A stretch of 53,394 nucleotides of DNA from an uncultured euryarchaeote (GTDB taxonomy: Archaea; Thermoplasmatota; Poseidoniia; Poseidoniales; Thalassarchaeaceae), in contig CALEIW010000242.1 in assembly GCA_937876055.1 (NCBI GenBank), positions 1-53,394 on the forward strand, given 5' to 3'. Position numbers and translations under genes: made by a program. Shown here piece by piece: positions 1 to 53,394 of this stretch. The notes under the pieces are model-generated. The model saw nothing but the letters and a program-made list of their open reading frames with translations, made no database searches and was not told the origin of the DNA. Positions within the stretch are counted from its first letter, which is position 1. Each line of letters opens with the position of its first letter.

Positions 1-2
1 TC

Positions 3-572
3 GACGATGACGGCGACGGAGTACTCGACGTCGATGATGCATGCCCTATCAGCACTCGAATTACAATCGATCATGATAGCGATGGATGTATGGACGAATA
101 CGATCTTGATGATGATAATGACGGAGTTCCTGATACTAGAGATCAGTGTGCACATGGAATAATCGCTTGGATTTCTACAAAGGAAACAGATGTCGATGGC
201 GACGGATGTCAAGATTCCTCTGAAGACAAATCATTACCGAGAGGAATTGTTCAGACCATCACAGATTCTCCGGTACTGATGGCTGCAATTTCTGGCTTAG
301 TTCTAATCGTACTATTGGGGGCTGTTCTACAGAACCGCTCACAGCGCCGAGGTCAAGATGGAATTAGGGATGATACGAGAGATGTCATGGATTCAATGAA
401 AGACGAAGACAAATTATGGGCGGTCAAGACAGAAGCCATACAAATCCCTACGAAAGCCGAAGTAGAGGATGACAGCCAATACCTAAGATTAGTCGAAACC
501 GGCTATTCTCCTGAAGTCGCGAGAGCAATCGTTGCTTCAGAGGATGCAATGAGAAAGCAGTCTGAGGAGTGA
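3..572 (+). CDS. C-terminal part of a surface protein with thrombospondin type-3-like Ca-binding repeats and a C-terminal TM anchor (5' partial)
   Basis: The frame is open to the window start (DDDGDGVLDVDDACP...). Acidic DxDxDGxxD-type repeats are present (DDDNDGVPDTRDQC, DVDGDGCQDSSED), followed by the hydrophobic helix VLMAAISGLVLIVLLGAVL and a charged tail. The architecture matches the C-terminus of 49028..51634. Confidence 0.7.
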   Translation, partial: DDDGDGVLDVDDACPISTRITIDHDSDGCMDEYDLDDDNDGVPDTRDQCAHGIIAWISTKETDVDGDGCQDSSEDKSLPRGIVQTITDSPVLMAAISGLVLIVLLGAVLQNRSQRRGQDGIRDDTRDVMDSMKDEDKLWAVKTEAIQIPTKAEVEDDSQYLRLVETGYSPEVARAIVASEDAMRKQSEE

Positions 573-592
573 TTTCCCATGACCGAGGGTTT

Positions 593-611
593 GGATGGCA
601 TTTCGCCATCC
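593..611 (+). terminator. Hairpin GGATGGC-ATTTC-GCCATCC followed by TTT, 21 nt after the upstream stop codon
   Basis: A perfect 7-bp inverted repeat was read directly, followed by a short T run. Function is inferred. Confidence 0.3.
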
Positions 612-615
612 TTTC

Positions 616-673
616 CCTCGCAACCAGTATTGAGCACCTTGAAAACGCCAAGGGGGGACTGAGGGTTGCGAGG
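616..673 (+). promoter_or_regulatory. 10-bp perfect inverted repeat (CCTCGCAACC / GGTTGCGAGG) with a nested 5-bp stem, ending 8 nt before the regulator ATG
   Basis: 616-625 is the exact reverse complement of 664-673. An inner CCTTG/CAAGG pair is also present. The right arm contains the GAGG that would serve as the SD for the ATG at 681. Confidence 0.3.
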
Positions 674-680
674 CAACCAC

Positions 681-1334
681 ATGAGAGCGGTCAGAGTAGA
701 GTGCGCTTTCTCTGCAATCGAGGATGACTCTAGAGCCCAAGCAGGCTTGCAGTGCATTTCCTGGGACTTCCGTTCCATGCTTGGGATGATAGATGGAAAT
801 CTGCGAATAATGGTCGAATGTATCACCATCGATGGGAATTGTCCTCGTGAAGGGTATTATGTCGATGGAATCCGTATTGTGCAAATCCTCGAAGAGTGGC
901 AATCTGACATTCTAACTCACCATCTTGTAGTGCTAGAATTTTCATCTGACTTCGTTGGTCATTACTTCCACGATGGGGATTTGGCTATTCTTGCAGGCTC
1001 AAACTTCACAGCGAATGGTTTGGTATTGCAAATCGCAGGCCGCCATGAATCAATGGTTCGCTTCTTATCGGATATCAGAACCAAGATTTCAGTCGAGCGC
1101 GTTACCTCAGCGAAGGGCTCGGAAGGTTTGGTCCAGAAGGGTCCTACTTTGCAACAACACCGAGTCGTCCGACTCGCCCATGAAAGTGGATGGTATGAGG
1201 TGCCAAAGAGAACCTCAATTCGTGACTTGGCGGACAAATTGGGTCTTTCCAAGTCAACAGTTGCAGAGCAATTAGTCAAGGCTGAGGGCGAGATAGTTGC
1301 GAGTTTCCTAGACACATCCTTAGATTCTGAATGA
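681..1334 (+). CDS. HTH_10 (bacterio-opsin activator-type) transcriptional regulator
   Basis: The C-terminal sequence LQQHRVVRLAHESGWYEVPKRTSIRDLADKLGLSKSTVAEQLVKAEGEIV matches the HTH_10 pattern (T..Q..vl..A...GY...PR..s..elA..lg.S..t..e.lr.ae.k). The ORF-track start at 666 is TTG, and the first ATG is at 681. Confidence 0.7.
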   Translation: MRAVRVECAFSAIEDDSRAQAGLQCISWDFRSMLGMIDGNLRIMVECITIDGNCPREGYYVDGIRIVQILEEWQSDILTHHLVVLEFSSDFVGHYFHDGDLAILAGSNFTANGLVLQIAGRHESMVRFLSDIRTKISVERVTSAKGSEGLVQKGPTLQQHRVVRLAHESGWYEVPKRTSIRDLADKLGLSKSTVAEQLVKAEGEIVASFLDTSLDSE

Positions 1335-1392
1335 TGCTTGAAATACGGATATTCATAGGTGCGAAAACACTCGCTTTATTCGAGACGGTACA

Positions 1393-1824
1393 ATGAGTAA
1401 GATTCCCGCTGTCAAACTACAGCAATTAATGGGTCTTGATGAGTATGAATTGACCTTAGCCATAGATAGGGTAGCGAGCGAGTTAGGTATCACAGCAGAA
1501 GAGGTTCAATCAGAACTGGATTCGGTAGACTCAGGCTCTTCTTCAAACCAAATTGAATCTCCTCCAGCAGTAGAACTCCCAAAACGAAAATCGATATTTT
1601 CACGGAATAAATCGACCTCAGGAGAAGATTCTCCAACCTTTGTATCGGACGTATCAAAATTCAGAGTATCTTACGATCCAAGCCATGAAGGTAAAAAAAG
1701 ACAGAAACAAGTCAATCAGGCAATTGTCTGCACTAATTGTTCTTCGCCGCTCGGTATTCCAAATATCCGACCGATTAAGGTGACCTGCCCTTCGTGCGGA
1801 GTTGAGACAACTTACGAGAGTTAG
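1393..1824 (+). CDS. Hypothetical protein with a C-terminal CxxC...CxxC zinc ribbon
   Basis: ATG start. The C-terminus reads CTNCSSPLG...CPSCG. The middle is low-complexity and I recognise no family. Confidence 0.5.
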   Translation: MSKIPAVKLQQLMGLDEYELTLAIDRVASELGITAEEVQSELDSVDSGSSSNQIESPPAVELPKRKSIFSRNKSTSGEDSPTFVSDVSKFRVSYDPSHEGKKRQKQVNQAIVCTNCSSPLGIPNIRPIKVTCPSCGVETTYES

Positions 1825-3041
1825 ATGCCCCAGTAGCGATTGCTACCGTCATCATCTGTTTCCGCAGTAACCGAATCAATTGCAGTCTTCAAAAGATAGT
1901 AGAATACAATCGCGATAATTGGAAAGAACCAGGTGTCTGATACATTGCCCGCAGTAATGTCGTAACCCTCACCACCTAACTCAGCTAATGCGACCTCAAT
2001 AACAGCCTTTGTAATCGAATAAACCACCGCTCCAAGTCCTACCAGTATCAAACTTTGACCTGTGAATGACCCTTCCTTCCAACGGAGAACACCAAGGGAC
2101 AGAACGAATGAGAAAGTCGCGACTAGAATCCATGTTAATGCTTGATCAATTGCAATGACCCATACGGCAAAATCTCGATTTACTTCGTCCAAATCAAAAT
2201 TGTCGATTCGAACGAACGAGTCTAGTACATAGGCGTTTAATTCCGTAGGATCGCCGTAGAAAACCGAATAGAAAGTTAGGATTGAAAACAGTACTGAAAC
2301 GATGGATAATCCCCATAACAAAGAAGACCAAATTCCACCAGTCGCACTTTCTCTCATATCTATCATTAGTCGTTCCAATTGGTGTTCCCAACCCAATCCC
2401 TTGGCAAGAATCCAGATTCCAATAATCAATGGCATGGCCCCGATTAGAACAGCACCATTTGGTAGGATCAAGCCAAGCCCGAAGATTATCAAGAACAAAG
2501 CTGCAGGAACGAGTAATCGGGCCCTCCAACGAGGGTCTTCGATTGCCTTGGCGACGTAGTAGTAAGTACTCTCAATTCCCTTTGATTGCCTCACAATAAT
2601 TTTCTCAACGTGATCGACCCTTACTCTAGATGTTAGGATTGGTAGTGATGCTTCATCATCTGCACCATCGGTGACTAACACGGCCGTATCCGGTTGAAAT
2701 TCCTGGATCACTTCGTCGAGTTGGCTAGCGATCGCTCGGTCTGAACGAGGGCCAACTCGGACATCACCGGTCAGAATTGCAATTTCGATTTCATCCTCGC
2801 CATCATTCCTCTCACTCAAACGGTCGTGATGATGGAGAGCGCCAAGAATGGCGTTTGTATCCGATTCTTCTGGGTCAGCAATACCTAGTTTTAGGGCCGC
2901 AGTCAAGGTCGCTTTACGACCGATTACTGGCCCTCTAATTCCGGCCTTAACTCCGAGATCATTGTCTCTGTCGATGGTGATAACGAGTGTCCGCACCATA
3001 CTGGAAGCCTCCGTTGCGAAGTGCAATGAGGCCTTCCCCAT
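1821..3041 (-). CDS. DUF373-like archaeal integral membrane protein
   Basis: The N-terminal soluble block is MVRTLVITIDRDNDLGVKAGIRGPVIGR, followed by about 7 hydrophobic helices. The ATG at 3041 overlaps the PriL stop (TAATG). An alternative ATG lies at 2999. Confidence 0.55.
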   Translation of the reverse strand: MGKASLHFATEASSMVRTLVITIDRDNDLGVKAGIRGPVIGRKATLTAALKLGIADPEESDTNAILGALHHHDRLSERNDGEDEIEIAILTGDVRVGPRSDRAIASQLDEVIQEFQPDTAVLVTDGADDEASLPILTSRVRVDHVEKIIVRQSKGIESTYYYVAKAIEDPRWRARLLVPAALFLIIFGLGLILPNGAVLIGAMPLIIGIWILAKGLGWEHQLERLMIDMRESATGGIWSSLLWGLSIVSVLFSILTFYSVFYGDPTELNAYVLDSFVRIDNFDLDEVNRDFAVWVIAIDQALTWILVATFSFVLSLGVLRWKEGSFTGQSLILVGLGAVVYSITKAVIEVALAELGGEGYDITAGNVSDTWFFPIIAIVFYYLLKTAIDSVTAETDDDGSNRYWGI

Positions 3042-4234
3042 TATGAAGAATCGGCAGGATTGCTTGTTTCAGACGCACCTTCGGTGCGTTCTGGAGGTTC
3101 TTCGGTCTGCGATGAACGTCCTTCATCTTGGTATCGCCTTCGTTGCTTAGCTCTGAGATATTTCAGGGGATGGTTCATCCACTCTTGATCACACAAACGA
3201 TCATCTCCCGGATTAACAGGGCAGCGAGCACCAGTCTTCAGTGCAGAGCATCCGTGAGGCGTGTATTGGTGTTCGTAGATGTGGCCAACTTGGTATGATG
3301 TGGTCTCTGCATTGTAGTCTGGAGCGCTTTCGAAAAACGAGCAAGTAATTTCTGGCGTATGCCCCATAGCCCTTGACATTGCGGCCAAGAAAACTCGTCC
3401 TGTGTGATTGACATTGATACCTTGACTCAATTCAGCCACTGCAGATTCGAAGCAAGGCGGCCAATCCTCTCGGACGGCCGCCGTCATTGGCATCTCGGCG
3501 CTAACCCTTTCAGAGAGTAGGCCGAGAATTCGGTCGACCGGATCAGCAAAAAGACCCGCAAATGCATCATCCATCTTGTCCATGCGATCGGTACAATCCT
3601 CAGTCAAAGATTGTCTAACTCGCTCCTTCAATAGACGCGCAGTGCGCTGTTGACTATTCTCTCCGCTGGCTGAATCCATCTGAACCCAGCCTTCTTTCAC
3701 CGGCCGGTTTACCAGTCGCCAATATCCGCCGGTTATTTTTGGACAAAGTTCCAAGAAATCCACCATTGGAACATGATAGATAATTTCGGTCGTACCCGCA
3801 ACTGACTCGCTGCGAATATCCGAGAGATAGGTGCGAGCGATAATTTCGAAGTGATTCGCGTCCATTCCAAAGAGTTGGTCGGCACGACTAGATTCACCTT
3901 CCACCCAGCGATTAAGCAGACGTTCTTCGAAGGAAGCACAGACGACTAGCATGGCATGTAGGAAGGATAGAGCCTCGGTCATTCGGCCTACATCTGAAGA
4001 GAGGTCGACGGTAGTAGTCGAGTCAACTCCTTCCTTGTGAACTACTGACTCAACCAAGCGTAAACTTCCACGCCGTCTAATGTCTTCTAGCCAAGGTTCT
4101 TCGATGAGTCCCTCAACAGAAATTCCATTGGCACTTAATTGGTTTCGAATGAAATCTCGACTCTGTGGAAGGAATGGGTAGCGCGCTAGAACGGACTCAT
4201 CTTCGATGGTCGGTGGAGTGAGCGGCATTGGCAT
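3041..4234 (-). CDS. priL: DNA primase large subunit PriL
   Basis: An ARYPFLPQSRDFI N-terminal motif is present. The C-terminal Fe-S cysteines are WPPCF, ...TCSFF, ...HGCSALKTGARCP. The ORF-track start at 4267 is TTG, with ATGs at 4234 and 4228. Confidence 0.85.
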   Translation of the reverse strand: MPMPLTPPTIEDESVLARYPFLPQSRDFIRNQLSANGISVEGLIEEPWLEDIRRRGSLRLVESVVHKEGVDSTTTVDLSSDVGRMTEALSFLHAMLVVCASFEERLLNRWVEGESSRADQLFGMDANHFEIIARTYLSDIRSESVAGTTEIIYHVPMVDFLELCPKITGGYWRLVNRPVKEGWVQMDSASGENSQQRTARLLKERVRQSLTEDCTDRMDKMDDAFAGLFADPVDRILGLLSERVSAEMPMTAAVREDWPPCFESAVAELSQGINVNHTGRVFLAAMSRAMGHTPEITCSFFESAPDYNAETTSYQVGHIYEHQYTPHGCSALKTGARCPVNPGDDRLCDQEWMNHPLKYLRAKQRRRYQDEGRSSQTEEPPERTEGASETSNPADSS

Positions 4235-4301
4235 TGTAAGCCGCAATACATCGAGAGGGTATTTCAAGCCTCACCGAATCCTTCCACTGGAGAGGTATCC
4301 G

Positions 4302-5048
4302 ATGCAGACTAAACCCACCGACCTGAATCCAGTTGACGGGCGCCTGCTCGAACTTCAGGATGAGGTGCGTGAACACTTCGGTTGGGGGCTACAAGCGGAT
4401 GTAGATAGCGCCCTTGCTTTGGTTGCCAATGTAGATGATTTAGAGATTGAATCTTGGTCGAAACCTTGGAGAGCCAAAACAGTAGCTTCCTTGCACAGAA
4501 GGTTGGTCCTTCGAGATACCAAGGTTGCTATTTTGGGCGCGGCGATAACCACCGATGAAATCGAACAAGTTTTGCAAAGCAACTGCCTAATGATTGCCGC
4601 CGACGGCTCCTGCGGTGTACTAGACAAGCTACCTAATTCAGTATCAGAGCGTGCTTGGTCGCGTTTGGTTTGTATCGTTAGCGACGCGGATGGCGGAGAT
4701 GGTACAGTCGCCGCCGTCAAGCGGGGCGTTCCAGTAATTTTACACGCCCATGGAGATAATTCAGAATCATGGTCTGAATTGTTGGAATTAGCAAGTTCTC
4801 AACGCTCTCCTCCACCGATTGTACTGACTCATCAAACGCCTGAATCGATTGAAGGAATGCACAATCCTGGTGGCTTTACTGACGGCGACCGGGCAGTGTG
4901 TTTCGCTCGAGCGTTGGGAGTCGAAAGAGACAACATCTTACTTCTTGGAACTCGAACAGATATAGTAGGGGAGTGGTCAGGAGCGACCAACCCAAAACGA
5001 AAATTGGTCAAACTTCAGTGGATGGCTGAAGTTCTACAACACACTTAG
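4302..5048 (+). CDS. DUF115 / MptE-like protein (6-hydroxymethylpterin diphosphokinase-like)
   Basis: Motifs VAILGAA, IAADGS, IVSDADG and ILHAHGDN are typical of the DUF115/MptE family. The ATG at 4302 avoids overlap with priL. Confidence 0.6.
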   Translation: MQTKPTDLNPVDGRLLELQDEVREHFGWGLQADVDSALALVANVDDLEIESWSKPWRAKTVASLHRRLVLRDTKVAILGAAITTDEIEQVLQSNCLMIAADGSCGVLDKLPNSVSERAWSRLVCIVSDADGGDGTVAAVKRGVPVILHAHGDNSESWSELLELASSQRSPPPIVLTHQTPESIEGMHNPGGFTDGDRAVCFARALGVERDNILLLGTRTDIVGEWSGATNPKRKLVKLQWMAEVLQHT

Positions 5049-5065
5049 GTTTCCTAGTCTGAAAA

Positions 5066-8000
5066 TCAAAGGAAGTCGCTTAGTGTCATTACCGTCACTG
5101 TATCGTCATTGAATAGGGAATCAACGCTATCGGACAACCAATCAACGCGTTGCCTAGTGTAAAGGTCAACTCCGTAATTCTCCATAACATGTTGAGTGAC
5201 TTTGATGTATTTTCTAACAGAACCTTCCGAAACAGTAAGCGCGATTTTACCACCGCACATGGATGAATCATCTACTCCTTTGTCTAATCTATCCGCTCCT
5301 AATTTGTCCGCCTTTATACATCGACCTGCCAATGGCATTCTCCTGTATGACTGTCCGCATCTAACACAACGGACTTTCTGTCTAGTGAAAGCAACAAGAT
5401 TTCCTCTTAAATCAGGTAAGAAGTGCGATTCAATCACCTGACTTGCAACCTTAGAAACATCCACTGGACGCAACTTTGATCCTAATTCCAATTGAGCATT
5501 CATTTTGTCGACCATAGTCTCCAATGTCTTGTAGGATGAATTAGCAGGACCCGCATCTAGAGCACCGGAATCATGAGTCCAACCATATCCACGCAAGTCC
5601 CCGTAAGTGCCGAGACGATGCTCAACAATTTCGATGTGAGATTTCAACTCAGCAGGATGTGGCTGTCCTTGAGAAGCCTCATAGAATGCTCTAGGGTATT
5701 GCCATGAGCAGTCTACATTCAATGCCTCTTTGTCAATCTCGGAGGGATTCAGCCTAGTGGTCAATACGAGAGGCGCATCCATCCTTCCTCCTCGATTGGC
5801 TGGAAGAATTGCTCTTGAGAAATTCAACAAACCATCCATCAACATCATGATACTGTCCTCATCACCATCACAATTGCGACGCTTGGCTGCATGGAATAGT
5901 GGGTGGGCATAACCGGCCGATGCATCGGTCCAACCAATGATTCGACACAAAACGCCTCCAGAGGTGTGAGGTGCTAGACCAATTGCCAAATGGCCAACTA
6001 AATCATCAGCGGAGCTTACTCTGTAGAATGGTTCCATTCCATAGAATCTAGTCAGTAATTCATCGACGAAATTGCAAGTCGAAGTTAGATGCTCTATTGC
6101 TAGGGAGGAAGGGATGAAATCCTGAGGAAATAACTCAAGGATTTGTTCATCTCCGGTTAGTGGGTTACCGTCGACATCATGCGAGTATCCCAGTTTGCTT
6201 AGTATCTCCCAAGAAGTATGGATTTCAGAAGGTCGGAAATGAGTTACCGGCACATCAATCATATCGTATCTTGCGGTTCCATCTCTAAACACTGAGAGTT
6301 CATTTCTTGCTCTCAGTATGCCTTTTTCCAACGGTTCAGGTGTTTGTTCATAGGACATTAGACCCTTTACAGACTTGATTTTTTCAGGCAATCTGTCTAG
6401 GCCAAGAGAACGACGCTTTACCTCAAGTAATCCTGCGACAGGAATACTTGTTCTTTGGCCTAATCTTCGAGGAGTTCTATTTCCTCTAATCGGCCGGGGA
6501 CGAGTCTTCCCTCCACATTCTTCAGGAACAGAGGAATCCGGCCGATTATGGCATCGTAACATCGGCGATTCCATTCCGCATTTTACACAAATTCGAGGGC
6601 CGGTTTCAACTCGAATTCGACCCCGCTTTGCAGCTTCACCAAGCAAGCGCTGCGGGCCTCCATGATCGCCAATTGGGAATAATGAGTGGACTAATGGTTT
6701 CATTTGACGCCTGCTGGCTTTCTCAGGTCGACCCATTCTAGAACCAACTCGACAGGGTACTGCATCTTCCCATCTCAAATCGGATAATTTCCTGACCAGC
6801 CAAAGCGATCTATCTACCTCATGATCATCTAGAAGATGTTGTGCTGCCATCAATTCCTTCGGGTTCGACGGGCCGGGGTCTTCGATTGCTTCAGCCGCTT
6901 CGTCACCTTCTTTTTCGGTTTCGGCGATACTCATCCCTCTTTGTCGAGCGGCGGTTTGTGCTCTAACACGCTCAACATCACGCTCCGCTTCGATCTCCTC
7001 TCTCCGAACATCTTCCGCTCGTAGAGTTTCAGTCGCCGCTCTAATTTTGGCAACCCTGTCCGTAAGATGCGATACTGCGTCTGCGCGCATTTTGATTTGT
7101 GAGCCTTCTACCTCAAGTCCAAGCCCTTCCAATAGCGCTTCCCACTTTGATGGGATTACAATATCTCCACGTCGGTGGTGGTGCTGTATTCCCAGAACCA
7201 TTAGTGAAGATTTGATAACTCCGTGCGTCTCAACCTTAGTCCATCTAGGCCAAACCCCTGTTGAAGGTATATCGAGCCCGATATCCTCGAGTTTTTGTTC
7301 AGGTGACCAGCCTTGAACAACATCAGGAATCCTTAGACCCTTACTCTTGATTTTGGAATTCAACAACGCCTCGATTAATTTCCCTGCAAATGATAGTGGT
7401 AAGTCCGACCACCATGGGTTGAATGGAGGAGGGGGGGCGGTTCCGAATTTGATACAAATTCGCTTAATTTGTGACCAATCCATCTCAAGATTACGAAGGT
7501 GACGATTCCAATCCCTCTTTCGACGGACACGATCCAAAGCTGGCTCTCCACCACGACTAATCGCACCATTGAATGGCAATCCAGGAGGCAAATGTTCTCT
7601 ACTTACACCAATTATTGATGCGAATTGTTCTACTTTTTGTGGTTGATCGAGATTTTCTGCGAGGTCAGCCGCCCACCAGTCTTTATTGTAAGGAGAGGGG
7701 ACAAGATTCTTGTTATTCTCAAGGAACTCCCCAAAGCCAACTAACATCTCTCCAGAGTCCCATAGGCTGACAACTTTATCCTTGATACTATTCCATTCCT
7801 CCATCGAATCTATTCGATGGAATCCACCATCCTCGAGCAATACCATTGGCCCTTCGATATCGACGGCAGGAGTAACCGCCGCTGCTTTTCCTGGGCGCTC
7901 GACTTTCATCTGGGTTCCAACTGCTAGGAATCCCTGCATTGCTTCCATAGAAACGGGGTTTATTCCTGCCGCGGCCAATCCAGAAGCCCTACTGCGACCA

Positions 8001-9034
8001 TATCTTATTCGGAAAGCACCAGGCTGGCTGGGCTCTCCAAAAACAGGTCTGCCAGCGATTACATCATCCATGAATCGAGAATCAGTTTTGATTACTCTAC
8101 TCTTGAAAGAGACTTCCTGCCCCTCAGTTTTTCCTTTTGAGGCAAAGTGAGCAATGAAATCCCATCCAGGAATGTTTAGTCGCTCTGTGTGCTTCTGAAC
8201 TTTAGGGGCCTTGAGACATAACCCCTCACCAATTACCAGCAGAACTCCTCCTCTAACCCGGGCTCCATCTATATTGCGAACTTCCTTGAATCCCGAACAT
8301 TCGATATCCTCTGTTGACTCTCCATTAATCATCACCGGACAGGCCCTTACAATCATCTCAATTTCTTCTGGTGGAGGTTTGTATTGCAATCCCTTTCGAT
8401 AGAGTCCAAATTCCTCCTTAACTCTCTCAACTTCGGGAGTACTAGGAATATATCGATTCAATCCTAGTTCGCGCCTAACCATGTCGCCAATCAGCACACC
8501 AAGAGCCTGCGCAGTACCTCCTGCGGCTCTAATTGGTCCGCAGAATTCGATTGATAGGAACTCTGTCCCATCTTCATTATTGAGAATCTTGACATCGCCG
8601 ATTCCCTCCAGAGGGGCGACTAGAACGGCCTCAGTAAGTACTGCCAATCCGACACGGAGGCCTGTGTCTATCGATTGTCGAACATCGGCCGTTAGTTTGT
8701 GCATTCTTTTTCCAACTTCGACGGCGATTTGAATCGAAGCAGTCTCACGATCTACCTTGGTAAGCAATTTACGTAAGTCATCCTCAATTCTGATTGGGTC
8801 ATCATCTGGAGTTGGTCTGAGGTATTCCTCAAGCAATTTCTCAGTCCTACTCGCCAAGTCCGCAGCACGCGGAATTTCAACAGTTTCGGCAAAATCCAAG
8901 CCTTTGGAACGAGCCACTTCTGCGATTTGGTAAGCCTTCTCTGTATTTTCTTCAAGCCAGTCTCTGTAGGACTCCAGCTCGCTAGAAAGACGAGCCTCAT
9001 CCACTACGATTTCTGGACTGTCTTGACCTACCAT
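5066..9034 (-). CDS. polC: DNA polymerase II (PolD) large subunit DP2
   Basis: The ORF is about 1320 aa. The N-terminus YRDWLEENTEKAYQIAEVARSKGLDFAETVEIPRAADLASRTEKLL aligns with the known DP2 N-terminus. Internal and C-terminal zinc fingers are present (ICVKCG...RCH; VRCVRCGQSYRRMPLAGRC...MCGGK). An upstream ATG at 9091 is also possible. Confidence 0.95.
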   Translation of the reverse strand: MVGQDSPEIVVDEARLSSELESYRDWLEENTEKAYQIAEVARSKGLDFAETVEIPRAADLASRTEKLLEEYLRPTPDDDPIRIEDDLRKLLTKVDRETASIQIAVEVGKRMHKLTADVRQSIDTGLRVGLAVLTEAVLVAPLEGIGDVKILNNEDGTEFLSIEFCGPIRAAGGTAQALGVLIGDMVRRELGLNRYIPSTPEVERVKEEFGLYRKGLQYKPPPEEIEMIVRACPVMINGESTEDIECSGFKEVRNIDGARVRGGVLLVIGEGLCLKAPKVQKHTERLNIPGWDFIAHFASKGKTEGQEVSFKSRVIKTDSRFMDDVIAGRPVFGEPSQPGAFRIRYGRSRASGLAAAGINPVSMEAMQGFLAVGTQMKVERPGKAAAVTPAVDIEGPMVLLEDGGFHRIDSMEEWNSIKDKVVSLWDSGEMLVGFGEFLENNKNLVPSPYNKDWWAADLAENLDQPQKVEQFASIIGVSREHLPPGLPFNGAISRGGEPALDRVRRKRDWNRHLRNLEMDWSQIKRICIKFGTAPPPPFNPWWSDLPLSFAGKLIEALLNSKIKSKGLRIPDVVQGWSPEQKLEDIGLDIPSTGVWPRWTKVETHGVIKSSLMVLGIQHHHRRGDIVIPSKWEALLEGLGLEVEGSQIKMRADAVSHLTDRVAKIRAATETLRAEDVRREEIEAERDVERVRAQTAARQRGMSIAETEKEGDEAAEAIEDPGPSNPKELMAAQHLLDDHEVDRSLWLVRKLSDLRWEDAVPCRVGSRMGRPEKASRRQMKPLVHSLFPIGDHGGPQRLLGEAAKRGRIRVETGPRICVKCGMESPMLRCHNRPDSSVPEECGGKTRPRPIRGNRTPRRLGQRTSIPVAGLLEVKRRSLGLDRLPEKIKSVKGLMSYEQTPEPLEKGILRARNELSVFRDGTARYDMIDVPVTHFRPSEIHTSWEILSKLGYSHDVDGNPLTGDEQILELFPQDFIPSSLAIEHLTSTCNFVDELLTRFYGMEPFYRVSSADDLVGHLAIGLAPHTSGGVLCRIIGWTDASAGYAHPLFHAAKRRNCDGDEDSIMMLMDGLLNFSRAILPANRGGRMDAPLVLTTRLNPSEIDKEALNVDCSWQYPRAFYEASQGQPHPAELKSHIEIVEHRLGTYGDLRGYGWTHDSGALDAGPANSSYKTLETMVDKMNAQLELGSKLRPVDVSKVASQVIESHFLPDLRGNLVAFTRQKVRCVRCGQSYRRMPLAGRCIKADKLGADRLDKGVDDSSMCGGKIALTVSEGSVRKYIKVTQHVMENYGVDLYTRQRVDWLSDSVDSLFNDDTVTVMTLSDFL

Positions 9035-9174
9035 GTCGCATACGCTCCGCTGCTGAACATTCGACGACCGCACGAGACCGTCCAAGAACATTCACTGTCA
9101 TCCTGCTCTTCTAACCCCTTCCGAGTGCGAACCTTCATCCGATTACCACCAAGCCGAAATGGAAGGGAAGAGGC

Positions 9175-9759
9175 ATGTCGACCACTGTTGCTGAAGCAAA
9201 ACAACGTCTAATAGAACGTGTTCGTGATTTGGCATATCTGCACTCTCCTGACGATTTATTCACTCTTGCCAGCGGCCGACAGAGTCCACATTTCTTTGAT
9301 ATGAAGCCAGTAATGATGGATCCGGAGTGTGCTCATCTAATCGGCGTACTGCTCCACACAGAAATAGAATCAATCGGTGGAGTTGACGCGGTCGGCGGGC
9401 TCGAATTAGGAGCGGTACCACTCACCGGTATTGCGATTGCAAAGGCCGGAAAAGGATCTGACCTCCGAGGCTTCTTAGTTCGCAAAGAAGCAAAGGGGCG
9501 AGGCGGTCGTAAAACAGGAAATCCGCCTGGAATTGAGGGGTCAACCCTGCGAGAAGGCGACCGAGTTGTATTGTTGGAAGATGTAACAACAACTGGAGGC
9601 TCCGCTCTCAAAGCCGCTAATCGATTAATCGATATGGGGTGCGATGTAGCGGCTTGTATTACTATTCTAGATCGAGAGGAAGGTGGACAAGACGCCTTCA
9701 AATCTGCCGGAATTAGTTTGCATCCACTCATCCTTCGCTCGGATGTAACGGGTGAGTGA
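9175..9759 (+). CDS. pyrE: Orotate phosphoribosyltransferase
   Basis: The PRPP-binding loop VVLLEDVTTTGGS is present, the length is 194 aa, and a GLELGAVPL motif is present. Confidence 0.9.
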   Translation: MSTTVAEAKQRLIERVRDLAYLHSPDDLFTLASGRQSPHFFDMKPVMMDPECAHLIGVLLHTEIESIGGVDAVGGLELGAVPLTGIAIAKAGKGSDLRGFLVRKEAKGRGGRKTGNPPGIEGSTLREGDRVVLLEDVTTTGGSALKAANRLIDMGCDVAACITILDREEGGQDAFKSAGISLHPLILRSDVTGE

Positions 9760-10155
9760 ATGTCGGAACATGTGATTGATTCCAGCGAGCCGTATCATCC
9801 TGAGAAACTCGAAAAAAAGGACTATGTCGGCGCGGCTGCTTACTTTGAATTGGATTTACGAACAGGTATCATTCTCAAAGTAGAAGAATTCCCTGAGATG
9901 CGTAAACCCTCTTACAAAATTGAAGTTGATTTCGGGCCTGTGATTGGTAAGCTTTGGACCTCGGCCCAGATTACCAACTACTCTCGAGCAGAGTTGGTTG
10001 GCCGAACCGTAGTAGGTGCGTTGAATCTTGGCGACAAGACACTGCCGACCGGTTTTGTCAGCGAATTCCTTGTTTTAGGGGCCTTAGACCCAGATGGTAC
10101 GGTTAGGCTGTTAGAACTTCCAGAAGGAGTCAACCCCGGGTCGATGGTTGCATAG
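9760..10155 (+). CDS. tRNA-binding domain protein (CsaA/EMAP-like)
   Basis: The sequence LDLRTGIILKVEEFPEMRKPSYKIEVDFGP...SAQITNYSRAELVGRTVVGALNL matches the CsaA OB-fold pattern. The start abuts the pyrE stop (TGAATG). Confidence 0.75.
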   Translation: MSEHVIDSSEPYHPEKLEKKDYVGAAAYFELDLRTGIILKVEEFPEMRKPSYKIEVDFGPVIGKLWTSAQITNYSRAELVGRTVVGALNLGDKTLPTGFVSEFLVLGALDPDGTVRLLELPEGVNPGSMVA

Positions 10156-10190
10156 AGAGAGTGAATAACCTCCTCATAACTTCGGCAATC

Positions 10191-10724
10191 ATGCAAGAAG
10201 AGGCTGGTTACGCCGATAGCGACCAAATCATGTCTGTAGAATTTGACAAAAAAATCATCATTTATTGGTGGTTAATGGCTAATTTAGGCCTCCTAACGTC
10301 ATTTATAGGTATCCCATTGATGCTGATTTGGCTTCCATTTGGCTGGATAGTTCACCAGAAGCAGTACGAACATATGAGCGGAGCCCTGACTGCTCGTTCC
10401 CTCAATATGCGTATGGGTTGGTTATTCAAGAAACAACAAAACATCGCTCTAGACAAACTTACTGACGTATCAATTTCCGAAGGCCCAATTCTGAAAGCAC
10501 TCGGGGTTGTCAAGATGCAATTCGAGACAGCAGGCGCTGCACCTTTCATACTGTCAGGTGTGAAAAATGCGGATCAATTCCGCGATGTCGTTCTCCAACA
10601 CAGAGATTCATTGATGGCGGCCCCATCCTCACAGTCTAGCTCATCAACTGAATCCAGTGACGTTCTAATTGAAATCAGAGATTTACTCAAAGAAATCAAT
10701 ACCAATTTATCCAGTGAAGAGTGA
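10191..10724 (+). CDS. Membrane protein with a bacterial PH (bPH_2, YdbS/YdbT-like) domain
   Basis: A two-helix hydrophobic N-terminus is followed by GWLFKKQQNIALDKLTDVSISEGPILKALGVVKMQFETAG, which fits the bPH_2 pattern. The ORF-track start at 10161 is GTG, with ATGs at 10191 and 10230. Confidence 0.6.
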   Translation: MQEEAGYADSDQIMSVEFDKKIIIYWWLMANLGLLTSFIGIPLMLIWLPFGWIVHQKQYEHMSGALTARSLNMRMGWLFKKQQNIALDKLTDVSISEGPILKALGVVKMQFETAGAAPFILSGVKNADQFRDVVLQHRDSLMAAPSSQSSSSTESSDVLIEIRDLLKEINTNLSSEE

Positions 10725-10770
10725 TTATTCAATCGTCATGCTATTGGACTAGACGCCACTCGTTGATATC

Positions 10771-11262
10771 ATGCCTACCATGGTTAGAATGACGACAAGC
10801 GCTGGAGATATTGACATTGCACTGTATACCGAGGATTGTCCTGAGACAACAGGTAACTTCCTCAAATTGGTGGATGAGGAGTTCTACAACGGATTACACT
10901 TTCACCGTGTAATTAAGAATTTCATGATTCAAGGCGGATGCCCGAGATCAAAGGACCCGTTTGATGGAAGAGCAGGAACAGGCGGCCCTGGTTGGAAAAT
11001 CCCTTGCGAGGCATCCGCATTGGCAAAAAAACACGACAGACCCGGATTATTTTCTATGGCAAATGCAGGCCCTAACACAGGCGGCTCACAATTTTTCCTA
11101 ACAACCGTTCCAACACCTTGGTTAGACGGAAATCACGCGGTTTTTGGAGAGGTAATCGAGGGCATGGAGAATGTCTACAAGATTGAGAACTGTGATACGA
11201 AGCCCGGAGATAGGCCTTACGACCCTCAAAAAATCATCTCCGTTCAGCGATTAGAAGAGTAA
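10771..11262 (+). CDS. Cyclophilin-type peptidyl-prolyl cis-trans isomerase
   Basis: Motifs FHRVIKNFMIQGG, SMANAGPNTGGSQFF and HAVFGEV are present. Confidence 0.9.
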   Translation: MPTMVRMTTSAGDIDIALYTEDCPETTGNFLKLVDEEFYNGLHFHRVIKNFMIQGGCPRSKDPFDGRAGTGGPGWKIPCEASALAKKHDRPGLFSMANAGPNTGGSQFFLTTVPTPWLDGNHAVFGEVIEGMENVYKIENCDTKPGDRPYDPQKIISVQRLEE

Positions 11263-11280
11263 TCGTTGCATACAAAGCCA

Positions 11281-11308
11281 ATAATTAATTTTATTAATAA
11301 CTAATTAA
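11281..11308 (+). promoter_or_regulatory. AT-only tract with palindrome ATTAAT-TTT-ATTAAT; candidate TATA box and operator for fumC
   Basis: The tract is a 28-nt run of A/T only. The inverted repeat at 11284-11298 was read directly. It lies 20-35 nt upstream of the ATG at 11319, consistent with a leaderless or short-leader archaeal promoter. Confidence 0.35.
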
Positions 11309-11318
11309 GCGCCTGTTT

Positions 11319-12920
11319 ATGGCCAAACATCGGGCGGGCGACCGTCGCATAATCAGTATCAGCATACCAGAAGAGCTTGCAAGGAAGCTAGACAGAAGGG
11401 TCGGAAAAGGCCGAAATGATGGCAGATCCGCAACAATAACAAAAATGATACAAAACGGCCTGGAAACTGAGCAAACTGTAGCAATACAAACTCCAGTTAG
11501 CGAGCAAAGAAGTGCATCCGGAGTCCAAGGTGAAATCAGAATTGAAAAAGATACAATGGGAGAGTTAGAAGTCCCAGCGGATCGATACTTTGGAGCACAA
11601 ACCGCTCGCTCGCTAATCAACTTCGATATAGGCACTGACACGATGCCGCCATCTGTAATCAGAGCCTTCGGAATTCTAAAACAAGCCGCCGCAGAAACTA
11701 ATGTCGATCTCGGCCAATTAGATCCTCAGATTGGCGCCCTAATTTCTTCTGCTTGCGATGAAGTAATTTCTGGCTCATTGGATGAACATTTTCCTCTTCG
11801 AGTTTGGCAAACGGGTTCGGGGACACAAACCAACATGAATAGCAACGAAGTAATTGCTAATCGAGCAATAGAGATGGCTGGGGGTGAATTAGGTAGCAAA
11901 TCACCAGTGCACCCTAATGATCATGTTAATCGCGGTCAATCCAGCAACGACACTTTCCCAACAGCAATGCACATCGCAGCCGCCGAGGAAATCCACCATC
12001 GGTTATTGCCTGCAGTTAGATTACTACACAACTCTCTGGCAACAAAGGCGGATGAGTTCGAAAATATAGTAAAAATCGGCCGAACTCACCTAATGGATGC
12101 AGTCCCACTTACTCTTGGCCAAGAATTCGGCGGCTATGTTTCCATGTTATCATCTGATATTCGTCGTATTGAGGCCGCTTGGGACGATTTACTAGAATTG
12201 GCTCTGGGTGGTACAGCAGTTGGAACAGGCCTAAACACCCATTACGAATTCGCTGACAAAGTAGCCGATAGAATCGCCGACAAGACCCAATTACCATTCG
12301 TCTCGGCTGAAAATAAATTTGCTCAATTAGCGGCTCATGATGCAATCGTAGCTGCTTCAGGGGCACTCAACACTCTCGCTGTAAGTCTAATGAAGATTGC
12401 AAATGATATTCGTTGGATGGGTTCAGGGCCACGTTGCGGATTTGGCGAATTGTCTCTACCAGCCAATGAACCAGGGTCGAGCATCATGCCAGGAAAGGTG
12501 AATCCAACTCAATCCGAAGCTATGACAATGGTGTGCTGCCAGGTAATGGGCAACCACACAGCGATTAGCGTTGGAGGCAGTCAAGGAAATTTTGAACTCA
12601 ACGTCTACAAGCCTTTGATGATCTACAATTTACTACACAGCACTAGGTTACTTGCAGATACTTGTAGGGCCTTTACTGAGAAATGTGTTGATGGGCTTGA
12701 AGCCAATGAAGGAGTAATCGCTTCTCATCTTGAGAATAGTTTGATGCTGGTCACAGCTTTGAACAATCACATTGGATATGATAGCGCTGCAAAGATTGCA
12801 AAACACGCTCACTCAAGTGGTTCTACGCTAAGGGAGTCAGCGCTTGAACTTGGATTAGTCACAAACGATCAATTTGACCAATGGGTGAAACCTAGAGAGA
12901 TGATAGGTCCTAAAGAGTAG
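11319..12920 (+). CDS. fumC: Class II fumarate hydratase with an N-terminal ribbon-helix-helix (CopG/NikR-like) extension
   Basis: FumC homology starts at [26 protein letters not shown] (residue ~73) and includes [16 protein letters not shown]. Residues ~9-48, [40 protein letters not shown], fit the RHH pattern. There is no in-frame start codon between the RHH and the conserved EKD.MG block. Confidence 0.9.
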
Positions 12921-13101
12921 TCTAACTGGAGATAGTTCTGAACTAACGAAATCATACATTGACGGGAGAAAACCTCCGCAATGATTGATAATTAGATGGA
13001 ATGGGGCTCAGCCGTACTTTGGTACAAGGTGGGAGCAGCAGGGGGTTCTGCACATGGGGGAGCATCCCCCCCTGCTATCTCCGCAGGGTCCGGTTCCATC
13101 C

Positions 13102-13120
13102 GGGCTTGCGCCCTTTTTTT
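13102..13120 (+). terminator. GGGC-UUGC-GCCC hairpin followed by T7 (13114-13120); plus-strand oligo-T terminator
   Basis: This is the longest T run in the spacer, preceded by a small GC hairpin and by the larger G5/C7 hairpin at 13037-13076. It may terminate fumC read-through or a short RNA. Confidence 0.4.
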
Positions 13121-13307
13121 CCCGGGTAGATGACTACATTGCTCCGGAGAGCCTTTTTGTCGTTTCCCGCTTCTTCGAGGATCGCTCCCCGTTTCTGCGT
13201 TTCCATTTCCCTCCCCGGCTCTCACCGGTTTGTTCTTTGGAATGAGTGCCGGTCCTCCACGCGTCTCCGCGCTCTTGTTCCCGCTGTGTTTCCCTTAGGT
13301 TTCTTTT

Positions 13308-13327
13308 CCCCTTCCTTACGTCCGGTT
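13308..13327. repeat. Direct repeat copy 1: ccccttccttacgtccggtt
   Basis: It is 19/20 identical to 13491-13510. It is preceded by gtgtttccc, as copy 2 is by gtgttttcccc. Confidence 0.7.
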
Positions 13328-13490
13328 CTTGTCTTCCTTTGTTCCCCGCAGATTCGCCTCAAGCTTTTCCCATCTCTGGTTCTCTCGCTCTTCGCGTATG
13401 CACTCACGGTCTGGTTAGTTGGCACGGTATGCGTTTTCCCTGCCTAAGCAGTGCGGTTGTGTTTTCCCCAACTTTCCCTGTGGCTTCCTT

Positions 13491-13510
13491 CCCCTTCCTT
13501 TCGTCCGGTT
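13491..13510. repeat. Direct repeat copy 2: ccccttcctttcgtccggtt
   Basis: It is 19/20 identical to 13308-13327 and lies 183 nt downstream. Confidence 0.7.
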
Positions 13511-13781
13511 TTCTCCACCTCAGTTCGACCGTATCTCCCCTGGCCCAAGTGCCAAGTTCGATCATCCCCGGTTTCCTTGCGGTTTCCGGTTCTACCACCC
13601 CGAGTTCGGGGTTCGGTTCTGTGGCCCGCGGTGTTTGCCGAAGCTCGCACCACACCACTCTCCCAGAGCGGCATCTTTGGTCTGAACGGCGGAGGCACAT
13701 AAACATTTCGCTAAATGAGGTACTGTGGACCGGAAATAGGGGTCTAGGGATGTTAATTTCCACTGCATCCCAGGCCGAGAA

Positions 13782-14825
13782 TTATAGATTTCTTAACATC
13801 CTTAGTCGAGCTCGAAGATCTGATTTTTCAGAATATTCTTCAGGCTCTTCTTGGTGTGAATTTATTCTTCTCTGTATAACTTCAGATTCTACAAAGTAGA
13901 CTCTTCCCTGGTCATCTCCGAGTACTATTCTATTGGATGATGAATCCATCTGTCGTAACCTAGAATCATGGGATATTTTATTCGATACTTCACCAATTAT
14001 CATTATCCAAACATTCACTCCATCGAAGGAAGACGCCCAACCATTAGTTTCGACAATTTCGACTGCATCAACAGAGCCAGGTAGATTTTCTGATCCGGTT
14101 TTCATTGAGATGCTACCATCTTCATGACCAGAAATCCAGCCATCGGGGCTAGAAGCAATCGAGGTCACCAAGGTTCCCGCCTCGAGGACTGATTCATCCA
14201 ATGAATTCAAGGAGCCATCGGCGTGTCCAAAAATCAAATCTTTATTTTCTCCACAACCACAGGTGACCGGACTGTTTGTTGGTAGCGCGTTATGCTCGAC
14301 AGAGGCTTCAGGGCGAACTCTGAGATAACCGCACCTGGGTCGTCCTAATCCTAGAACGATACCCCCAGAACCATCTGAAGAAATATGCCAAGAACGTTCA
14401 GCGATTACCCAACGTTCCAATTCATTTCCCAATTTATCGAATCTCCAAATGGTGGATTCGATGAAGTCGGCGACCTCTAACTCGTAAACCGATGAGGTCG
14501 CCCAGATATTCCCATCCGCTGCTAATACGTAGTCACTTGCTCCTTCCAATTTTTTATTCCAAAGAAGCGACCCATTCTCTATGTCAACTGCATGAAGAGA
14601 ATCAGATGCTGTGACATAAACACTGCCTGAATCTACAGAGATGTCTGAAATCGGCCCGCTAATTGAAACTCTCCAACGTTCAACTCCACTGGAAGCATCC
14701 CAGGAAACAAGTAATCCATCGTGAGAGCCAGCGAATAGTAAATCCTCGACTAGAAGTAATGCGGAACAGGAGCTGGAAAGGTCTCGCACATAGGACGAGA
14801 TAGCCTCAAGGGAAAGTCCGGTCAC
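13782..14825 (-). CDS. PQQ-like / WD40-like beta-propeller repeat protein
   Basis: The pattern 'hydrophobic-x-D-x-x-x-G-x-x-x-W' repeats (SWDASSGVERWRV, AVDIENGSLLWNK, ...). There is no signal peptide. The start is GTG at 14825. Confidence 0.7.
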   Translation of the reverse strand: MTGLSLEAISSYVRDLSSSCSALLLVEDLLFAGSHDGLLVSWDASSGVERWRVSISGPISDISVDSGSVYVTASDSLHAVDIENGSLLWNKKLEGASDYVLAADGNIWATSSVYELEVADFIESTIWRFDKLGNELERWVIAERSWHISSDGSGGIVLGLGRPRCGYLRVRPEASVEHNALPTNSPVTCGCGENKDLIFGHADGSLNSLDESVLEAGTLVTSIASSPDGWISGHEDGSISMKTGSENLPGSVDAVEIVETNGWASSFDGVNVWIMIIGEVSNKISHDSRLRQMDSSSNRIVLGDDQGRVYFVESEVIQRRINSHQEEPEEYSEKSDLRARLRMLRNL

Positions 14826-14863
14826 AGAGTCTCTACTCGACTGCTGAATATCGTATTTTGTGT

Positions 14864-16366
14864 CTACGCGGTCAACCCATAGAGACGTTTGACCTTGTCT
14901 TGGAGATATTCTACGAATGCATCAGGAGATGGCGGCGAGCCGGTAGCCTCCTCGATTAAGGCTGCAGGCTCCAGAATGCTACCTCGCGCGTGCACGCGCG
15001 AGCGCATCCAGTCCAAAATCGGCGCGAAATCTCCATTTCGAATTTGTTCATCGTGGTCTGGAAGGTCTTCTCTTGCCTTGGCAAGAAGTTGCGCAGCGTA
15101 GAGGTTTCCAAGTGTGTAAGTTGGGAAATATCCGAAGGCTCCCATAGACCAGTGTATATCTTGCAGAACACCTAGAGTTCGATTTGGCGCTCTAATTCCT
15201 AGGAATTCTTCGTACATGTCGTCCCAAACATCAGGGAGATCGTCAACTTCGATTTCACCAGCGATTAACTTCTTCTCGACTTCATATCGAATCATTATGT
15301 GCAGGTTGTAGGTTGCCTCATCAGATTCTGTACGAATTAAACTCGGTTCTACTAGATTAACCGCCCTCCAGAGATCTTCTGCACTTACTCCTTCCATATT
15401 TTCTGGGAAATTTTCCTTCCAAATCGGTAATGCCCATTCACAGAATTCTCTGCTTCGACCAACCTGATTCTCGAATAGTCGACTCTGACTTTCATGAACA
15501 CCTAGTCCATTAGCCTGTCCGGCAGGTTGGAAGTCTAGGTTACGAGGCCGACCTTGCTCGTACAAACCGTGACCAGTCTCATGCATTGATCCGTAAAGAG
15601 AACCGAATGGATCAGTTTCTGAATACCTGGTGGTCCAACGCACATCATCAGGGTTTGGCCCACCACAGAATGGATGAGTGGAGGCATCACGACGTCCCGC
15701 AGCAAAGTCGAAACCAAGGGCTTCGGATACGGATTGAGACAGAGACTCTTGACCTGATTGGCTCCAAGAATTATTCTCAATGAAGCCCATTTCTGGACGC
15801 TCCCCTCGCTCCACGACGGCCTTTACAAGAGGCGCAACATTCTCTCTCAATCCAGCGAATAACGGGTCTACTCTTGATACAGTGAGGCCGGATTCATAGA
15901 TGTCCAATAGAGCATCGTAGCGAAGCTCTTCATAGCCCAAATAGTCAGCTTTTTGTCGAGCCAGGTAAACCATCTTTGCAAGGTCATCTCGGAAAATCGA
16001 GAAATCGTCCTCGGCTCGAGCTTTCTGCCAAGATATCAGAGATTGAGACTTGTGCTTTGCCATTTCTTCAACGAATTCTGTTGGTAGTTTTGTGGCTTTA
16101 TCGTACGAGTCGCGTGCGAGTCGAACATTGGCTGATTGCACGTCGTTTAGGTCCTCGCGTGCCTCCAACTCAGTGAGTAATTCTCCAATTCTAGGGTCAG
16201 TCGTCGCTTCGTGTCCGGTTTTAGAAACCCAAGCCAATTGTTCCGCTCGAAGCGCTGCGGCTTTTGGTGGCATCAATACTTCTTGATCCCAGCCTAGTAG
16301 ACCGCCGATTTGCGAGATTAAGTCAATGTTCTTCAAACGTTCAAGTAACTCCTCGTAAGCATCCAT
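14864..16366 (-). CDS. Carboxypeptidase Taq-type (M32) metallopeptidase
   Basis: The motif HETGHGLYEQG (HExxH), a 500-aa length, and IHWSMGAFGYFPTYTLGN typical of M32 are all present. Confidence 0.9.
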   Translation of the reverse strand: MDAYEELLERLKNIDLISQIGGLLGWDQEVLMPPKAAALRAEQLAWVSKTGHEATTDPRIGELLTELEAREDLNDVQSANVRLARDSYDKATKLPTEFVEEMAKHKSQSLISWQKARAEDDFSIFRDDLAKMVYLARQKADYLGYEELRYDALLDIYESGLTVSRVDPLFAGLRENVAPLVKAVVERGERPEMGFIENNSWSQSGQESLSQSVSEALGFDFAAGRRDASTHPFCGGPNPDDVRWTTRYSETDPFGSLYGSMHETGHGLYEQGRPRNLDFQPAGQANGLGVHESQSRLFENQVGRSREFCEWALPIWKENFPENMEGVSAEDLWRAVNLVEPSLIRTESDEATYNLHIMIRYEVEKKLIAGEIEVDDLPDVWDDMYEEFLGIRAPNRTLGVLQDIHWSMGAFGYFPTYTLGNLYAAQLLAKAREDLPDHDEQIRNGDFAPILDWMRSRVHARGSILEPAALIEEATGSPPSPDAFVEYLQDKVKRLYGLTA

Positions 16367-16500
16367 GTAAGAACCGGGTCGGCACCCCTCATCAAACCCT
16401 TCGATATAGTAAATTCAAAATTTCATTTATCATTATCCGGCTATTTTTTCTCACACCAAGAGTCAGAACTCTCTTGAGTAGTCTAGCACGCGCGAAGCGC

Positions 16501-18324
16501 GTGTCTCGCACTACCACCAGCCTGCTATTGGCGCTGTTATTCACAGCTCCAATGTTGTCGGGCTGTTTTGGTGATGCGATAAAGATAGGAGATTCCTCGG
16601 ATTCAGAACATTGGCTTCCGCCTGTCGAGGAAAGAGAAAATCTAGTTTACGATAATAGTGATGTATTCAGCCGAGTATCTTGGAATGGAACATATGGAAT
16701 CGATATGGTTCGGTCGATCTATGTCTCTGTACCAGAAATCACAACCGCAGATGGAGGAGCAGGCGTAACAGGCGGCGCGGAGGTCCATCTCGGACTTTGG
16801 CTGCCTCAGATAGAAGGTTGCGATTACGATGCAACTGAACTTCCTGAGGAATGCAAAGTCCCCGTAATCGCTGAAATCGGTCCCTATTACGACGACGGAG
16901 ATGTGGATGCATTAACTCCTGCAGATCGACTAGGCCGCTTCCTGATTGAGAACTTCGTCCCACATGGATATGGAGTTGCCCAGGTTAGCGTATTTGGTAC
17001 CGGCAACTCAAATCATTGCATGGATCTAATGGGCCTAGATGAGCAGGAAGGTATACACGCCGCCGTCGAATATCTAGGGAGTGCCCCATTTTCGAATGGT
17101 GCTGTAGGAATAATCGGTAAATCCTACGACGGCTCAACTCCATGGGAGGCTGCAGCGATGGGTTCTGAATATCTGAAAACTATCGTTCCTATGTCCGGAC
17201 TTATTGGAGTACAGGACTTAATGTGGCGTAATGGTAGCATGGAAGCCAGAGGGGCCATTATGCACAACGGAGTATACGGCAGTTTTGGACTAGATGGAGA
17301 CTCAGGAGATATTGAAAATGCATGCGAAGGTTATGTCGAAGGCTACTATGCTGGACCATTAGCCTACGTTACAGGAGATAACTTGGCTTGGTTAGGTTCG
17401 GATTATTGGGAAGAACGGCACTTCCTTGAGCGAGCGATTCAAAATTACAAGGGTTCTGTATACATCATTCATGGTTTGCAAGATTGGAACGTAGACCCTC
17501 ACATGGCCTTCCCTGTACATCGTATGATGGAAGATGCCGGCTTCGAAGTAAAGGGGCTTTACGGTCAATGGGGGCACGATTACCCCGACCGAATGAGCGG
17601 TCATCAAGGGCTTTCAAGCGGCCGCGGTGGGGAAGCCTTCCCATTCACTTTGAGATGGGACTGGGCTGATGATTTACTGGAATGGTTCGATTACTATCTC
17701 TTGGAAAAAGGGCCACAGCCGAGATTGATTGCAGAGGTTCAGGACAATATGGGTGGCTGGAGGGTAGAAGAGACATATCCACCAGCCAATCAAGACTGGA
17801 TTCGATTCGGAATGGATGAATGCAATATAATCGGTGGAGGAGAGACAATTTCGTCTAGTTCATTCCTGAGAATCGAATGTCCAGAATTCGAAGAGGACAC
17901 TCGAATAGTAGGAACTCCAACTTTCCATGTAGATGCAACCGTATCCGCTTTCTCTACTAGTGGACATCTATTCGTCGAGATGGTTCAGGCTAGCAATGAC
18001 ATGCATCTCGGCCACGCGGTTATGGATCTTCGATTCCACGCTGGTGGCAAAGAGGGAGAAGTACTTGGGCCTGGAGAAACTGTCAATGCGAAGATGGAAT
18101 TCTTTGGAATGGATGTGTTGATTCCCGCGGGCGATGGTATTCATCTCATTATCACTCAAACTGGTGAGGACTACATTCCAAGCCCGGTATCTATGCAAGC
18201 GGTAACCGTTGGCGTAGGTGCGACCAGTATTCTTTCACTTTCAACTGTTGATCGCGGTTGCGATGATTTGTTCATGCCACCTATGATGACCGACCCCTAC
18301 CCTCAATGTGTTGTGGAGGATTAA
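16501..18324 (+). CDS. X-Pro dipeptidyl-peptidase (S15) / CocE-NonD family hydrolase, probable lipoprotein
   Basis: The nucleophile motif is IIGKSYDGS. An in-frame GTG at 16501 gives the signal peptide SRTTTSLLLALLFTAPMLSGC, which has a lipobox-like LSGC. The longer ORF-track start at 16264 overlaps the M32 gene. Confidence 0.8.
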   Translation: MSRTTTSLLLALLFTAPMLSGCFGDAIKIGDSSDSEHWLPPVEERENLVYDNSDVFSRVSWNGTYGIDMVRSIYVSVPEITTADGGAGVTGGAEVHLGLWLPQIEGCDYDATELPEECKVPVIAEIGPYYDDGDVDALTPADRLGRFLIENFVPHGYGVAQVSVFGTGNSNHCMDLMGLDEQEGIHAAVEYLGSAPFSNGAVGIIGKSYDGSTPWEAAAMGSEYLKTIVPMSGLIGVQDLMWRNGSMEARGAIMHNGVYGSFGLDGDSGDIENACEGYVEGYYAGPLAYVTGDNLAWLGSDYWEERHFLERAIQNYKGSVYIIHGLQDWNVDPHMAFPVHRMMEDAGFEVKGLYGQWGHDYPDRMSGHQGLSSGRGGEAFPFTLRWDWADDLLEWFDYYLLEKGPQPRLIAEVQDNMGGWRVEETYPPANQDWIRFGMDECNIIGGGETISSSSFLRIECPEFEEDTRIVGTPTFHVDATVSAFSTSGHLFVEMVQASNDMHLGHAVMDLRFHAGGKEGEVLGPGETVNAKMEFFGMDVLIPAGDGIHLIITQTGEDYIPSPVSMQAVTVGVGATSILSLSTVDRGCDDLFMPPMMTDPYPQCVVED

Positions 18325-18328
18325 TCCA

Positions 18329-19876
18329 ATGGATTCCCCTTCCAGCAAGATCAATATCGCTGTTGCTGACCGCATTTTGTTACATCTTTGGGAACAGGAC
18401 CACCAGGCAGACCACTATTTGGTTAGCCGAGAAGTTACTAGACCTGGAATAGCTGAAATTTGTGCTCTCCATCCTCCTAATGTATCTCGAACTATGCGTG
18501 AATTGGCAACCGATGGAATGGTCAGTGAACATACTCGAGTAGTTCGAGGGGACGAGCGTAGACAGAAAACTTGGCAATTAACAGATGAAGGTCGAGAGCA
18601 GATACAACACCGATTACCTGAATTGCGGACCACCAATGTACTGCTACGAGAACGTAATGGCAACCTCCTAGAGGTGCGAGCGGATGAGGCGGGGTCACGC
18701 TTAGAGACAGGACTTACTCTGTTACAGGTATTGATGCACGCTCAGCACGAGGGGGTACTCAACTTCGGCGATATTCGATTTGGTGCAATCGTTCGAACCG
18801 ACCCGGAAGAATCGCCAGCACCTGGCTCACTAAGATTACTCTCTGGAGCTCATTCGACATATCACACACGACCGCCTGAAACTCGGACAGTTCATGGAAG
18901 GGATAGTGAGGTTGCTGTGCTAGACGAATGGTTCGCGGGTACAGCTGCTATGGCGGTCGTATCAGGAATTGCCGGATGTGGAAAAACCACCTTGACAAGC
19001 CATTGGCTCGAACAGGCTCTCGAGACCAATCCTGAACTCGATGTGATGTATTATCCGTGTCAGCCTTGGGATAGCAGTTTAGGCATCGCAACGAGTCTAC
19101 TACACAGGCTGAAAATAAGTTCCGAAGAAGTTAATCAAGACCCCTATGGGGTCTTGGATACCCTTCCAATGAAGCCAGGAGCGCACTTAGACCTCGATCA
19201 ATACCGCCGTCGCCTAATCGCTCACTTACTCGATGAAGAAGGTAAACGAGGAGAGAAAGAAAACAATCTACTAATCATACTTGATGATGTTCACAACCTA
19301 ACCTCCGATGGTAACTATTTGTTTGGGGCCCTCCTCCAAGTAGCAGAGTCAACAAATATGCGATTACTGCTTATATCGAGGACGAATTTAGCATTCTACG
19401 ATCGTCGAGATGTTCACACTCGAGAAAGGGTTGTTGAGCTCAGATTAACCGGTCTTTCACTGGAAGAAGTAGCCGAATGGATTGCTTCAATCAACCTACC
19501 ATCAGAAGCTCCGGCAGAAGAAATTCACAAGGCCACAGGAGGTCATCCTCTCGCTGTAGAACTTCTGGAACTATACGGCCAGACACTACACGACGATTGG
19601 CTTAGATTCCTAGATGAGGAAATTCTTGACGTCCTGCCTCAAGACCATCGAGAACTTCTTTCACTACTAGCAGTAGCAGACCGGCCAATTCCTTGGGAAA
19701 AATTGGCCTCAGCAGCAGGATACGATGGAAAGCCACCAGAAGCGCTGGTATCTCGAGGGTTAATGCTGGAACTTGAAAGTGGAATGTGGCTACATGAGGC
19801 CCTACGTTCTCGCTTGCTCAGAGAAGTTGGACAGCCGCTCGAAGAACGCGCAACAAAATTGAGAGAATCAGTATAA
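18329..19876 (+). CDS. wHTH (MarR-like) domain fused to a STAND/NB-ARC-like P-loop NTPase
   Basis: The N-terminal sequence ICALHPPNVSRTMRELATDGMV...RQKTWQLTDEG resembles a winged helix. Walker A is VVSGIAGCGKTTL, Walker B is LLIILDDVHNL, and the GxP motif is ATGGHPLAVELL. A MalT-like WH segment follows. The ATG is at 18329 (the track start at 18308 is GTG). Confidence 0.7.
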   Translation: MDSPSSKINIAVADRILLHLWEQDHQADHYLVSREVTRPGIAEICALHPPNVSRTMRELATDGMVSEHTRVVRGDERRQKTWQLTDEGREQIQHRLPELRTTNVLLRERNGNLLEVRADEAGSRLETGLTLLQVLMHAQHEGVLNFGDIRFGAIVRTDPEESPAPGSLRLLSGAHSTYHTRPPETRTVHGRDSEVAVLDEWFAGTAAMAVVSGIAGCGKTTLTSHWLEQALETNPELDVMYYPCQPWDSSLGIATSLLHRLKISSEEVNQDPYGVLDTLPMKPGAHLDLDQYRRRLIAHLLDEEGKRGEKENNLLIILDDVHNLTSDGNYLFGALLQVAESTNMRLLLISRTNLAFYDRRDVHTRERVVELRLTGLSLEEVAEWIASINLPSEAPAEEIHKATGGHPLAVELLELYGQTLHDDWLRFLDEEILDVLPQDHRELLSLLAVADRPIPWEKLASAAGYDGKPPEALVSRGLMLELESGMWLHEALRSRLLREVGQPLEERATKLRESV

Positions 19877-20194
19877 TTATGCCATGTGTCGGTCAAGCCA
19901 TTGATCGAACATTGGTTTTGGCATAGCTCCAGCCTGCTGGTCTACCAACTGTCCGTTGTGGAATAGAAGTAAAGCCGGGATTCCACGAATACCGAATTTT
20001 CCAGCGGATAGGGGGTTGATGTCCGTGTTGACTTTGGCAATTGTCATCTCTCTCTCACCTGATAATTGCTCGAGGACTGGCGCAATCATCTTGCAAGGCC
20101 CACACCAAGGCGCCCAGAAGTCAACTAAGACCCATTCATCGCTCGCTGTTACAGCGTCAAAATCACCATCATTTGCCTCAATCAGCCTTCCCAT
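19877..20194 (-). CDS. trxA: Thioredoxin
   Basis: The WCGPC active site is present, the length is 105 aa, and a GIRGIPALLLF motif is present. Confidence 0.9.
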   Translation of the reverse strand: MGRLIEANDGDFDAVTASDEWVLVDFWAPWCGPCKMIAPVLEQLSGEREMTIAKVNTDINPLSAGKFGIRGIPALLLFHNGQLVDQQAGAMPKPMFDQWLDRHMA

Positions 20195-20253
20195 TATGTC
20201 GCCCCATAGTTCGTGAGGATAGTGGTTTTATCAATGCTAGTATCTTAATTTGA

Positions 20254-20985
20254 GTGAGAACTGTTGAGAACCCCCTTCCACTCGGAAAGATTGAGGGGAG
20301 CATCATCGAAATCACTCCGAGCATTCTGACAGCGGATTTTTCTCGTCTTGGTGAGACATTAGAAGAAGCTGTAGACGCTGGAATAAATTGGATTCACATG
20401 GACGTAATGGACGGTAATTGGGTAGTTAACAAGACTATCACTTTCGGACCTGCACTAATTCGTTCAATTCGAGATAGACTCGGTCCGAATGTCTTTATCG
20501 ATTGCCACCTGATGATAACAAATGCAGAAGAAACATGGTCGCAGTACGTCGATGCGGGGGTAGATTTAGTCATCGCTCACATCGAAGCTATCGAGGACCC
20601 AGCCGCACTAATCTCTTCTATACAAGAGGCTGGTTGTCAGGCAGGTTTAGTCCTAAATCCAGATACTCCAACGAATTCAATCCTACCATATCTCTCAGAT
20701 TTAGACCTAATATTGGTGATGTCGGTAGTTCCTGGAAAGGGCGGCCAATCTTTCATGCCAGAGGTTGAACCCAAGGTGCGAGAATTCCGTAGCGCAATTG
20801 ACGAGCAAATCAATAATGGGGGAAGAGCGACCAAATTGATGATTGATGGCGGTATCAAGCACCACAACTCCGCGATGGTTTCAGAGTGGGGGATAGATGT
20901 GGCAGTCGTTGGAAGTGGCCTCATCAATGACAAAGCCAGTATCGCTGATAATCTCGCAGAAATCAATTCCGCCTTGGGCCTTTGA
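20254..20985 (+). CDS. rpe: Ribulose-phosphate 3-epimerase
   Basis: Motifs ITPSILTADFSRLGE, HMDVMDG, DCHLM, VMSVVPGKGGQSF and IDGGI are present. The start is GTG. Confidence 0.9.
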   Translation: MRTVENPLPLGKIEGSIIEITPSILTADFSRLGETLEEAVDAGINWIHMDVMDGNWVVNKTITFGPALIRSIRDRLGPNVFIDCHLMITNAEETWSQYVDAGVDLVIAHIEAIEDPAALISSIQEAGCQAGLVLNPDTPTNSILPYLSDLDLILVMSVVPGKGGQSFMPEVEPKVREFRSAIDEQINNGGRATKLMIDGGIKHHNSAMVSEWGIDVAVVGSGLINDKASIADNLAEINSALGL

Positions 20986-21036
20986 TTGGTTCCCGCGCGC
21001 GAGCATTTTAATCACAGCGGCCCGAGCAGGTGATTG

Positions 21037-21363
21037 ATGGTCACGGAGCAGTGGGTGGTTGAGGAAGTTCTGAAGGTAGTTCCAGATGCTACTGTAGAAG
21101 CCAAGGACTTGCATGGAAGCGGCGACCACTTCCATGTTCGGGTTATATCGAAGAGTTACGAGGGAGTTCGTCCATTACAGAGACAGCGACCTATACTAAG
21201 CCACTTCAAGCCCTTTATCGCGCAAAATACCGTACACGCCTTGGATTTGAAATGCATGACACCCGAACAGGCAGAGAAGTCGGGAGACACATCTTTCGAC
21301 CCCCATGGTGAAAAAGAAATGCAATTCTTTGGAGTGCACATCCGCCGACCAGATCAGGAGTGA
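21037..21363 (+). CDS. BolA family protein
   Basis: GSGDHFHVRVISKSYEGVRPLQRQRPI...HALDLKCMTPEQ matches the BolA fold signature. The first ATG is at 21037. Confidence 0.85.
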   Translation: MVTEQWVVEEVLKVVPDATVEAKDLHGSGDHFHVRVISKSYEGVRPLQRQRPILSHFKPFIAQNTVHALDLKCMTPEQAEKSGDTSFDPHGEKEMQFFGVHIRRPDQE

Positions 21364-21367
21364 TAGA

Positions 21368-21700
21368 ATGAGTTTCAATTGGACCCCAGACGAACTAAAT
21401 GCCCTAGTAAATGAACACCGAATAGTTCTCTTCATGAAGGGAACACCAGAACAACCACAATGCGGATTTAGCAATAGAGCTGCAACGGTTTTGAATCAGC
21501 TTGGCGAACCATTCGCAAGCGTAAATGTACTCGCCGATCCAAGGGCCATTCCGTCCGTCTGCACTTGGGCCGACTTCCCAACAATGCCTCAAGTATACAT
21601 TCACGGAGAACTCATTGGCGGCTCTGATATCGCACTCGAAATGTTCCAATCTGGAGAACTTCAACAAATGATTGCCGACGGCGACGCAAATTCCGAGTGA
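21368..21700 (+). CDS. grxD: Monothiol glutaredoxin (Grx4 family, CGFS type)
   Basis: VLFMKGTPEQPQCGFS and PQVYIHGELIGGSDI are present. The ATG is at 21368, 4 nt after the BolA stop. Confidence 0.9.
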   Translation: MSFNWTPDELNALVNEHRIVLFMKGTPEQPQCGFSNRAATVLNQLGEPFASVNVLADPRAIPSVCTWADFPTMPQVYIHGELIGGSDIALEMFQSGELQQMIADGDANSE

Positions 21701-21709
21701 GGGGATTAG

Positions 21710-22642
21710 ATGGCGACGGCGGAAGACCGTCGCACTATGATTATCGCACTCGCAGGTGCGACGGCGATTTCATTCGCCCCTCTTCTGTATATTCGCTCTG
21801 ATACGACAGCATTAACTGGTGCATTCTATCGAATGTTCTACGCTCTTGCTATTTTGGGAGTATTAGTATTGTTATCCAAAAAGGAAGACGCTAGAGATAA
21901 AAATTCTCGATGGCTTGCCTTTGGAGCGGGTATTCTACTCGCAATCGATTTCGCAGGTTATCACAGTGCAATAGACTACATAGGCAGTGGGATTGCAACA
22001 ATGATTGGTAACTCTCAGGTAATTATCGTCACATTGGCGAGTTGGTGGCTATTTGGCGAACGCCCAAATCGATTCATTCTTCTTTCATTACCGATGGTAA
22101 TGCTCGGATTATTACTTATCTCTGGAATATGGGACGACGAGCCCTTTGGTGATGATCCGGTAAAGGGCGTAATCGGAGGAATGGTAGCAGCAGTGTTTTA
22201 TTCCTCCTTCTTGATCGCTTATCGCCAATCGAATAGGATTGCAGCGCCAGCAGTAAATGCACAATTCGACGCTACCGCCGGAGCAACTCTCGGAATTCTA
22301 ATCATAGGCACTATACCTCCAACCTCCCTAGGAATCGAAGCTATCGATCATTCAATCACCTGGCCAAATCATGGCTGGTTGCTATTACTAGCAATATTAT
22401 GCCAAGTGATCGGTTGGATTGCTATTACCTACGCTCTCCCTAGACTTCCGGCCGCCCATACCTCTTTCGCAGTGCTATTGCAACCGGTGCTGACCATCAT
22501 TTGGGGTGTGATCATACTCAATGAATCACCCTCATTACAACAATCCGCAGGAATGGTACTAATTTTCTCTGCAATCGTCGCAGTTACACTGTTTGGGGCG
22601 GCTGAGGAATCAATCCCCTCTACAGCCAATTTAGAAACCTGA
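21710..22642 (+). CDS. EamA/DMT-family transporter
   Basis: The protein has about 10 TM helices and a two-fold EamA-like pattern, and is 310 aa long. Confidence 0.8.
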   Translation: MATAEDRRTMIIALAGATAISFAPLLYIRSDTTALTGAFYRMFYALAILGVLVLLSKKEDARDKNSRWLAFGAGILLAIDFAGYHSAIDYIGSGIATMIGNSQVIIVTLASWWLFGERPNRFILLSLPMVMLGLLLISGIWDDEPFGDDPVKGVIGGMVAAVFYSSFLIAYRQSNRIAAPAVNAQFDATAGATLGILIIGTIPPTSLGIEAIDHSITWPNHGWLLLLAILCQVIGWIAITYALPRLPAAHTSFAVLLQPVLTIIWGVIILNESPSLQQSAGMVLIFSAIVAVTLFGAAEESIPSTANLET

Positions 22643-22883
22643 AGCCTCGGAGAAAGCCTCCGCGTACCCCGAAAAGGTGTACAGGGCGAGAGACACTAGC
22701 GAGGGGATGGGATGCACTCAGCGAGAACCTCAACGGCCCCGTACGGCGGGAGTTCGGGGCAGACGATAGATAATCGTTGTGCGAATTAGGCCTCTAAACC
22801 CCAATAACGCTATACTGAGGCGTAGTTTAATGATTTCACCAATATATTTGATTTCTATTCTTGATTGTCAAGAATTAACAAAA

Positions 22884-23897
22884 TCATTCGACGGTAAGTA
22901 CCTCTGGCCCACCTTCTGTAATCCAAACAGTGTGCTCATATTGGCCCACTAGGCCACGGTCTTCGCAACGTAGTGCAGTGTATGTTTCGAGGAATCTAAT
23001 TGAGATTAATTTCTTCACTAGAGCATTCCATTTCTTACGAAGAATTTCTTCCTCCTCTCCTGGGAATGGCTTCTCTAGAAGAGGATAGGCCCATCGTTCT
23101 GCAAATGGAAGTGTATGGTAGCGTTCTTCGATGTACCTCGCCATTGTTGCACCGATCGGTTTGAGTTTATTTTTCGCCATCGCCTTGCGTATTGTTATAT
23201 TTCCTGTAACTCTGTAAATATTACTGGAATTACTTGGAGGTATATTCTCAACCATTCCTGATTTACCTGTTGTGTTAAACGGCTCAACTGCATATATCGA
23301 ACCCAATTCTACGCCACCCTTGAATCCTGGATTATCTGCTCCACAAGCGTGAGCAGGAATCGATGTCCCAGCATGTAGATTCCAACGGGTCAATTCATGC
23401 CCGCATAGGTTGCGAATAGGTTCGAATCCTGCGTCTTTGTGAACCTGTTCCGCAGCGGCACCAATTTCATGCCATGGAGTTCCAGGATGCATCTTCTCAA
23501 TCGACGCATCCCTTGCTTCCTTTGCGGCCTTAATCTGCTCTGTATGCTTGCCTCCATTTCCGACTTCAATAGTCATAGCATTGTCGGCAATCGCTCCGGC
23601 AACATGGACTCCAACATCGAGCTTTACAAGGTCGCCTTTCTGGAAAACCATCTCTCCTTCCCAACCATCAGGGGCGGTCAGTCGATGGTCACTTGTGTAA
23701 TGGGCGGCGATATCATTGACAGAAATAGTCACAGGGAATGCAGGAGTGCCTCCATGCCTTCGGATGAACCGCTCTGCCGAATCAATGACTTCGTCCCAAG
23801 CCTTGCCTGCGACTATCTCTCCTTTGATTCCCTCAAGGGTTCTTCGAGCTACATGACCCGCGTCTCGCCATTGTTTCAGATCCGACTCTTCCACCAT
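22884..23897 (-). CDS. map: Methionine aminopeptidase, type II (archaeal)
   Basis: WRDAGHVARRTLE, PAFPVTISVNDIAAHYT, KLDVGVHVAGAIAD and GHELTRWNLHAG are the metal-ligand blocks. Confidence 0.9.
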   Translation of the reverse strand: MVEESDLKQWRDAGHVARRTLEGIKGEIVAGKAWDEVIDSAERFIRRHGGTPAFPVTISVNDIAAHYTSDHRLTAPDGWEGEMVFQKGDLVKLDVGVHVAGAIADNAMTIEVGNGGKHTEQIKAAKEARDASIEKMHPGTPWHEIGAAAEQVHKDAGFEPIRNLCGHELTRWNLHAGTSIPAHACGADNPGFKGGVELGSIYAVEPFNTTGKSGMVENIPPSNSSNIYRVTGNITIRKAMAKNKLKPIGATMARYIEERYHTLPFAERWAYPLLEKPFPGEEEEILRKKWNALVKKLISIRFLETYTALRCEDRGLVGQYEHTVWITEGGPEVLTVE

Positions 23898-24502
23898 AAC
23901 ATAACCTCCTCAGTAGCAACTATTCCCTGTCTCAGCACCTCTATGCTCGCGTTATCGGATGCATCACAGACCGAATACCACGCTATCAAAGTACTGGGTG
24001 AGCCTCCGGGGGTATTTCCTTTCACTAAACCGACTTTATGGCCAGCATTTTGTAGGGTTTCTACGGCATCAGGGCAATTGGATTCCGGCTCGGTACCACT
24101 AATGTTTGCAGAGGTCGCTGTAAGTGGTCCTGTGGCTCTTAGTAGTGCTTTTGCGACAGGGTGAGCGACTACTCGGATAGCAATTTTATCTGCCCCGAGC
24201 CGTCTATCAAGAGTCTTCTTTGCTGGAAGTACCAAAGTTAGAGAACCCTCTGGAAATGAAGCCAATAAGTCAGGAATGTCATCGGTTAACTCGACCAAGT
24301 TTGAGGCCTGTTCTAAATCGGCCACACCAATACTTACAGGCATATGCGCAGGTCTGTTTTTGATTGCATACAAACCATCCAGAGCGGTACTTGTTGGCAG
24401 GCAACCCAGAGCCGGTTGGGTTGAGGTGGGGTAGACAATACAACCCTCGGCGGCAACAATAGATAGAGCCTCAGAATTGATAATTTCAGAGTCTTCAGCC
24501 AA
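23876..24502 (-). CDS. tsaC: L-threonylcarbamoyladenylate synthase, YrdC/TsaC type (no Sua5 C-domain)
   Basis: Motifs YPTSTQPALGC, PVSIGV and LTATSANISGTEP fit the YrdC-domain pattern. The length is 208 aa. The start is TTG as tracked. The gene overlaps the map start by 22 nt. Confidence 0.8.
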   Translation of the reverse strand: MAEDSEIINSEALSIVAAEGCIVYPTSTQPALGCLPTSTALDGLYAIKNRPAHMPVSIGVADLEQASNLVELTDDIPDLLASFPEGSLTLVLPAKKTLDRRLGADKIAIRVVAHPVAKALLRATGPLTATSANISGTEPESNCPDAVETLQNAGHKVGLVKGNTPGGSPSTLIAWYSVCDASDNASIEVLRQGIVATEEVMLWWKSRI

Positions 24503-24516
24503 ACTTTAGACCCTCC

Positions 24517-25092
24517 TCACTTGATATGCTTCCGATTTGCAGGAGGTAAGGAATCTGCATGTGCGACTATAGAGCCGACGTGCAAGTCAATATTTGATTG
24601 GTGAGTGTGCCTTTGAGAAATCCGCGCTAACTCCCGAACTCCTTGAATTATGTTTAGTATTGGAATAAGAAAAACCAACTTTCTCCAAGCGCGTTGATCC
24701 CACATCTGACTAGTCATCGCTGAACCGTCTTCGGCAAGCACAGCGATACCAAACATTCTCTGACCTAATGAGCGAGAATATCTAAGTCCAGTCAATCGCC
24801 AGTATAACCAATGTGCAGCGAAAATTAACAACGCCATCGCGAATGAATAGTGAAAGTTGGAAGAACCCCAGAGAGTTAAGTTCCATGCATCAATAATTTG
24901 CCCTCTTGTAGCTACCATCAATACGGTTGTGACAATTACAATATCGACCGATATTGCAGCGATTCTACGGACTCCAGAGGCTAGAATAGTGCCTTCTGGA
25001 ACAGGCCAATGGCCTCCTTCCTCGGCCGTTACAATTTGCTTTGCGAGCGTCCCTCCGCCTTGTAGGGAGATTGGCGAATCGTGGTCACCCAT
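24517..25092 (-). CDS. RDD-family membrane protein
   Basis: The motif RRIAAISVDIVIV is followed by three hydrophobic helices. The ATG at 25092 lies 8 nt below the helicase stop (the track start at 25125 is GTG). Confidence 0.65.
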   Translation of the reverse strand: MGDHDSPISLQGGGTLAKQIVTAEEGGHWPVPEGTILASGVRRIAAISVDIVIVTTVLMVATRGQIIDAWNLTLWGSSNFHYSFAMALLIFAAHWLYWRLTGLRYSRSLGQRMFGIAVLAEDGSAMTSQMWDQRAWRKLVFLIPILNIIQGVRELARISQRHTHQSNIDLHVGSIVAHADSLPPANRKHIK

Positions 25093-25100
25093 GCTAATCC

Positions 25101-27050
25101 TCAACCCATGCCGAGAATGTGCCACGCCTCAAGGTTACGTCCACGAATGTAATCCAACCATGAAGCCCAGGTCTCATCATTTCGAAGTGTATCTGGGTCT
25201 CCAATTACTATTAATCCACGTTTTGCTCTTGTCAAAGCGACGTTTAGACGTCGTGCATCCGAAAGAAATCCAACTGTTCCATCCGAATTTGAGCGTACGC
25301 AGGAGAAGATGATGACTTCCTTTTCTCTGCCTTGATAACCATCAACGGTGTGAACCTCAACTGAATCATTTCTTTCTGGAAGGGCGTCACGAATCGCTCT
25401 AACCTGTCCAGCATAAGGCGTAATTATGCCAATATCCGCCTCTTCCAAATCGCCTGCCTGTAATAGATTTTCAAGTATTTTTGCAACCCAACCAGCCTCT
25501 GCAGGATTTTCTTTTGAAGCCCCATCTGGCGAGAGTAACTCGTCTCCATTAACTGGCAGAAATGCCATCGGAACTTCCCAATCATTCCAAAGTAGTCCTG
25601 CAGGATTGGGCCTATCGGCTGCTGTGATGCCATCGACTAATCGTCCTTCGTAGAAGGTGCGGTTAGGGAAATCAGAGATCGCAGGATGCATTCTGTATTG
25701 CGTATCAAGTAACATTGGTTCGATTCCCATAGCAACTAATCTTTCGAATAAAGAGCGTCGCAGGCCACCGTTTTCCGCCCTACGGCTGATTACTGTTGGA
25801 GGTAGTTGTCGATGGTCTCCAACCAAGACGATTTGTCTTGCTCCTCGAACAAGAGGCACAAGGCTAGCCGGCTCTGTTGCCTGAGTCGCCTCATCGAGTA
25901 AAACACGAGAAAATCTCCTACCATCCAATAGTTGGTGTCCTACACCGATACAAGTGCAACAGAGGACTTGAGCTCGATCCAAAATATCATCGCGCATTTG
26001 TCGCTCAATACGTCTAACCTCTTTCCAACCACGATTCAAATCTCGGTGAGCCAAGCCTTTCTCCTTTCCTTTCATCCCTGGAATCCGTCGTGCTAATTTT
26101 TCATTCAATTCCAAATGCTCCTCAAGGTCACGACGAAGTGGATGACTTTCCATCTGTGCATCGACGGTAGCTTCTCGCAATGATTCTCTAACCTTGACCG
26201 GCTGACCGAGTCTAACCGCACTTACACCCAGACCAAGTAACCCTTCGAGCAGATTGTCTACGGCTACATTTGAGTCAGCGACGGCTAGAATGGTTCCGAC
26301 ATTTTGACTCGACCAAGATTGTAATATTCGCACTGCAGTATGCGTTTTTCCGGTACCTGGGGGGCCTTGAATTAAGGTCAGCCGTTGGGATATTGCGGCT
26401 TCGCAGGCAACCTTTTGTGATTCGTTGAGTCCTTCAGGTCTGCTCGCAGGCCTTCGATTTGCTCCACCTAATTCTGGACCCAGACCTGCAGTTCCCACCG
26501 GGTCGTGAACTAATCCAAGAAGTAGGTCTCTAAGCGGTGCACCTCCCTCCTCTTCGAAAATAGAATTTAGTGCATCTCGCATTCGATCGAAGGCTACCTT
26601 ATTGGCGGCTCTATCTATCCTCCAATACCCACTACGAACCCCGCTGGGTAATTCAGGCAAAACAATTCGAATTCTATTCCGTGAACGATCCGACACTATT
26701 GCTTCAATTGGCTTCTCACCAATCGGGTCACCGCGACTCAGCATGACGATATCCCCCTGACGGAATCTGTGTTGACCCATATTCGCCCGACCGTCTAACT
26801 CCAGTTTGACGATCCGCTGCCCGAATAACCATCCATCCGGTCGGGCTCGTAAATCGAATAGAGCCAAACCGTGAGCAGCTAATTTTGCACGCGACCAATT
26901 GCGCAATCTTTCATCGGTTGCGTCCAATTCATCATCCAATTCCCATTGTATTAACGGCAAATATACCTCATGGTGATCTTGGCTGCGAGTAAACCTCGCA
27001 GGGAGTGCAGCGTCAGAACTCACGACACCCCTGTAGCGCAGGCGACACAT
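25101..27050 (-). CDS. Superfamily-1 helicase, UPF1/IGHMBP2/Sen1-like (AAA_11/AAA_12)
   Basis: Motifs GPPGTGKT, LLDEATQA, VGDHRQLPP, YRMHPAISDFPNRTFYEG, VDGYQGREKEVIIFSCVRS and NVALTRAKRGLIVIG are present. An N-terminal beta-barrel-like region is present, as in the UPF1 1B domain. The ATG is at 27050 (the track start at 27062 is TTG). Confidence 0.9.
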   Translation of the reverse strand: MCRLRYRGVVSSDAALPARFTRSQDHHEVYLPLIQWELDDELDATDERLRNWSRAKLAAHGLALFDLRARPDGWLFGQRIVKLELDGRANMGQHRFRQGDIVMLSRGDPIGEKPIEAIVSDRSRNRIRIVLPELPSGVRSGYWRIDRAANKVAFDRMRDALNSIFEEEGGAPLRDLLLGLVHDPVGTAGLGPELGGANRRPASRPEGLNESQKVACEAAISQRLTLIQGPPGTGKTHTAVRILQSWSSQNVGTILAVADSNVAVDNLLEGLLGLGVSAVRLGQPVKVRESLREATVDAQMESHPLRRDLEEHLELNEKLARRIPGMKGKEKGLAHRDLNRGWKEVRRIERQMRDDILDRAQVLCCTCIGVGHQLLDGRRFSRVLLDEATQATEPASLVPLVRGARQIVLVGDHRQLPPTVISRRAENGGLRRSLFERLVAMGIEPMLLDTQYRMHPAISDFPNRTFYEGRLVDGITAADRPNPAGLLWNDWEVPMAFLPVNGDELLSPDGASKENPAEAGWVAKILENLLQAGDLEEADIGIITPYAGQVRAIRDALPERNDSVEVHTVDGYQGREKEVIIFSCVRSNSDGTVGFLSDARRLNVALTRAKRGLIVIGDPDTLRNDETWASWLDYIRGRNLEAWHILGMG

Positions 27051-27160
27051 CAGATTTCGCAATCCTTGGAGCCCTTATTGCTGAAGGATATAGTTTCCAA
27101 CAGGACGTGAGGGTTATACGCAGAACGCAGCCGAACTGGCTCGTCTTTGGGGGACTTGAG

Positions 27161-28510
27161 ATGGTATTTGACAAGTTCAAAGGTTGGAGAAAGGCAGAAG
27201 CGGGCCCAACCGTTCAATGCCCTCTTTGTCAGACTCACAATCCCGAGGACGCCACAGAATGCTCCCAATGTATGTACCAATTAGGTAAGGCCGCGTTTGA
27301 ACAAGTCACATCCGTTGATGAGGAGGAAGCAGGAAGCCTATTCGATGAACTGCTCGCTGATATTGAGGAAGATGAAGAGGAGCAAGTAATCGATTGGTCA
27401 AAGGGAACCTTCACCATGGACGACGTCACAATAGATGTCGAACAATATGGTGACGATGATGGAATCAAACTCAGCGAGAATCCAACTTTTGCAATGACCG
27501 TCGACCATCCTGATCCTGTTGATGAAGAGGAGGAAGACGATTACGAATTGACCTCTGCTGACGCTCCTAAGTTTGTCACAAAATTTGAGGTCCCTGAAAC
27601 TGAATTAGAACCGCTTGAAGAGGCTCAACCTCAACAAGTAGAATTGATACAACCTACTGCTATCGCTCCGGAGAACGATCCAATTGTTTCAGCAGACGAT
27701 ATACCCGATGACAATGATGAGGTTATGGCCCCGGAACAAGCCACAGAAGTTCAGCAAGAAACCGAGCAAACGGACGAAGAAGAACCAAGTCCTGAATTGG
27801 AAGAAGAAGTCGAAGAGATAAGTGAGGAAGAGAAATTACTCAGCCTCAAGAAAGTAGAATTGGTTGAAATCGCATCCGACAAAGGGTTAGCGACCAGTGG
27901 TACCAAGGCAGAATTAGTTTCTCGAATTCTATCTGGCGAAGCGCCTACTGAAGAAGATGTAGAACCCGAAATCGAGGAAGAAGAAGTCGCTGAGCCAGAA
28001 CCGGAGCCCCCAACTCCAATCGCACTACCTTCTACACCAGCTGGATTACCTGTTCCTCCACCAGTGTCAGCGAGGCCGGTGGACCCAATGGACGCGGCGT
28101 TCGATGGTGGTACACCGGAACCGATTATTCCAGCCAAACCAACACCACCAAAAATACCTAAAATACCAAAATTACCTCACATCGAAGAAGCAAATTCTGT
28201 TGAAGATGAGTCAATGAATAACGGATTTTGGCCATGGCCTCAACAGGAAGAATGGTCCAATAGGGATGTGGCAATGAAAATCAAAGAGGCCATGGAAGCC
28301 GCAAAAAGTCGAAACATGGCACAGAGCACAGTGTTGTTAGACGAAGTAGGCCCTCATCTTGGTGATCGAACAAAACTAATCTATCCAGTAGGCGCCTTAT
28401 TACAGCGGATAGGTAGAGCAGCGGCGGTAGATAGAATGCTAGAAGTAGCAATGAAAAATTCTCCTGATGACCCCCACGTTCAGACTGCAAAAGCCAAGTT
28501 AAGGCCTTAA
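27161..28510 (+). CDS. Zinc-ribbon / long acidic disordered region / SAP (Rho_N-like) motif / proline-rich / helical C-terminal protein
   Basis: The ATG at 27161 gives MVFDKFKGW...CPLCQTHNPEDATECSQC. Roughly 200 aa of D/E-rich sequence follow. The SAP-like motif is LSLKKVELVEIASDKGLATSGTKAELVSRIL, followed by a PxP-rich tract and a helical C-terminus. Confidence 0.6.
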   Translation: MVFDKFKGWRKAEAGPTVQCPLCQTHNPEDATECSQCMYQLGKAAFEQVTSVDEEEAGSLFDELLADIEEDEEEQVIDWSKGTFTMDDVTIDVEQYGDDDGIKLSENPTFAMTVDHPDPVDEEEEDDYELTSADAPKFVTKFEVPETELEPLEEAQPQQVELIQPTAIAPENDPIVSADDIPDDNDEVMAPEQATEVQQETEQTDEEEPSPELEEEVEEISEEEKLLSLKKVELVEIASDKGLATSGTKAELVSRILSGEAPTEEDVEPEIEEEEVAEPEPEPPTPIALPSTPAGLPVPPPVSARPVDPMDAAFDGGTPEPIIPAKPTPPKIPKIPKLPHIEEANSVEDESMNNGFWPWPQQEEWSNRDVAMKIKEAMEAAKSRNMAQSTVLLDEVGPHLGDRTKLIYPVGALLQRIGRAAAVDRMLEVAMKNSPDDPHVQTAKAKLRP

Positions 28511-28557
28511 TTGACCGCGCCGTAGCCCTCATTCGTTCAATACTCTGAGGCAATAGT

Positions 28558-29127
28558 ATGCAGCGGCGCGCGACGACGACAATTCAAGTCGACGACGGAC
28601 TAATTATGCGGCCTGCAAATACAACTTACACGAACAATCTACTCGAGGCATTTGAGGAAACTTGGCCGGAGGTAAGCAGGGCTATGCCTTGGATTCTCCC
28701 AGAGAAGGAAATTGAGCCGCAATTGGCCGATTTTCTTGATGAAACTGAACGCACTGGAAGAGTCGGTCGAATGCATCATTGGGTGCTCATTCGACCTTGG
28801 GATGAGGCTGTGCTTGGGCTGTTAGGATTTGATAGAGTTACACGTTCAGGAATTGCAGAATGGAATCTCGGATATTGGGTCAGATCTTCTGAACAAAGGA
28901 GAGGTATTGCCAGCCGAGCCATTGAGGCAGCTTTGACTTGGCTAGCTGAATTAGAACCGGTTTCAGTTGAGTTGAAAGTTGACCCCAATAATGCTGCTGG
29001 AAAAAGGACGGTAGAGAGAACCGTCCGACGTTGGAACGGGAGTCGCTGTGTAGTGGGGGATTCGGCAATTACGGTTGCGGGAGTACGCACCCTACACGAA
29101 TGTCATCTAATTGAAATTAGACCTTAA
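28558..29127 (+). CDS. GNAT family N-acetyltransferase (RimJ/RimL-like)
   Basis: YWVRSSEQRRGIASRAIEAALTWL matches the acetyl-CoA binding motif Q/RxxGxA. The length is 189 aa. Confidence 0.8.
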   Translation: MQRRATTTIQVDDGLIMRPANTTYTNNLLEAFEETWPEVSRAMPWILPEKEIEPQLADFLDETERTGRVGRMHHWVLIRPWDEAVLGLLGFDRVTRSGIAEWNLGYWVRSSEQRRGIASRAIEAALTWLAELEPVSVELKVDPNNAAGKRTVERTVRRWNGSRCVVGDSAITVAGVRTLHECHLIEIRP

Positions 29128-29215
29128 TTCGGTCCTCTTAGAGGACCGGTCTCTAACGCGACCATTCAAATCGGTCGGTATGGTCGCAAGTCTGCCCGAA
29201 GGGCAGGTGTTGGCG

Positions 29216-31870
29216 ATGTCAATCAATCACAGACAACGACTTCCCGACATCGACCCAGAGGAAACCGACGAGTGGCTGGAGGCCCTGCGTTCGGTCGTTG
29301 ATGCTCATGGTGTTGAGCGAGCCCGCCTGCTTTTGCACGAGTTGATGGCGGAGTCGGAAGACCTCGATGTTGAGATTGCACCAATCTCCAAAACACCCTA
29401 TGTCAATACCATATCTTGGGACCAACAACCTCCATACCCTGGAGATCTAAACACCGAGAAAGAAATCCAAAACTCAATTCTTTGGAATTCTGCAGTTATG
29501 GTATCAGATGCCAACCGCAGACTCGATGGGATCGGTGGACACATCTCCACCTATGCTTCCTCCTCAACACTATACGAAGTAGGATTCAATCATGTATTTC
29601 GTGGTAAGGACAGCAATGGGATTGGAGATGCTCTCTACATCCAAGGTCATGGAAGTCCCGGGATTTATGCGAGAGCTTTCCTAGAGGGAAGGCTGACCCG
29701 TGAACAATTGGCTAACTTCCGTCAAGAAGCATTTGCCGACGGCCTCTCTTCCTATCCACATCCCCGATTGATGGCTGATTTCTGGGAGTACCCAACAGTT
29801 TCAATGGGACTCGGACCATTAGGCGCGGTGATGCATGCACGATTTTGGAAATACCTTCACAATCGAGGCTTGGCCGATACATCAGAATCGACAGTCTTCG
29901 CTTTCCTCGGAGATGGTGAGATGGACGAGCCGGAATCCATCGCTGCAATCGCGGTTGCTGGCAGGGAAAAACTGGACAACCTAATCACAATTGTAAATTG
30001 TAATCTGCAACGATTGGATGGACCCGTTCGCGGGAACGCCAAGATAGTTCAGGAATTAGAAGGGCTCTATCGAGGAGCTGGCTGGGAGGTATTCAAGGTC
30101 CTCTGGGATTCTAATTGGGACCGACTATTTGCTCAAGACCGAGACGGGTTGTTACTCGCTCGTCTCGAAGAAATAACAGATGGCGATTTCCAACGTATGA
30201 GCACTCTAGAACTAGCGGAATTCCGGAACGAATTATTCGCCGGTAATCCGAAATTGGTAGAAATGGGTCAAAACATATCCGACCAAGAAATCGGTCTATT
30301 GCGAAGGGGTGGTCATGATCCAATCAAGGTCTGGGCAGCTTATCATGCGGCTAAACAATCAGACAAACCTGCAGTAATTCTAGCCCATACAGTTAAGGGT
30401 TGGGGAATCGACTCCTTTGAGGCTAGAAATACAACTCATCAGAAGAAGAAAATGAGCCTTGAAGATCTGAAACAATACAGGGATGACCTAGGGGTTACCG
30501 TAGCAGATGAGAACCTCGAAAATGACCCATTCCATGAGTTTGAAGAGGATAGTGATGCACTCGCATATCTTCACCAAAGAAGGAACGAATTGGGAGGATA
30601 CCTTCCTAGTCGACTTTCTCCAACTATCGAAGAGGACCTCCCTGGAAACGAAACTTACGCTGCTTTCGACGAAGGGACTCCAGAGGGTCAAGAAGTTTCT
30701 ACAACCATGGTATTCGTTCGCCTGTTAAGAAACCTAATGAAATCGGGAATCGGTGAGAAAGTAGTCCCGATTATTCCTGATGAAGGAAGAACATTCGGTA
30801 TGGATCCGCTCTTCAGCGAGTTCGGAATTTATTCTACATTTGGTCAACTCTATACTCCGGTTGACCATAAGATGCTGATGAATTACAAGGAATCGACAAG
30901 TGGACAAATTCTCGAGGAGGGTATCTCAGAAGCTAATTCAATTGCATCTTGGATAGCCAGTGCAACATCCTACTCCCACGCCGGAACTCCAACTCTACCA
31001 TTCTACGTATTCTACTCGATGTTTGGATTCCAGCGCGTCAACGACCAGATATGGGCTGCGGCAGACGCTCGAGCACGCGGCTTCCTAATGGGTGCAACAG
31101 CCGGACGAACAACGCTGAATGGGGAAGGTCTGCAACATCAGGATGGACACTCTTTGTTACATGCTAGCACCGTACCATCCTGTCGTGCTTGGGATCCTGC
31201 ATACGCTTACGAGTTGGCAACAATAATCGAAAACGGCATTGATGAAATGTGGGGTAAGGACAAGGATATTTTCCATTACATAATGCTCTACAATCAGAAT
31301 GAACAACAGCCACCTAAACCAAAGGGAATCGATGCCGACTTAATGCGTGGAGCTTATCTCTTTAGTGAGGCTAAAGATGGAGACGGCCCACTAATTCGTT
31401 TACTTGGTTCTGGTCCCATACTTTCTCACGTTCGAGAGGCGGCTGAACTGTTGATAGAATATGGAGTAAGGTCAGAAGTCTGGTCAGTGCCTTCCTATGG
31501 GGAACTGCGAAGGGCAGGACTCGCAGCGGAGAGGGCAACTCGACTTGACCCTCAAAACCCTCAATCAGCATTTGTTTCAGAGTGTTTTGGCGATGATGTA
31601 ACAACCGTTGCTGCTTCAGATTATATCGCCGCCGTGCCAGAGATGATTCAACGCTGGGTTGGAGGCAAATTCGTTGTACTTGGAACCGATGGTTACGGTC
31701 GTTCAGATACCCGTGAATCCCTCCGCAGATTCTTTGAAATTGATACCGCCAGCATTGTAGTCGCCTCTCTATCTGCATTAGAGCAAGAAGGGTCTGTTGA
31801 TGCTGGAACTACAAAGAAGGCGGCAAAAAAATTGACTGTCTCAAGCGAGAGATACGATAAGACCGAGTGA
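29216..31870 (+). CDS. aceE: Pyruvate dehydrogenase E1 component, homodimeric (AceE) type
   Basis: The N-terminus DIDPEETDEWLEALRSVVDAHGVERARLLLHEL parallels E. coli AceE. The TPP motif is FLGDGEMDEPES...IVNCNLQRLDG. The length is about 885 aa from the ATG at 29216. Confidence 0.9.
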   Translation: MSINHRQRLPDIDPEETDEWLEALRSVVDAHGVERARLLLHELMAESEDLDVEIAPISKTPYVNTISWDQQPPYPGDLNTEKEIQNSILWNSAVMVSDANRRLDGIGGHISTYASSSTLYEVGFNHVFRGKDSNGIGDALYIQGHGSPGIYARAFLEGRLTREQLANFRQEAFADGLSSYPHPRLMADFWEYPTVSMGLGPLGAVMHARFWKYLHNRGLADTSESTVFAFLGDGEMDEPESIAAIAVAGREKLDNLITIVNCNLQRLDGPVRGNAKIVQELEGLYRGAGWEVFKVLWDSNWDRLFAQDRDGLLLARLEEITDGDFQRMSTLELAEFRNELFAGNPKLVEMGQNISDQEIGLLRRGGHDPIKVWAAYHAAKQSDKPAVILAHTVKGWGIDSFEARNTTHQKKKMSLEDLKQYRDDLGVTVADENLENDPFHEFEEDSDALAYLHQRRNELGGYLPSRLSPTIEEDLPGNETYAAFDEGTPEGQEVSTTMVFVRLLRNLMKSGIGEKVVPIIPDEGRTFGMDPLFSEFGIYSTFGQLYTPVDHKMLMNYKESTSGQILEEGISEANSIASWIASATSYSHAGTPTLPFYVFYSMFGFQRVNDQIWAAADARARGFLMGATAGRTTLNGEGLQHQDGHSLLHASTVPSCRAWDPAYAYELATIIENGIDEMWGKDKDIFHYIMLYNQNEQQPPKPKGIDADLMRGAYLFSEAKDGDGPLIRLLGSGPILSHVREAAELLIEYGVRSEVWSVPSYGELRRAGLAAERATRLDPQNPQSAFVSECFGDDVTTVAASDYIAAVPEMIQRWVGGKFVVLGTDGYGRSDTRESLRRFFEIDTASIVVASLSALEQEGSVDAGTTKKAAKKLTVSSERYDKTE

Positions 31871-31875
31871 TTTTG

Positions 31876-31974
31876 ATGGCTAATCGAATCCGTACCATTT
31901 GGGCGGTATTCAAGTTCATGGGTAGGATTGGAGTAATTCTTAGTTTCATCAAGGGAATCTTTCGGCGCAAATAG
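31876..31974 (+). CDS. Possible 32-aa basic amphipathic small ORF (MANRIRTIWAVFKFMGRIGVILSFIKGIFRRK)
   Basis: I translated this by hand. The ATG lies 6 nt after the aceE stop. It is not in the ORF track because it is too short, and I have no homology evidence. Confidence 0.15.
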   Translation: MANRIRTIWAVFKFMGRIGVILSFIKGIFRRK

Positions 31975-31977
31975 AAT

Positions 31978-32730
31978 TCAAGCCGCTATATCGTCATCGA
32001 ATCTCTGGAATGGTAAGTTTTCGAAGACCTCCAATTCCCTTGCATTCAATGCATAATTGTGTGCTAATGCTTCAGCGACTGATACCCAATCAGGAGTAGA
32101 ACCGTCAATCCAGTCATATCGATGGCCAGGAATTAATCTCCAATCTTGTGGTAAGTCTCGTAGAATTCCTCGAGCGAATAAAACAGACCACCACTGTGCA
32201 GTTGGGTCTGATCCTGGTAGGTCGACTCTACCTGATGCGGCTGTGAAAAGTAGGTCTCCCGCATGGTAGACTCCATGTCCATGGAAGGTGCAGTGCCCTG
32301 GGGCATGACCAGGTGAGTGTGTGACACTCAGGGTAATTCCTCCTGCTGACCATTCAACGCTGGAGTTAGGATGATGATTCCACTCATTCGTCAAAGAAAC
32401 GGTTCCGAAGACAAAACGTCCGAGTAAGGATTTGTGAATAGAATCATGATGCCCCCAGACTTCCACATCTGGAACTAACTCCTTCATTTTCGCATACCCC
32501 GCAGTATGATCTCTGTGGGTATGTGTGTAGAGTATGTGAGTGGGCCTAAGGCCCTCATTTGCAAGCGCTTCAACCCAACGCTGTGAATCAAATGGGTCGG
32601 TAATTGCAACGACTCCATTTTCTCGGTCAATCCATGCTGTATTCATATTCATGAAATCACCCATTTGGGTGACCCAAACCTCGATTCCTGCCTCATCAGT
32701 GCGGATATCGAACTCGCCATCGGCTAGCAT
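31978..32730 (-). CDS. MBL-fold metallo-hydrolase (glyoxalase II-like)
   Basis: The HTHRDHTAG (HxHxDH) motif and a later GHAPGH motif are present. The ATG is at 32730 (32733 is TTG). Confidence 0.85.
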   Translation of the reverse strand: MLADGEFDIRTDEAGIEVWVTQMGDFMNMNTAWIDRENGVVAITDPFDSQRWVEALANEGLRPTHILYTHTHRDHTAGYAKMKELVPDVEVWGHHDSIHKSLLGRFVFGTVSLTNEWNHHPNSSVEWSAGGITLSVTHSPGHAPGHCTFHGHGVYHAGDLLFTAASGRVDLPGSDPTAQWWSVLFARGILRDLPQDWRLIPGHRYDWIDGSTPDWVSVAEALAHNYALNARELEVFENLPFQRFDDDIAA

Positions 32731-32939
32731 CAATACCCCCGACAGGCTTCTAAGGCATAGCGATGGCGATTGATTGACGTCAAACTTGCTTTCTCAATCC
32801 AATGATTGAAAGAGAGAAGGCCCGACGGCTAACTATGGCGCGAATGCCTGCTTCACCTAACTTCGCGGCGGGCTACTCGCTCGACCTGCTGCTTAGCTTG
32901 GGAGTCTGAAAGGACTCCCATTTCGAATGATGTGAAGAA

Positions 32940-35813
32940 ATGGTATACGATTCGGCGGAAATTGAGACGCGCTGGCAGGCTCGCTGGCGTGACGCCCGCG
33001 TATTCGATGCAGAAGTAGACGATTCTCGTGAGAAATTCTACTGCCTCGAGATGTTCCCATATCCATCTGGCTACATGCACATGGGCCACGTAAGAAATTA
33101 CTCGATTGGCGATGCCATGGCTCGTTTCCAGCGCTTGATGGGAAAGAATGTCCTCTATCCGATGGGATACGACTCATTCGGAATGCCCGCCGAGAACGCT
33201 GCCAAGAAAGAGGGGGGGCATCCTCACAGCGTCACTGAGAGAAATATCGAGATGATCCGAGCCGATCAGGAAAGAATGGGATATTCATACGACTGGAGGC
33301 GAATGTTTGCGACTTCCACACCGGAATATTATCGCTGGAATCAAGAATTATTCCTTCGATTCAACGAAGCCGGTTTGGTAGAAAGGAGATTCGCACCAGT
33401 CAATTGGTGCGATGATTGTGATACAGTTCTTGCAAATGAGCAAGTCAAGAATAATCGTTGTTGGCGTTGTGGTCTTGAGGTAGTCCAGAAGGATATGGCG
33501 CAGTGGTTCTTGCGCATGACAAAGTATGCTGACGAATTATTGGATGAATTAGACCACATCGAATTTCCAGAGAACGTCAAAGCGATGCAGCGAAACTGGA
33601 TTGGCCGTTCACATGGTGCCCACATAGAATTCCCTGTGGTCGGTAATGTAGAAGGTGAATCCGCTAGCATTGGTGCATTTACAACCCGTCCAGATACAAT
33701 TTTCGGAGTCACTTTCGTTACTCTATCTCCTGAACATCCACTCTGTGAGCCACTAGTAAGTGGAACCGAATATGAACAGGCTTGGAGAGATTTGGCAGAG
33801 GAGTGCGCTCGAATGACTGAATTTGAGCGAATCAATATGTTGAAACAAAAGAAAGGAGTTCCTCTTGGTAGATTTGCAACTAATCCAATTACCGGAGAAG
33901 AAGTTCCAATTTTTGCTGGTAACTTTGTTGTTGCAAGCTATGGAACCGGTGCTGTGATGGCGGTTCCAGGGCACGATCAGCGAGATTACGACTTCGCCAA
34001 GAAATACGGACTTGAAATCAAACCTGTCCTATCAAGGAATGAGGGCGGTGAAGGAGTTGAAGAGAATCCTGTATTCGATGGATTAGGATGGATGGTCAAC
34101 TCAACCATAGAAGGATTCGATGGTCTATTCGGTAATGATGCAAAGACTGCGGTAATATCAGCCTTAGAAGAAAAAGGAGCGGGCCATGGCTCCACTGAAT
34201 ATCGGCTGAAAGATTGGTTACTTAGCCGCCAACGCTTCTGGGGAACTCCAATTCCAATGTTACATTGTGATTCTTGTGGAGTAGTTCCAGTCCCCTACGA
34301 ACAACTACCTGTAGAGCTGCCTTTGGATGTGACTTTTAGTTGGGAAGAGAGTGGTAATCCACTAGCTCGCAGTGAATCCTTCCTTACTACAACTTGTCCG
34401 CAGTGCAACGGTCCTGCACGCAGAGAGACCGATACAATGGATACATTTTATGATTCATCTTGGTACTTTATGAGATTCGTCGATTCATCAAATGACTCAG
34501 CACCATTCGATCGTGAAGCAGTAGATTACTGGATGAATGGAGGGGTTGACTTGTACATTGGGGGTATTGAACACGCCGTCATGCATCTTCTCTATGCCAG
34601 ATTCTTCACAAAGGCTACTCGCGATCTAGGTATGAATGAGGTCAGCGAGCCATTCGGGCGCTTAGTCTGTCAGGGTATGCTCAACGCACCCGCGCCATTC
34701 TGTGTAGATTGTAATACCGAGTATCACATAGATAATTTCGGAGGAGATTGCCCCAATTGTGGACAAGGATTGGGCTCACGTTCCGCCAAGATGAGCAAGA
34801 GTCTCGGCAATACCGTAAGCCCAGGAGAAATGGTGGACCGATTCGGTGCTGACACAGTCCGTCTGTTCATTCTCTTCGGTGCCAACCCAGAGGCTGGAAT
34901 GGATTGGTCAGACAATGCTGTAATTGCAAATCATAAGCAAGTTTGTTCAATAATCGATGCCTTCAATCACGGAATTTCCCTTTCTGACTCCCCCGGTCCG
35001 ATGGATTCCTGGTTACTGGCTCGCCTTAGGGTCAATCAGAATCGTTGGCGAGAGTGTATGGAAGCTGTAAGCCTTCGAGAAGGAGTCATGGCAAGTCACT
35101 TTGAGATGTTGTCTGATTGGCATTGGTATTTGCGAAGAGGAGGTGCAAATAGAGACACTGCGCGCCAATACCTTCGCGGATGGGCACCAATGTTGGCGCC
35201 AGCAACTCCGCATATAGCAGAAGAATTCTGGTCAGAACTTTCGATGGGTGAAGCATCCGATATGTTGGCGACACATGAAATGAAGTTCTACTCGGGTGAG
35301 GAAAATGATGCTAGTATCCTTGCTAGAGAATCTTACCTACGTGGAGTAATTGAATCGGCCCGTAACCTAAGGGGGCTAGCAGAACGTCACTCTGATGCGG
35401 AAATTTCAGGAGTTGTAATTCAAACCGCGCCATCTTGGAAGGTTGAGTTATCGCGTGAAGCGGTAAATTTGGCGAACGAAGATTTTGATTTCAAAGCAAA
35501 AGGCCAAGATCATCTGAAGTCTATGCCAATTTTTGAGAATGAGTCCTTGAGGGGAGAAATATTCCAAACATGGATGGCCTTGACCATGGGATCGAAGAAG
35601 AAAAGAGGCCGAATACACACTTGGGCCGAAGGTGAGAAAGAATTAGTTTCGAGTGGACTCGATGAAAGTGAAATAATCAATTCGGCTTCTGACTTTATTG
35701 CGACTGTGTTGGAGGTCAAATCGGTTGTCGCATATCCGGTCGGCGAAGGTGAAGATATTGGAGGAAAGGCACGCTTCGCTTTCCCATTGGAGCCTGGTGT
35801 CGCCTTTGTCTGA
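32940..35813 (+). CDS. leuS: Leucine--tRNA ligase, bacterial-type
   Basis: CLEMFPYPSGYMHMGHVRNYSIGDAMARFQRLMGKNVLYPMGYDSFGMPAE closely parallels E. coli LeuRS. NWCDDCDTVLANEQV...CWRCG, RNWIGRS and KMSKSLGN are also present. Confidence 0.95.
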   Translation: MVYDSAEIETRWQARWRDARVFDAEVDDSREKFYCLEMFPYPSGYMHMGHVRNYSIGDAMARFQRLMGKNVLYPMGYDSFGMPAENAAKKEGGHPHSVTERNIEMIRADQERMGYSYDWRRMFATSTPEYYRWNQELFLRFNEAGLVERRFAPVNWCDDCDTVLANEQVKNNRCWRCGLEVVQKDMAQWFLRMTKYADELLDELDHIEFPENVKAMQRNWIGRSHGAHIEFPVVGNVEGESASIGAFTTRPDTIFGVTFVTLSPEHPLCEPLVSGTEYEQAWRDLAEECARMTEFERINMLKQKKGVPLGRFATNPITGEEVPIFAGNFVVASYGTGAVMAVPGHDQRDYDFAKKYGLEIKPVLSRNEGGEGVEENPVFDGLGWMVNSTIEGFDGLFGNDAKTAVISALEEKGAGHGSTEYRLKDWLLSRQRFWGTPIPMLHCDSCGVVPVPYEQLPVELPLDVTFSWEESGNPLARSESFLTTTCPQCNGPARRETDTMDTFYDSSWYFMRFVDSSNDSAPFDREAVDYWMNGGVDLYIGGIEHAVMHLLYARFFTKATRDLGMNEVSEPFGRLVCQGMLNAPAPFCVDCNTEYHIDNFGGDCPNCGQGLGSRSAKMSKSLGNTVSPGEMVDRFGADTVRLFILFGANPEAGMDWSDNAVIANHKQVCSIIDAFNHGISLSDSPGPMDSWLLARLRVNQNRWRECMEAVSLREGVMASHFEMLSDWHWYLRRGGANRDTARQYLRGWAPMLAPATPHIAEEFWSELSMGEASDMLATHEMKFYSGEENDASILARESYLRGVIESARNLRGLAERHSDAEISGVVIQTAPSWKVELSREAVNLANEDFDFKAKGQDHLKSMPIFENESLRGEIFQTWMALTMGSKKKRGRIHTWAEGEKELVSSGLDESEIINSASDFIATVLEVKSVVAYPVGEGEDIGGKARFAFPLEPGVAFV

Positions 35814-35824
35814 GAGTGTTGGTT

Positions 35825-36181
35825 ATGGGCTCTCAGTACACCGTTCTAATCGATGGATATTGCCCGGTTTGTACTGGCTGGGCTGCTTTCATCAACAAGC
35901 GAGATTCATCAAATAGATTCTCGGTTGTGGCCCAAGAGACCACCGAGGGTGAAGAAGTTCTAAGCAATCTCCCAGAAAAAATGAGAGAACTTGACTCAGT
36001 GTTTCTAATCGATGAATCTGGTAAATGGTATGCTCAATCTTCAGCAGTGATTCGCATTCTTCTTGGCCTTGGTTTCCCCTATAATTTTGGGGCAATCATT
36101 TGGTTCGTTCCGAGCCCAATACGTAATTTTGCTTACGACCTATATGCTCGTAATCGAAACAGAAATTCCAGAAATTCATGA
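35825..36181 (+). CDS. Thiol-disulfide oxidoreductase DCC family (DUF393)
   Basis: IDGYCPVCTGWAAFI fits the DCC motif. The protein is about 118 aa. The ATG is at 35825 (35816 is GTG). Confidence 0.75.
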   Translation: MGSQYTVLIDGYCPVCTGWAAFINKRDSSNRFSVVAQETTEGEEVLSNLPEKMRELDSVFLIDESGKWYAQSSAVIRILLGLGFPYNFGAIIWFVPSPIRNFAYDLYARNRNRNSRNS

Positions 36182-36241
36182 TTTGAAATCGGGCTTCTTT
36201 AGCGCGAGGGTTCATGGACGTCCGACATCTCGCAAGTCCCG

Positions 36242-37297
36242 TTGAGCGAGAAAAAAGAAGGTGGAGGCCGCCGCAGAAGGCGTCGGTCTCGAAGGAAGCC
36301 GACTAATGGTGCCGATTCTAGGCCATGGTCGCAAGGTGATCCCGATGCTGTTGAGCAAGCCTTAGCTCGGTTCAATCAGTCACCACCTCCGATGGGAATA
36401 CCGGAATCAATAGACCCTCCTCCAAGAGAAAGACAATTGAAGTGGAGAACTAATGCAGTTCCAAAAAATATCCAAAAGAAAGTAGGCAACATTGTCTGTA
36501 AACCAGGGGAATTCGGCTTCCTTCCCGAAGAAAGAGTCGACGAAATTAGAGGTCAAATAGACCATCTTCCAATAACCATAGAACAGGCACTTTCGCTTCG
36601 CGGTGCCTTGAATCAAGAAAAGAGTGTACATTCACACGGACGCTTGATGCGAAATGCAAACCAATTACGAAGACGATACGATAAGGGCGAGGGAGTACTG
36701 ACTCTTTCTCAACGATTTGATGCACCTCCAGTCAATACATTCAGGGCGATATTAAGCGGCCGGGGGTGGTCAAAGAATCGAATCAAAGAGACTCTGAAAA
36801 ATCCAGACAGAATGAACAAACGTGACCAAGAGGAATTTTCCAAAGCTGAAGATGCAGACAAAGTAAGTTCAGTCAACCAATCGGATACACAAACTGCTGC
36901 TGAAGTGTTTGAAGATATTTTATGTGCATATTTCGATAATCTCGGAATCCGTTTTCGAAGGCAAGAGGATTTACTTCGAGAGCAGAAGGAAGCGGAAGGC
37001 CGAGCGGTAGTTACTCCCGACCTGCTGTTGCTTGATGATGTCAGAATCAATGGAGTTCCTTGTGCCTGGATTGATGCAAAGCACTTCTATGGGGCGGACC
37101 TAAGATTCCCTCGAAAGAAGACTCAGAAACAGGTTAACAGATATGTCAACGAATATGGCCAGGGAGCAATCGTGTATAGACACGGATTTACTGGTTCCTT
37201 AGTTCAAAGAGGTGCAATTTTACTCGACGCTAGCCCTCTAGATTTGACTCCACTTGACGAGTTCCACGAAAAGCGAGCTGGCGGCTCACATTCATGA
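36242..37297 (+). CDS. PD-(D/E)xK-like protein with a TPD motif (CDIN1/C15orf41-like) and an Arg-rich N-terminal tail
   Basis: VVTPDLLLLDDVRINGVPCAWIDAKHFYG fits PD...(D/E)xK, with TPD followed by D-A-K. The N-terminus is KKEGGGRRRRRRSRRKP. The start is TTG as tracked, and the next in-frame ATG is about 50 codons downstream. Confidence 0.5.
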   Translation: MSEKKEGGGRRRRRRSRRKPTNGADSRPWSQGDPDAVEQALARFNQSPPPMGIPESIDPPPRERQLKWRTNAVPKNIQKKVGNIVCKPGEFGFLPEERVDEIRGQIDHLPITIEQALSLRGALNQEKSVHSHGRLMRNANQLRRRYDKGEGVLTLSQRFDAPPVNTFRAILSGRGWSKNRIKETLKNPDRMNKRDQEEFSKAEDADKVSSVNQSDTQTAAEVFEDILCAYFDNLGIRFRRQEDLLREQKEAEGRAVVTPDLLLLDDVRINGVPCAWIDAKHFYGADLRFPRKKTQKQVNRYVNEYGQGAIVYRHGFTGSLVQRGAILLDASPLDLTPLDEFHEKRAGGSHS

Positions 37298-38266
37298 TAG
37301 TGGCCCGAGTTGAGTTAGAGTAACATCCAACCCTTCTTCGGTTAATTCCGACAATAAATTCTCTAGGGAAATCTCCTTTGAAAGATCTCGCGGAACAATG
37401 GCAATACTTTCTCCTAACATACACAACAAAACCGATGTATCTGTTTCCAAACCGGCTCTCAGTGAGACATTTTTTCCTTTCTCTACCAATTCAGAACGAG
37501 ATGCATCATCACTTAGCCCAGATTGTTTTGAAAATGCCTCTGCTGAGTTGAGAAGTTCGCCCCATCGAGAATTGTTCCAAGAGCCCTCTGATAGTTTTTC
37601 CATTTGTTTTCTTCCGGCCTCTGTAATCGACTGTTTCCAACCATCATCGTCAATATATTCCGATGTATGTCTTCCGGGGTTTGCCCGCCAAGCCAAAACT
37701 ACAGGAATCGATTCTGTCCAACCTTCGGATTGACCAGGTCCATTCAATAGATCAGGGCCCGAATAGGGAGAGCCTGGGCTCAATCTACGCTCTACTCCTC
37801 CAGCGGCTAGTGCAGTAACATCTCCGAGCCCGGTTGAATTCTGCCTCTCAACCATATGAGCGATAGCAAGAGATCTCCGAAAACTCTCCTCGTGGGGTAA
37901 TCCAAGTGCTCTTTGGAATGCAGAGGCGGCGGCAATTGCGCCGGCGGCCGACATTCCAAATCCTTGTGAGGATGGTAATTTGTTTCTAATCGCAATTTCC
38001 CAACTATAGTCTAAAATCGCCGAAATTTGCTCACTAAGCAAGTCTAATACCTGCTGGAAAATCTTTGAATCTCCATTTCCATCTAGCAGTTTTACTTCTA
38101 GGGAATAATCACCTAATTCCCCTCTAGCGATGGCTTCTGCTCCATCATTCAGGCACAACCCAGCGCCCAAACTACCTTGCTTAATGAGATCCTCATCCAT
38201 GTCTTCGACTGTGAACAATAGTGTGACGTGGCCCCCGCAGGTGCCTCTACCCAAGACCGCAGTCAT
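37292..38266 (-). CDS. GHMP-family kinase, most like archaeal pantoate kinase
   Basis: GGHVTLLFTV...QGSLGAGLCLNDG and the GHMP motif LPSSQGFGMSAAGAIAAASAF are present. Confidence 0.65.
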   Translation of the reverse strand: MTAVLGRGTCGGHVTLLFTVEDMDEDLIKQGSLGAGLCLNDGAEAIARGELGDYSLEVKLLDGNGDSKIFQQVLDLLSEQISAILDYSWEIAIRNKLPSSQGFGMSAAGAIAAASAFQRALGLPHEESFRRSLAIAHMVERQNSTGLGDVTALAAGGVERRLSPGSPYSGPDLLNGPGQSEGWTESIPVVLAWRANPGRHTSEYIDDDGWKQSITEAGRKQMEKLSEGSWNNSRWGELLNSAEAFSKQSGLSDDASRSELVEKGKNVSLRAGLETDTSVLLCMLGESIAIVPRDLSKEISLENLLSELTEEGLDVTLTQLGPLS

Positions 38267-38308
38267 ATGCCTTCATCTCCGAGGCACTGCAAGAATGCTA
38301 CGTCGGCA

Positions 38309-39301
38309 TCAGAGAACAGCTTTCAGGTCGTCTCCAAGAGAACTGAATGTCTCTGATAGAGATGAGGAAGCCAACTCAAGTGCAGTTTGTGGGCTCATTG
38401 AACCATCTGTTTCGAAGTTAAAGATGAACTCTCCAGGTACATCTTCGATTGTGATTGCATCCTTGAATTCGGTCTGTATCTCTGTTCCATCACCAACATG
38501 GTGAAGTTCCTTTGCGAGAGTCTCAACCTTTTCAATATCCTCGAGGCGTCCATCTTTATCGAAATCCTTTGCATTGATTGTGAGGTTCAAATCCCAGAGA
38601 ATTTTTGCTTTGGTCTTGTTATTCAAGACTCCAACTTGCCTTGGTACGAAAGTAACACCGCAAACAGGTGACCACTTTGCATGCTGGCTTCCGCGACCCA
38701 TTACTGCGGTAGCGTAGAATTCCAGCATCTGTCCCTTGTACAACTTAGTAATTGGAATAGATCTGTAGTGTTCTGGAATCTCAAGACTTTGATCACCCAA
38801 GTAAATCATGTCACCTGCGGTAACGGTCATTCCCTCTTCGGTTCCAAATGCCTTGCAAGTGTATATCATGTTACAAGTAGGACATCCGCGGTCTTCTGGG
38901 ACCAAATCCTTGCAAGTAGGACAGGTTTCCTCGTAATGGAACATCTTGTGGTCGGTTGGAATTGGAATCATTGCAAGGCGCTGAGCCACCATCTCATCTG
39001 GTAGCGCACCGTTGGTTTCCCAAACAGTGTAGTCAACGCCTTCTTGAGCCAACTTCTTTTCACACTGATTGCAACCTGAACCTCCAGATGATTCACGGGC
39101 TGCAGCAGCAGGATTGAGGTGTCCACAAGATAGACATAGGTCAAATGAACCCATCTGGAAGCGAACAGTCTCAATTGCCATCTTTGGAGTTTCTGACATC
39201 ATAGTTCGGCGAAGGGCGTTTGCAAATGCACGATCGCTATCTTTAATCAAGAGCTTAGCATTCTCTGTTCCCATATCTAGAACTTCTATTTTCACCATCA
39301 T
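38309..39301 (-). CDS. rpoD: DNA-directed RNA polymerase subunit D (Rpo3) with two CxxC...CxxC insertions
   Basis: VKIEVLDMGTENAKLLIKDSDRAFANALRRTMMSETPKMAIETV matches the Rpo3/RpoA-NTD signature. The gene follows S11 as in archaeal clusters. An SD-like GGTGAT lies in the 7-nt spacer. Confidence 0.85.
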   Translation of the reverse strand: MMVKIEVLDMGTENAKLLIKDSDRAFANALRRTMMSETPKMAIETVRFQMGSFDLCLSCGHLNPAAAARESSGGSGCNQCEKKLAQEGVDYTVWETNGALPDEMVAQRLAMIPIPTDHKMFHYEETCPTCKDLVPEDRGCPTCNMIYTCKAFGTEEGMTVTAGDMIYLGDQSLEIPEHYRSIPITKLYKGQMLEFYATAVMGRGSQHAKWSPVCGVTFVPRQVGVLNNKTKAKILWDLNLTINAKDFDKDGRLEDIEKVETLAKELHHVGDGTEIQTEFKDAITIEDVPGEFIFNFETDGSMSPQTALELASSSLSETFSSLGDDLKAVL

Positions 39302-39308
39302 AATCACC

Positions 39309-39689
39309 TCAGACCCTACGGCCTCTTCGGCCGCCCTTTTGCTTCGTCCCATTTGTTGGGATAGGAGTTACATCTTCGATTCGAGTGATTTGTACACCTG
39401 CACGAGTCAATGCACGGATAGCTGCAGTAGCACCAGGTGCACTGTGTGATCGGTTTCCACCAGCGCCTCGATACTTGACGATAACTTGGTCGAATTCTTT
39501 CTCGGCTAGCATTTCAGCAATCTTTTCAGCAGCCCTTGTTGCTGCAAACTGACCACCGGCATCGCTCCCCTTCTTGGTAACCTGCCCACCAGAAACCTTT
39601 GCCAAAGTCTCTGCTCCGGTAAGATCGGTGGCGGTAATTAGCACGTTGTTGTACGTACTGAAAATGTGTAAAACAGCCTTGTGACCCAT
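39309..39689 (-). CDS. rps11: 30S ribosomal protein S11
   Basis: HIFSTYNNVLITATDLTGAETLAKVSGG and AIRALTRAGVQITRIEDVTPIPTNG are present. The ATG at 39689 overlaps the S4 stop (TGATG). Confidence 0.95.
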   Translation of the reverse strand: MGHKAVLHIFSTYNNVLITATDLTGAETLAKVSGGQVTKKGSDAGGQFAATRAAEKIAEMLAEKEFDQVIVKYRGAGGNRSHSAPGATAAIRALTRAGVQITRIEDVTPIPTNGTKQKGGRRGRRV

Positions 39690-40384
39690 CACTCATCGCC
39701 TCCCTCTTCTGGAATTGTTTCCTCGACTGTGGGCGCTTCCTCAGCATCAGCCTTAATTTGTTGAACAAACTCATCATTGTCAGTTGTTGCTCTAACTCCG
39801 CCGACTTCCTCGAGTTCATCTTCCTCAGTCTGTCTAGTCATTCTGAGTTGTTCCATCTCGACACGGAAGGGGTGGTTCTCATCTAGGTAAGGCGATGTTG
39901 CACTATACTGAAGGGATTCTTCCTCTTGTCGGAGAATCTTGTATCCAGGAACGGTCATCCTCTGTTCACCAATTGCGATGTGTCCATGGACAATCATATT
40001 TCGAGCAGCGCGCATAGATGGCGCTAGTCCACGGTAGTAAACAACTGATTGTAGTCTTCGAGCAAGCATGTGCTCTACGGTAATCTGCAGAACATCGTCA
40101 ACACTCGATCCCTCGGCTAGTAGCCCCTTACGAACAAGAGAATCGACCAAGTCGGTTTTCTCTCGGGCAAAGTGACCTTCTGAGGAATCAACTCTACCAA
40201 TGAGTTTCATCGCTTGGTTTCGGTGGCGTCGTAGGGCTGATTTCTCTCGCCAAATCTCGCGCATTCCACCAACCTTCTTCAGGCCGAATTGGTCCTTGAG
40301 GGCGTGTTCTTCCTCTATTCTAGCAGCCTTCCAAGGGTGTGTTGGAGTCTGTGTCTTAGGTCGTGCAAACTTAGGATGTCCCAT
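39689..40384 (-). CDS. rps4: 30S ribosomal protein S4 with an acidic C-terminal extension
   Basis: MGHPKFARPKTQTPTHPWK...LESLQYS fits the S4 pattern and contains an S4 RNA-binding domain. The last ~50 aa are D/E-rich. Confidence 0.9.
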   Translation of the reverse strand: MGHPKFARPKTQTPTHPWKAARIEEEHALKDQFGLKKVGGMREIWREKSALRRHRNQAMKLIGRVDSSEGHFAREKTDLVDSLVRKGLLAEGSSVDDVLQITVEHMLARRLQSVVYYRGLAPSMRAARNMIVHGHIAIGEQRMTVPGYKILRQEEESLQYSATSPYLDENHPFRVEMEQLRMTRQTEEDELEEVGGVRATTDNDEFVQQIKADAEEAPTVEETIPEEGGDE

Positions 40385-40395
40385 ACTTCACCACC

Positions 40396-40863
40396 TCAAC
40401 TCTTCCTCTCCACACCGAGTGTGGTACCACTGCGACCATTACTGCGAAGACGCTGACCGCGAACCTTGTGGCCGCTGCGGTGGCGTATTCCGCGGTATGT
40501 CTTGATTGCAGCTAATCGTGCTACATCATCGTCTCGAGTCAATCGGACTTCTGTTCCGATGATGTGCGCGTCTTCGTTAGACTGCAAATCTCGCTGTCTG
40601 TTGACGAGCCACCAAGGCACGTTCAACGCATATTCGTCAATTGTTGTTCGAATCCTGTCTTGCTCTTCTTCGGTCAGATGACCTCCGAGTTTACTTCCAT
40701 CGATTCCTGCCATGCGACAAATCTGACCGGCCGATCGCTTTCCAACTCCGTTAATCGAAGTAAGTCCTTGTGCAATCGGTCGAAGACCATCGATATCAGA
40801 GTCTGCAAGCCTCAGGATGTAGGAGAAATCCTCTCCTAGTTCTGCTTCATTCACTTTTGCCAT
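40396..40863 (-). CDS. rps13: 30S ribosomal protein S13
   Basis: FSYILRLADSDIDG...INGVGKRSA...YRGIRHRSGHKVRGQRLRSNGR is present. Confidence 0.95.
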   Translation of the reverse strand: MAKVNEAELGEDFSYILRLADSDIDGLRPIAQGLTSINGVGKRSAGQICRMAGIDGSKLGGHLTEEEQDRIRTTIDEYALNVPWWLVNRQRDLQSNEDAHIIGTEVRLTRDDDVARLAAIKTYRGIRHRSGHKVRGQRLRSNGRSGTTLGVERKS

Positions 40864-40982
40864 AGTACGGTTCCCCCGTGTTCATCGGTTGCCCGATGGC
40901 CCTCATAGGGCATCCCGCCGACCTGCCGTCCATATTTGAAGGAGACGGACGCCCCTACGGGGCGATAAAATCGCTAATCGAC

Positions 40983-42287
40983 TCACTGCTCCTTACAAAC
41001 GATGTAAAGGGTATGACTTCCACTGCCTCTATCCAAATCTAGGTCCACCATGAATCCATTTTTGCCTTCAAATTCCTTCATCGCCTTGTGTAATCTACGT
41101 TGTAGGGTCGGATGCTCGTCTGGATTGAGACTGCATCTGAGGGTAACCTTGCCAACGCCATTACGAGCAGCGGAAGCGGCGGTTTGTTCTATTGTGTGAA
41201 GTTCGGGGGGGGTTAGTCGGTGTTGGACAATTTCTCCACTTGCAATTACGAAGGCATCGATTTCATTATCTTCAATCAGTGGATCTGTGCTTATTAGCAG
41301 AGGTCTTCTACCTTCCAATCTAAGCCAAGAATGTCCTGAATTCTCCGGAATCGCCCTATCAAGCCAAGCCTCGTGCAGCCCAGATTGAACAAGTGCCGGG
41401 TCAACAATGGTCAGGTATGCACCATACGGCGGAGGAGAGCTCATGCTAACCAATTCTGATTCTGACACCTTACCTTCTATCGACGCCATAATTTTCTTCT
41501 TACCCATTCTGATACATCGAGAGGGTTCTTTGGAGGAAAGAGAACCTATCCAAACCGATAGTCGGTCAATTCTGCCACCACCTTGACTGAGGTATTCCCA
41601 AGTTCTTGGGATTCCGGGAAAAGTGGTCTCAATCGTAGCATCAACAAGTGACCGCTGGTCCTCGTTTAGTCTAGGCGATAAATCAAGCAAAATCGCCGGA
41701 CCACGAGGACCTGTTTCAAGATGATTAGCCCAGGCCTTTAGCAACGGGCCAAGTGCAGGTTGCATCTCGTCAATTTCATGTCTCTGAGCATCTCTTGGCC
41801 TAGCAGGATCTAGATGTAACATACCGATAGGTGGATGTGCCCTAGTTCCTGCTTCCCTTAGGCTATTCCAGTAGGCGACGATCGCATTCTCTGCATCCGT
41901 TCCATCTCCCACCAGAACGCGATCCATAGTTCGTTGTAGGTCAGACCCTTCGTCGGTAATATGCATGTTTGCAGCGCATAGTAATCCTATATTCGGGTCT
42001 AATTCTATTGCTAACCCTGGTCGCTTCAATCCGGTGGTTAATGCGATAAGTTGCACACCGCTTCCAGCCGCTGCATCTAGGATTACTCCTGCAGGTAGGT
42101 CGGTAGCCTGAATTTGTTCAGCTCTGACTTTAGAAATAGACCAAGGAGTGGACAATCGCCGCATATCTTCAGTCATATGGAATTTCGGTTCTCCCTTGCG
42201 TGCGGATTCAGCCTTGACAACCTTCGAAGCCCTCTTCACCAAGTCCGATGAGGGGTTCAGAGCGTAGTGGTTTGGCTCCTCGTTCAT
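40983..42287 (-). CDS. Class I SAM-dependent methyltransferase with a C-terminal THUMP-like region
   Basis: SAM motif I is VILDAAAGSGVQLIAL. An HLDPARPRD motif is present (as in Tgs1/PF09445-type enzymes). The ~150 aa C-terminal domain is of unknown function. Confidence 0.6.
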   Translation of the reverse strand: MNEEPNHYALNPSSDLVKRASKVVKAESARKGEPKFHMTEDMRRLSTPWSISKVRAEQIQATDLPAGVILDAAAGSGVQLIALTTGLKRPGLAIELDPNIGLLCAANMHITDEGSDLQRTMDRVLVGDGTDAENAIVAYWNSLREAGTRAHPPIGMLHLDPARPRDAQRHEIDEMQPALGPLLKAWANHLETGPRGPAILLDLSPRLNEDQRSLVDATIETTFPGIPRTWEYLSQGGGRIDRLSVWIGSLSSKEPSRCIRMGKKKIMASIEGKVSESELVSMSSPPPYGAYLTIVDPALVQSGLHEAWLDRAIPENSGHSWLRLEGRRPLLISTDPLIEDNEIDAFVIASGEIVQHRLTPPELHTIEQTAASAARNGVGKVTLRCSLNPDEHPTLQRRLHKAMKEFEGKNGFMVDLDLDRGSGSHTLYIVCKEQ

Positions 42288-42336
42288 GCACTCCGCTCCT
42301 TTGTTGAACTCAAGTCCTTTTCCTGTCTAGTGGTTC

Positions 42337-43320
42337 TCAAATGGTTGCTCTATCGACCTTCAACTCAAATCGCAACCAAGATTCTTGCAATTCATGACCA
42401 TCGCTGTTTCCGTAAGCAATTGGTGGAGGTAGTAATGTAACGTGTGTGGTCCCTGTATCAATACCAGGTATTAGACCTCTATCTCCATCGATATCTAGGC
42501 CGATTGCCGACCATCCAAATCCCTGAATGAAGTTCGAATCATCGCCAGCGGTGACAATTAAATCGCCTTCGTCAAGAAGCTGTTCTGTATCTGCATCCCA
42601 AACCTTGTAATGAACCTCTAAAGTATCTCCATCAGTAGCATGTAAATCTCTAGGATTAGAGCCTTCGAAGATATGGACATCGAGAAGTACTTCCGCTTCT
42701 CGAACATTAAGATGTGATGCTTGAATCTGTATATCGTGCTCTGTTACTGCATTATTCAACTGAATTTCGACAATTGCAGTTTCATTTACTCCTATTTCAT
42801 TCACAGTAAGTATTGTGTCACCTTCTGAGGCAAAGACAACCTCTCCACCGGTTATTTCGAGAACAATATCTAGAGTTTGGTTACCTCTATTGTATATCGC
42901 AACACTGGCTCTATCGCCGTCTCCTTGATGCTCCCAATCACAGCGTAATTCACCGGGATAAAGGAACACATCGTCTTGTTCAGATAGAAGATCCGGCCAA
43001 TCCCAATCGCCTAATCTAGAATCACAGGTGTCGAATAACAAGTCTACTTCCCAGTACCATCGATCGTTATCGTCCTTGAGTAAATCTTGATCGGTTACGG
43101 AGAACGCATCCTCATTCTCTTTGACGAATACGTAGACGCTGTAGCCAACAACTACTGTTGAACCGATTAGTAGGGCGGCGGTGGCCAATGATAGCAAAAT
43201 TGCGGCCCTCGGAATCGCCATTTCATTGATGCCTATAGGTACAGTTGGGTGCTCAACCTCATCGGGAGTGTCTGAGATCCAACTGCGGGACACGGTATTC
43301 GACCACACCCCGTCAGTCAT
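42337..43320 (-). CDS. Membrane-anchored protein with a C-terminal FKBP-like domain
   Basis: The TM segment is AAILLSLATAALLIGSTVVVGYSVYVFV. The C-terminus GDTLEVHYKVWD...FIQGFGWSAIGL...LLPPPIAYGNSDGH...LRFELKV follows the FKBP pattern loosely. The ATG is at 43320 (43344 is TTG). Confidence 0.5.
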   Translation of the reverse strand: MTDGVWSNTVSRSWISDTPDEVEHPTVPIGINEMAIPRAAILLSLATAALLIGSTVVVGYSVYVFVKENEDAFSVTDQDLLKDDNDRWYWEVDLLFDTCDSRLGDWDWPDLLSEQDDVFLYPGELRCDWEHQGDGDRASVAIYNRGNQTLDIVLEITGGEVVFASEGDTILTVNEIGVNETAIVEIQLNNAVTEHDIQIQASHLNVREAEVLLDVHIFEGSNPRDLHATDGDTLEVHYKVWDADTEQLLDEGDLIVTAGDDSNFIQGFGWSAIGLDIDGDRGLIPGIDTGTTHVTLLPPPIAYGNSDGHELQESWLRFELKVDRATI

Positions 43321-43455
43321 CAAGGTTAGTGCTACGCAACTCAACTAATCGGTGATTCCAAAATCAATTACTAAACGCCGATTGTCAGTTATTGGCAACA
43401 GATTTTTCCAATGTGGGGTGATTAACTTAATTCCGTTGCGATATACCGTCCCAAA

Positions 43456-46400
43456 TCAATCTTGTAACAATGCTTCTTGATTTCTTTGCCCTAACCAAGT
43501 CACTAGAGCCAGTTCGGCTCCGACTACAGTTAACAGAAGGAATAATCCAATTGCATCAATCGATGAAGCAGCGCCTAGCATTAGCAGAGATGCTGCAACT
43601 CCAAGGATGAGGTCCCCGAATCCCCAGATTCGTAAAATGCGGCGCAAATGGAATATTCCAACAACCCAAAGGGTCGTTGATATGGCAAATAATGCGATTG
43701 GATAAATTATCCAAATATTCACCATAGCAAGTCCTGCGAACATTAGTATGTGGCAATCAATGGCTGCCATCATTGTCCAATGGCCATTTCTCATTGGTAC
43801 GGATGCAGCCACAAATCCAAGCATGACAAATCCGCCAGCAAGAATAATCCAATCTAGATATTCGATAATTTGTGGAATGAATGTACCCATGGAAAAGAGT
43901 GCTAATGGGAGACAAATTATTGACAATCCTACAGCCTCTACTTGTCGGTGTTTACGTCCAGAATAAATGGCATTAGCTACTGCAAGAATTGCAGCAGGGC
44001 CCCAAGACATCATCACGTATGCGAAGGCGCGTAGACCTCTTCCCGAACTTCCCAAATGCGTTTCACGACCTACACTAGCCCTTCGGGAATCTATCATCGC
44101 ATCTATGGCGATTGTAAAGATTAGCAACGCCTCAAGTAGCAACCAAGGAATTTGCCACCCAATCAGGTCTCCATCGAATGGGTCAACGGTAAATGGGAAT
44201 GGTAGGGACTCGACAAGAAGCGCTCCAGCAATTCTACCAATAATTAGCGGTAAAACAAACCAATCGATTGCAATCGGTATCCTATCGAGTAGGTTATCCC
44301 TTTGGTATAGAGAAATAATCACAAATTGTAGAATTAGGATTGTCACTACTGCTAAGTCTAGTAGTTCCTTATTGCTCGCTCCAGGTCCCAAATGACCTGA
44401 GATTAATGCAACTATTAATCCAATAATTGAGTATGCGATCGGCATTTCAATTCCCATCACAGTTGGCAAATCAAGGTCGAGTTGTTTGGTTCGTAATCTA
44501 GCGATTGCAACCAAAACGGTTGCGAAAATTCCTGCGATAAGTAGAATGAAAGGAGAAGAGGAGAATAACAGGCCCCATACGATTACAGAACCGAGAACTA
44601 GGAATAGGACCAAGAGAACAATTGTTGGTCTGTGAGAAACATCTGTAGTGTACAATTCAGAATCATCTTCCGTTGTGTTAAGATCTCTCCTCTTCTTGCG
44701 CTTTTGTTCTAGTTCCAATCTTTTTGGATCATAGGTGTCTAATTGCCCAGTTCCTAGACTTAATTTTTTGGCGTTGTCTTGACCTGCGATTGCCAAAAGT
44801 TGTTCTCTTTGGGATAAAGTCTTCAGCTCAGCTCTAATTTCTCCTCGAGCAACAAGCCATAATGCGCTTAGTGCAAACAAACCGATGCCAGCCATGGTAG
44901 AGGTTTGATTTTCCAATTGTAAAGAAAGTCCGATTGTAATCACGAGCAACCAAAGGGCAGCTGCCGCTGGTTTGAGCAATTTTTCCATCTTCTCGGCTCG
45001 AGGAAGATAGAATGCCATCACCAAACCGGTGCAAGTAACGGAAGTTAATGATAAGTCGAAATTGGGAATGGAATCAGTAGAATCTAGAATACGGCTAGGT
45101 TCTTTGGTGGATATTGCAATAATTAGTGGAAGGGACATTAGAGCCATTCCATTGGTAAATACCGGCTCGTCCTCAGGGTCTCCTCGATAGAGAATTGAGG
45201 CGGTAGCAATAAGCAAGAGAATGATCCACATTTCCTCTAATCCATGCCTCCAACCAAGTACAGCAGCACTGACTGCAATTATCCCCAAGAGTGCAATTGG
45301 TCCACCGAGTCTTTTACCAGCAAATTCGGCACCTAAGTGGGATAATGAGACAACTGAAACCACAGCCAAGAGGGTAATTGCGGTAAAACCACCTGCATGA
45401 GCCATGACTACTATGGTGACCATAGGTAACCACAATCCAATCGCCCACAATTGTAATGCTCCCGAGTCTCGAATAGAGGCTGAAACTTCGGTGATTCCAA
45501 GAAATCCTGCCGCGAGATTTACTCCGGTCTCCCCTAACTGCAAATTCACAATAAGCATCAGAACTACTGAGATGATGAGATAGGCTGCGAATGGCGTTGT
45601 GGCTAGGTCAATGAGATTTCCAGGATCGGTCCAACCGTTTGCTATAATCACGGTTCGGAATGATTCGACCATAAATTCCTGCAATAAAACCCAAGTCCAA
45701 GGGAGTAGTACTGTAGCGCCAGCCAAAGAAGGTGCCTGCCGCATTATTGCAAGAATTGCAGTACCTATGTGGAGCGCGGTTAGAAGTCCTAGGAGAACCA
45801 ATCCTCCATCCCCTCCATTTGCTTCGGATTTTGCCGGAATTAGTACAACTAACAATACTAGAATGCCAACCGAACCAACCCATAACACGCGATCAGTGAC
45901 GTGATTTTGGTCCCGCAAAATGACAAATGCGGTCAGAATAGCGGCGAAAATTGTGAATGTCTCGTAACGGTCGAAAAATGATACTGCTTCGGTAGAATCT
46001 CCAAAGATTAGCAATAGAGAAAATAATGTTGCCCCAGACAATAGAGGTATGGTTACTCTAACTCTTTCAACGCCTCTTACAACGAGATATGAACCTCCAA
46101 ATGCTCCAGCAAGGAAGGTCACCATTCCCAATGCATATCCAGAATCTTCTCGGCTTGATGCTACAGCCATTAATGCTCCAATCATTCCCAAGGAAATCGA
46201 AACTCCCCAAAGTCCAGGTTGACCAAGTCCTGCCGCCTTGAATCCCTCCGAGAACCAGTTTTCTTCTCGAGCAAACCGCGCTGCCATAGCAGCGTTAATT
46301 CCGGATACGAGCATCAATAATAGGAAGAGAATTAGTGGCGTATCAAGAGGTTCGATAACCAAGGAACCAGCAGTAAATCCACCTGTAATTGCATGCATAC

Positions 46401-47250
46401 CTATCCACAGATTCGAAGCCGCCACTCCTAGCGCGGCGAGATTTCCAGAGCCTCTGTGAAGCGCTAGACCATGGAGTAACAAGGTAGCCAATAGAATCAT
46501 CACCGCGACTCCAACTTCCCCTCCAATCGAGCCAGCAGTAGAGCCAATAGCCAATAGAACGAGAGTCGCCTGTGCTGCGATTGCATCGTGATCATGTCGA
46601 TAAGCAATGAATACGTTTAGGGCAACGAGCAATAACAATAGAATCGCTAGAACCTCTACAGAAATGGGAAGGAAACCACCTAATTCCCACCGATTTAGTT
46701 CGATTGCGAGGCCGTAGAGGACCTTCATCGAAATTATGACCCAAGAAACGCCAAGTAAGTGCAGATTCTTGTCAGGTACCCATCGTTCTCCAAAAGTAAA
46801 TCCTACACCGGCTAGAATTAGCAATAATACCAATGAAATCATTGGCGGGAACGCTGTTCCCGCAACTACACTTAGGGCACTAAAGACGAATATCATCGAC
46901 ACCATAAGTGACCAATTTACTCGTCGTTCCCCATCCTTTGCCATCGAGGTCACAATGTCATCTTCGGGAGCACTGGCCACTGTTCCGTCAGAAGCTATCG
47001 CTCCTGCTTCGTCGCCTGTTGTTTCTTTGAAGGGGTCGAAGACATCGCCTAGAGCCTCATCCACTTCTTTGGTCTCATTTGCTTCGGAATCGGGAAGATT
47101 TGAGTCGGTAACTTCCTCGGATTTTTCACCTATTCCTAGGTCTCCAATGTCTAGGTTTGCACCTATTTTGAATCGACGTTCGCGAATCACGCGGTCGTCC
47201 TTCTCATCGTTCACGCGCTCGCGAGGAACGGCATTCGGCGATAATCGCAT
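43456..47250 (-). CDS. Very large (1264 aa) polytopic integral membrane protein, family unknown
   Basis: The single uninterrupted ORF has an ATG start. An acidic ~110-aa N-terminus is followed by more than 30 hydrophobic segments in two blocks. The blocks are split by a charged linker (LELEQKRKKRRDLNTTEDD). Confidence 0.7.
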   Translation of the reverse strand: MRLSPNAVPRERVNDEKDDRVIRERRFKIGANLDIGDLGIGEKSEEVTDSNLPDSEANETKEVDEALGDVFDPFKETTGDEAGAIASDGTVASAPEDDIVTSMAKDGERRVNWSLMVSMIFVFSALSVVAGTAFPPMISLVLLLILAGVGFTFGERWVPDKNLHLLGVSWVIISMKVLYGLAIELNRWELGGFLPISVEVLAILLLLLVALNVFIAYRHDHDAIAAQATLVLLAIGSTAGSIGGEVGVAVMILLATLLLHGLALHRGSGNLAALGVAASNLWIGMHAITGGFTAGSLVIEPLDTPLILFLLLMLVSGINAAMAARFAREENWFSEGFKAAGLGQPGLWGVSISLGMIGALMAVASSREDSGYALGMVTFLAGAFGGSYLVVRGVERVRVTIPLLSGATLFSLLLIFGDSTEAVSFFDRYETFTIFAAILTAFVILRDQNHVTDRVLWVGSVGILVLLVVLIPAKSEANGGDGGLVLLGLLTALHIGTAILAIMRQAPSLAGATVLLPWTWVLLQEFMVESFRTVIIANGWTDPGNLIDLATTPFAAYLIISVVLMLIVNLQLGETGVNLAAGFLGITEVSASIRDSGALQLWAIGLWLPMVTIVVMAHAGGFTAITLLAVVSVVSLSHLGAEFAGKRLGGPIALLGIIAVSAAVLGWRHGLEEMWIILLLIATASILYRGDPEDEPVFTNGMALMSLPLIIAISTKEPSRILDSTDSIPNFDLSLTSVTCTGLVMAFYLPRAEKMEKLLKPAAAALWLLVITIGLSLQLENQTSTMAGIGLFALSALWLVARGEIRAELKTLSQREQLLAIAGQDNAKKLSLGTGQLDTYDPKRLELEQKRKKRRDLNTTEDDSELYTTDVSHRPTIVLLVLFLVLGSVIVWGLLFSSSPFILLIAGIFATVLVAIARLRTKQLDLDLPTVMGIEMPIAYSIIGLIVALISGHLGPGASNKELLDLAVVTILILQFVIISLYQRDNLLDRIPIAIDWFVLPLIIGRIAGALLVESLPFPFTVDPFDGDLIGWQIPWLLLEALLIFTIAIDAMIDSRRASVGRETHLGSSGRGLRAFAYVMMSWGPAAILAVANAIYSGRKHRQVEAVGLSIICLPLALFSMGTFIPQIIEYLDWIILAGGFVMLGFVAASVPMRNGHWTMMAAIDCHILMFAGLAMVNIWIIYPIALFAISTTLWVVGIFHLRRILRIWGFGDLILGVAASLLMLGAASSIDAIGLFLLLTVVGAELALVTWLGQRNQEALLQD

Positions 47251-47344
47251 CCCCGTCAGAGGTAGTTGAATTTCAATATCTTAGAGAAATCATCTCAACG
47301 GGTTATCCGTAATGGTTGAAAGGTAAACATCTGAGGCGTGATAC

Positions 47345-48961
47345 ATGGAGAGCACCTCGCGCTCGTCCAACACCGCTGTCTCAGCGACCCCTTTGTCGGA
47401 GCACGGATTGAATCCTAGCGGCTCGGTACATTGGAATCTGTCCTCGGATGAATTGCACAAAACTGCAGTAAAGGGTGGTGAAGCAGAGATGACAGCACAC
47501 GGTGTCTTACTCGCAACCACCGGAGAACGCACTGGACGTTCACCAAATGACCGATTCATCGTAGACGAACCAGGATATGCAGACCATGTTTGGTGGGGTA
47601 AAGTGAATCGTCCAACAAGTCGCTGGGTGTTTGAGAATCTTCTCAAGAAGGTGCAATCTCACCTTGACTCAGCAGACCAATTATTCGTCAAAGACGCACA
47701 TTGTGGCGCGGATACAAATTATGCAATGCCTGTCCGACTAGTTACCGAGAAGGCTTGGCACGCTGCCTTCTTCCACAATATGTTCGTCCGCAGTGACCCT
47801 TCTGAATTGAATGACCACGTTCCCAGATATACAATTTTACACGCCCCAGAACTAATGGCTGACCCAGAAGACGATGGTGTAAATTCAGGGGTCTTCGTGA
47901 TATTGGCCTTAGACCGAGGTTTGGTGATAATCGGTGGAACTCATTATGCGGGAGAAATCAAGAAAGCAATCTTCACCATAATGAATCACATTCTACCTGA
48001 AAGAGGAATCATGCCAATGCATTGCTCGGCGAACACAGATGGTGAAGAGTCGGCGTTATTCTTTGGATTATCTGGAACAGGAAAGACGACTCTTTCCGCA
48101 GACCCTCACAGAGCATTAGTTGGTGATGACGAACATGGTTGGTCAGATGATGGCGTATTCAATTTCGAAGGTGGGTGCTATGCCAAATTAATCGGCCTAT
48201 CCAAGGAAGATGAACCAGAGATCTATGCAACAACTAGAATGCAGGGAACTATTTTGGAGAATGTAATCCTTGATTCAAATGGAGTTCCAGATTTTGATGA
48301 TGGAACCCTTACTCAGAATACTCGAGCATCATATCCTATCGAGGCCATAGAAAATAGAACTGCAGATTCCACAGCAGGTCATCCAAAGAATGTAGTTTTC
48401 CTGACCTGTGACGCCTTTGGAGTTCTACCTCCACTTTCTCGATTAACTCCAGACCAAGCCGCTTACCACTTTATGTCAGGATATACGGCAAAGGTTGCTG
48501 GAACAGAAATTGGAGTCACTGAGCCTCAAGCAACATTCTCAACTTGTTTTGGCGCACCATTTATGCCCCGCCATCCTAGCATTTATGCTGACTTGCTTTC
48601 GAAGAAAATTAGCCAACAAAATGCCAACTGCTGGTTGATTAACACTGGTTGGGTAGCTGGTGGATATGGCGAATCTAATCGAATCAAAATTCGCTGGACT
48701 CGAGCTCTGTTGAATGCAGCACTACGCGGCGATTTGGAAGATGTAGTATTCGTCCAAGATGAGCGCTTCGGCTTCTCAGTACCTCTAGAATGTGAAGGTG
48801 TACCGAGGGAAATACTCCAACCTAGAGAGACATGGTCTGACAAGCAAAGATACGACAATGTAGCGAATCTTCTGGCACAGATGTTTAGAGAAAATTTCCA
48901 GCAGTATGAAGAAGGATGTAGCGAGGAAGTTTTAGCCTCATCTCCAAAGGTCCTACTTTGA
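47345..48961 (+). CDS. pckA: Phosphoenolpyruvate carboxykinase (ATP)
   Basis: Motifs GERTGRSPNDRF, FFGLSGTGKTTLS, GDDEHGW and NTGW are present. The length is 538 aa. Confidence 0.95.
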   Translation: MESTSRSSNTAVSATPLSEHGLNPSGSVHWNLSSDELHKTAVKGGEAEMTAHGVLLATTGERTGRSPNDRFIVDEPGYADHVWWGKVNRPTSRWVFENLLKKVQSHLDSADQLFVKDAHCGADTNYAMPVRLVTEKAWHAAFFHNMFVRSDPSELNDHVPRYTILHAPELMADPEDDGVNSGVFVILALDRGLVIIGGTHYAGEIKKAIFTIMNHILPERGIMPMHCSANTDGEESALFFGLSGTGKTTLSADPHRALVGDDEHGWSDDGVFNFEGGCYAKLIGLSKEDEPEIYATTRMQGTILENVILDSNGVPDFDDGTLTQNTRASYPIEAIENRTADSTAGHPKNVVFLTCDAFGVLPPLSRLTPDQAAYHFMSGYTAKVAGTEIGVTEPQATFSTCFGAPFMPRHPSIYADLLSKKISQQNANCWLINTGWVAGGYGESNRIKIRWTRALLNAALRGDLEDVVFVQDERFGFSVPLECEGVPREILQPRETWSDKQRYDNVANLLAQMFRENFQQYEEGCSEEVLASSPKVLL

Positions 48962-48966
48962 TTTTT
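48962..48966 (+). terminator. T5 run immediately after the pckA stop codon (archaeal oligo-T terminator candidate)
   Basis: The sequence reads tgaTTTTTa. It is followed by the 12-bp palindrome ATTCAATTGAAT (48967-48978). Confidence 0.3.
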
Positions 48967-49027
48967 ATTCAATTGAATGTGAATCGGCTTTAGAGAAAAT
49001 AAAATACGAGAGAATTTATTTCACAAC

Positions 49028-51634
49028 ATGCGTAAGACTGCCGTCATACTTTCAGTGAGCGTTCTATTGCTGATGTCACTTTCTTCAGCGATTCAAGAAG
49101 CTGGTCAATTAAACCCAGAACAAGTAGAAGTAAGGGCATCAAATGATGTTCCGGATCCTTTGCATCTTGTTGATGATTCAATGTTTGCTGAGACTGTGAA
49201 TGGTATGGATTATGATGACTCTGGAAATCTGTATTACGGTGGGTCATTATGTGGTCGTTCAAGCACTGACATAAGTACCACTTTTGAATGTGAATTAAAT
49301 TCTGAATCTGGTACCGAATCAACACTGAGTTTTACCCCTTCGTATGTTGCCGTAATGGACAATGAAGGAAACAGAATTGCTGCCCATCTCTTCCACAGCG
49401 GTTATGGAGATAGAATCGATGAGATAATTGTCCTAGAGAATGGTGATATCTTAGTCGCTGGTGGTTTTTGTTGGCTTTCAAATGAATGTTATTTCCAAGG
49501 GGATGGTATGCTTCTCGAAGCACCAGGGAGAAATTTGGACGCATTTGTTTTCAGAATGAATCCCTCAGGAGAGGTAATCTGGTCTCGTGCTTTTTGGTCT
49601 GCTGGAAATGATTTAATCCACAGTTTGGACGAGGGCCCGAACGGTGAAATTTACCTTCAGGGAACATTTTGCGCGGATGCTACTGGCTCGGGATGTAGAT
49701 TGAATTCAGTTGAAGGGGTCGAAGGCCCTTTGACCAAAGGCGGTTCTGATATTTTTATTGGCAAATTAACCTCTGATGGTTCTTTGGATTGGGTCAAAAC
49801 TCTAGGAAGCTCCACGGAGGATCATACTCTTGGAGGCGGTTATTGGTCTCTACAACAGATGGGCATCGTAGCATCATCAGACGGCGGAGTATTGGTTACT
49901 GGTTCAGTTTGTCACGACGGTTCATTCTTCGACACATGCTCATTCAGACTGTCTCCTAATGACGTAATCACTAGTCAAGATGGTTTTGTCGCAAAATATT
50001 CTGCTAACGGGAGTTATGAATGGTACGAGAAAATTGGAGGCGCTGGTGTTGATTACGTACAAGTTACAGTACCTATTGATGATAACAGAATACTAGTAGG
50101 TGGAAACCATTATTCTAGCAATTTTTCAGTCACAGGATATTGGGTGAATAACTCTGGTAGTTCTGATGCTTGGTGGGCTATCTTCAATCACCAAAACCAG
50201 GAATGGGAGGGCCTTTGGGATTCTGATGAAACTGGAGATTCTTACATACATTCAGCTTCGGTTGGCCTAGATGGCGAAATTATAGTTGCAGGTTCAGGTT
50301 GTTGGCAGATCACACCTTGCACAATTGAAGTTGCAGGCAAATCACACAATGGTCGTTCTTATGGAATAGGTTGGGCATTGAAGGTCGATGAAGAAGGAAA
50401 CAGTGAATGGATTCGAGGAGTATACTCTACAACTAGATCGGCTTCTCCTGTTTCTCAAGTATTGCAAAACAACTTCGGTGACATTGCAATGTCGATACCA
50501 AATTGTTACAGTGAAGATAATGAGAATGATTGCAGTATTACAATGGCGGGACATACTTTCAACTCCGTTGAGAATGCCACTTTAATCCGAGTAATGATTC
50601 TAGATTTTGATAGAGATGGAGTAGTTGATGAACTCGACAATTGTCCTGCAGGAGATCAAGGATGGACAAGCGATGCCTCAAACGACAATGACGCAGATGG
50701 CTGCAATGATATTACGGAAGACCTAGATGACGACAATGACGGTTGGCTAGATTCGGAAGAAATTGCTTGCTCTCACTCACCAATAGATCCAACCTCAATG
50801 CCAACCGATACGGATGGCGATGAAATCTGCAATAATCTCGACAACGATGATGATGATGATGGCTATCTTGACGTTGAAGACGCGTTTCCCTACAATTCCG
50901 AAGAATGGGTAGACAATGATATGGACGGAATCGGAGATAATCAGGACGATGACGATGACAATGATGATTGGAAAGATCATCAAGACGACTTCCCTAACGA
51001 AGCATGCGCGCACATTGATTCGGACGGAGATGGCCGTCCCGATTCTTTCGTGATTTCAAATTGTCCCACTTCTTTGGAGGAAGATGCTGATGACGACGGA
51101 GATGGAGTAGATGATACATCGGATGCTTGGCCTTTGGACCCAGCGATGGGACTGGATACCGATGGAGATGGTCTCCCTGACAAACACAAATCAGGATTAA
51201 CCGGTTCAATAGCCGAGGACACGGATGACGATAATGATGGATATCTGGATACAGAAGACGATTTCCCGCTCGACGCTAATCGCTGGTTAGACACCGATGG
51301 TGATGGAATTGACGATTCAATAGATATCGACAGAGATGGCGATGATTGGAGCGATATAGACGAAGAGAATTGTGGTACGGATTCAATGGACAATGGAGAT
51401 TGGCCAACAGATTCAGACAATGATGGAATCTGCGATGCAATGGATAAGCAAGGAATAACTGAAATTTTCTCAGGCGGAATTGGAATTGCATTCGCTCTTG
51501 CATTCTTGTTAATTCTAGGAGCTATTGCCTATTCTAGGCAAGAATCTTCACTAGGTGAATCAAATGCTCAGATTCCACCTCCTCCATCACTTGATGAGGT
51601 AATGGAAGTAGAAGTAGAGGAAGATTCGGATTAG
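49028..51634 (+). CDS. Secreted surface protein: signal peptide, beta-propeller-like repeats, TSP3-like Ca-binding repeats, C-terminal TM anchor
   Basis: The signal peptide is MRKTAVILSVSVLLLMSLSSA. The N-terminal half carries repeated G-x-x-x-D...W/Y blocks. The C-terminal half is dense in DxDxDGxxDxxD repeats. The anchor is GIGIAFALAFLLILGAIAY. Confidence 0.8.
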   Translation: MRKTAVILSVSVLLLMSLSSAIQEAGQLNPEQVEVRASNDVPDPLHLVDDSMFAETVNGMDYDDSGNLYYGGSLCGRSSTDISTTFECELNSESGTESTLSFTPSYVAVMDNEGNRIAAHLFHSGYGDRIDEIIVLENGDILVAGGFCWLSNECYFQGDGMLLEAPGRNLDAFVFRMNPSGEVIWSRAFWSAGNDLIHSLDEGPNGEIYLQGTFCADATGSGCRLNSVEGVEGPLTKGGSDIFIGKLTSDGSLDWVKTLGSSTEDHTLGGGYWSLQQMGIVASSDGGVLVTGSVCHDGSFFDTCSFRLSPNDVITSQDGFVAKYSANGSYEWYEKIGGAGVDYVQVTVPIDDNRILVGGNHYSSNFSVTGYWVNNSGSSDAWWAIFNHQNQEWEGLWDSDETGDSYIHSASVGLDGEIIVAGSGCWQITPCTIEVAGKSHNGRSYGIGWALKVDEEGNSEWIRGVYSTTRSASPVSQVLQNNFGDIAMSIPNCYSEDNENDCSITMAGHTFNSVENATLIRVMILDFDRDGVVDELDNCPAGDQGWTSDASNDNDADGCNDITEDLDDDNDGWLDSEEIACSHSPIDPTSMPTDTDGDEICNNLDNDDDDDGYLDVEDAFPYNSEEWVDNDMDGIGDNQDDDDDNDDWKDHQDDFPNEACAHIDSDGDGRPDSFVISNCPTSLEEDADDDGDGVDDTSDAWPLDPAMGLDTDGDGLPDKHKSGLTGSIAEDTDDDNDGYLDTEDDFPLDANRWLDTDGDGIDDSIDIDRDGDDWSDIDEENCGTDSMDNGDWPTDSDNDGICDAMDKQGITEIFSGGIGIAFALAFLLILGAIAYSRQESSLGESNAQIPPPPSLDEVMEVEVEEDSD
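50603..51445 (+). repeat. Coding tandem array of thrombospondin type-3-like aspartate-rich repeats
   Basis: More than 12 iterations of D-x-D-x-D-G-x-x-D-x-x-D were read in translation (e.g. DFDRDGVVDELDNC, DNDADGCNDITED, DTDGDGLPD, DTDGDGIDDSID). Confidence 0.75.
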
Positions 51635-51680
51635 AACGCCAAACCATTTCGGTTAAATCTGAAATTGATTTGATTCAATC

Positions 51681-52451
51681 GTGCGCATCAACCCAGTTGT
51701 GATATTGGCGGTATTCTTACTGTCCTCTGCGACTGTTGGATGCCTCTCCAGTTCTGAAGAAAATAGCGGTATTGAATTAATGGTAAATTATCAATCTACA
51801 AATGGTACGATTGTTGAAACATACGTTGATGGAGATTTACAATCTAAATCCAACGTAATCCTAGATTTTGATTTTTCAACAACAATCTCAGAGTATGAGT
51901 TAGTTAGTTATGGAATTGATCCTAATGATGGTCGAAGCCCGATTTTAGTACCCGCAGACACATCGCAAACGGTCTCGGTCGAATTCTCTGAGCACGGGAT
52001 TTTCCATCTAGATGCATTTGCGGTCGACGAGATGGAATCAATAGAGAACCTGACAATTATAGTAAGAATCGAACTCAATATCGAATGGAATGAAGATACA
52101 ACCAATGAGCCAACTTCACTTGAAATTGATTCAATTCCCAAGAATGGGGGGCCATATCCTTCGATGATAATCATCGACTCAGATGTAGAAAATCCACAAC
52201 TAATCGATAATGTGGGAGGCGGCAGAGAGGTAGAAATCACTTGGCGTCTTTTCGATGAAGCAGAGGATGCCTGCTTGATTCGCCCAACAACTGTTGACGA
52301 GGGGGAAATCGCAAATTGGAAGGTGCATCACAGAATAACAAACGAAATTCACGACCTAAGAATTAGTTATGATAGTGGCCAAGATTACATCGACATAGAT
52401 CATTCGATATCAATTCTATATGAGGAAGTCGAATCTCCACCAAATCCTTGA
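51681..52451 (+). CDS. Putative secreted lipoprotein, unknown function
   Basis: The signal peptide carries a lipobox-like ATVGC. The rest is an acidic, beta-rich sequence. The start is GTG. Confidence 0.55.
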   Translation: MRINPVVILAVFLLSSATVGCLSSSEENSGIELMVNYQSTNGTIVETYVDGDLQSKSNVILDFDFSTTISEYELVSYGIDPNDGRSPILVPADTSQTVSVEFSEHGIFHLDAFAVDEMESIENLTIIVRIELNIEWNEDTTNEPTSLEIDSIPKNGGPYPSMIIIDSDVENPQLIDNVGGGREVEITWRLFDEAEDACLIRPTTVDEGEIANWKVHHRITNEIHDLRISYDSGQDYIDIDHSISILYEEVESPPNP

Positions 52452-52477
52452 GGAAAAGACCGGTGTGGCCAAACACA

Positions 52478-53394
52478 ATGTCTTCTGAACTGCACGTGGT
52501 AACCGGAGCTTTCGGTTATAGTGGCAGATGGATAGCAAAGCAACTCCTGTCTGAAGGAAAACAGGTTCGTACCCTTACCAATGCTGCCGCCAGGGATGAC
52601 CCATTCGATGGTGCAGTCGAAGTTCACCCTTTGAATTTCGATGATTACGAATCATTGGTTGAATCTCTGAAAGGTGCAGATGTACTCTACAACACATATT
52701 GGGTTCGGTACAACGATAATCAGCGGAATTTTGACCATGGAATCGCTGTTGAAAATTGCAAGAAATTGTTTGATGCTGCTAGCGAAGCAGGAGTTAGGAG
52801 AGTAGTCCATTTCAGTGTTGCAAAACCTGACCAAGCCCCAGGTTGGACTTACTTTGCAGGAAAGGTTGAGACCGAGAGATTGCTTAGGGAATCCGGACAA
52901 TCCTACGCCATCGTCAGACCAACGGTATTCTTTGGCGGTGGCCGAAATGTTCTGATCAATAATATCGCTTGGATAATGAGGAAATTCCCAATATTCGGAG
53001 TATTTGGTTTTGGCAAGTATCCTATCCAGCCAGTGCATATTCGTGATGTAGCAAGGGTGTCGATTGAACTTGGAGCAAGTGATGAAAACATAACTCGAGA
53101 TATTGCCGGGCCTGAGCGATTTACCTACAGAGAATTTGTATCCTTGATAGGAAAGAGTATGGGAGTGACTAGATTGATTATTCCAATACCTCCAATCATT
53201 GGTTGGTTAGCGGGGCAAATGATGGGAATATTCCTTCGTGATAGAGTGATTACCAGAGCAGAGATTCGTGGATTGATGAATGGCTTGGTGGCATCTGAGG
53301 AAGAGCCGTTAGGAGAGTTCAGATTTAGTGAATGGATTGCAGAAAACGGCTCAGATTTAGGTAGAGAATATCAGAACGATTTGCAAGAAAGAAG
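52478..53394 (+). CDS. NAD(P)-binding NmrA/complex-I-39kDa-like SDR family protein (3' partial)
   Basis: This ORF is absent from the track because it has no stop in the window, so I translated it by hand: MSSELHVVTGAFGYSGRWIAKQLL (GxxGxxG Rossmann motif), ...YAIVRPTVFFG.... The frame is open to the window end. Confidence 0.8.
   Translation, partial: MSSELHVVTGAFGYSGRWIAKQLLSEGKQVRTLTNAAARDDPFDGAVEVHPLNFDDYESLVESLKGADVLYNTYWVRYNDNQRNFDHGIAVENCKKLFDAASEAGVRRVVHFSVAKPDQAPGWTYFAGKVETERLLRESGQSYAIVRPTVFFGGGRNVLINNIAWIMRKFPIFGVFGFGKYPIQPVHIRDVARVSIELGASDENITRDIAGPERFTYREFVSLIGKSMGVTRLIIPIPPIIGWLAGQMMGIFLRDRVITRAEIRGLMNGLVASEEEPLGEFRFSEWIAENGSDLGREYQNDLQER

What the first reader, a model, noticed from the sequence alone, without database searches (positions are those of the whole stretch)
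11281..11540. NikR/CopG-like ribbon-helix-helix domain fused in frame to class II fumarase, with a palindrome over its own TATA region
Seen:
- The fumC ORF starts about 72 codons upstream of the point where fumarase homology begins ([23 protein letters not shown], compared with E. coli RSEKDSMGAIDVPADKLWGAQT).
- Residues 9-48, [40 protein letters not shown], follow the strand-helix-helix pattern of CopG/NikR N-domains (compare NikR RVTITLDDDLLETLDSL...NRSEAIRDILRSAL).
- No ATG, GTG or TTG lies between the RHH and the conserved EKD.MG block, so the fusion seems to be translated as one protein.
- Immediately upstream, a 28-nt A/T-only tract contains ATTAAT-TTT-ATTAAT (11284-11298). It sits where the TATA box for a near-leaderless transcript should be.

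Established knowledge: RHH domains bind DNA as dimers, and FumC is a homotetramer.

Inference: this may be a 'trigger enzyme', a fumarase that also acts as an autoregulator or metabolite-sensing repressor. I am not aware of this architecture being described.
Basis: partly seen in the sequence, partly recalled or inferred. Interest (0 to 1): 0.65.

Follow-up and report, generated by a model that had tools for sequence, protein, structure and literature searches.

The report
DNA-binding domain fused to archaeal fumarase
In Marine Group II archaea (Poseidoniales) the TCA-cycle enzyme fumarase carries a conserved N-terminal ribbon-helix-helix DNA-binding domain, and its promoter holds a conserved fumarase-specific A/T dyad, so the enzyme probably also controls its own gene, though this is untested.

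Summary
ORF 11319-12920 encodes 533 aa in three parts:
- an RHH domain (residues 1-48; Pfam RHH_1 21.5 bits against a cutoff of 20.5; 32 of 35 orthologous N-domains also hit);
- a variable linker (residues 49-72);
- a complete class II fumarase (TIGR00979, 766 bits; catalytic motifs intact).

The fusion is not an annotation artefact. dN/dS is 0.035 for the RHH, 0.029 for the enzyme and 0.30 for the linker. The N-domain is encoded in 274 GTDB species genomes. The best 80 loci are Poseidoniales of both families apart from one probably mis-binned contig, and 75 of 83 sequences examined have an intact ORF of about 530 aa.

The promoter idea needs correcting. The conserved element is TTTATTAATAA[C/G]TWATTAA (11290-11308), a TATA box plus the dyad TTAATAA-S-TWATTAA. 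It occurs at 58 fumC promoters and nowhere else in 662 kb. TATA spacing implies a leaderless mRNA starting at the RHH ATG.

A PutA-like autorepressing "trigger enzyme" is the best reading (about 0.5) but is unproven. Fourteen Poseidoniaceae-type loci keep the RHH but only the TATA half, and nothing supports metabolite sensing. No paper describing this fusion was found.

In passing: a conserved, covarying structured RNA of about 750 nt with no Rfam match lies just downstream (about 13030-13760).

The parts
11319..12920 (+). RHH-FumC fusion gene (533 codons plus stop)
   Evidence: ORF list. Pfam RHH_1 + Lyase_1 + FumaraseC_C. TIGR00979 766 bits. 120 full-length orthologs of 529-545 aa. 75 of 83 sequences examined are intact.
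11319..11462 (+). Ribbon-helix-helix domain, codons 1-48: basic N-arm [10 protein letters not shown], strand IISISIP, helix A 18-29, GRS turn, helix B 36-49
   Evidence: RHH_1 21.5 bits, above the 20.5 cutoff; 32 of 35 orthologs hit. AF2 helices 18-29 and 36-50. dN/dS 0.035. 80% mean identity to the query. Invariant M1 R5 G7 R9 R10 I11 S15 P17 E18 A21 L24 D25 G29 G31 R36 S37 A38.
11463..11534 (+). Flexible linker, codons 49-72
   Evidence: 25% mean identity and 2.72 bits entropy. dN/dS 0.30. Modelled as coil, with pLDDT 45-48 over residues 41-60 rising to about 83 by 61-70. Length varies by a few residues among orthologs.
11535..12917 (+). Class II fumarate hydratase core, codons 73-533
   Evidence: TIGR00979 positions 1-458 match residues 73-530. 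SS-loop [10 protein letters not shown] at 386, HPNDHVN at 198, GSGTQTNMN at 166. PDB fumarases align from residue 63-74. dN/dS 0.029.
11290..11297 (+). TATA-like box TTTATTAA at -29 to -22 from the ATG (implies a leaderless mRNA)
   Evidence: TTATTA starts at -28 or -29 in 72 of 82 loci. The 8-mer occurs only twice in 91 kb of other intergenic DNA, and one of those is an unmasked fumC promoter. No Shine-Dalgarno-like motif in -20 to -1.
11290..11308 (+). Conserved fumC-specific 19-nt element TTTATTAATAACTAATTAA (candidate operator)
   Evidence: The 18-mer core with up to 2 mismatches is at 58 fumC promoters and 0 other sites in 662 kb on both strands. Flanking positions carry about 0.1-0.6 bits against 0.5-2 bits inside the element.
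11294..11308 (+). Dyad TTAATAA-C-TAATTAA centred on C11301 (-18)
   Evidence: Arms are 6 of 7 complementary here and 7 of 7 in 9 loci. The centre is always C (30) or G (8), never A or T.
11284..11298 (+).
   Evidence: Present at these coordinates. The left ATTAAT is conserved only in close relatives such as L003-L015 and L053/L058, so as a whole it is not the selected unit.

Best explanation
The gene encodes a bifunctional protein: an active class II fumarase tetramer carrying, on a flexible linker of about 24 residues, an N-terminal ribbon-helix-helix DNA-binding domain.

Shown:
- The fusion is translated as one protein.
- Both domains are under equally strong purifying selection.
- The N-domain belongs to the CopG/RHH_1 family.
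- The architecture is found throughout the sampled Poseidoniales and was not found elsewhere.
- The gene's own promoter carries a conserved, gene-specific A/T-rich dyad built from TTATTAA/TTAATAA heptads, overlapping the TATA box and extending to about -11.

Inferred:
- Pairs of RHH domains from one tetramer dimerise, giving two RHH dimers per tetramer.
- These dimers bind the heptads.
- Binding occludes TBP/TFB/RNA polymerase on a leaderless promoter, so fumarase represses its own synthesis. This would be a PutA-like trigger enzyme.

Whether fumarate or malate modulates binding is unknown.

The confidence of 0.5 refers to the full model including autorepression. The fusion being real and translated is about 0.97, and the N-domain being a DNA-binding RHH is about 0.85.
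For: Fusion is real and translated:
- dN/dS is 0.035 for the RHH, 0.029 for the enzyme and 0.30 for the linker.
- Identity to the query is 80% / 81% / 25% for the same three regions.
- 120 of 120 best homologs are 491-545 aa; all but one mis-started call carry the domain.
- 274 GTDB species genomes encode it. The best 80 loci are Poseidoniales of both families, apart from one contig labelled Verrucomicrobiales that is probably mis-binned.
- 75 of 83 sequences examined have intact ORFs; the rest are contig ends or frameshifts.

RHH assignment:
- Pfam RHH_1.
- Strand-helix-helix order in AF2 models.
- The top Foldseek hits are RHH antitoxins (ParD) at TM 0.5, although the E-values are not significant.
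- The domain is basic (12 K+R against 5 D+E), whereas the linker is not (1 K+R against 4 D+E).

Enzyme is intact.

cis element:
- Fixed position and conservation against unrelated flanks.
- 58 against 0 occurrences.
- TTTATTAA is not the generic TATA of these genomes.
- At least one heptad is in 82 of 82 promoters and two or three in 58, against a background of 0.002 per 50 nt. The dyad centre is restricted to C or G.
- Of the 6 intergenic heptads elsewhere in 660 kb, 4 lie 64-110 nt upstream of fumC.
- The divergent fusion lineage (L202/L203) also has TTTAATAA at -30 and ATTATTAATT at -10.

Precedent: PutA's N-terminal RHH represses putA/putP (PMC5879082).
Against: - No experiment shows DNA binding.
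- 14 of 82 promoters (TTTATTAAAYGCC type; Poseidoniaceae/Poseidonia where named) keep every predicted DNA-contact residue of the RHH but lack the second half-site. Four more have compact or shifted variants. The extension therefore cannot be an obligatory operator.
- The element overlaps the TATA box, so part of its conservation may simply reflect promoter function. An A/T-rich -10 region could also act as a promoter-proximal or melting element.
- No further target sites could be assessed genome-wide.
- The profile search against PDB sequences and the fold search gave no significant RHH hits.
- AF2 confidence for the N-domain is only moderate: pLDDT 72 alone and about 40-55 in the full-length model.
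- The tetramer geometry could not be modelled.
Confidence: 0.5

Rival explanations
1. DNA-tethered fumarase for genome maintenance. The RHH anchors the enzyme on the chromosome, specifically or not, so that fumarate or malate is produced next to DNA. This would be a hard-wired version of the fumarase role in the DNA damage response. The promoter element would then be just a strong promoter.
For: [quoted passage not shown] The same applies to eukaryotic cytosolic/nuclear fumarase (PMC5711358; PMC6068284). The invariant basic N-arm [10 protein letters not shown] would suit backbone contacts. Class B promoters lack the second half-site yet keep the RHH.
Against: No repair genes are specifically linked. 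The PolD neighbour is only syntenic in one subclade, and upstream genes differ elsewhere. The gene-specific dyad at its own promoter is left unexplained by this model. RHH domains are typically sequence-specific.
Confidence: 0.15
2. The RHH-fumarase is a transcription factor for other genes, such as C4-dicarboxylate or TCA genes, rather than mainly for itself. The fumC promoter element would be a strong TATA/PPE or the site of a different regulator.
For: Trigger enzymes often control transport or pathway genes; PutA controls putP as well as putA (PMC5879082). Regulon members could not be assessed because only about 8-kb neighbourhoods were available.
Against: No heptad pair was found in any other promoter in 662 kb, including the 53-kb window. 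The metagenome scan was uninformative.
Confidence: 0.15
3. The N-domain has lost DNA binding and serves as an oligomerisation, localisation or regulatory module for the enzyme.
For: The RHH_1 score is only marginal. The family is narrow, with no close stand-alone relatives: 45 hits in 1.84 billion representatives. The predicted DNA-facing strand residues are I11, S13 and S15, which are small or hydrophobic.
Against: Hallmarks of DNA-binding RHH proteins are invariant: the basic N-arm, the G-R-S N-cap of helix B, and a net charge of +7. Ser/Thr on the ribbon is common in DNA-binding RHH proteins such as CopG and NikR (my own knowledge). The FumC tetramer needs no extra oligomerisation domain.
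Confidence: 0.1
4. Annotation artefact: translation really starts at M80, and the upstream frame is an untranslated leader or a separate small RHH gene.
For: Databases hold many short 'RHH, CopG family, partial' proteins, and some long contigs have separate RHH and fumarase calls.
Against: Those are contig-end fragments or frameshifts in long-read assemblies; PolD is split in the same contig. dN/dS of 0.035 over the RHH codons, the in-frame continuity in 75 of 83 sequences, and the TATA box 22-29 nt before the RHH ATG all argue against it.
Confidence: 0.02

Closest known systems
PutA (proline utilisation A) of E. coli, Salmonella and Pseudomonas putida: an RHH-enzyme trigger enzyme
   Same: An N-terminal RHH DNA-binding domain is fused to a catabolic enzyme, and the protein represses its own gene by binding operators in its promoter region (PMC5879082). 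The enzyme is an oligomer, which gives multiple RHH dimers.
   Different: The enzyme is unrelated (PRODH/P5CDH against fumarase). The organisms are bacterial rather than archaeal. PutA's switch (FAD reduction and membrane binding) has no evident counterpart here. The N-domain here hits only generic RHH_1 and no PutA-specific family. DNA binding is untested.
CopG / Arc / MetJ family (Pfam RHH_1) stand-alone repressors and RHH antitoxins (ParD)
   Same: Same fold signature: strand, helix A, G-x-S/T turn, helix B. The best structural neighbours are ParD antitoxins. The candidate operator is a short A/T dyad or heptad repeat, as for Arc, CopG and omega operators (my own knowledge).
   Different: Those proteins are small and stand alone, or are fused to toxin-binding tails. 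Here the partner is a 461-residue metabolic enzyme and there is no toxin gene nearby.
NikR
   Same: An N-terminal RHH followed by a C-terminal tetramerising, ligand-binding domain. The tetramer presents two RHH dimers to a two-part operator (my own knowledge). Weak sequence similarity exists.
   Different: NikR models score 13-14 bits against cutoffs of 83-175. The C-domain here is a lyase-fold enzyme, not an ACT-like nickel sensor.
Canonical class II fumarase FumC (E. coli 1FUO, human FH)
   Same: The enzyme body is full length with all signature motifs, and scores at equivalog level.
   Different: Canonical FumC proteins are about 460 aa and have no DNA-binding domain. Alignments to every solved structure start at residue 63-74 of this protein.
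Moonlighting fumarase in the DNA damage response (B. subtilis Fum-bc, yeast and human FH)
   Same: A class II fumarase that associates with DNA or chromatin and has a second, non-TCA role (PMC5711358).
   Different: Those enzymes have no dedicated DNA-binding domain and act through metabolite signalling. Here a DNA-binding domain is covalently attached.

Membership tests
Class II fumarate hydratase (FumC, TIGR00979) | Full-length match above the curated equivalog cutoff | tested here: met
   766 bits against a cutoff of 664.75; residues 73-530 cover model positions 1-458.
Class II fumarate hydratase (FumC, TIGR00979) | Lyase_1 plus FumaraseC_C domains and catalytic signatures (GSSxMPxKxN SS-loop, HPND-H-VN, GSGTQxNMN) | tested here: met
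   Pfam 6e-113 and 4e-24. Motifs at residues 386, 198 and 166, invariant in 53 orthologs.
Class II fumarate hydratase (FumC, TIGR00979) | Homotetramer with fumarate/malate interconversion activity | not testable with these tools
   Only monomer prediction is available. No assay is possible.
Ribbon-helix-helix, CopG family (Pfam RHH_1, PF01402) | Profile match at or above the gathering score | tested here: met
   21.5 bits against 20.5 for the isolated 52-aa domain; 32 of 35 orthologs match, best 2.6e-6. The score is below the cutoff within the full protein (17.3) and for the 74-aa piece (20.3), so the match is marginal but consistent.
Ribbon-helix-helix, CopG family (Pfam RHH_1, PF01402) | Strand, helix, turn, helix topology with a G-x-S/T/N N-cap on helix B | tested here: met
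   AF2 gives helices 18-29 and 36-50, with strand character at 9-11, and the same helices in the full-length model. G35-R36-S37 is invariant or nearly so. The monomer model cannot form the inter-subunit ribbon.
Ribbon-helix-helix, CopG family (Pfam RHH_1, PF01402) | Significant structural similarity to solved RHH proteins | tested here: inconclusive
   The top Foldseek hits are RHH antitoxins ParD2/ParD1 at TM 0.50-0.57, but E > 5. The PDB profile search found NikR only at E = 1.2.
Ribbon-helix-helix, CopG family (Pfam RHH_1, PF01402) | Obligate dimer that binds DNA through an antiparallel beta-ribbon | not testable with these tools
   No multimer or DNA-complex modelling, and no binding assay.
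NikR | Match to NikR models and a C-terminal nickel-binding ACT-like domain | tested here: not met
   NikR models score 13.4-14.1 bits against cutoffs of 83-175. The C-terminal part is a fumarase.
PutA-type trigger enzyme (RHH-enzyme autorepressor) | RHH domain covalently fused to a metabolic enzyme | tested here: met
PutA-type trigger enzyme (RHH-enzyme autorepressor) | Operator sites for the RHH in its own promoter | tested here: inconclusive
   A conserved fumC-specific dyad/heptad element overlaps the TATA box, but 14 of 82 loci have only the TATA half, and binding is untested.
PutA-type trigger enzyme (RHH-enzyme autorepressor) | Substrate-dependent switch between enzyme and repressor states | not testable with these tools
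   No data.
PutA-type trigger enzyme (RHH-enzyme autorepressor) | Homology to PutA itself | tested here: not met
   No PutA/PRODH family among the Pfam or NCBIfam hits. The relation is an analogy of architecture only.
Type II toxin-antitoxin RHH antitoxin | Adjacent cognate toxin gene | tested here: not met
   The neighbours are cyclophilin upstream and a non-coding RNA-like region downstream.

The most novel reading that the evidence does not exclude
The RHH does more than autoregulate. It stations a TCA-cycle enzyme on DNA so that local fumarate/malate chemistry is coupled to chromosome biology such as damage signalling or chromatin state. That would make Poseidoniales the first organisms in which the fumarase-DNA link seen in bacteria and eukaryotes is hard-wired into the polypeptide. 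A related version is that occupancy of the enzyme's active or allosteric site by fumarate or malate changes how the two RHH dimers are presented, giving a direct C4-dicarboxylate-sensing transcription factor.
Probability: 0.12. Interest if true: 0.8.

Novelty: new variant of a known kind. Interest (0 to 1): 0.58.

Why it matters
Poseidoniales are among the most abundant archaea in the surface ocean and remain uncultured, and almost nothing is known about how they regulate transcription.

- An order-wide fusion of a DNA-binding domain to a central TCA-cycle enzyme is a concrete, testable case of enzyme-mediated gene control in archaea.
- It comes with a defined 19-bp candidate operator, so it can be tested in vitro with recombinant protein and without a culture.
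- It extends the trigger-enzyme concept (PutA, BirA, NadR) to fumarase and to archaea.
- It bears on the still unexplained association of class II fumarases with DNA in bacteria and eukaryotes.
- Practically, it explains spurious 'CopG family, partial' proteins in databases, and it flags that 50%-identity clustering hides the domain behind ordinary fumarase representatives.

Tried and rejected
1. NikR membership. Rejected: far below the cutoffs and no metal-binding domain.

2. Rejected as the conserved unit: the left half is not conserved beyond close relatives.

3. Profile search of the N-domain against PDB sequences. Only non-significant hits: RNase PH at 0.24 and NikR at 1.2.

4. Foldseek of the N-domain model. 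The hits have the right fold class, but E > 5.

5. Exhaustive search of 1.84 billion representatives for stand-alone relatives or other fusion partners. Only 45 hits, nearly all fragments of the same fusion, plus two weak stand-alone RHH proteins (P0272, P0273). This gave no insight into the domain's origin.

6. Metagenome-wide scan of the 18-mer to find a regulon.

7. Covariation between promoter class and RHH contact residues. None was found; the residues are identical in both classes.

8. Generic-promoter explanation for TTTATTAA. Rejected: the 8-mer is essentially absent from other intergenic DNA.

9. 'Separate small RHH gene' on long contigs. Rejected as frameshift artefacts.

10. Literature searches for RHH with fumarase, Poseidoniales with fumarate hydratase, and Marine Group II with RHH. 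No description of the fusion was found.

11. Rfam on 10500-14000. No hit.
Full report
**Observation**

The window carries an ORF at 11319-12920 (+) of 533 aa. Fumarase homology begins at residue 72-74: TIGR00979 fumC_II scores 766 bits over residues 73-530. Every solved class II fumarase aligns only from residue 63-74 onward, and E. coli 1fuo residues 3-462 match query 72-531. The catalytic signatures are intact: [10 protein letters not shown] at 386, HPNDHVN at 198 and GSGTQTNMN at 166.

The 72-residue extension matches Pfam RHH_1 over residues 12-48. The score is marginal in context (17.3 and 20.3 bits against a cutoff of 20.5) but above the cutoff for the isolated 52-aa domain (21.5 bits). 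In addition, 32 of 35 orthologous N-domains hit RHH_1 independently, best E = 2.6e-6.

The only in-frame start codons in the first 110 codons are M43 (inside helix B), M80 and M109.

ATTAATTTTATTAAT sits at 11284-11298. The A/T tract is a 21-nt pure run, then one C, then 7 nt (28 of 29 A/T, 11280-11308). It is by far the most extreme in the window, with 0.04 such runs expected by chance.

**Is the fusion real?**

Searching with the N-terminus returned 132 relatives. All are short fragments from Poseidoniales, and some are named 'ribbon-helix-helix protein, CopG family, partial'. The short proteins on long contigs are frameshift artefacts of long-read assemblies; PolD is split in the same contig.

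The full-length search gave 120 of 120 best hits at 491-545 aa. All carry the N-domain except one mis-started gene call.

A scan of GTDB species representatives found the N-domain in 274 genomes. The best 80 loci are Poseidoniales from both Thalassarchaeaceae (MGIIb) and Poseidonia/Poseidoniaceae (MGIIa), apart from one contig labelled Verrucomicrobiales that is probably mis-binned. Of the 83 sequences examined, 75 have an intact ORF of about 530 aa; the others are contig ends or frameshifts.

Conservation by region:

| Region | Mean identity to the query | dN/dS |
|---|---|---|
| RHH, residues 1-48 | 80% | 0.035 |
| Linker, residues 49-72 | 25% | 0.30 |
| Fumarase, residues 73-533 | 81% | 0.029 |

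The N-domain is therefore translated and is as constrained as the enzyme, and it is joined by a freely evolving tether.

AlphaFold2 gives strand-helix-helix for the isolated domain (pLDDT 72; helices 18-29 and 36-50). In the full-length model the fumarase body is confident, the N-domain has low confidence, and the linker is coil. The fold search returns RHH antitoxins (ParD) first at TM about 0.5, but without statistical significance.

An exhaustive search of 1.84 billion representatives found only 45 hits, essentially all fragments of this fusion. The domain is therefore a narrow, lineage-specific RHH with no close stand-alone relatives. A more divergent fusion lineage (P0266; L202/L203) is also labelled Thalassarchaeaceae/Poseidoniales.

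**Promoter**

I aligned 82 upstream regions on the ATG. TTATTA starts at -28 or -29 in 72 of them. That places a TTTATTAA box at -29 to -22 and, by the usual archaeal TATA-to-start spacing (established knowledge), puts the transcription start at or next to the ATG. The mRNA would therefore be leaderless and must include the RHH codons. This is an inference, not a measurement.

The upstream regions fall into these groups:
- 64 loci continue as TTTATTAATAA[C/G]T[A/T]ATTAA, reaching about -11 (class A; the window is 11290-11308).
- 14 loci (Poseidoniaceae/Poseidonia where named) read TTTATTAAAYGCC... with no extension (class B).
- 4 loci have compact or shifted variants.

Flanking sequence is unconserved between distant loci, at about 0.1-0.6 bits.

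The element is specific to the gene:
- The 18-mer with up to 2 mismatches occurs at 58 fumC promoters and nowhere else in 662 kb on both strands.
- TTTATTAA itself is essentially absent from 91 kb of other intergenic DNA.
- Every fumC promoter has at least one TTATTAA/TTAATAA heptad, against a background of 0.002 per 50 nt.
- Of the six other intergenic heptads, four lie 64-110 nt upstream of fumC.

The extension reads as a dyad, TTAATAA-S-TWATTAA. Its arms are 6 of 7 complementary in the window and 7 of 7 in nine loci. Its centre is only ever C or G, as expected for a two-fold symmetric site.

Its left half is conserved only among close relatives.

**Interpretation**

The best-supported model is a PutA-like trigger enzyme. 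The FumC tetramer (established for the family) would present two RHH dimers on flexible linkers. These would bind the heptad dyad that overlaps the TATA box and the region between TATA and the start site, and so repress fumC. PutA provides the precedent for an RHH-enzyme autorepressor (PMC5879082).

Weaknesses:
- Binding is untested.
- The element overlaps the TATA box, so promoter function explains part of its conservation.
- Class B promoters keep an RHH with identical predicted contact residues but only one heptad.
- A wider regulon could not be assessed. The metagenome scan was swamped by chance hits in AT-rich genomes.
- Nothing supports metabolite sensing.

Rivals:
- A DNA-tethered fumarase linked to the DNA damage response, by analogy with B. 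subtilis and eukaryotic class II fumarases (PMC5711358).
- A regulator of other genes.
- A domain that no longer binds DNA.
- The annotation-artefact reading, which is refuted by dN/dS and the conservation of the reading frame.

**Comparison and novelty**

The protein is a member of the FumC family and of Pfam RHH_1. It is not NikR, not homologous to PutA, and not an antitoxin (no toxin gene nearby).

As a kind, a DNA-binding domain fused to a metabolic enzyme that regulates its own gene is already known. The combination of RHH with a class II fumarase, its archaeal setting and its order-wide conservation were not found in the searchable literature. Annotation pipelines have labelled fragments as CopG-family proteins. 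I rate it a new variant of a known kind, with interest of about 0.58.

**Side finding**

The roughly 800 nt between fumC and the next gene (about 13030-13760) have the following properties:
- GC is 57% against 47% for the window, and the + strand is pyrimidine-rich.
- There is no Rfam match.
- DNA-level conservation is 67-98% in more than 45 loci.
- Substitutions show no codon periodicity, and indels are mostly not multiples of three.
- A consensus fold has 117 pairs, 38 of them with compensatory double changes.
- 95.5% of cells are paired, against 40-50% when partners are slid. The covariation score is 0.273, against 0.06-0.10.
- Invariant G-U pairs place it on the + strand.

It looks like an undescribed structured RNA of about 750 nt and deserves its own evaluation.

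Noticed in passing
window 13030-13760 (+), between the fumC stop (12920) and the PQQ_2 gene end (13782): A conserved non-coding element of about 750 nt. GC is 57%, the + strand is pyrimidine-rich, and there is no Rfam hit. It is 67-98% identical in more than 45 Thalassarchaeaceae-type loci. Substitutions have no 3-nt periodicity and indels are mostly not multiples of three. A consensus fold has 117 pairs, 38 with compensatory changes; 95.5% of cells pair against 40-50% in the slid controls; invariant G-U pairs indicate the + strand. The motifs TTCCYTTNCGTCCGGTT and GTTTTCCCC repeat within it, and L020 has two extra copies. It is a candidate novel large structured RNA. A gene caller placed a 168-aa ORF with no Pfam match here in L001, which is probably spurious.
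   Followed up: partly
L039, L049, L052, L056, L061, L064, L067, L068, L070, L071, L075, L078, L079, L081: -22 to -1 before the fumC ATG: Class B fumC promoters replace the A/T extension with a GC-rich GCC-N6-GGC-like inverted repeat directly after TTTATTAAA; L079 has a perfect GCCGACGTCGGC. This may be a different regulatory site in a Poseidoniaceae sublineage.
   Followed up: no
many loci (e.g. L026, L027, L030, L033, L035, L045, L046, L048, L073, L074, L082), about -45 to -55 before the fumC ATG: A recurrent 'cACTGCtc' motif lies upstream of the TATA box in loci whose upstream genes differ from the window's. It is not present in the window. Its meaning is unknown; it could be the end of a neighbouring gene or a regulatory site.
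   Followed up: no
L001 (2.5-Mb contig) and L002 (285-kb contig): Polished long-read assemblies carry frameshifts that split RHH-fumC, and also PolD, into several gene calls. This creates spurious stand-alone 'RHH' proteins in protein databases. In addition, 50%-identity clustering hides the fusion behind ordinary fumarase representatives.
   Followed up: yes
L064 (NZEQ01000005.1): A contig labelled 'Verrucomicrobiales bacterium isolate ARS100' carries a typical Poseidoniaceae RHH-fumC with a class B promoter. It is probably a mis-binned archaeal contig.
   Followed up: no
L203 1819-2480: In the divergent fusion lineage, one contig has an in-frame TGA where its relative P0266 has GGA, at the RHH-linker boundary. 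It also has an assembly gap of Ns and a duplicated segment inside fumC, so it is a sequencing or assembly error or a pseudogene.
   Followed up: partly
window 5066-11262: Conserved synteny lies upstream of fumC in the window's subclade: PolD large subunit (-), phosphoribosyltransferase, a tRNA-binding-domain protein, a small membrane protein, and cyclophilin. Other Poseidoniales have different upstream genes, yet the promoter element is retained.
   Followed up: partly
fumarase body, residues 73-533: Among the nearest hits that do not align to the N-domain are bacterial class II fumarases (Acidimicrobiales, Pyrinomonadaceae) at 64-69% identity. This hints that the Poseidoniales enzyme is of bacterial type. 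No phylogeny was made.
   Followed up: no

Follow-up and report, generated by a model that had tools for sequence, protein, structure and literature searches.

A candidate family of large structured non-coding RNAs encoded between a beta-propeller gene and fumC in the marine archaeal order Poseidoniales

Structured RNAs that are both large and highly conserved form a small group, whose members have historically proved to be ribozymes or to lie at the core of fundamental ribonucleoprotein (RNP) machines. The orphan classes that still await a function (OLE, ROOL, GOLLD and raiA) are, to our knowledge, all bacterial. Among them, OLE RNA functions as an RNP, its biochemical function having been unknown when it was found. 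The Poseidoniales (Marine Group II), in which the locus studied here is located, are uncultured and count among the most abundant archaea of the surface ocean. Large ornate bacterial RNAs are also described, in one report, as RNA-only homo-oligomers (PMC12286853).

The window, i.e. the whole stretch of 53,394 nt that was analysed, carries two convergent genes, fumC (11319..12920, + strand) and a beta-propeller gene (13782..14825, - strand), and the list of open reading frames (ORFs) confirms that they are separated by a gap of 861 nt (12921-13781). An undescribed long non-coding RNA (ncRNA) had been proposed on the minus strand of this gap, and this original prediction is supported by the Rfam, coding, synteny, covariation and uniqueness checks. 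On comparative sequence evidence, we estimate at roughly 85% the probability that the gap encodes an independently transcribed, structured minus-strand ncRNA, belonging to a previously undescribed family present across the Poseidoniales.

Composition, promoter and ends of the predicted gene

The base count of positions 13141-13680 (A 50, C 189, G 118, T 183) differs by at most one from the count initially made by hand. In sliding windows of 540 nt over the 53 kb, the A fraction reaches its minimum at the gap locus (8.5%), the next-lowest value elsewhere being 17.4% (mean 26.9%, standard deviation 3.6%). The purine minimum of the window (29.6%) is found at the same locus. By sliding composition, the A-depleted island is thus single in the 53-kb window. 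This composition follows from the predicted fold: the paired positions of the consensus structure consist of 40% G, 37% C, 13% U and 11% A, and the unpaired ones of 57% A, 29% G, 8% C and 7% U, so that helices almost purely G-C combined with single-stranded regions that are 86% A or G result in an A-depleted, pyrimidine-rich + strand. As had been noticed at the outset, the + strand has no run of three or more A in 13130-13698, and its seven T4-T7 runs lie exactly where they had been placed. The lack of U4 runs inside the RNA was considered as evidence of transcription and set aside (1 observed vs. 4.1 expected from composition, 13 lineages); what remains of the U-run observation is the contrast between the RNA strand and the seven T4+ runs of the opposite strand.

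An archaeal promoter is recognizable on the minus strand between the stop codon of the beta-propeller gene and the RNA (13698..13710), with a BRE (CGAAA, 13710-13706), a 2-nt spacer and a TATA box (TTTATG, 13703-13698). The motif GAAA-NN-TTTA is present in 16 out of 16 lineages, including Poseidoniaceae. Among the 15 lineages matching the search pattern for the 5'-terminal hairpin (P1), the distance from GAAA to the first P1 base is 37 nt in 14 and 34 nt in the last one (L030); P1 begins at the equivalent place in L028, which this pattern does not match. Counted from G13672, the TATA box of the window has its first T at -31, where archaeal promoters are expected to have it. Because the BRE/TATA is conserved at a fixed spacing, it places the predicted transcription start at G13672, the first base of the 5'-terminal hairpin, and not at about 13755 as initially thought. 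The TATAAT-like sequence pointed out at the stop codon of the beta-propeller gene does exist, but it is not the promoter, the conserved one being located about 80 nt beyond it in the direction of minus-strand transcription.

Between this stop codon and the promoter, we also found an inverted repeat (13728..13765, - strand) of the form CAGUGGAAAU...(18 nt)...AUUUCCGGUC. Its GGAAAT/ATTTCC core occurs in all aligned lineages, as well as in L032 and L007. The arms are perfect in four lineages with differing flanks (CTGG/CCAG, CCGG/CCGG, GTGG/CCAC and TTGG/CCAA) and mismatched in the others. This repeat may be a site for a regulator, or it may form a hairpin at the 3' end of the propeller mRNA.

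The structured core extends over 643 nt (13030..13672, - strand), from the first P1 base to the CUCCCA located past the terminal hairpin. The length of 0.6 kb first proposed has to be corrected accordingly, to 643 nt at the end of the terminal hairpin and about 705 nt with a 3' extension. This extension (12965..13029, - strand) comprises a GUAC-CAAA-GUAC hairpin (13014-13025), UUAUCAAUCAUUGCGGAG and a GGAG-GUUUU-CUCC hairpin, and it is conserved in the clade of the window only. The first oligo-U past the core, a U4 run at 12969-12972, is a probable terminator. It is located 57 nt past CUCCCA; three other lineages (L015, L019 and L032) have a U4-U5 run 3-10 nt past this motif, and several lineages have no U4 run within at least 60 nt after it. 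The distance from the end of the RNA to fumC is 46-100 nt in other clades.

Predicted architecture, covariation and repeated modules

The alignments show a predicted layout made of two stacked 5' hairpins, a multi-branched body and a 3'-terminal hairpin of 14-19 bp. P1 (13654..13672, - strand, as are all RNA parts below) is formed by GCCGCUCU-GGG-AGAGUGGU. Across 14 lineages, 99.1% of its cells are paired and three pairs show compensatory change; one G·U, at the end of the helix, is invariant, and 12 of these lineages contain another. P2 (13628..13653), stacked directly on P1, is capped by a UUCG-type loop; the sequence of its stem takes many forms among 16 lineages, with four compensatory pairs in the 10-sequence alignment. 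Each of the two hairpins folds in 16/16 lineages.

The 5' core (13533..13627, helices 3-10) bears one strand of the closing helices (GGGCC at 13623-13627 and GGUAGA at 13591-13596) and three local hairpins that covary (13597-13612, 13568-13589 and 13533-13562). The return strands, UCUACC (13125-13130) and GGACCC (13086-13091), are found in the 3' core (13086..13242, helices 32-41). These long-range closing helices are invariant; covariation therefore neither supports nor contradicts them. Two modules lie in between. In module 1 (13406..13532), 13527-13532 pairs with 13406-13411 to form a covarying closing helix, and the purine-rich loop inside it bears the hairpin CCGGAC-GAAA-GGAAGG (13493-13508); helix 11 shows compensatory change in 4/6 pairs, and helices 12 and 16 covary too. 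Module 2 (13244..13405) repeats the purine hairpin as CCGGAC-GUAA-GGAAGG (13310-13325), with a Y-G pair (408:421) that alternates between C-G and U·G, and it also contains the hairpin GCGCG-GAGA-CGCGU (13259-13272). Its compensatory pairs concern helices 24 (4/5), 22 (3/4) and 31 (2/5). The hairpins of the 3' core are located at 13201-13242 (including 13215-13228), 13176-13191, 13141-13152 and 13102-13113. Finally, the long 3'-terminal hairpin (13030..13085) runs from GCGGAG through a stem, a C-rich apical loop and a GAA to CUCCCA. Both flanks, GCGGAG and CUCCCA, are invariant. The 15 lineages examined all have an uninterrupted stem of 14-19 bp, in no fewer than six sequence versions. P1 and this terminal hairpin covary family-wide.

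Four of these local stems had been picked out from the window sequence alone, with unequal outcomes. The CGCG-GAGA-CGCG hairpin (13259-13272) is confirmed by two compensatory pairs, and ACCCCG-AACU-CGGGGU (13597-13612) by one, its CCCC/GGGG being replaced by UCCG/CGGA in another clade. GCUC-UCCG-GAGC (13141-13152) is weaker: it has one compensatory pair, with 85% of its cells paired. The stem of 7 out of 8 bp drawn between 13217-13224 and 13243-13250 is absent from the consensus structure, where its bases belong to the local hairpin 13215-13228 and to a helix joining 13244-13249 with 13400-13405.

The consensus structure comprises 179 pairs, with 93.3% of cells paired. Compensatory change was found in 46 of the 179 pairs, compared with 26.9±3.1 in shuffles (0/500 reach 46) and 5-10 in slid controls, over which the consensus structure is favoured because it derives from the same sequences as those used to count the pairs. 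The consensus energy is -332 kcal/mol in minus sense vs. -288 in plus sense; taken one by one, all sequences are more stable by 11-36 kcal/mol when folded in minus sense (z -3.1 to -4.8), and paired positions hold 135 G·U cells vs. 29 A·C cells. For the invariant purine-rich loops, no pairing partners were found. A pseudoknot between the C-rich apical loop of the terminal hairpin and the purine modules was considered and dropped, the complements being at non-homologous sites and the difference between L021 and L025 not being compensatory.

The two modules share an internal repeat (13289-13327 and 13473-13510, spacing 183 nt), with two copies of CYGGACGNAAGGAAGG and two occurrences of the hairpin CYGGAC-GNAA-GGAAGG. 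The 16-nt module motif is absent elsewhere in the 53 kb, and the gap contains no tandem or mirror repeats besides this internal one. The number of copies varies strongly: two in the clade of the window (one of them intact in L004), six in L012 and L014 and at least seven in L013, whose sequence contains an N-run. Even between strains, module number varies, L025 and L026 differing by one 52-nt unit, and L007 carries a duplication of about 320 nt. An apparent insertion of 758 nt in L002 was discarded as a scaffold chimera, also with an N-run. At a smaller scale, GGGAA and GGAAA each occur 12 times in the 643 nt, about threefold more than in shuffles, and 67-73% of them are unpaired in the consensus. 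The homologues of Poseidoniaceae possess UUCG-capped hairpins instead of the purine modules; the repeated unit is therefore not constant across the family. The RNA thus combines a short motif repeated in unpaired regions with a copy number that varies on a constant frame, as expected for a sponge or a scaffold.

Distribution in the Poseidoniales and comparison with known families

Syntenic homologues of the RNA were found in both families of the order, Thalassarchaeaceae and Poseidoniaceae, and they are better conserved than the adjoining genes. Compared with L009, nucleotide identity is 97% for the RNA, 86% for fumC and 81% for the propeller gene; the corresponding values are 88%, 76% and 63% with L010, and 95% (RNA) and 74% (propeller) with L005. 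The place between the beta-propeller gene and the convergent fumC is constant in every locus that reaches fumC, the identity of the propeller protein going down to 29-32% across loci sharing this position. The parts conserved across the family are the 5' hairpins and the long 3'-terminal hairpin, the middle being a variable number of repeated modules. The homologues of Poseidoniaceae and of L020/L030 are far less skewed in composition (17-21% U in the core).

We used a covariance model of P1-P2 with a stated structure, which finds a single strong site in each locus, always on the expected strand, detects L007 although it was not used for training (E 1.5e-7) and has no matches in unrelated controls. 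An earlier model, whose automatic structure mis-paired P1, missed the distant subfamilies except L007 (E 0.9 for L025/L026). The RNA does not behave as a mobile element, phage or intron: it is present in a single copy per locus, with constant neighbours and no flanking repeats. No similarity was found in 50,697 phage records, and scans of IMG/VR viral contigs with four patterns returned no match or chance matches (L022-L024, L033). A pattern scan of metagenomes returned one contig with 65% GC, a chance match.

At the gathering score, Rfam 15 gave no match in the whole window or in nine homologous loci, in agreement with the novelty of the family; the families covered include RNaseP_arch, Archaea_SRP, OLE, GOLLD, ROOL, HEARO, IMES, tmRNA and rRNA. 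With E up to 10, the window copy and L021 (Poseidoniaceae) had chance-level matches only (14-20 bits vs. gathering scores of 35-99), to animal miRNA/lncRNA and other unrelated families. ARAGORN found no tRNA or tmRNA, and inspection by eye showed neither the conserved regions that form P4 in RNase P nor the helix 8 motif known from SRP RNA. A P4 pairing like that of RNase P, between GGGAAAGUUGGGG and ACAGAACC...CCCC, was considered by eye and rejected because both segments have other, covarying partners (helices 5 and 16). Full-text searches of the literature returned no description of such an RNA; an earlier sighting among the marine 'psRNA' groups is possible.

Possible roles and relation to described RNAs

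The purine-rich loops are invariant, unpaired and recurrent, and their number of copies varies on a constant frame, from which we infer a scaffold or platform: the loops would be exposed multivalent binding sites held on this frame. Binding of one or more proteins in an RNP is the role that we consider most likely, a tentative choice made at somewhat less than even odds. The idea of a 'sponge' put forward initially would fit modules that are repeated and differ in copy number. The beta-propeller protein was considered as an obvious RNA-binding partner and rejected, since it is acidic (pI 4.6) and its only Pfam matches are to PQQ-like propellers.

The RNA could also work without a protein partner, by self-assembly or catalysis, in the manner of the ROOL and GOLLD nanocages of bacteria or of a ribozyme, GNRA loops and A-rich junctions making tertiary or intermolecular contacts instead of being protein sites. 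Its very high conservation, its multi-branched architecture with long-range helices, its many GNRA-type loops (GAAA, GUAA, GAGA and GCAA; loops 57% A) and the palindromic CCGG recurring in the modules are all in line with such an RNA, and the RNA-only homo-oligomers reported for large ornate bacterial RNAs (PMC12286853) offer a precedent. However, the number of modules goes from 2 to 7 among close relatives and their type differs between families, which is unusual for a catalytic core or a cage of fixed geometry, and the one candidate long-range loop contact does not covary; we regard this possibility, the second in order of likelihood, as unlikely. A role in cis, the RNA being an extended, structured 3' UTR that belongs to the beta-propeller mRNA, or an antisense or convergent-transcription regulator of fumC, appears more doubtful still. 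The order propeller, RNA, fumC is kept throughout the Poseidoniales while the outer neighbours change, RNA and propeller gene are co-oriented, and the first T-run of the + strand past fumC (T7, 13114-13120) sits within the RNA gene, so that read-through from fumC could overlap the RNA by about 200 nt in antisense. Nevertheless, a BRE/TATA at a fixed distance from P1 separates the propeller stop codon from the RNA in all lineages, and the conserved block starts at P1 and not at the stop codon. In addition, the T7 run is not kept outside the clade of the window, and the RNA of other clades ends at the short distance from fumC given above.

Both alternatives that accompanied the original prediction, a DNA-level element and a decayed gene, are disfavoured. 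A polypurine/polypyrimidine element prone to triplexes or R-loops, for instance one that buffers convergent genes or primes replication, would account for the extreme strand asymmetry (69% pyrimidine on the + strand), and a purine-rich transcript would be expected to form stable RNA-DNA hybrids. Yet the compensatory changes and the strand-specific G·U pairs indicate selection on an RNA fold, and the less skewed homologues of Poseidoniaceae and L020/L030 retain the promoter, both 5' hairpins (P1 and P2) and the terminal hairpin. Searches for mirror-repeat tracts and tandem repeats found none, and the cumulative GC skew has no turning point at the gap; we thus hold this explanation to be very improbable. 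As for a coding gene, unusual (a low-complexity protein rich in K/E/R/G or P/S/F/L) or decayed into a pseudogene, the six frames all run open, and ORFs of 63-296 aa have been placed on either strand by public gene callers. The mutually overlapping ORFs noticed initially do exist in the gap, as compositional artefacts: a search of Pfam with the nine gave nothing for eight of them and a chance-level match for the other (E 0.13). Moreover, the 164 substitutions relative to L004 are spread over the codon positions (59/54/51) with no 3-periodicity, the nine separate indels are of 1 nt (seven) or 2 nt (two), and none of the ORFs holds its frame and extent from one lineage to the next. The locus is also conserved above its functional neighbour genes, which is the opposite of decay. 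The chance that it is coding is, in our opinion, close to nil.

Returning to an RNA that acts as such, we lean slightly towards considering it as the first 'ornate large' ncRNA class native to Archaea. This class would be order-wide and vertically inherited, measure from 640 to more than 1200 nt, and combine a constant end-frame with an array of modules that can evolve; it would be either an RNA-only assembly or ribozyme, or the core of an RNP machine. If so, an orphan RNA class universal in Marine Group II would be a new study object for archaeal RNA biology, and a sensitive, lineage-specific marker transcript for metatranscriptomes. Since the number of modules changes between strains, the family would also be a natural experiment in the growth of large RNAs by duplication. 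Such an RNA would have been overlooked because of the spurious ORFs that gene callers place all over the locus, and its recognition would correct the annotation of many public MAGs and contigs, in which the locus is now called as hypothetical proteins on either strand.

Among described RNAs, the OLE RNA of Bacillota is similar in being about 600 nt long, multi-branched and restricted to a single lineage, with long invariant stretches and a conserved genomic position. It nevertheless has no match in sequence or structure to the Poseidoniales RNA in Rfam; the latter is archaeal, has a BRE/TATA promoter and a middle part made of modules in variable number, and in place of oapA-type genes it has the beta-propeller gene and fumC as neighbours. 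ROOL and GOLLD, from bacteria and phages, have a comparable length (about 580-800 nt) and complexity, with hairpins bearing stable tetraloops, whereas the Poseidoniales RNA matches neither Rfam nor phages and is chromosomal, single-copy and syntenic across the order. The models of the archaeal RNase P RNA and SRP 7S RNA (RNaseP_arch and Archaea_SRP) have no match to it, even at E up to 10, and it is about twice as long; like them, however, it is GC-rich, has its own BRE/TATA, is inherited vertically across the order and outconserves nearby protein genes. With CsrB/RsmZ (which bind CsrA) and CrcZ (which binds Hfq), it shares short conserved motifs repeated in the unpaired regions of a structured frame, a number of repeats that differs among relatives and a stand-alone gene ending with a strong terminal hairpin. 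These RNAs are bacterial, with a length of about 100-400 nt, GGA or A-rich motifs and known partners. In comparison, the frame of the Poseidoniales RNA is large and highly conserved, and its repeated unit differs between the two families.

Conservation and coding potential of the gap

In the window, fumC (11319-12920, plus strand) and a PQQ-like beta-propeller gene (13782-14825, minus strand) converge on a gap of 861 nt. Relatives were gathered by searching with the beta-propeller protein, using one genome per species and then public assemblies. The search returned contigs of Marine Group II (Poseidoniales) with a common order, i.e. propeller gene, gap of 790-1190 nt and convergent fumC, across which the identity of the propeller protein drops to 29-32%. 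Judged by source names, these contigs cover both Thalassarchaeaceae (MGIIb) and Poseidoniaceae (MGIIa). The part of the gap assigned here to an RNA gene has a higher nucleotide identity to the window than both flanking genes: 97% in locus L009 (fumC, 86%; propeller gene, 81%), 95% in L005 (propeller gene, 74%, or 58% at the amino acid level) and 88% in L010 (fumC, 76%; propeller gene, 63%). A decaying gene is therefore excluded.

The original prediction had started from the composition of this gap, and that observation holds. Between 13141 and 13680, the plus strand contains 50 A, 189 C, 118 G and 183 T. In 540-nt sliding windows, the A fraction falls here to its minimum for the 53-kb window (8.5%, vs. 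at least 17.4% everywhere outside the locus), as does the purine fraction. The reported A-runs and T-runs were exact, and the overlapping ORFs are present, without any Pfam match. No repeat array was found at the RNA locus. These ORFs could suggest a coding gene, a reading that retains almost no probability. Relative to L004, the most divergent relative still alignable, the 164 substitutions are split 59/54/51 by codon phase, seven indels are of 1 nt and two of 2 nt, and the open frames are not the same from lineage to lineage. The RNA region is not coding. In several public records (L010, L012-L020, L028, L029 and L032), "hypothetical proteins" of 63-296 aa were called inside the RNA gene, on either strand and without any Pfam match; such calls are annotation artefacts caused by the scarcity of stop codons in the sequence.

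The neighbouring fumC encodes a class II fumarase with an N-terminal extension of about 65 aa (11319-11520, plus strand; pI 10.8). With a weak match to RHH_1 in Pfam (E = 0.005), this extension resembles a DNA-binding domain of the ribbon-helix-helix (CopG) type. In all loci of the Thalassarchaeaceae type it hardly varies; in L021, an RHH-like segment lies upstream of the called fumC start, and in L025 it is absent from fumC. Such a fusion of a fumarase with a DNA-binding domain is unusual, and it adjoins the RNA gene.

Fold, strand and 5' end of the predicted RNA

We then analysed the fold in an alignment of 10 sequences from six distinct clades. The consensus energy is -332 kcal/mol in minus sense vs. 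-288 kcal/mol in plus sense, and each single sequence folds better in minus sense by 11-36 kcal/mol (z from -3.1 to -4.8 vs. shuffles). The consensus structure comprises 179 pairs, with 93.3% of cells paired. Compensatory double changes affect 46 pairs, vs. 26.9±3.1 after column shuffling (0 out of 500 shuffles reach 46) and 5-10 when partners are slid by 1-3 columns, a contrast that is somewhat inflated as the structure was derived from the sequences on which it was scored. Several helices hold 3-4 compensatory pairs each, among them the long-range helix closing module 1 (4 pairs out of 6) and helix 24 in module 2 (4 out of 5). Moreover, G·U cells are far more numerous than A·C cells (135 vs. 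29). The 5'-terminal hairpin P1 (13672-13654) is 99% paired over 14 lineages representing all subfamilies; its terminal pair is G·U in every one of them, and 12 of the 14 have another G·U, both becoming C·A mismatches if read on the opposite strand. The RNA is structured, and lies on the minus strand.

This fold also accounts for the composition. Paired positions contain 40% G, 37% C, 13% U and 11% A, and unpaired positions 57% A, 29% G, 8% C and 7% U. Near-pure G-C helices connected by near-pure purine linkers leave 10% U in the RNA, hence 9% A on the plus strand. The island is a by-product of the RNA fold and not a DNA-level feature. A DNA-level element, for which the skewed composition could have argued, is very improbable.

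Downstream of the propeller stop codon, a minus-sense motif CGAAA-NN-TTTAT (13710-13698 in the window), which is the standard euryarchaeal BRE plus TATA box, is kept in 16 out of 16 lineages. Among the 15 lineages matching the P1 search pattern, GAAA and the first base of P1 are 37 nt apart in 14 and 34 nt apart in the remaining one, L030; L028 has no match to this pattern, yet its P1 starts at the equivalent position. This distance places the first T of the TATA box at -31 from G13672, which makes G13672, by promoter geometry, the expected initiation site of an archaeal polymerase. The conserved block and the compositional island both begin at this predicted start. Conservation gives no support to the start initially proposed at about 13755, nor to the TATAAT at the propeller stop codon as its promoter. 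Between this stop codon and the RNA promoter, an inverted repeat with a GGAAAT ... ATTTCC core (13728-13765) is found in every lineage, Poseidoniaceae included, its arms being perfectly compensated in some lineages and mismatched in others. This repeat may be either a 3' hairpin of an mRNA or the binding site of a regulator of the RNA gene.

Architecture and variation across Poseidoniales

All elements lie on the minus strand. P1 is followed by a second hairpin, P2 (13653-13628), stacking directly on it, and by a 5' core (13627-13533) with three covarying hairpins and the 5' strands of invariant closing helices. Then come module 1 (13532-13406; purine hairpin at 13493-13508), module 2 (13405-13244; purine hairpin at 13310-13325), a 3' core with hairpins and the return strands of the closing helices (13242-13086) and a 3'-terminal hairpin ending with CUCCCA (13085-13030). 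The core RNA is 643 nt long, or about 705 nt with a clade-specific 3' extension (13029 to about 12965; first U4 run at 12969-12972). In each module, a covarying closing helix encloses an invariant purine-rich loop containing the hairpin CY-GGA-C-GNAA-G-GAA-GG, with a variable loop N and a Y-G pair alternating between C-G and U·G. The RNA contains 12 copies each of GGGAA and GGAAA, about 3-fold over expectation and mostly unpaired. On the fumC strand, the first T-run downstream of fumC, a T7 (13114-13120), lies about 200 nt inside the RNA gene, so fumC transcripts may extend antisense into the 3' part of the RNA before terminating; this run is kept in the window's clade only.

The 15-16 lineages examined have in common the promoter, P1 (consensus GCYRCUC-loop-GAGUGRU), an abutting P2 of free stem sequence and a terminal hairpin of 14-19 bp, GCGGAG[stem, C-rich apical loop, GAA, stem]CUCCCA, whose stem exists in six or more sequence versions. 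With a P1-P2 covariance model, each Poseidoniales locus gives a single strong site, always on the expected strand, including L007, which was outside its training (E = 1.5e-7). The model finds only one site within the 53-kb window and none in unrelated control loci. The middle of the RNA differs between subfamilies. Copies of the Thalassarchaeaceae type are U-poor (6-13%), with purine modules, and Poseidoniaceae copies contain about 16-21% U and are composed of UUCG-capped hairpins, L021 and L025 differing by many compensatory changes.

RNA length ranges from 640 to 1231 nt. Purine modules number two in the window, six in L012/L014 and at least seven in L013. The propeller protein is identical between L012/L014 and L013, despite at least one extra module in L013 (which contains an N-run), and between L025 and L026, whose RNAs differ by one 52-nt unit, extra in L026. 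The array therefore changes on a strain time scale. In L007, about 320 nt are duplicated, second terminal hairpin included. This locus (PBPU01000093.1, 3802-6285) lies on a 6.4-kb contig labelled Acidimicrobiaceae bacterium RS349 and binned as an actinobacterium. The contig carries a propeller homologue, an archaeal promoter, P1 and a 1231-nt RNA version, and very probably comes from Poseidoniales and was placed in the wrong bin. N-runs occur in public MAG scaffolds (L002, 3493-4250; L013, about 4900-5030), and in L002 the RNA gene contains a chimeric join, with a second, divergent copy of the propeller gene 3' end. Repeats at this locus appear to break short-read assemblies.

Novelty and possible function

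In Rfam 15, no family matched the window copy at gathering score or at E up to 10, nine homologous loci at gathering score, or the Poseidoniaceae copy L021 at E up to 10. A tRNA or tmRNA was ruled out by a dedicated search, and a phage- or virus-borne element by searches of phage records and viral contigs. The whole window (1-53394) holds no tRNA gene and no Rfam-recognisable RNA. Full-text literature searches gave no description of such an RNA, with a small chance that fragments were noticed earlier in older marine metatranscriptome or metagenome RNA papers. On computed evidence (conservation, covariation, strand asymmetry of wobble pairs and promoter geometry), the original prediction of an undescribed long minus-strand ncRNA was right in substance: the locus, a predicted transcript, belongs to a hitherto undescribed family of large structured RNAs, which is conserved across an abundant marine archaeal order. 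This RNA is stand-alone, strongly selected and multi-domain; its ends are constant, and its repeated units form a variable array.

The invariant purine loops recur without a pairing partner and vary in copy number, as binding sites displayed on a frame would. These features favour an RNP scaffold or a multivalent platform, to which we give a probability of about 35-40%. The acidic nature of the neighbouring propeller protein counts against a scaffold. As the repeated unit differs between the two families, the essential function may sit in the constant 5' and 3' elements, and the variable middle may correspond to expansion segments. An RNA-only assembly or a ribozyme, comparable to ROOL, GOLLD or OLE, ranks next but is rather unlikely, and an action in cis or in antisense on fumC or the propeller gene, its convergent neighbours, is more doubtful still. 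Although not a member of their families, an RNP scaffold or multivalent platform of this kind would work in a way that can be likened to CsrB, CrcZ or flexible-scaffold RNAs.
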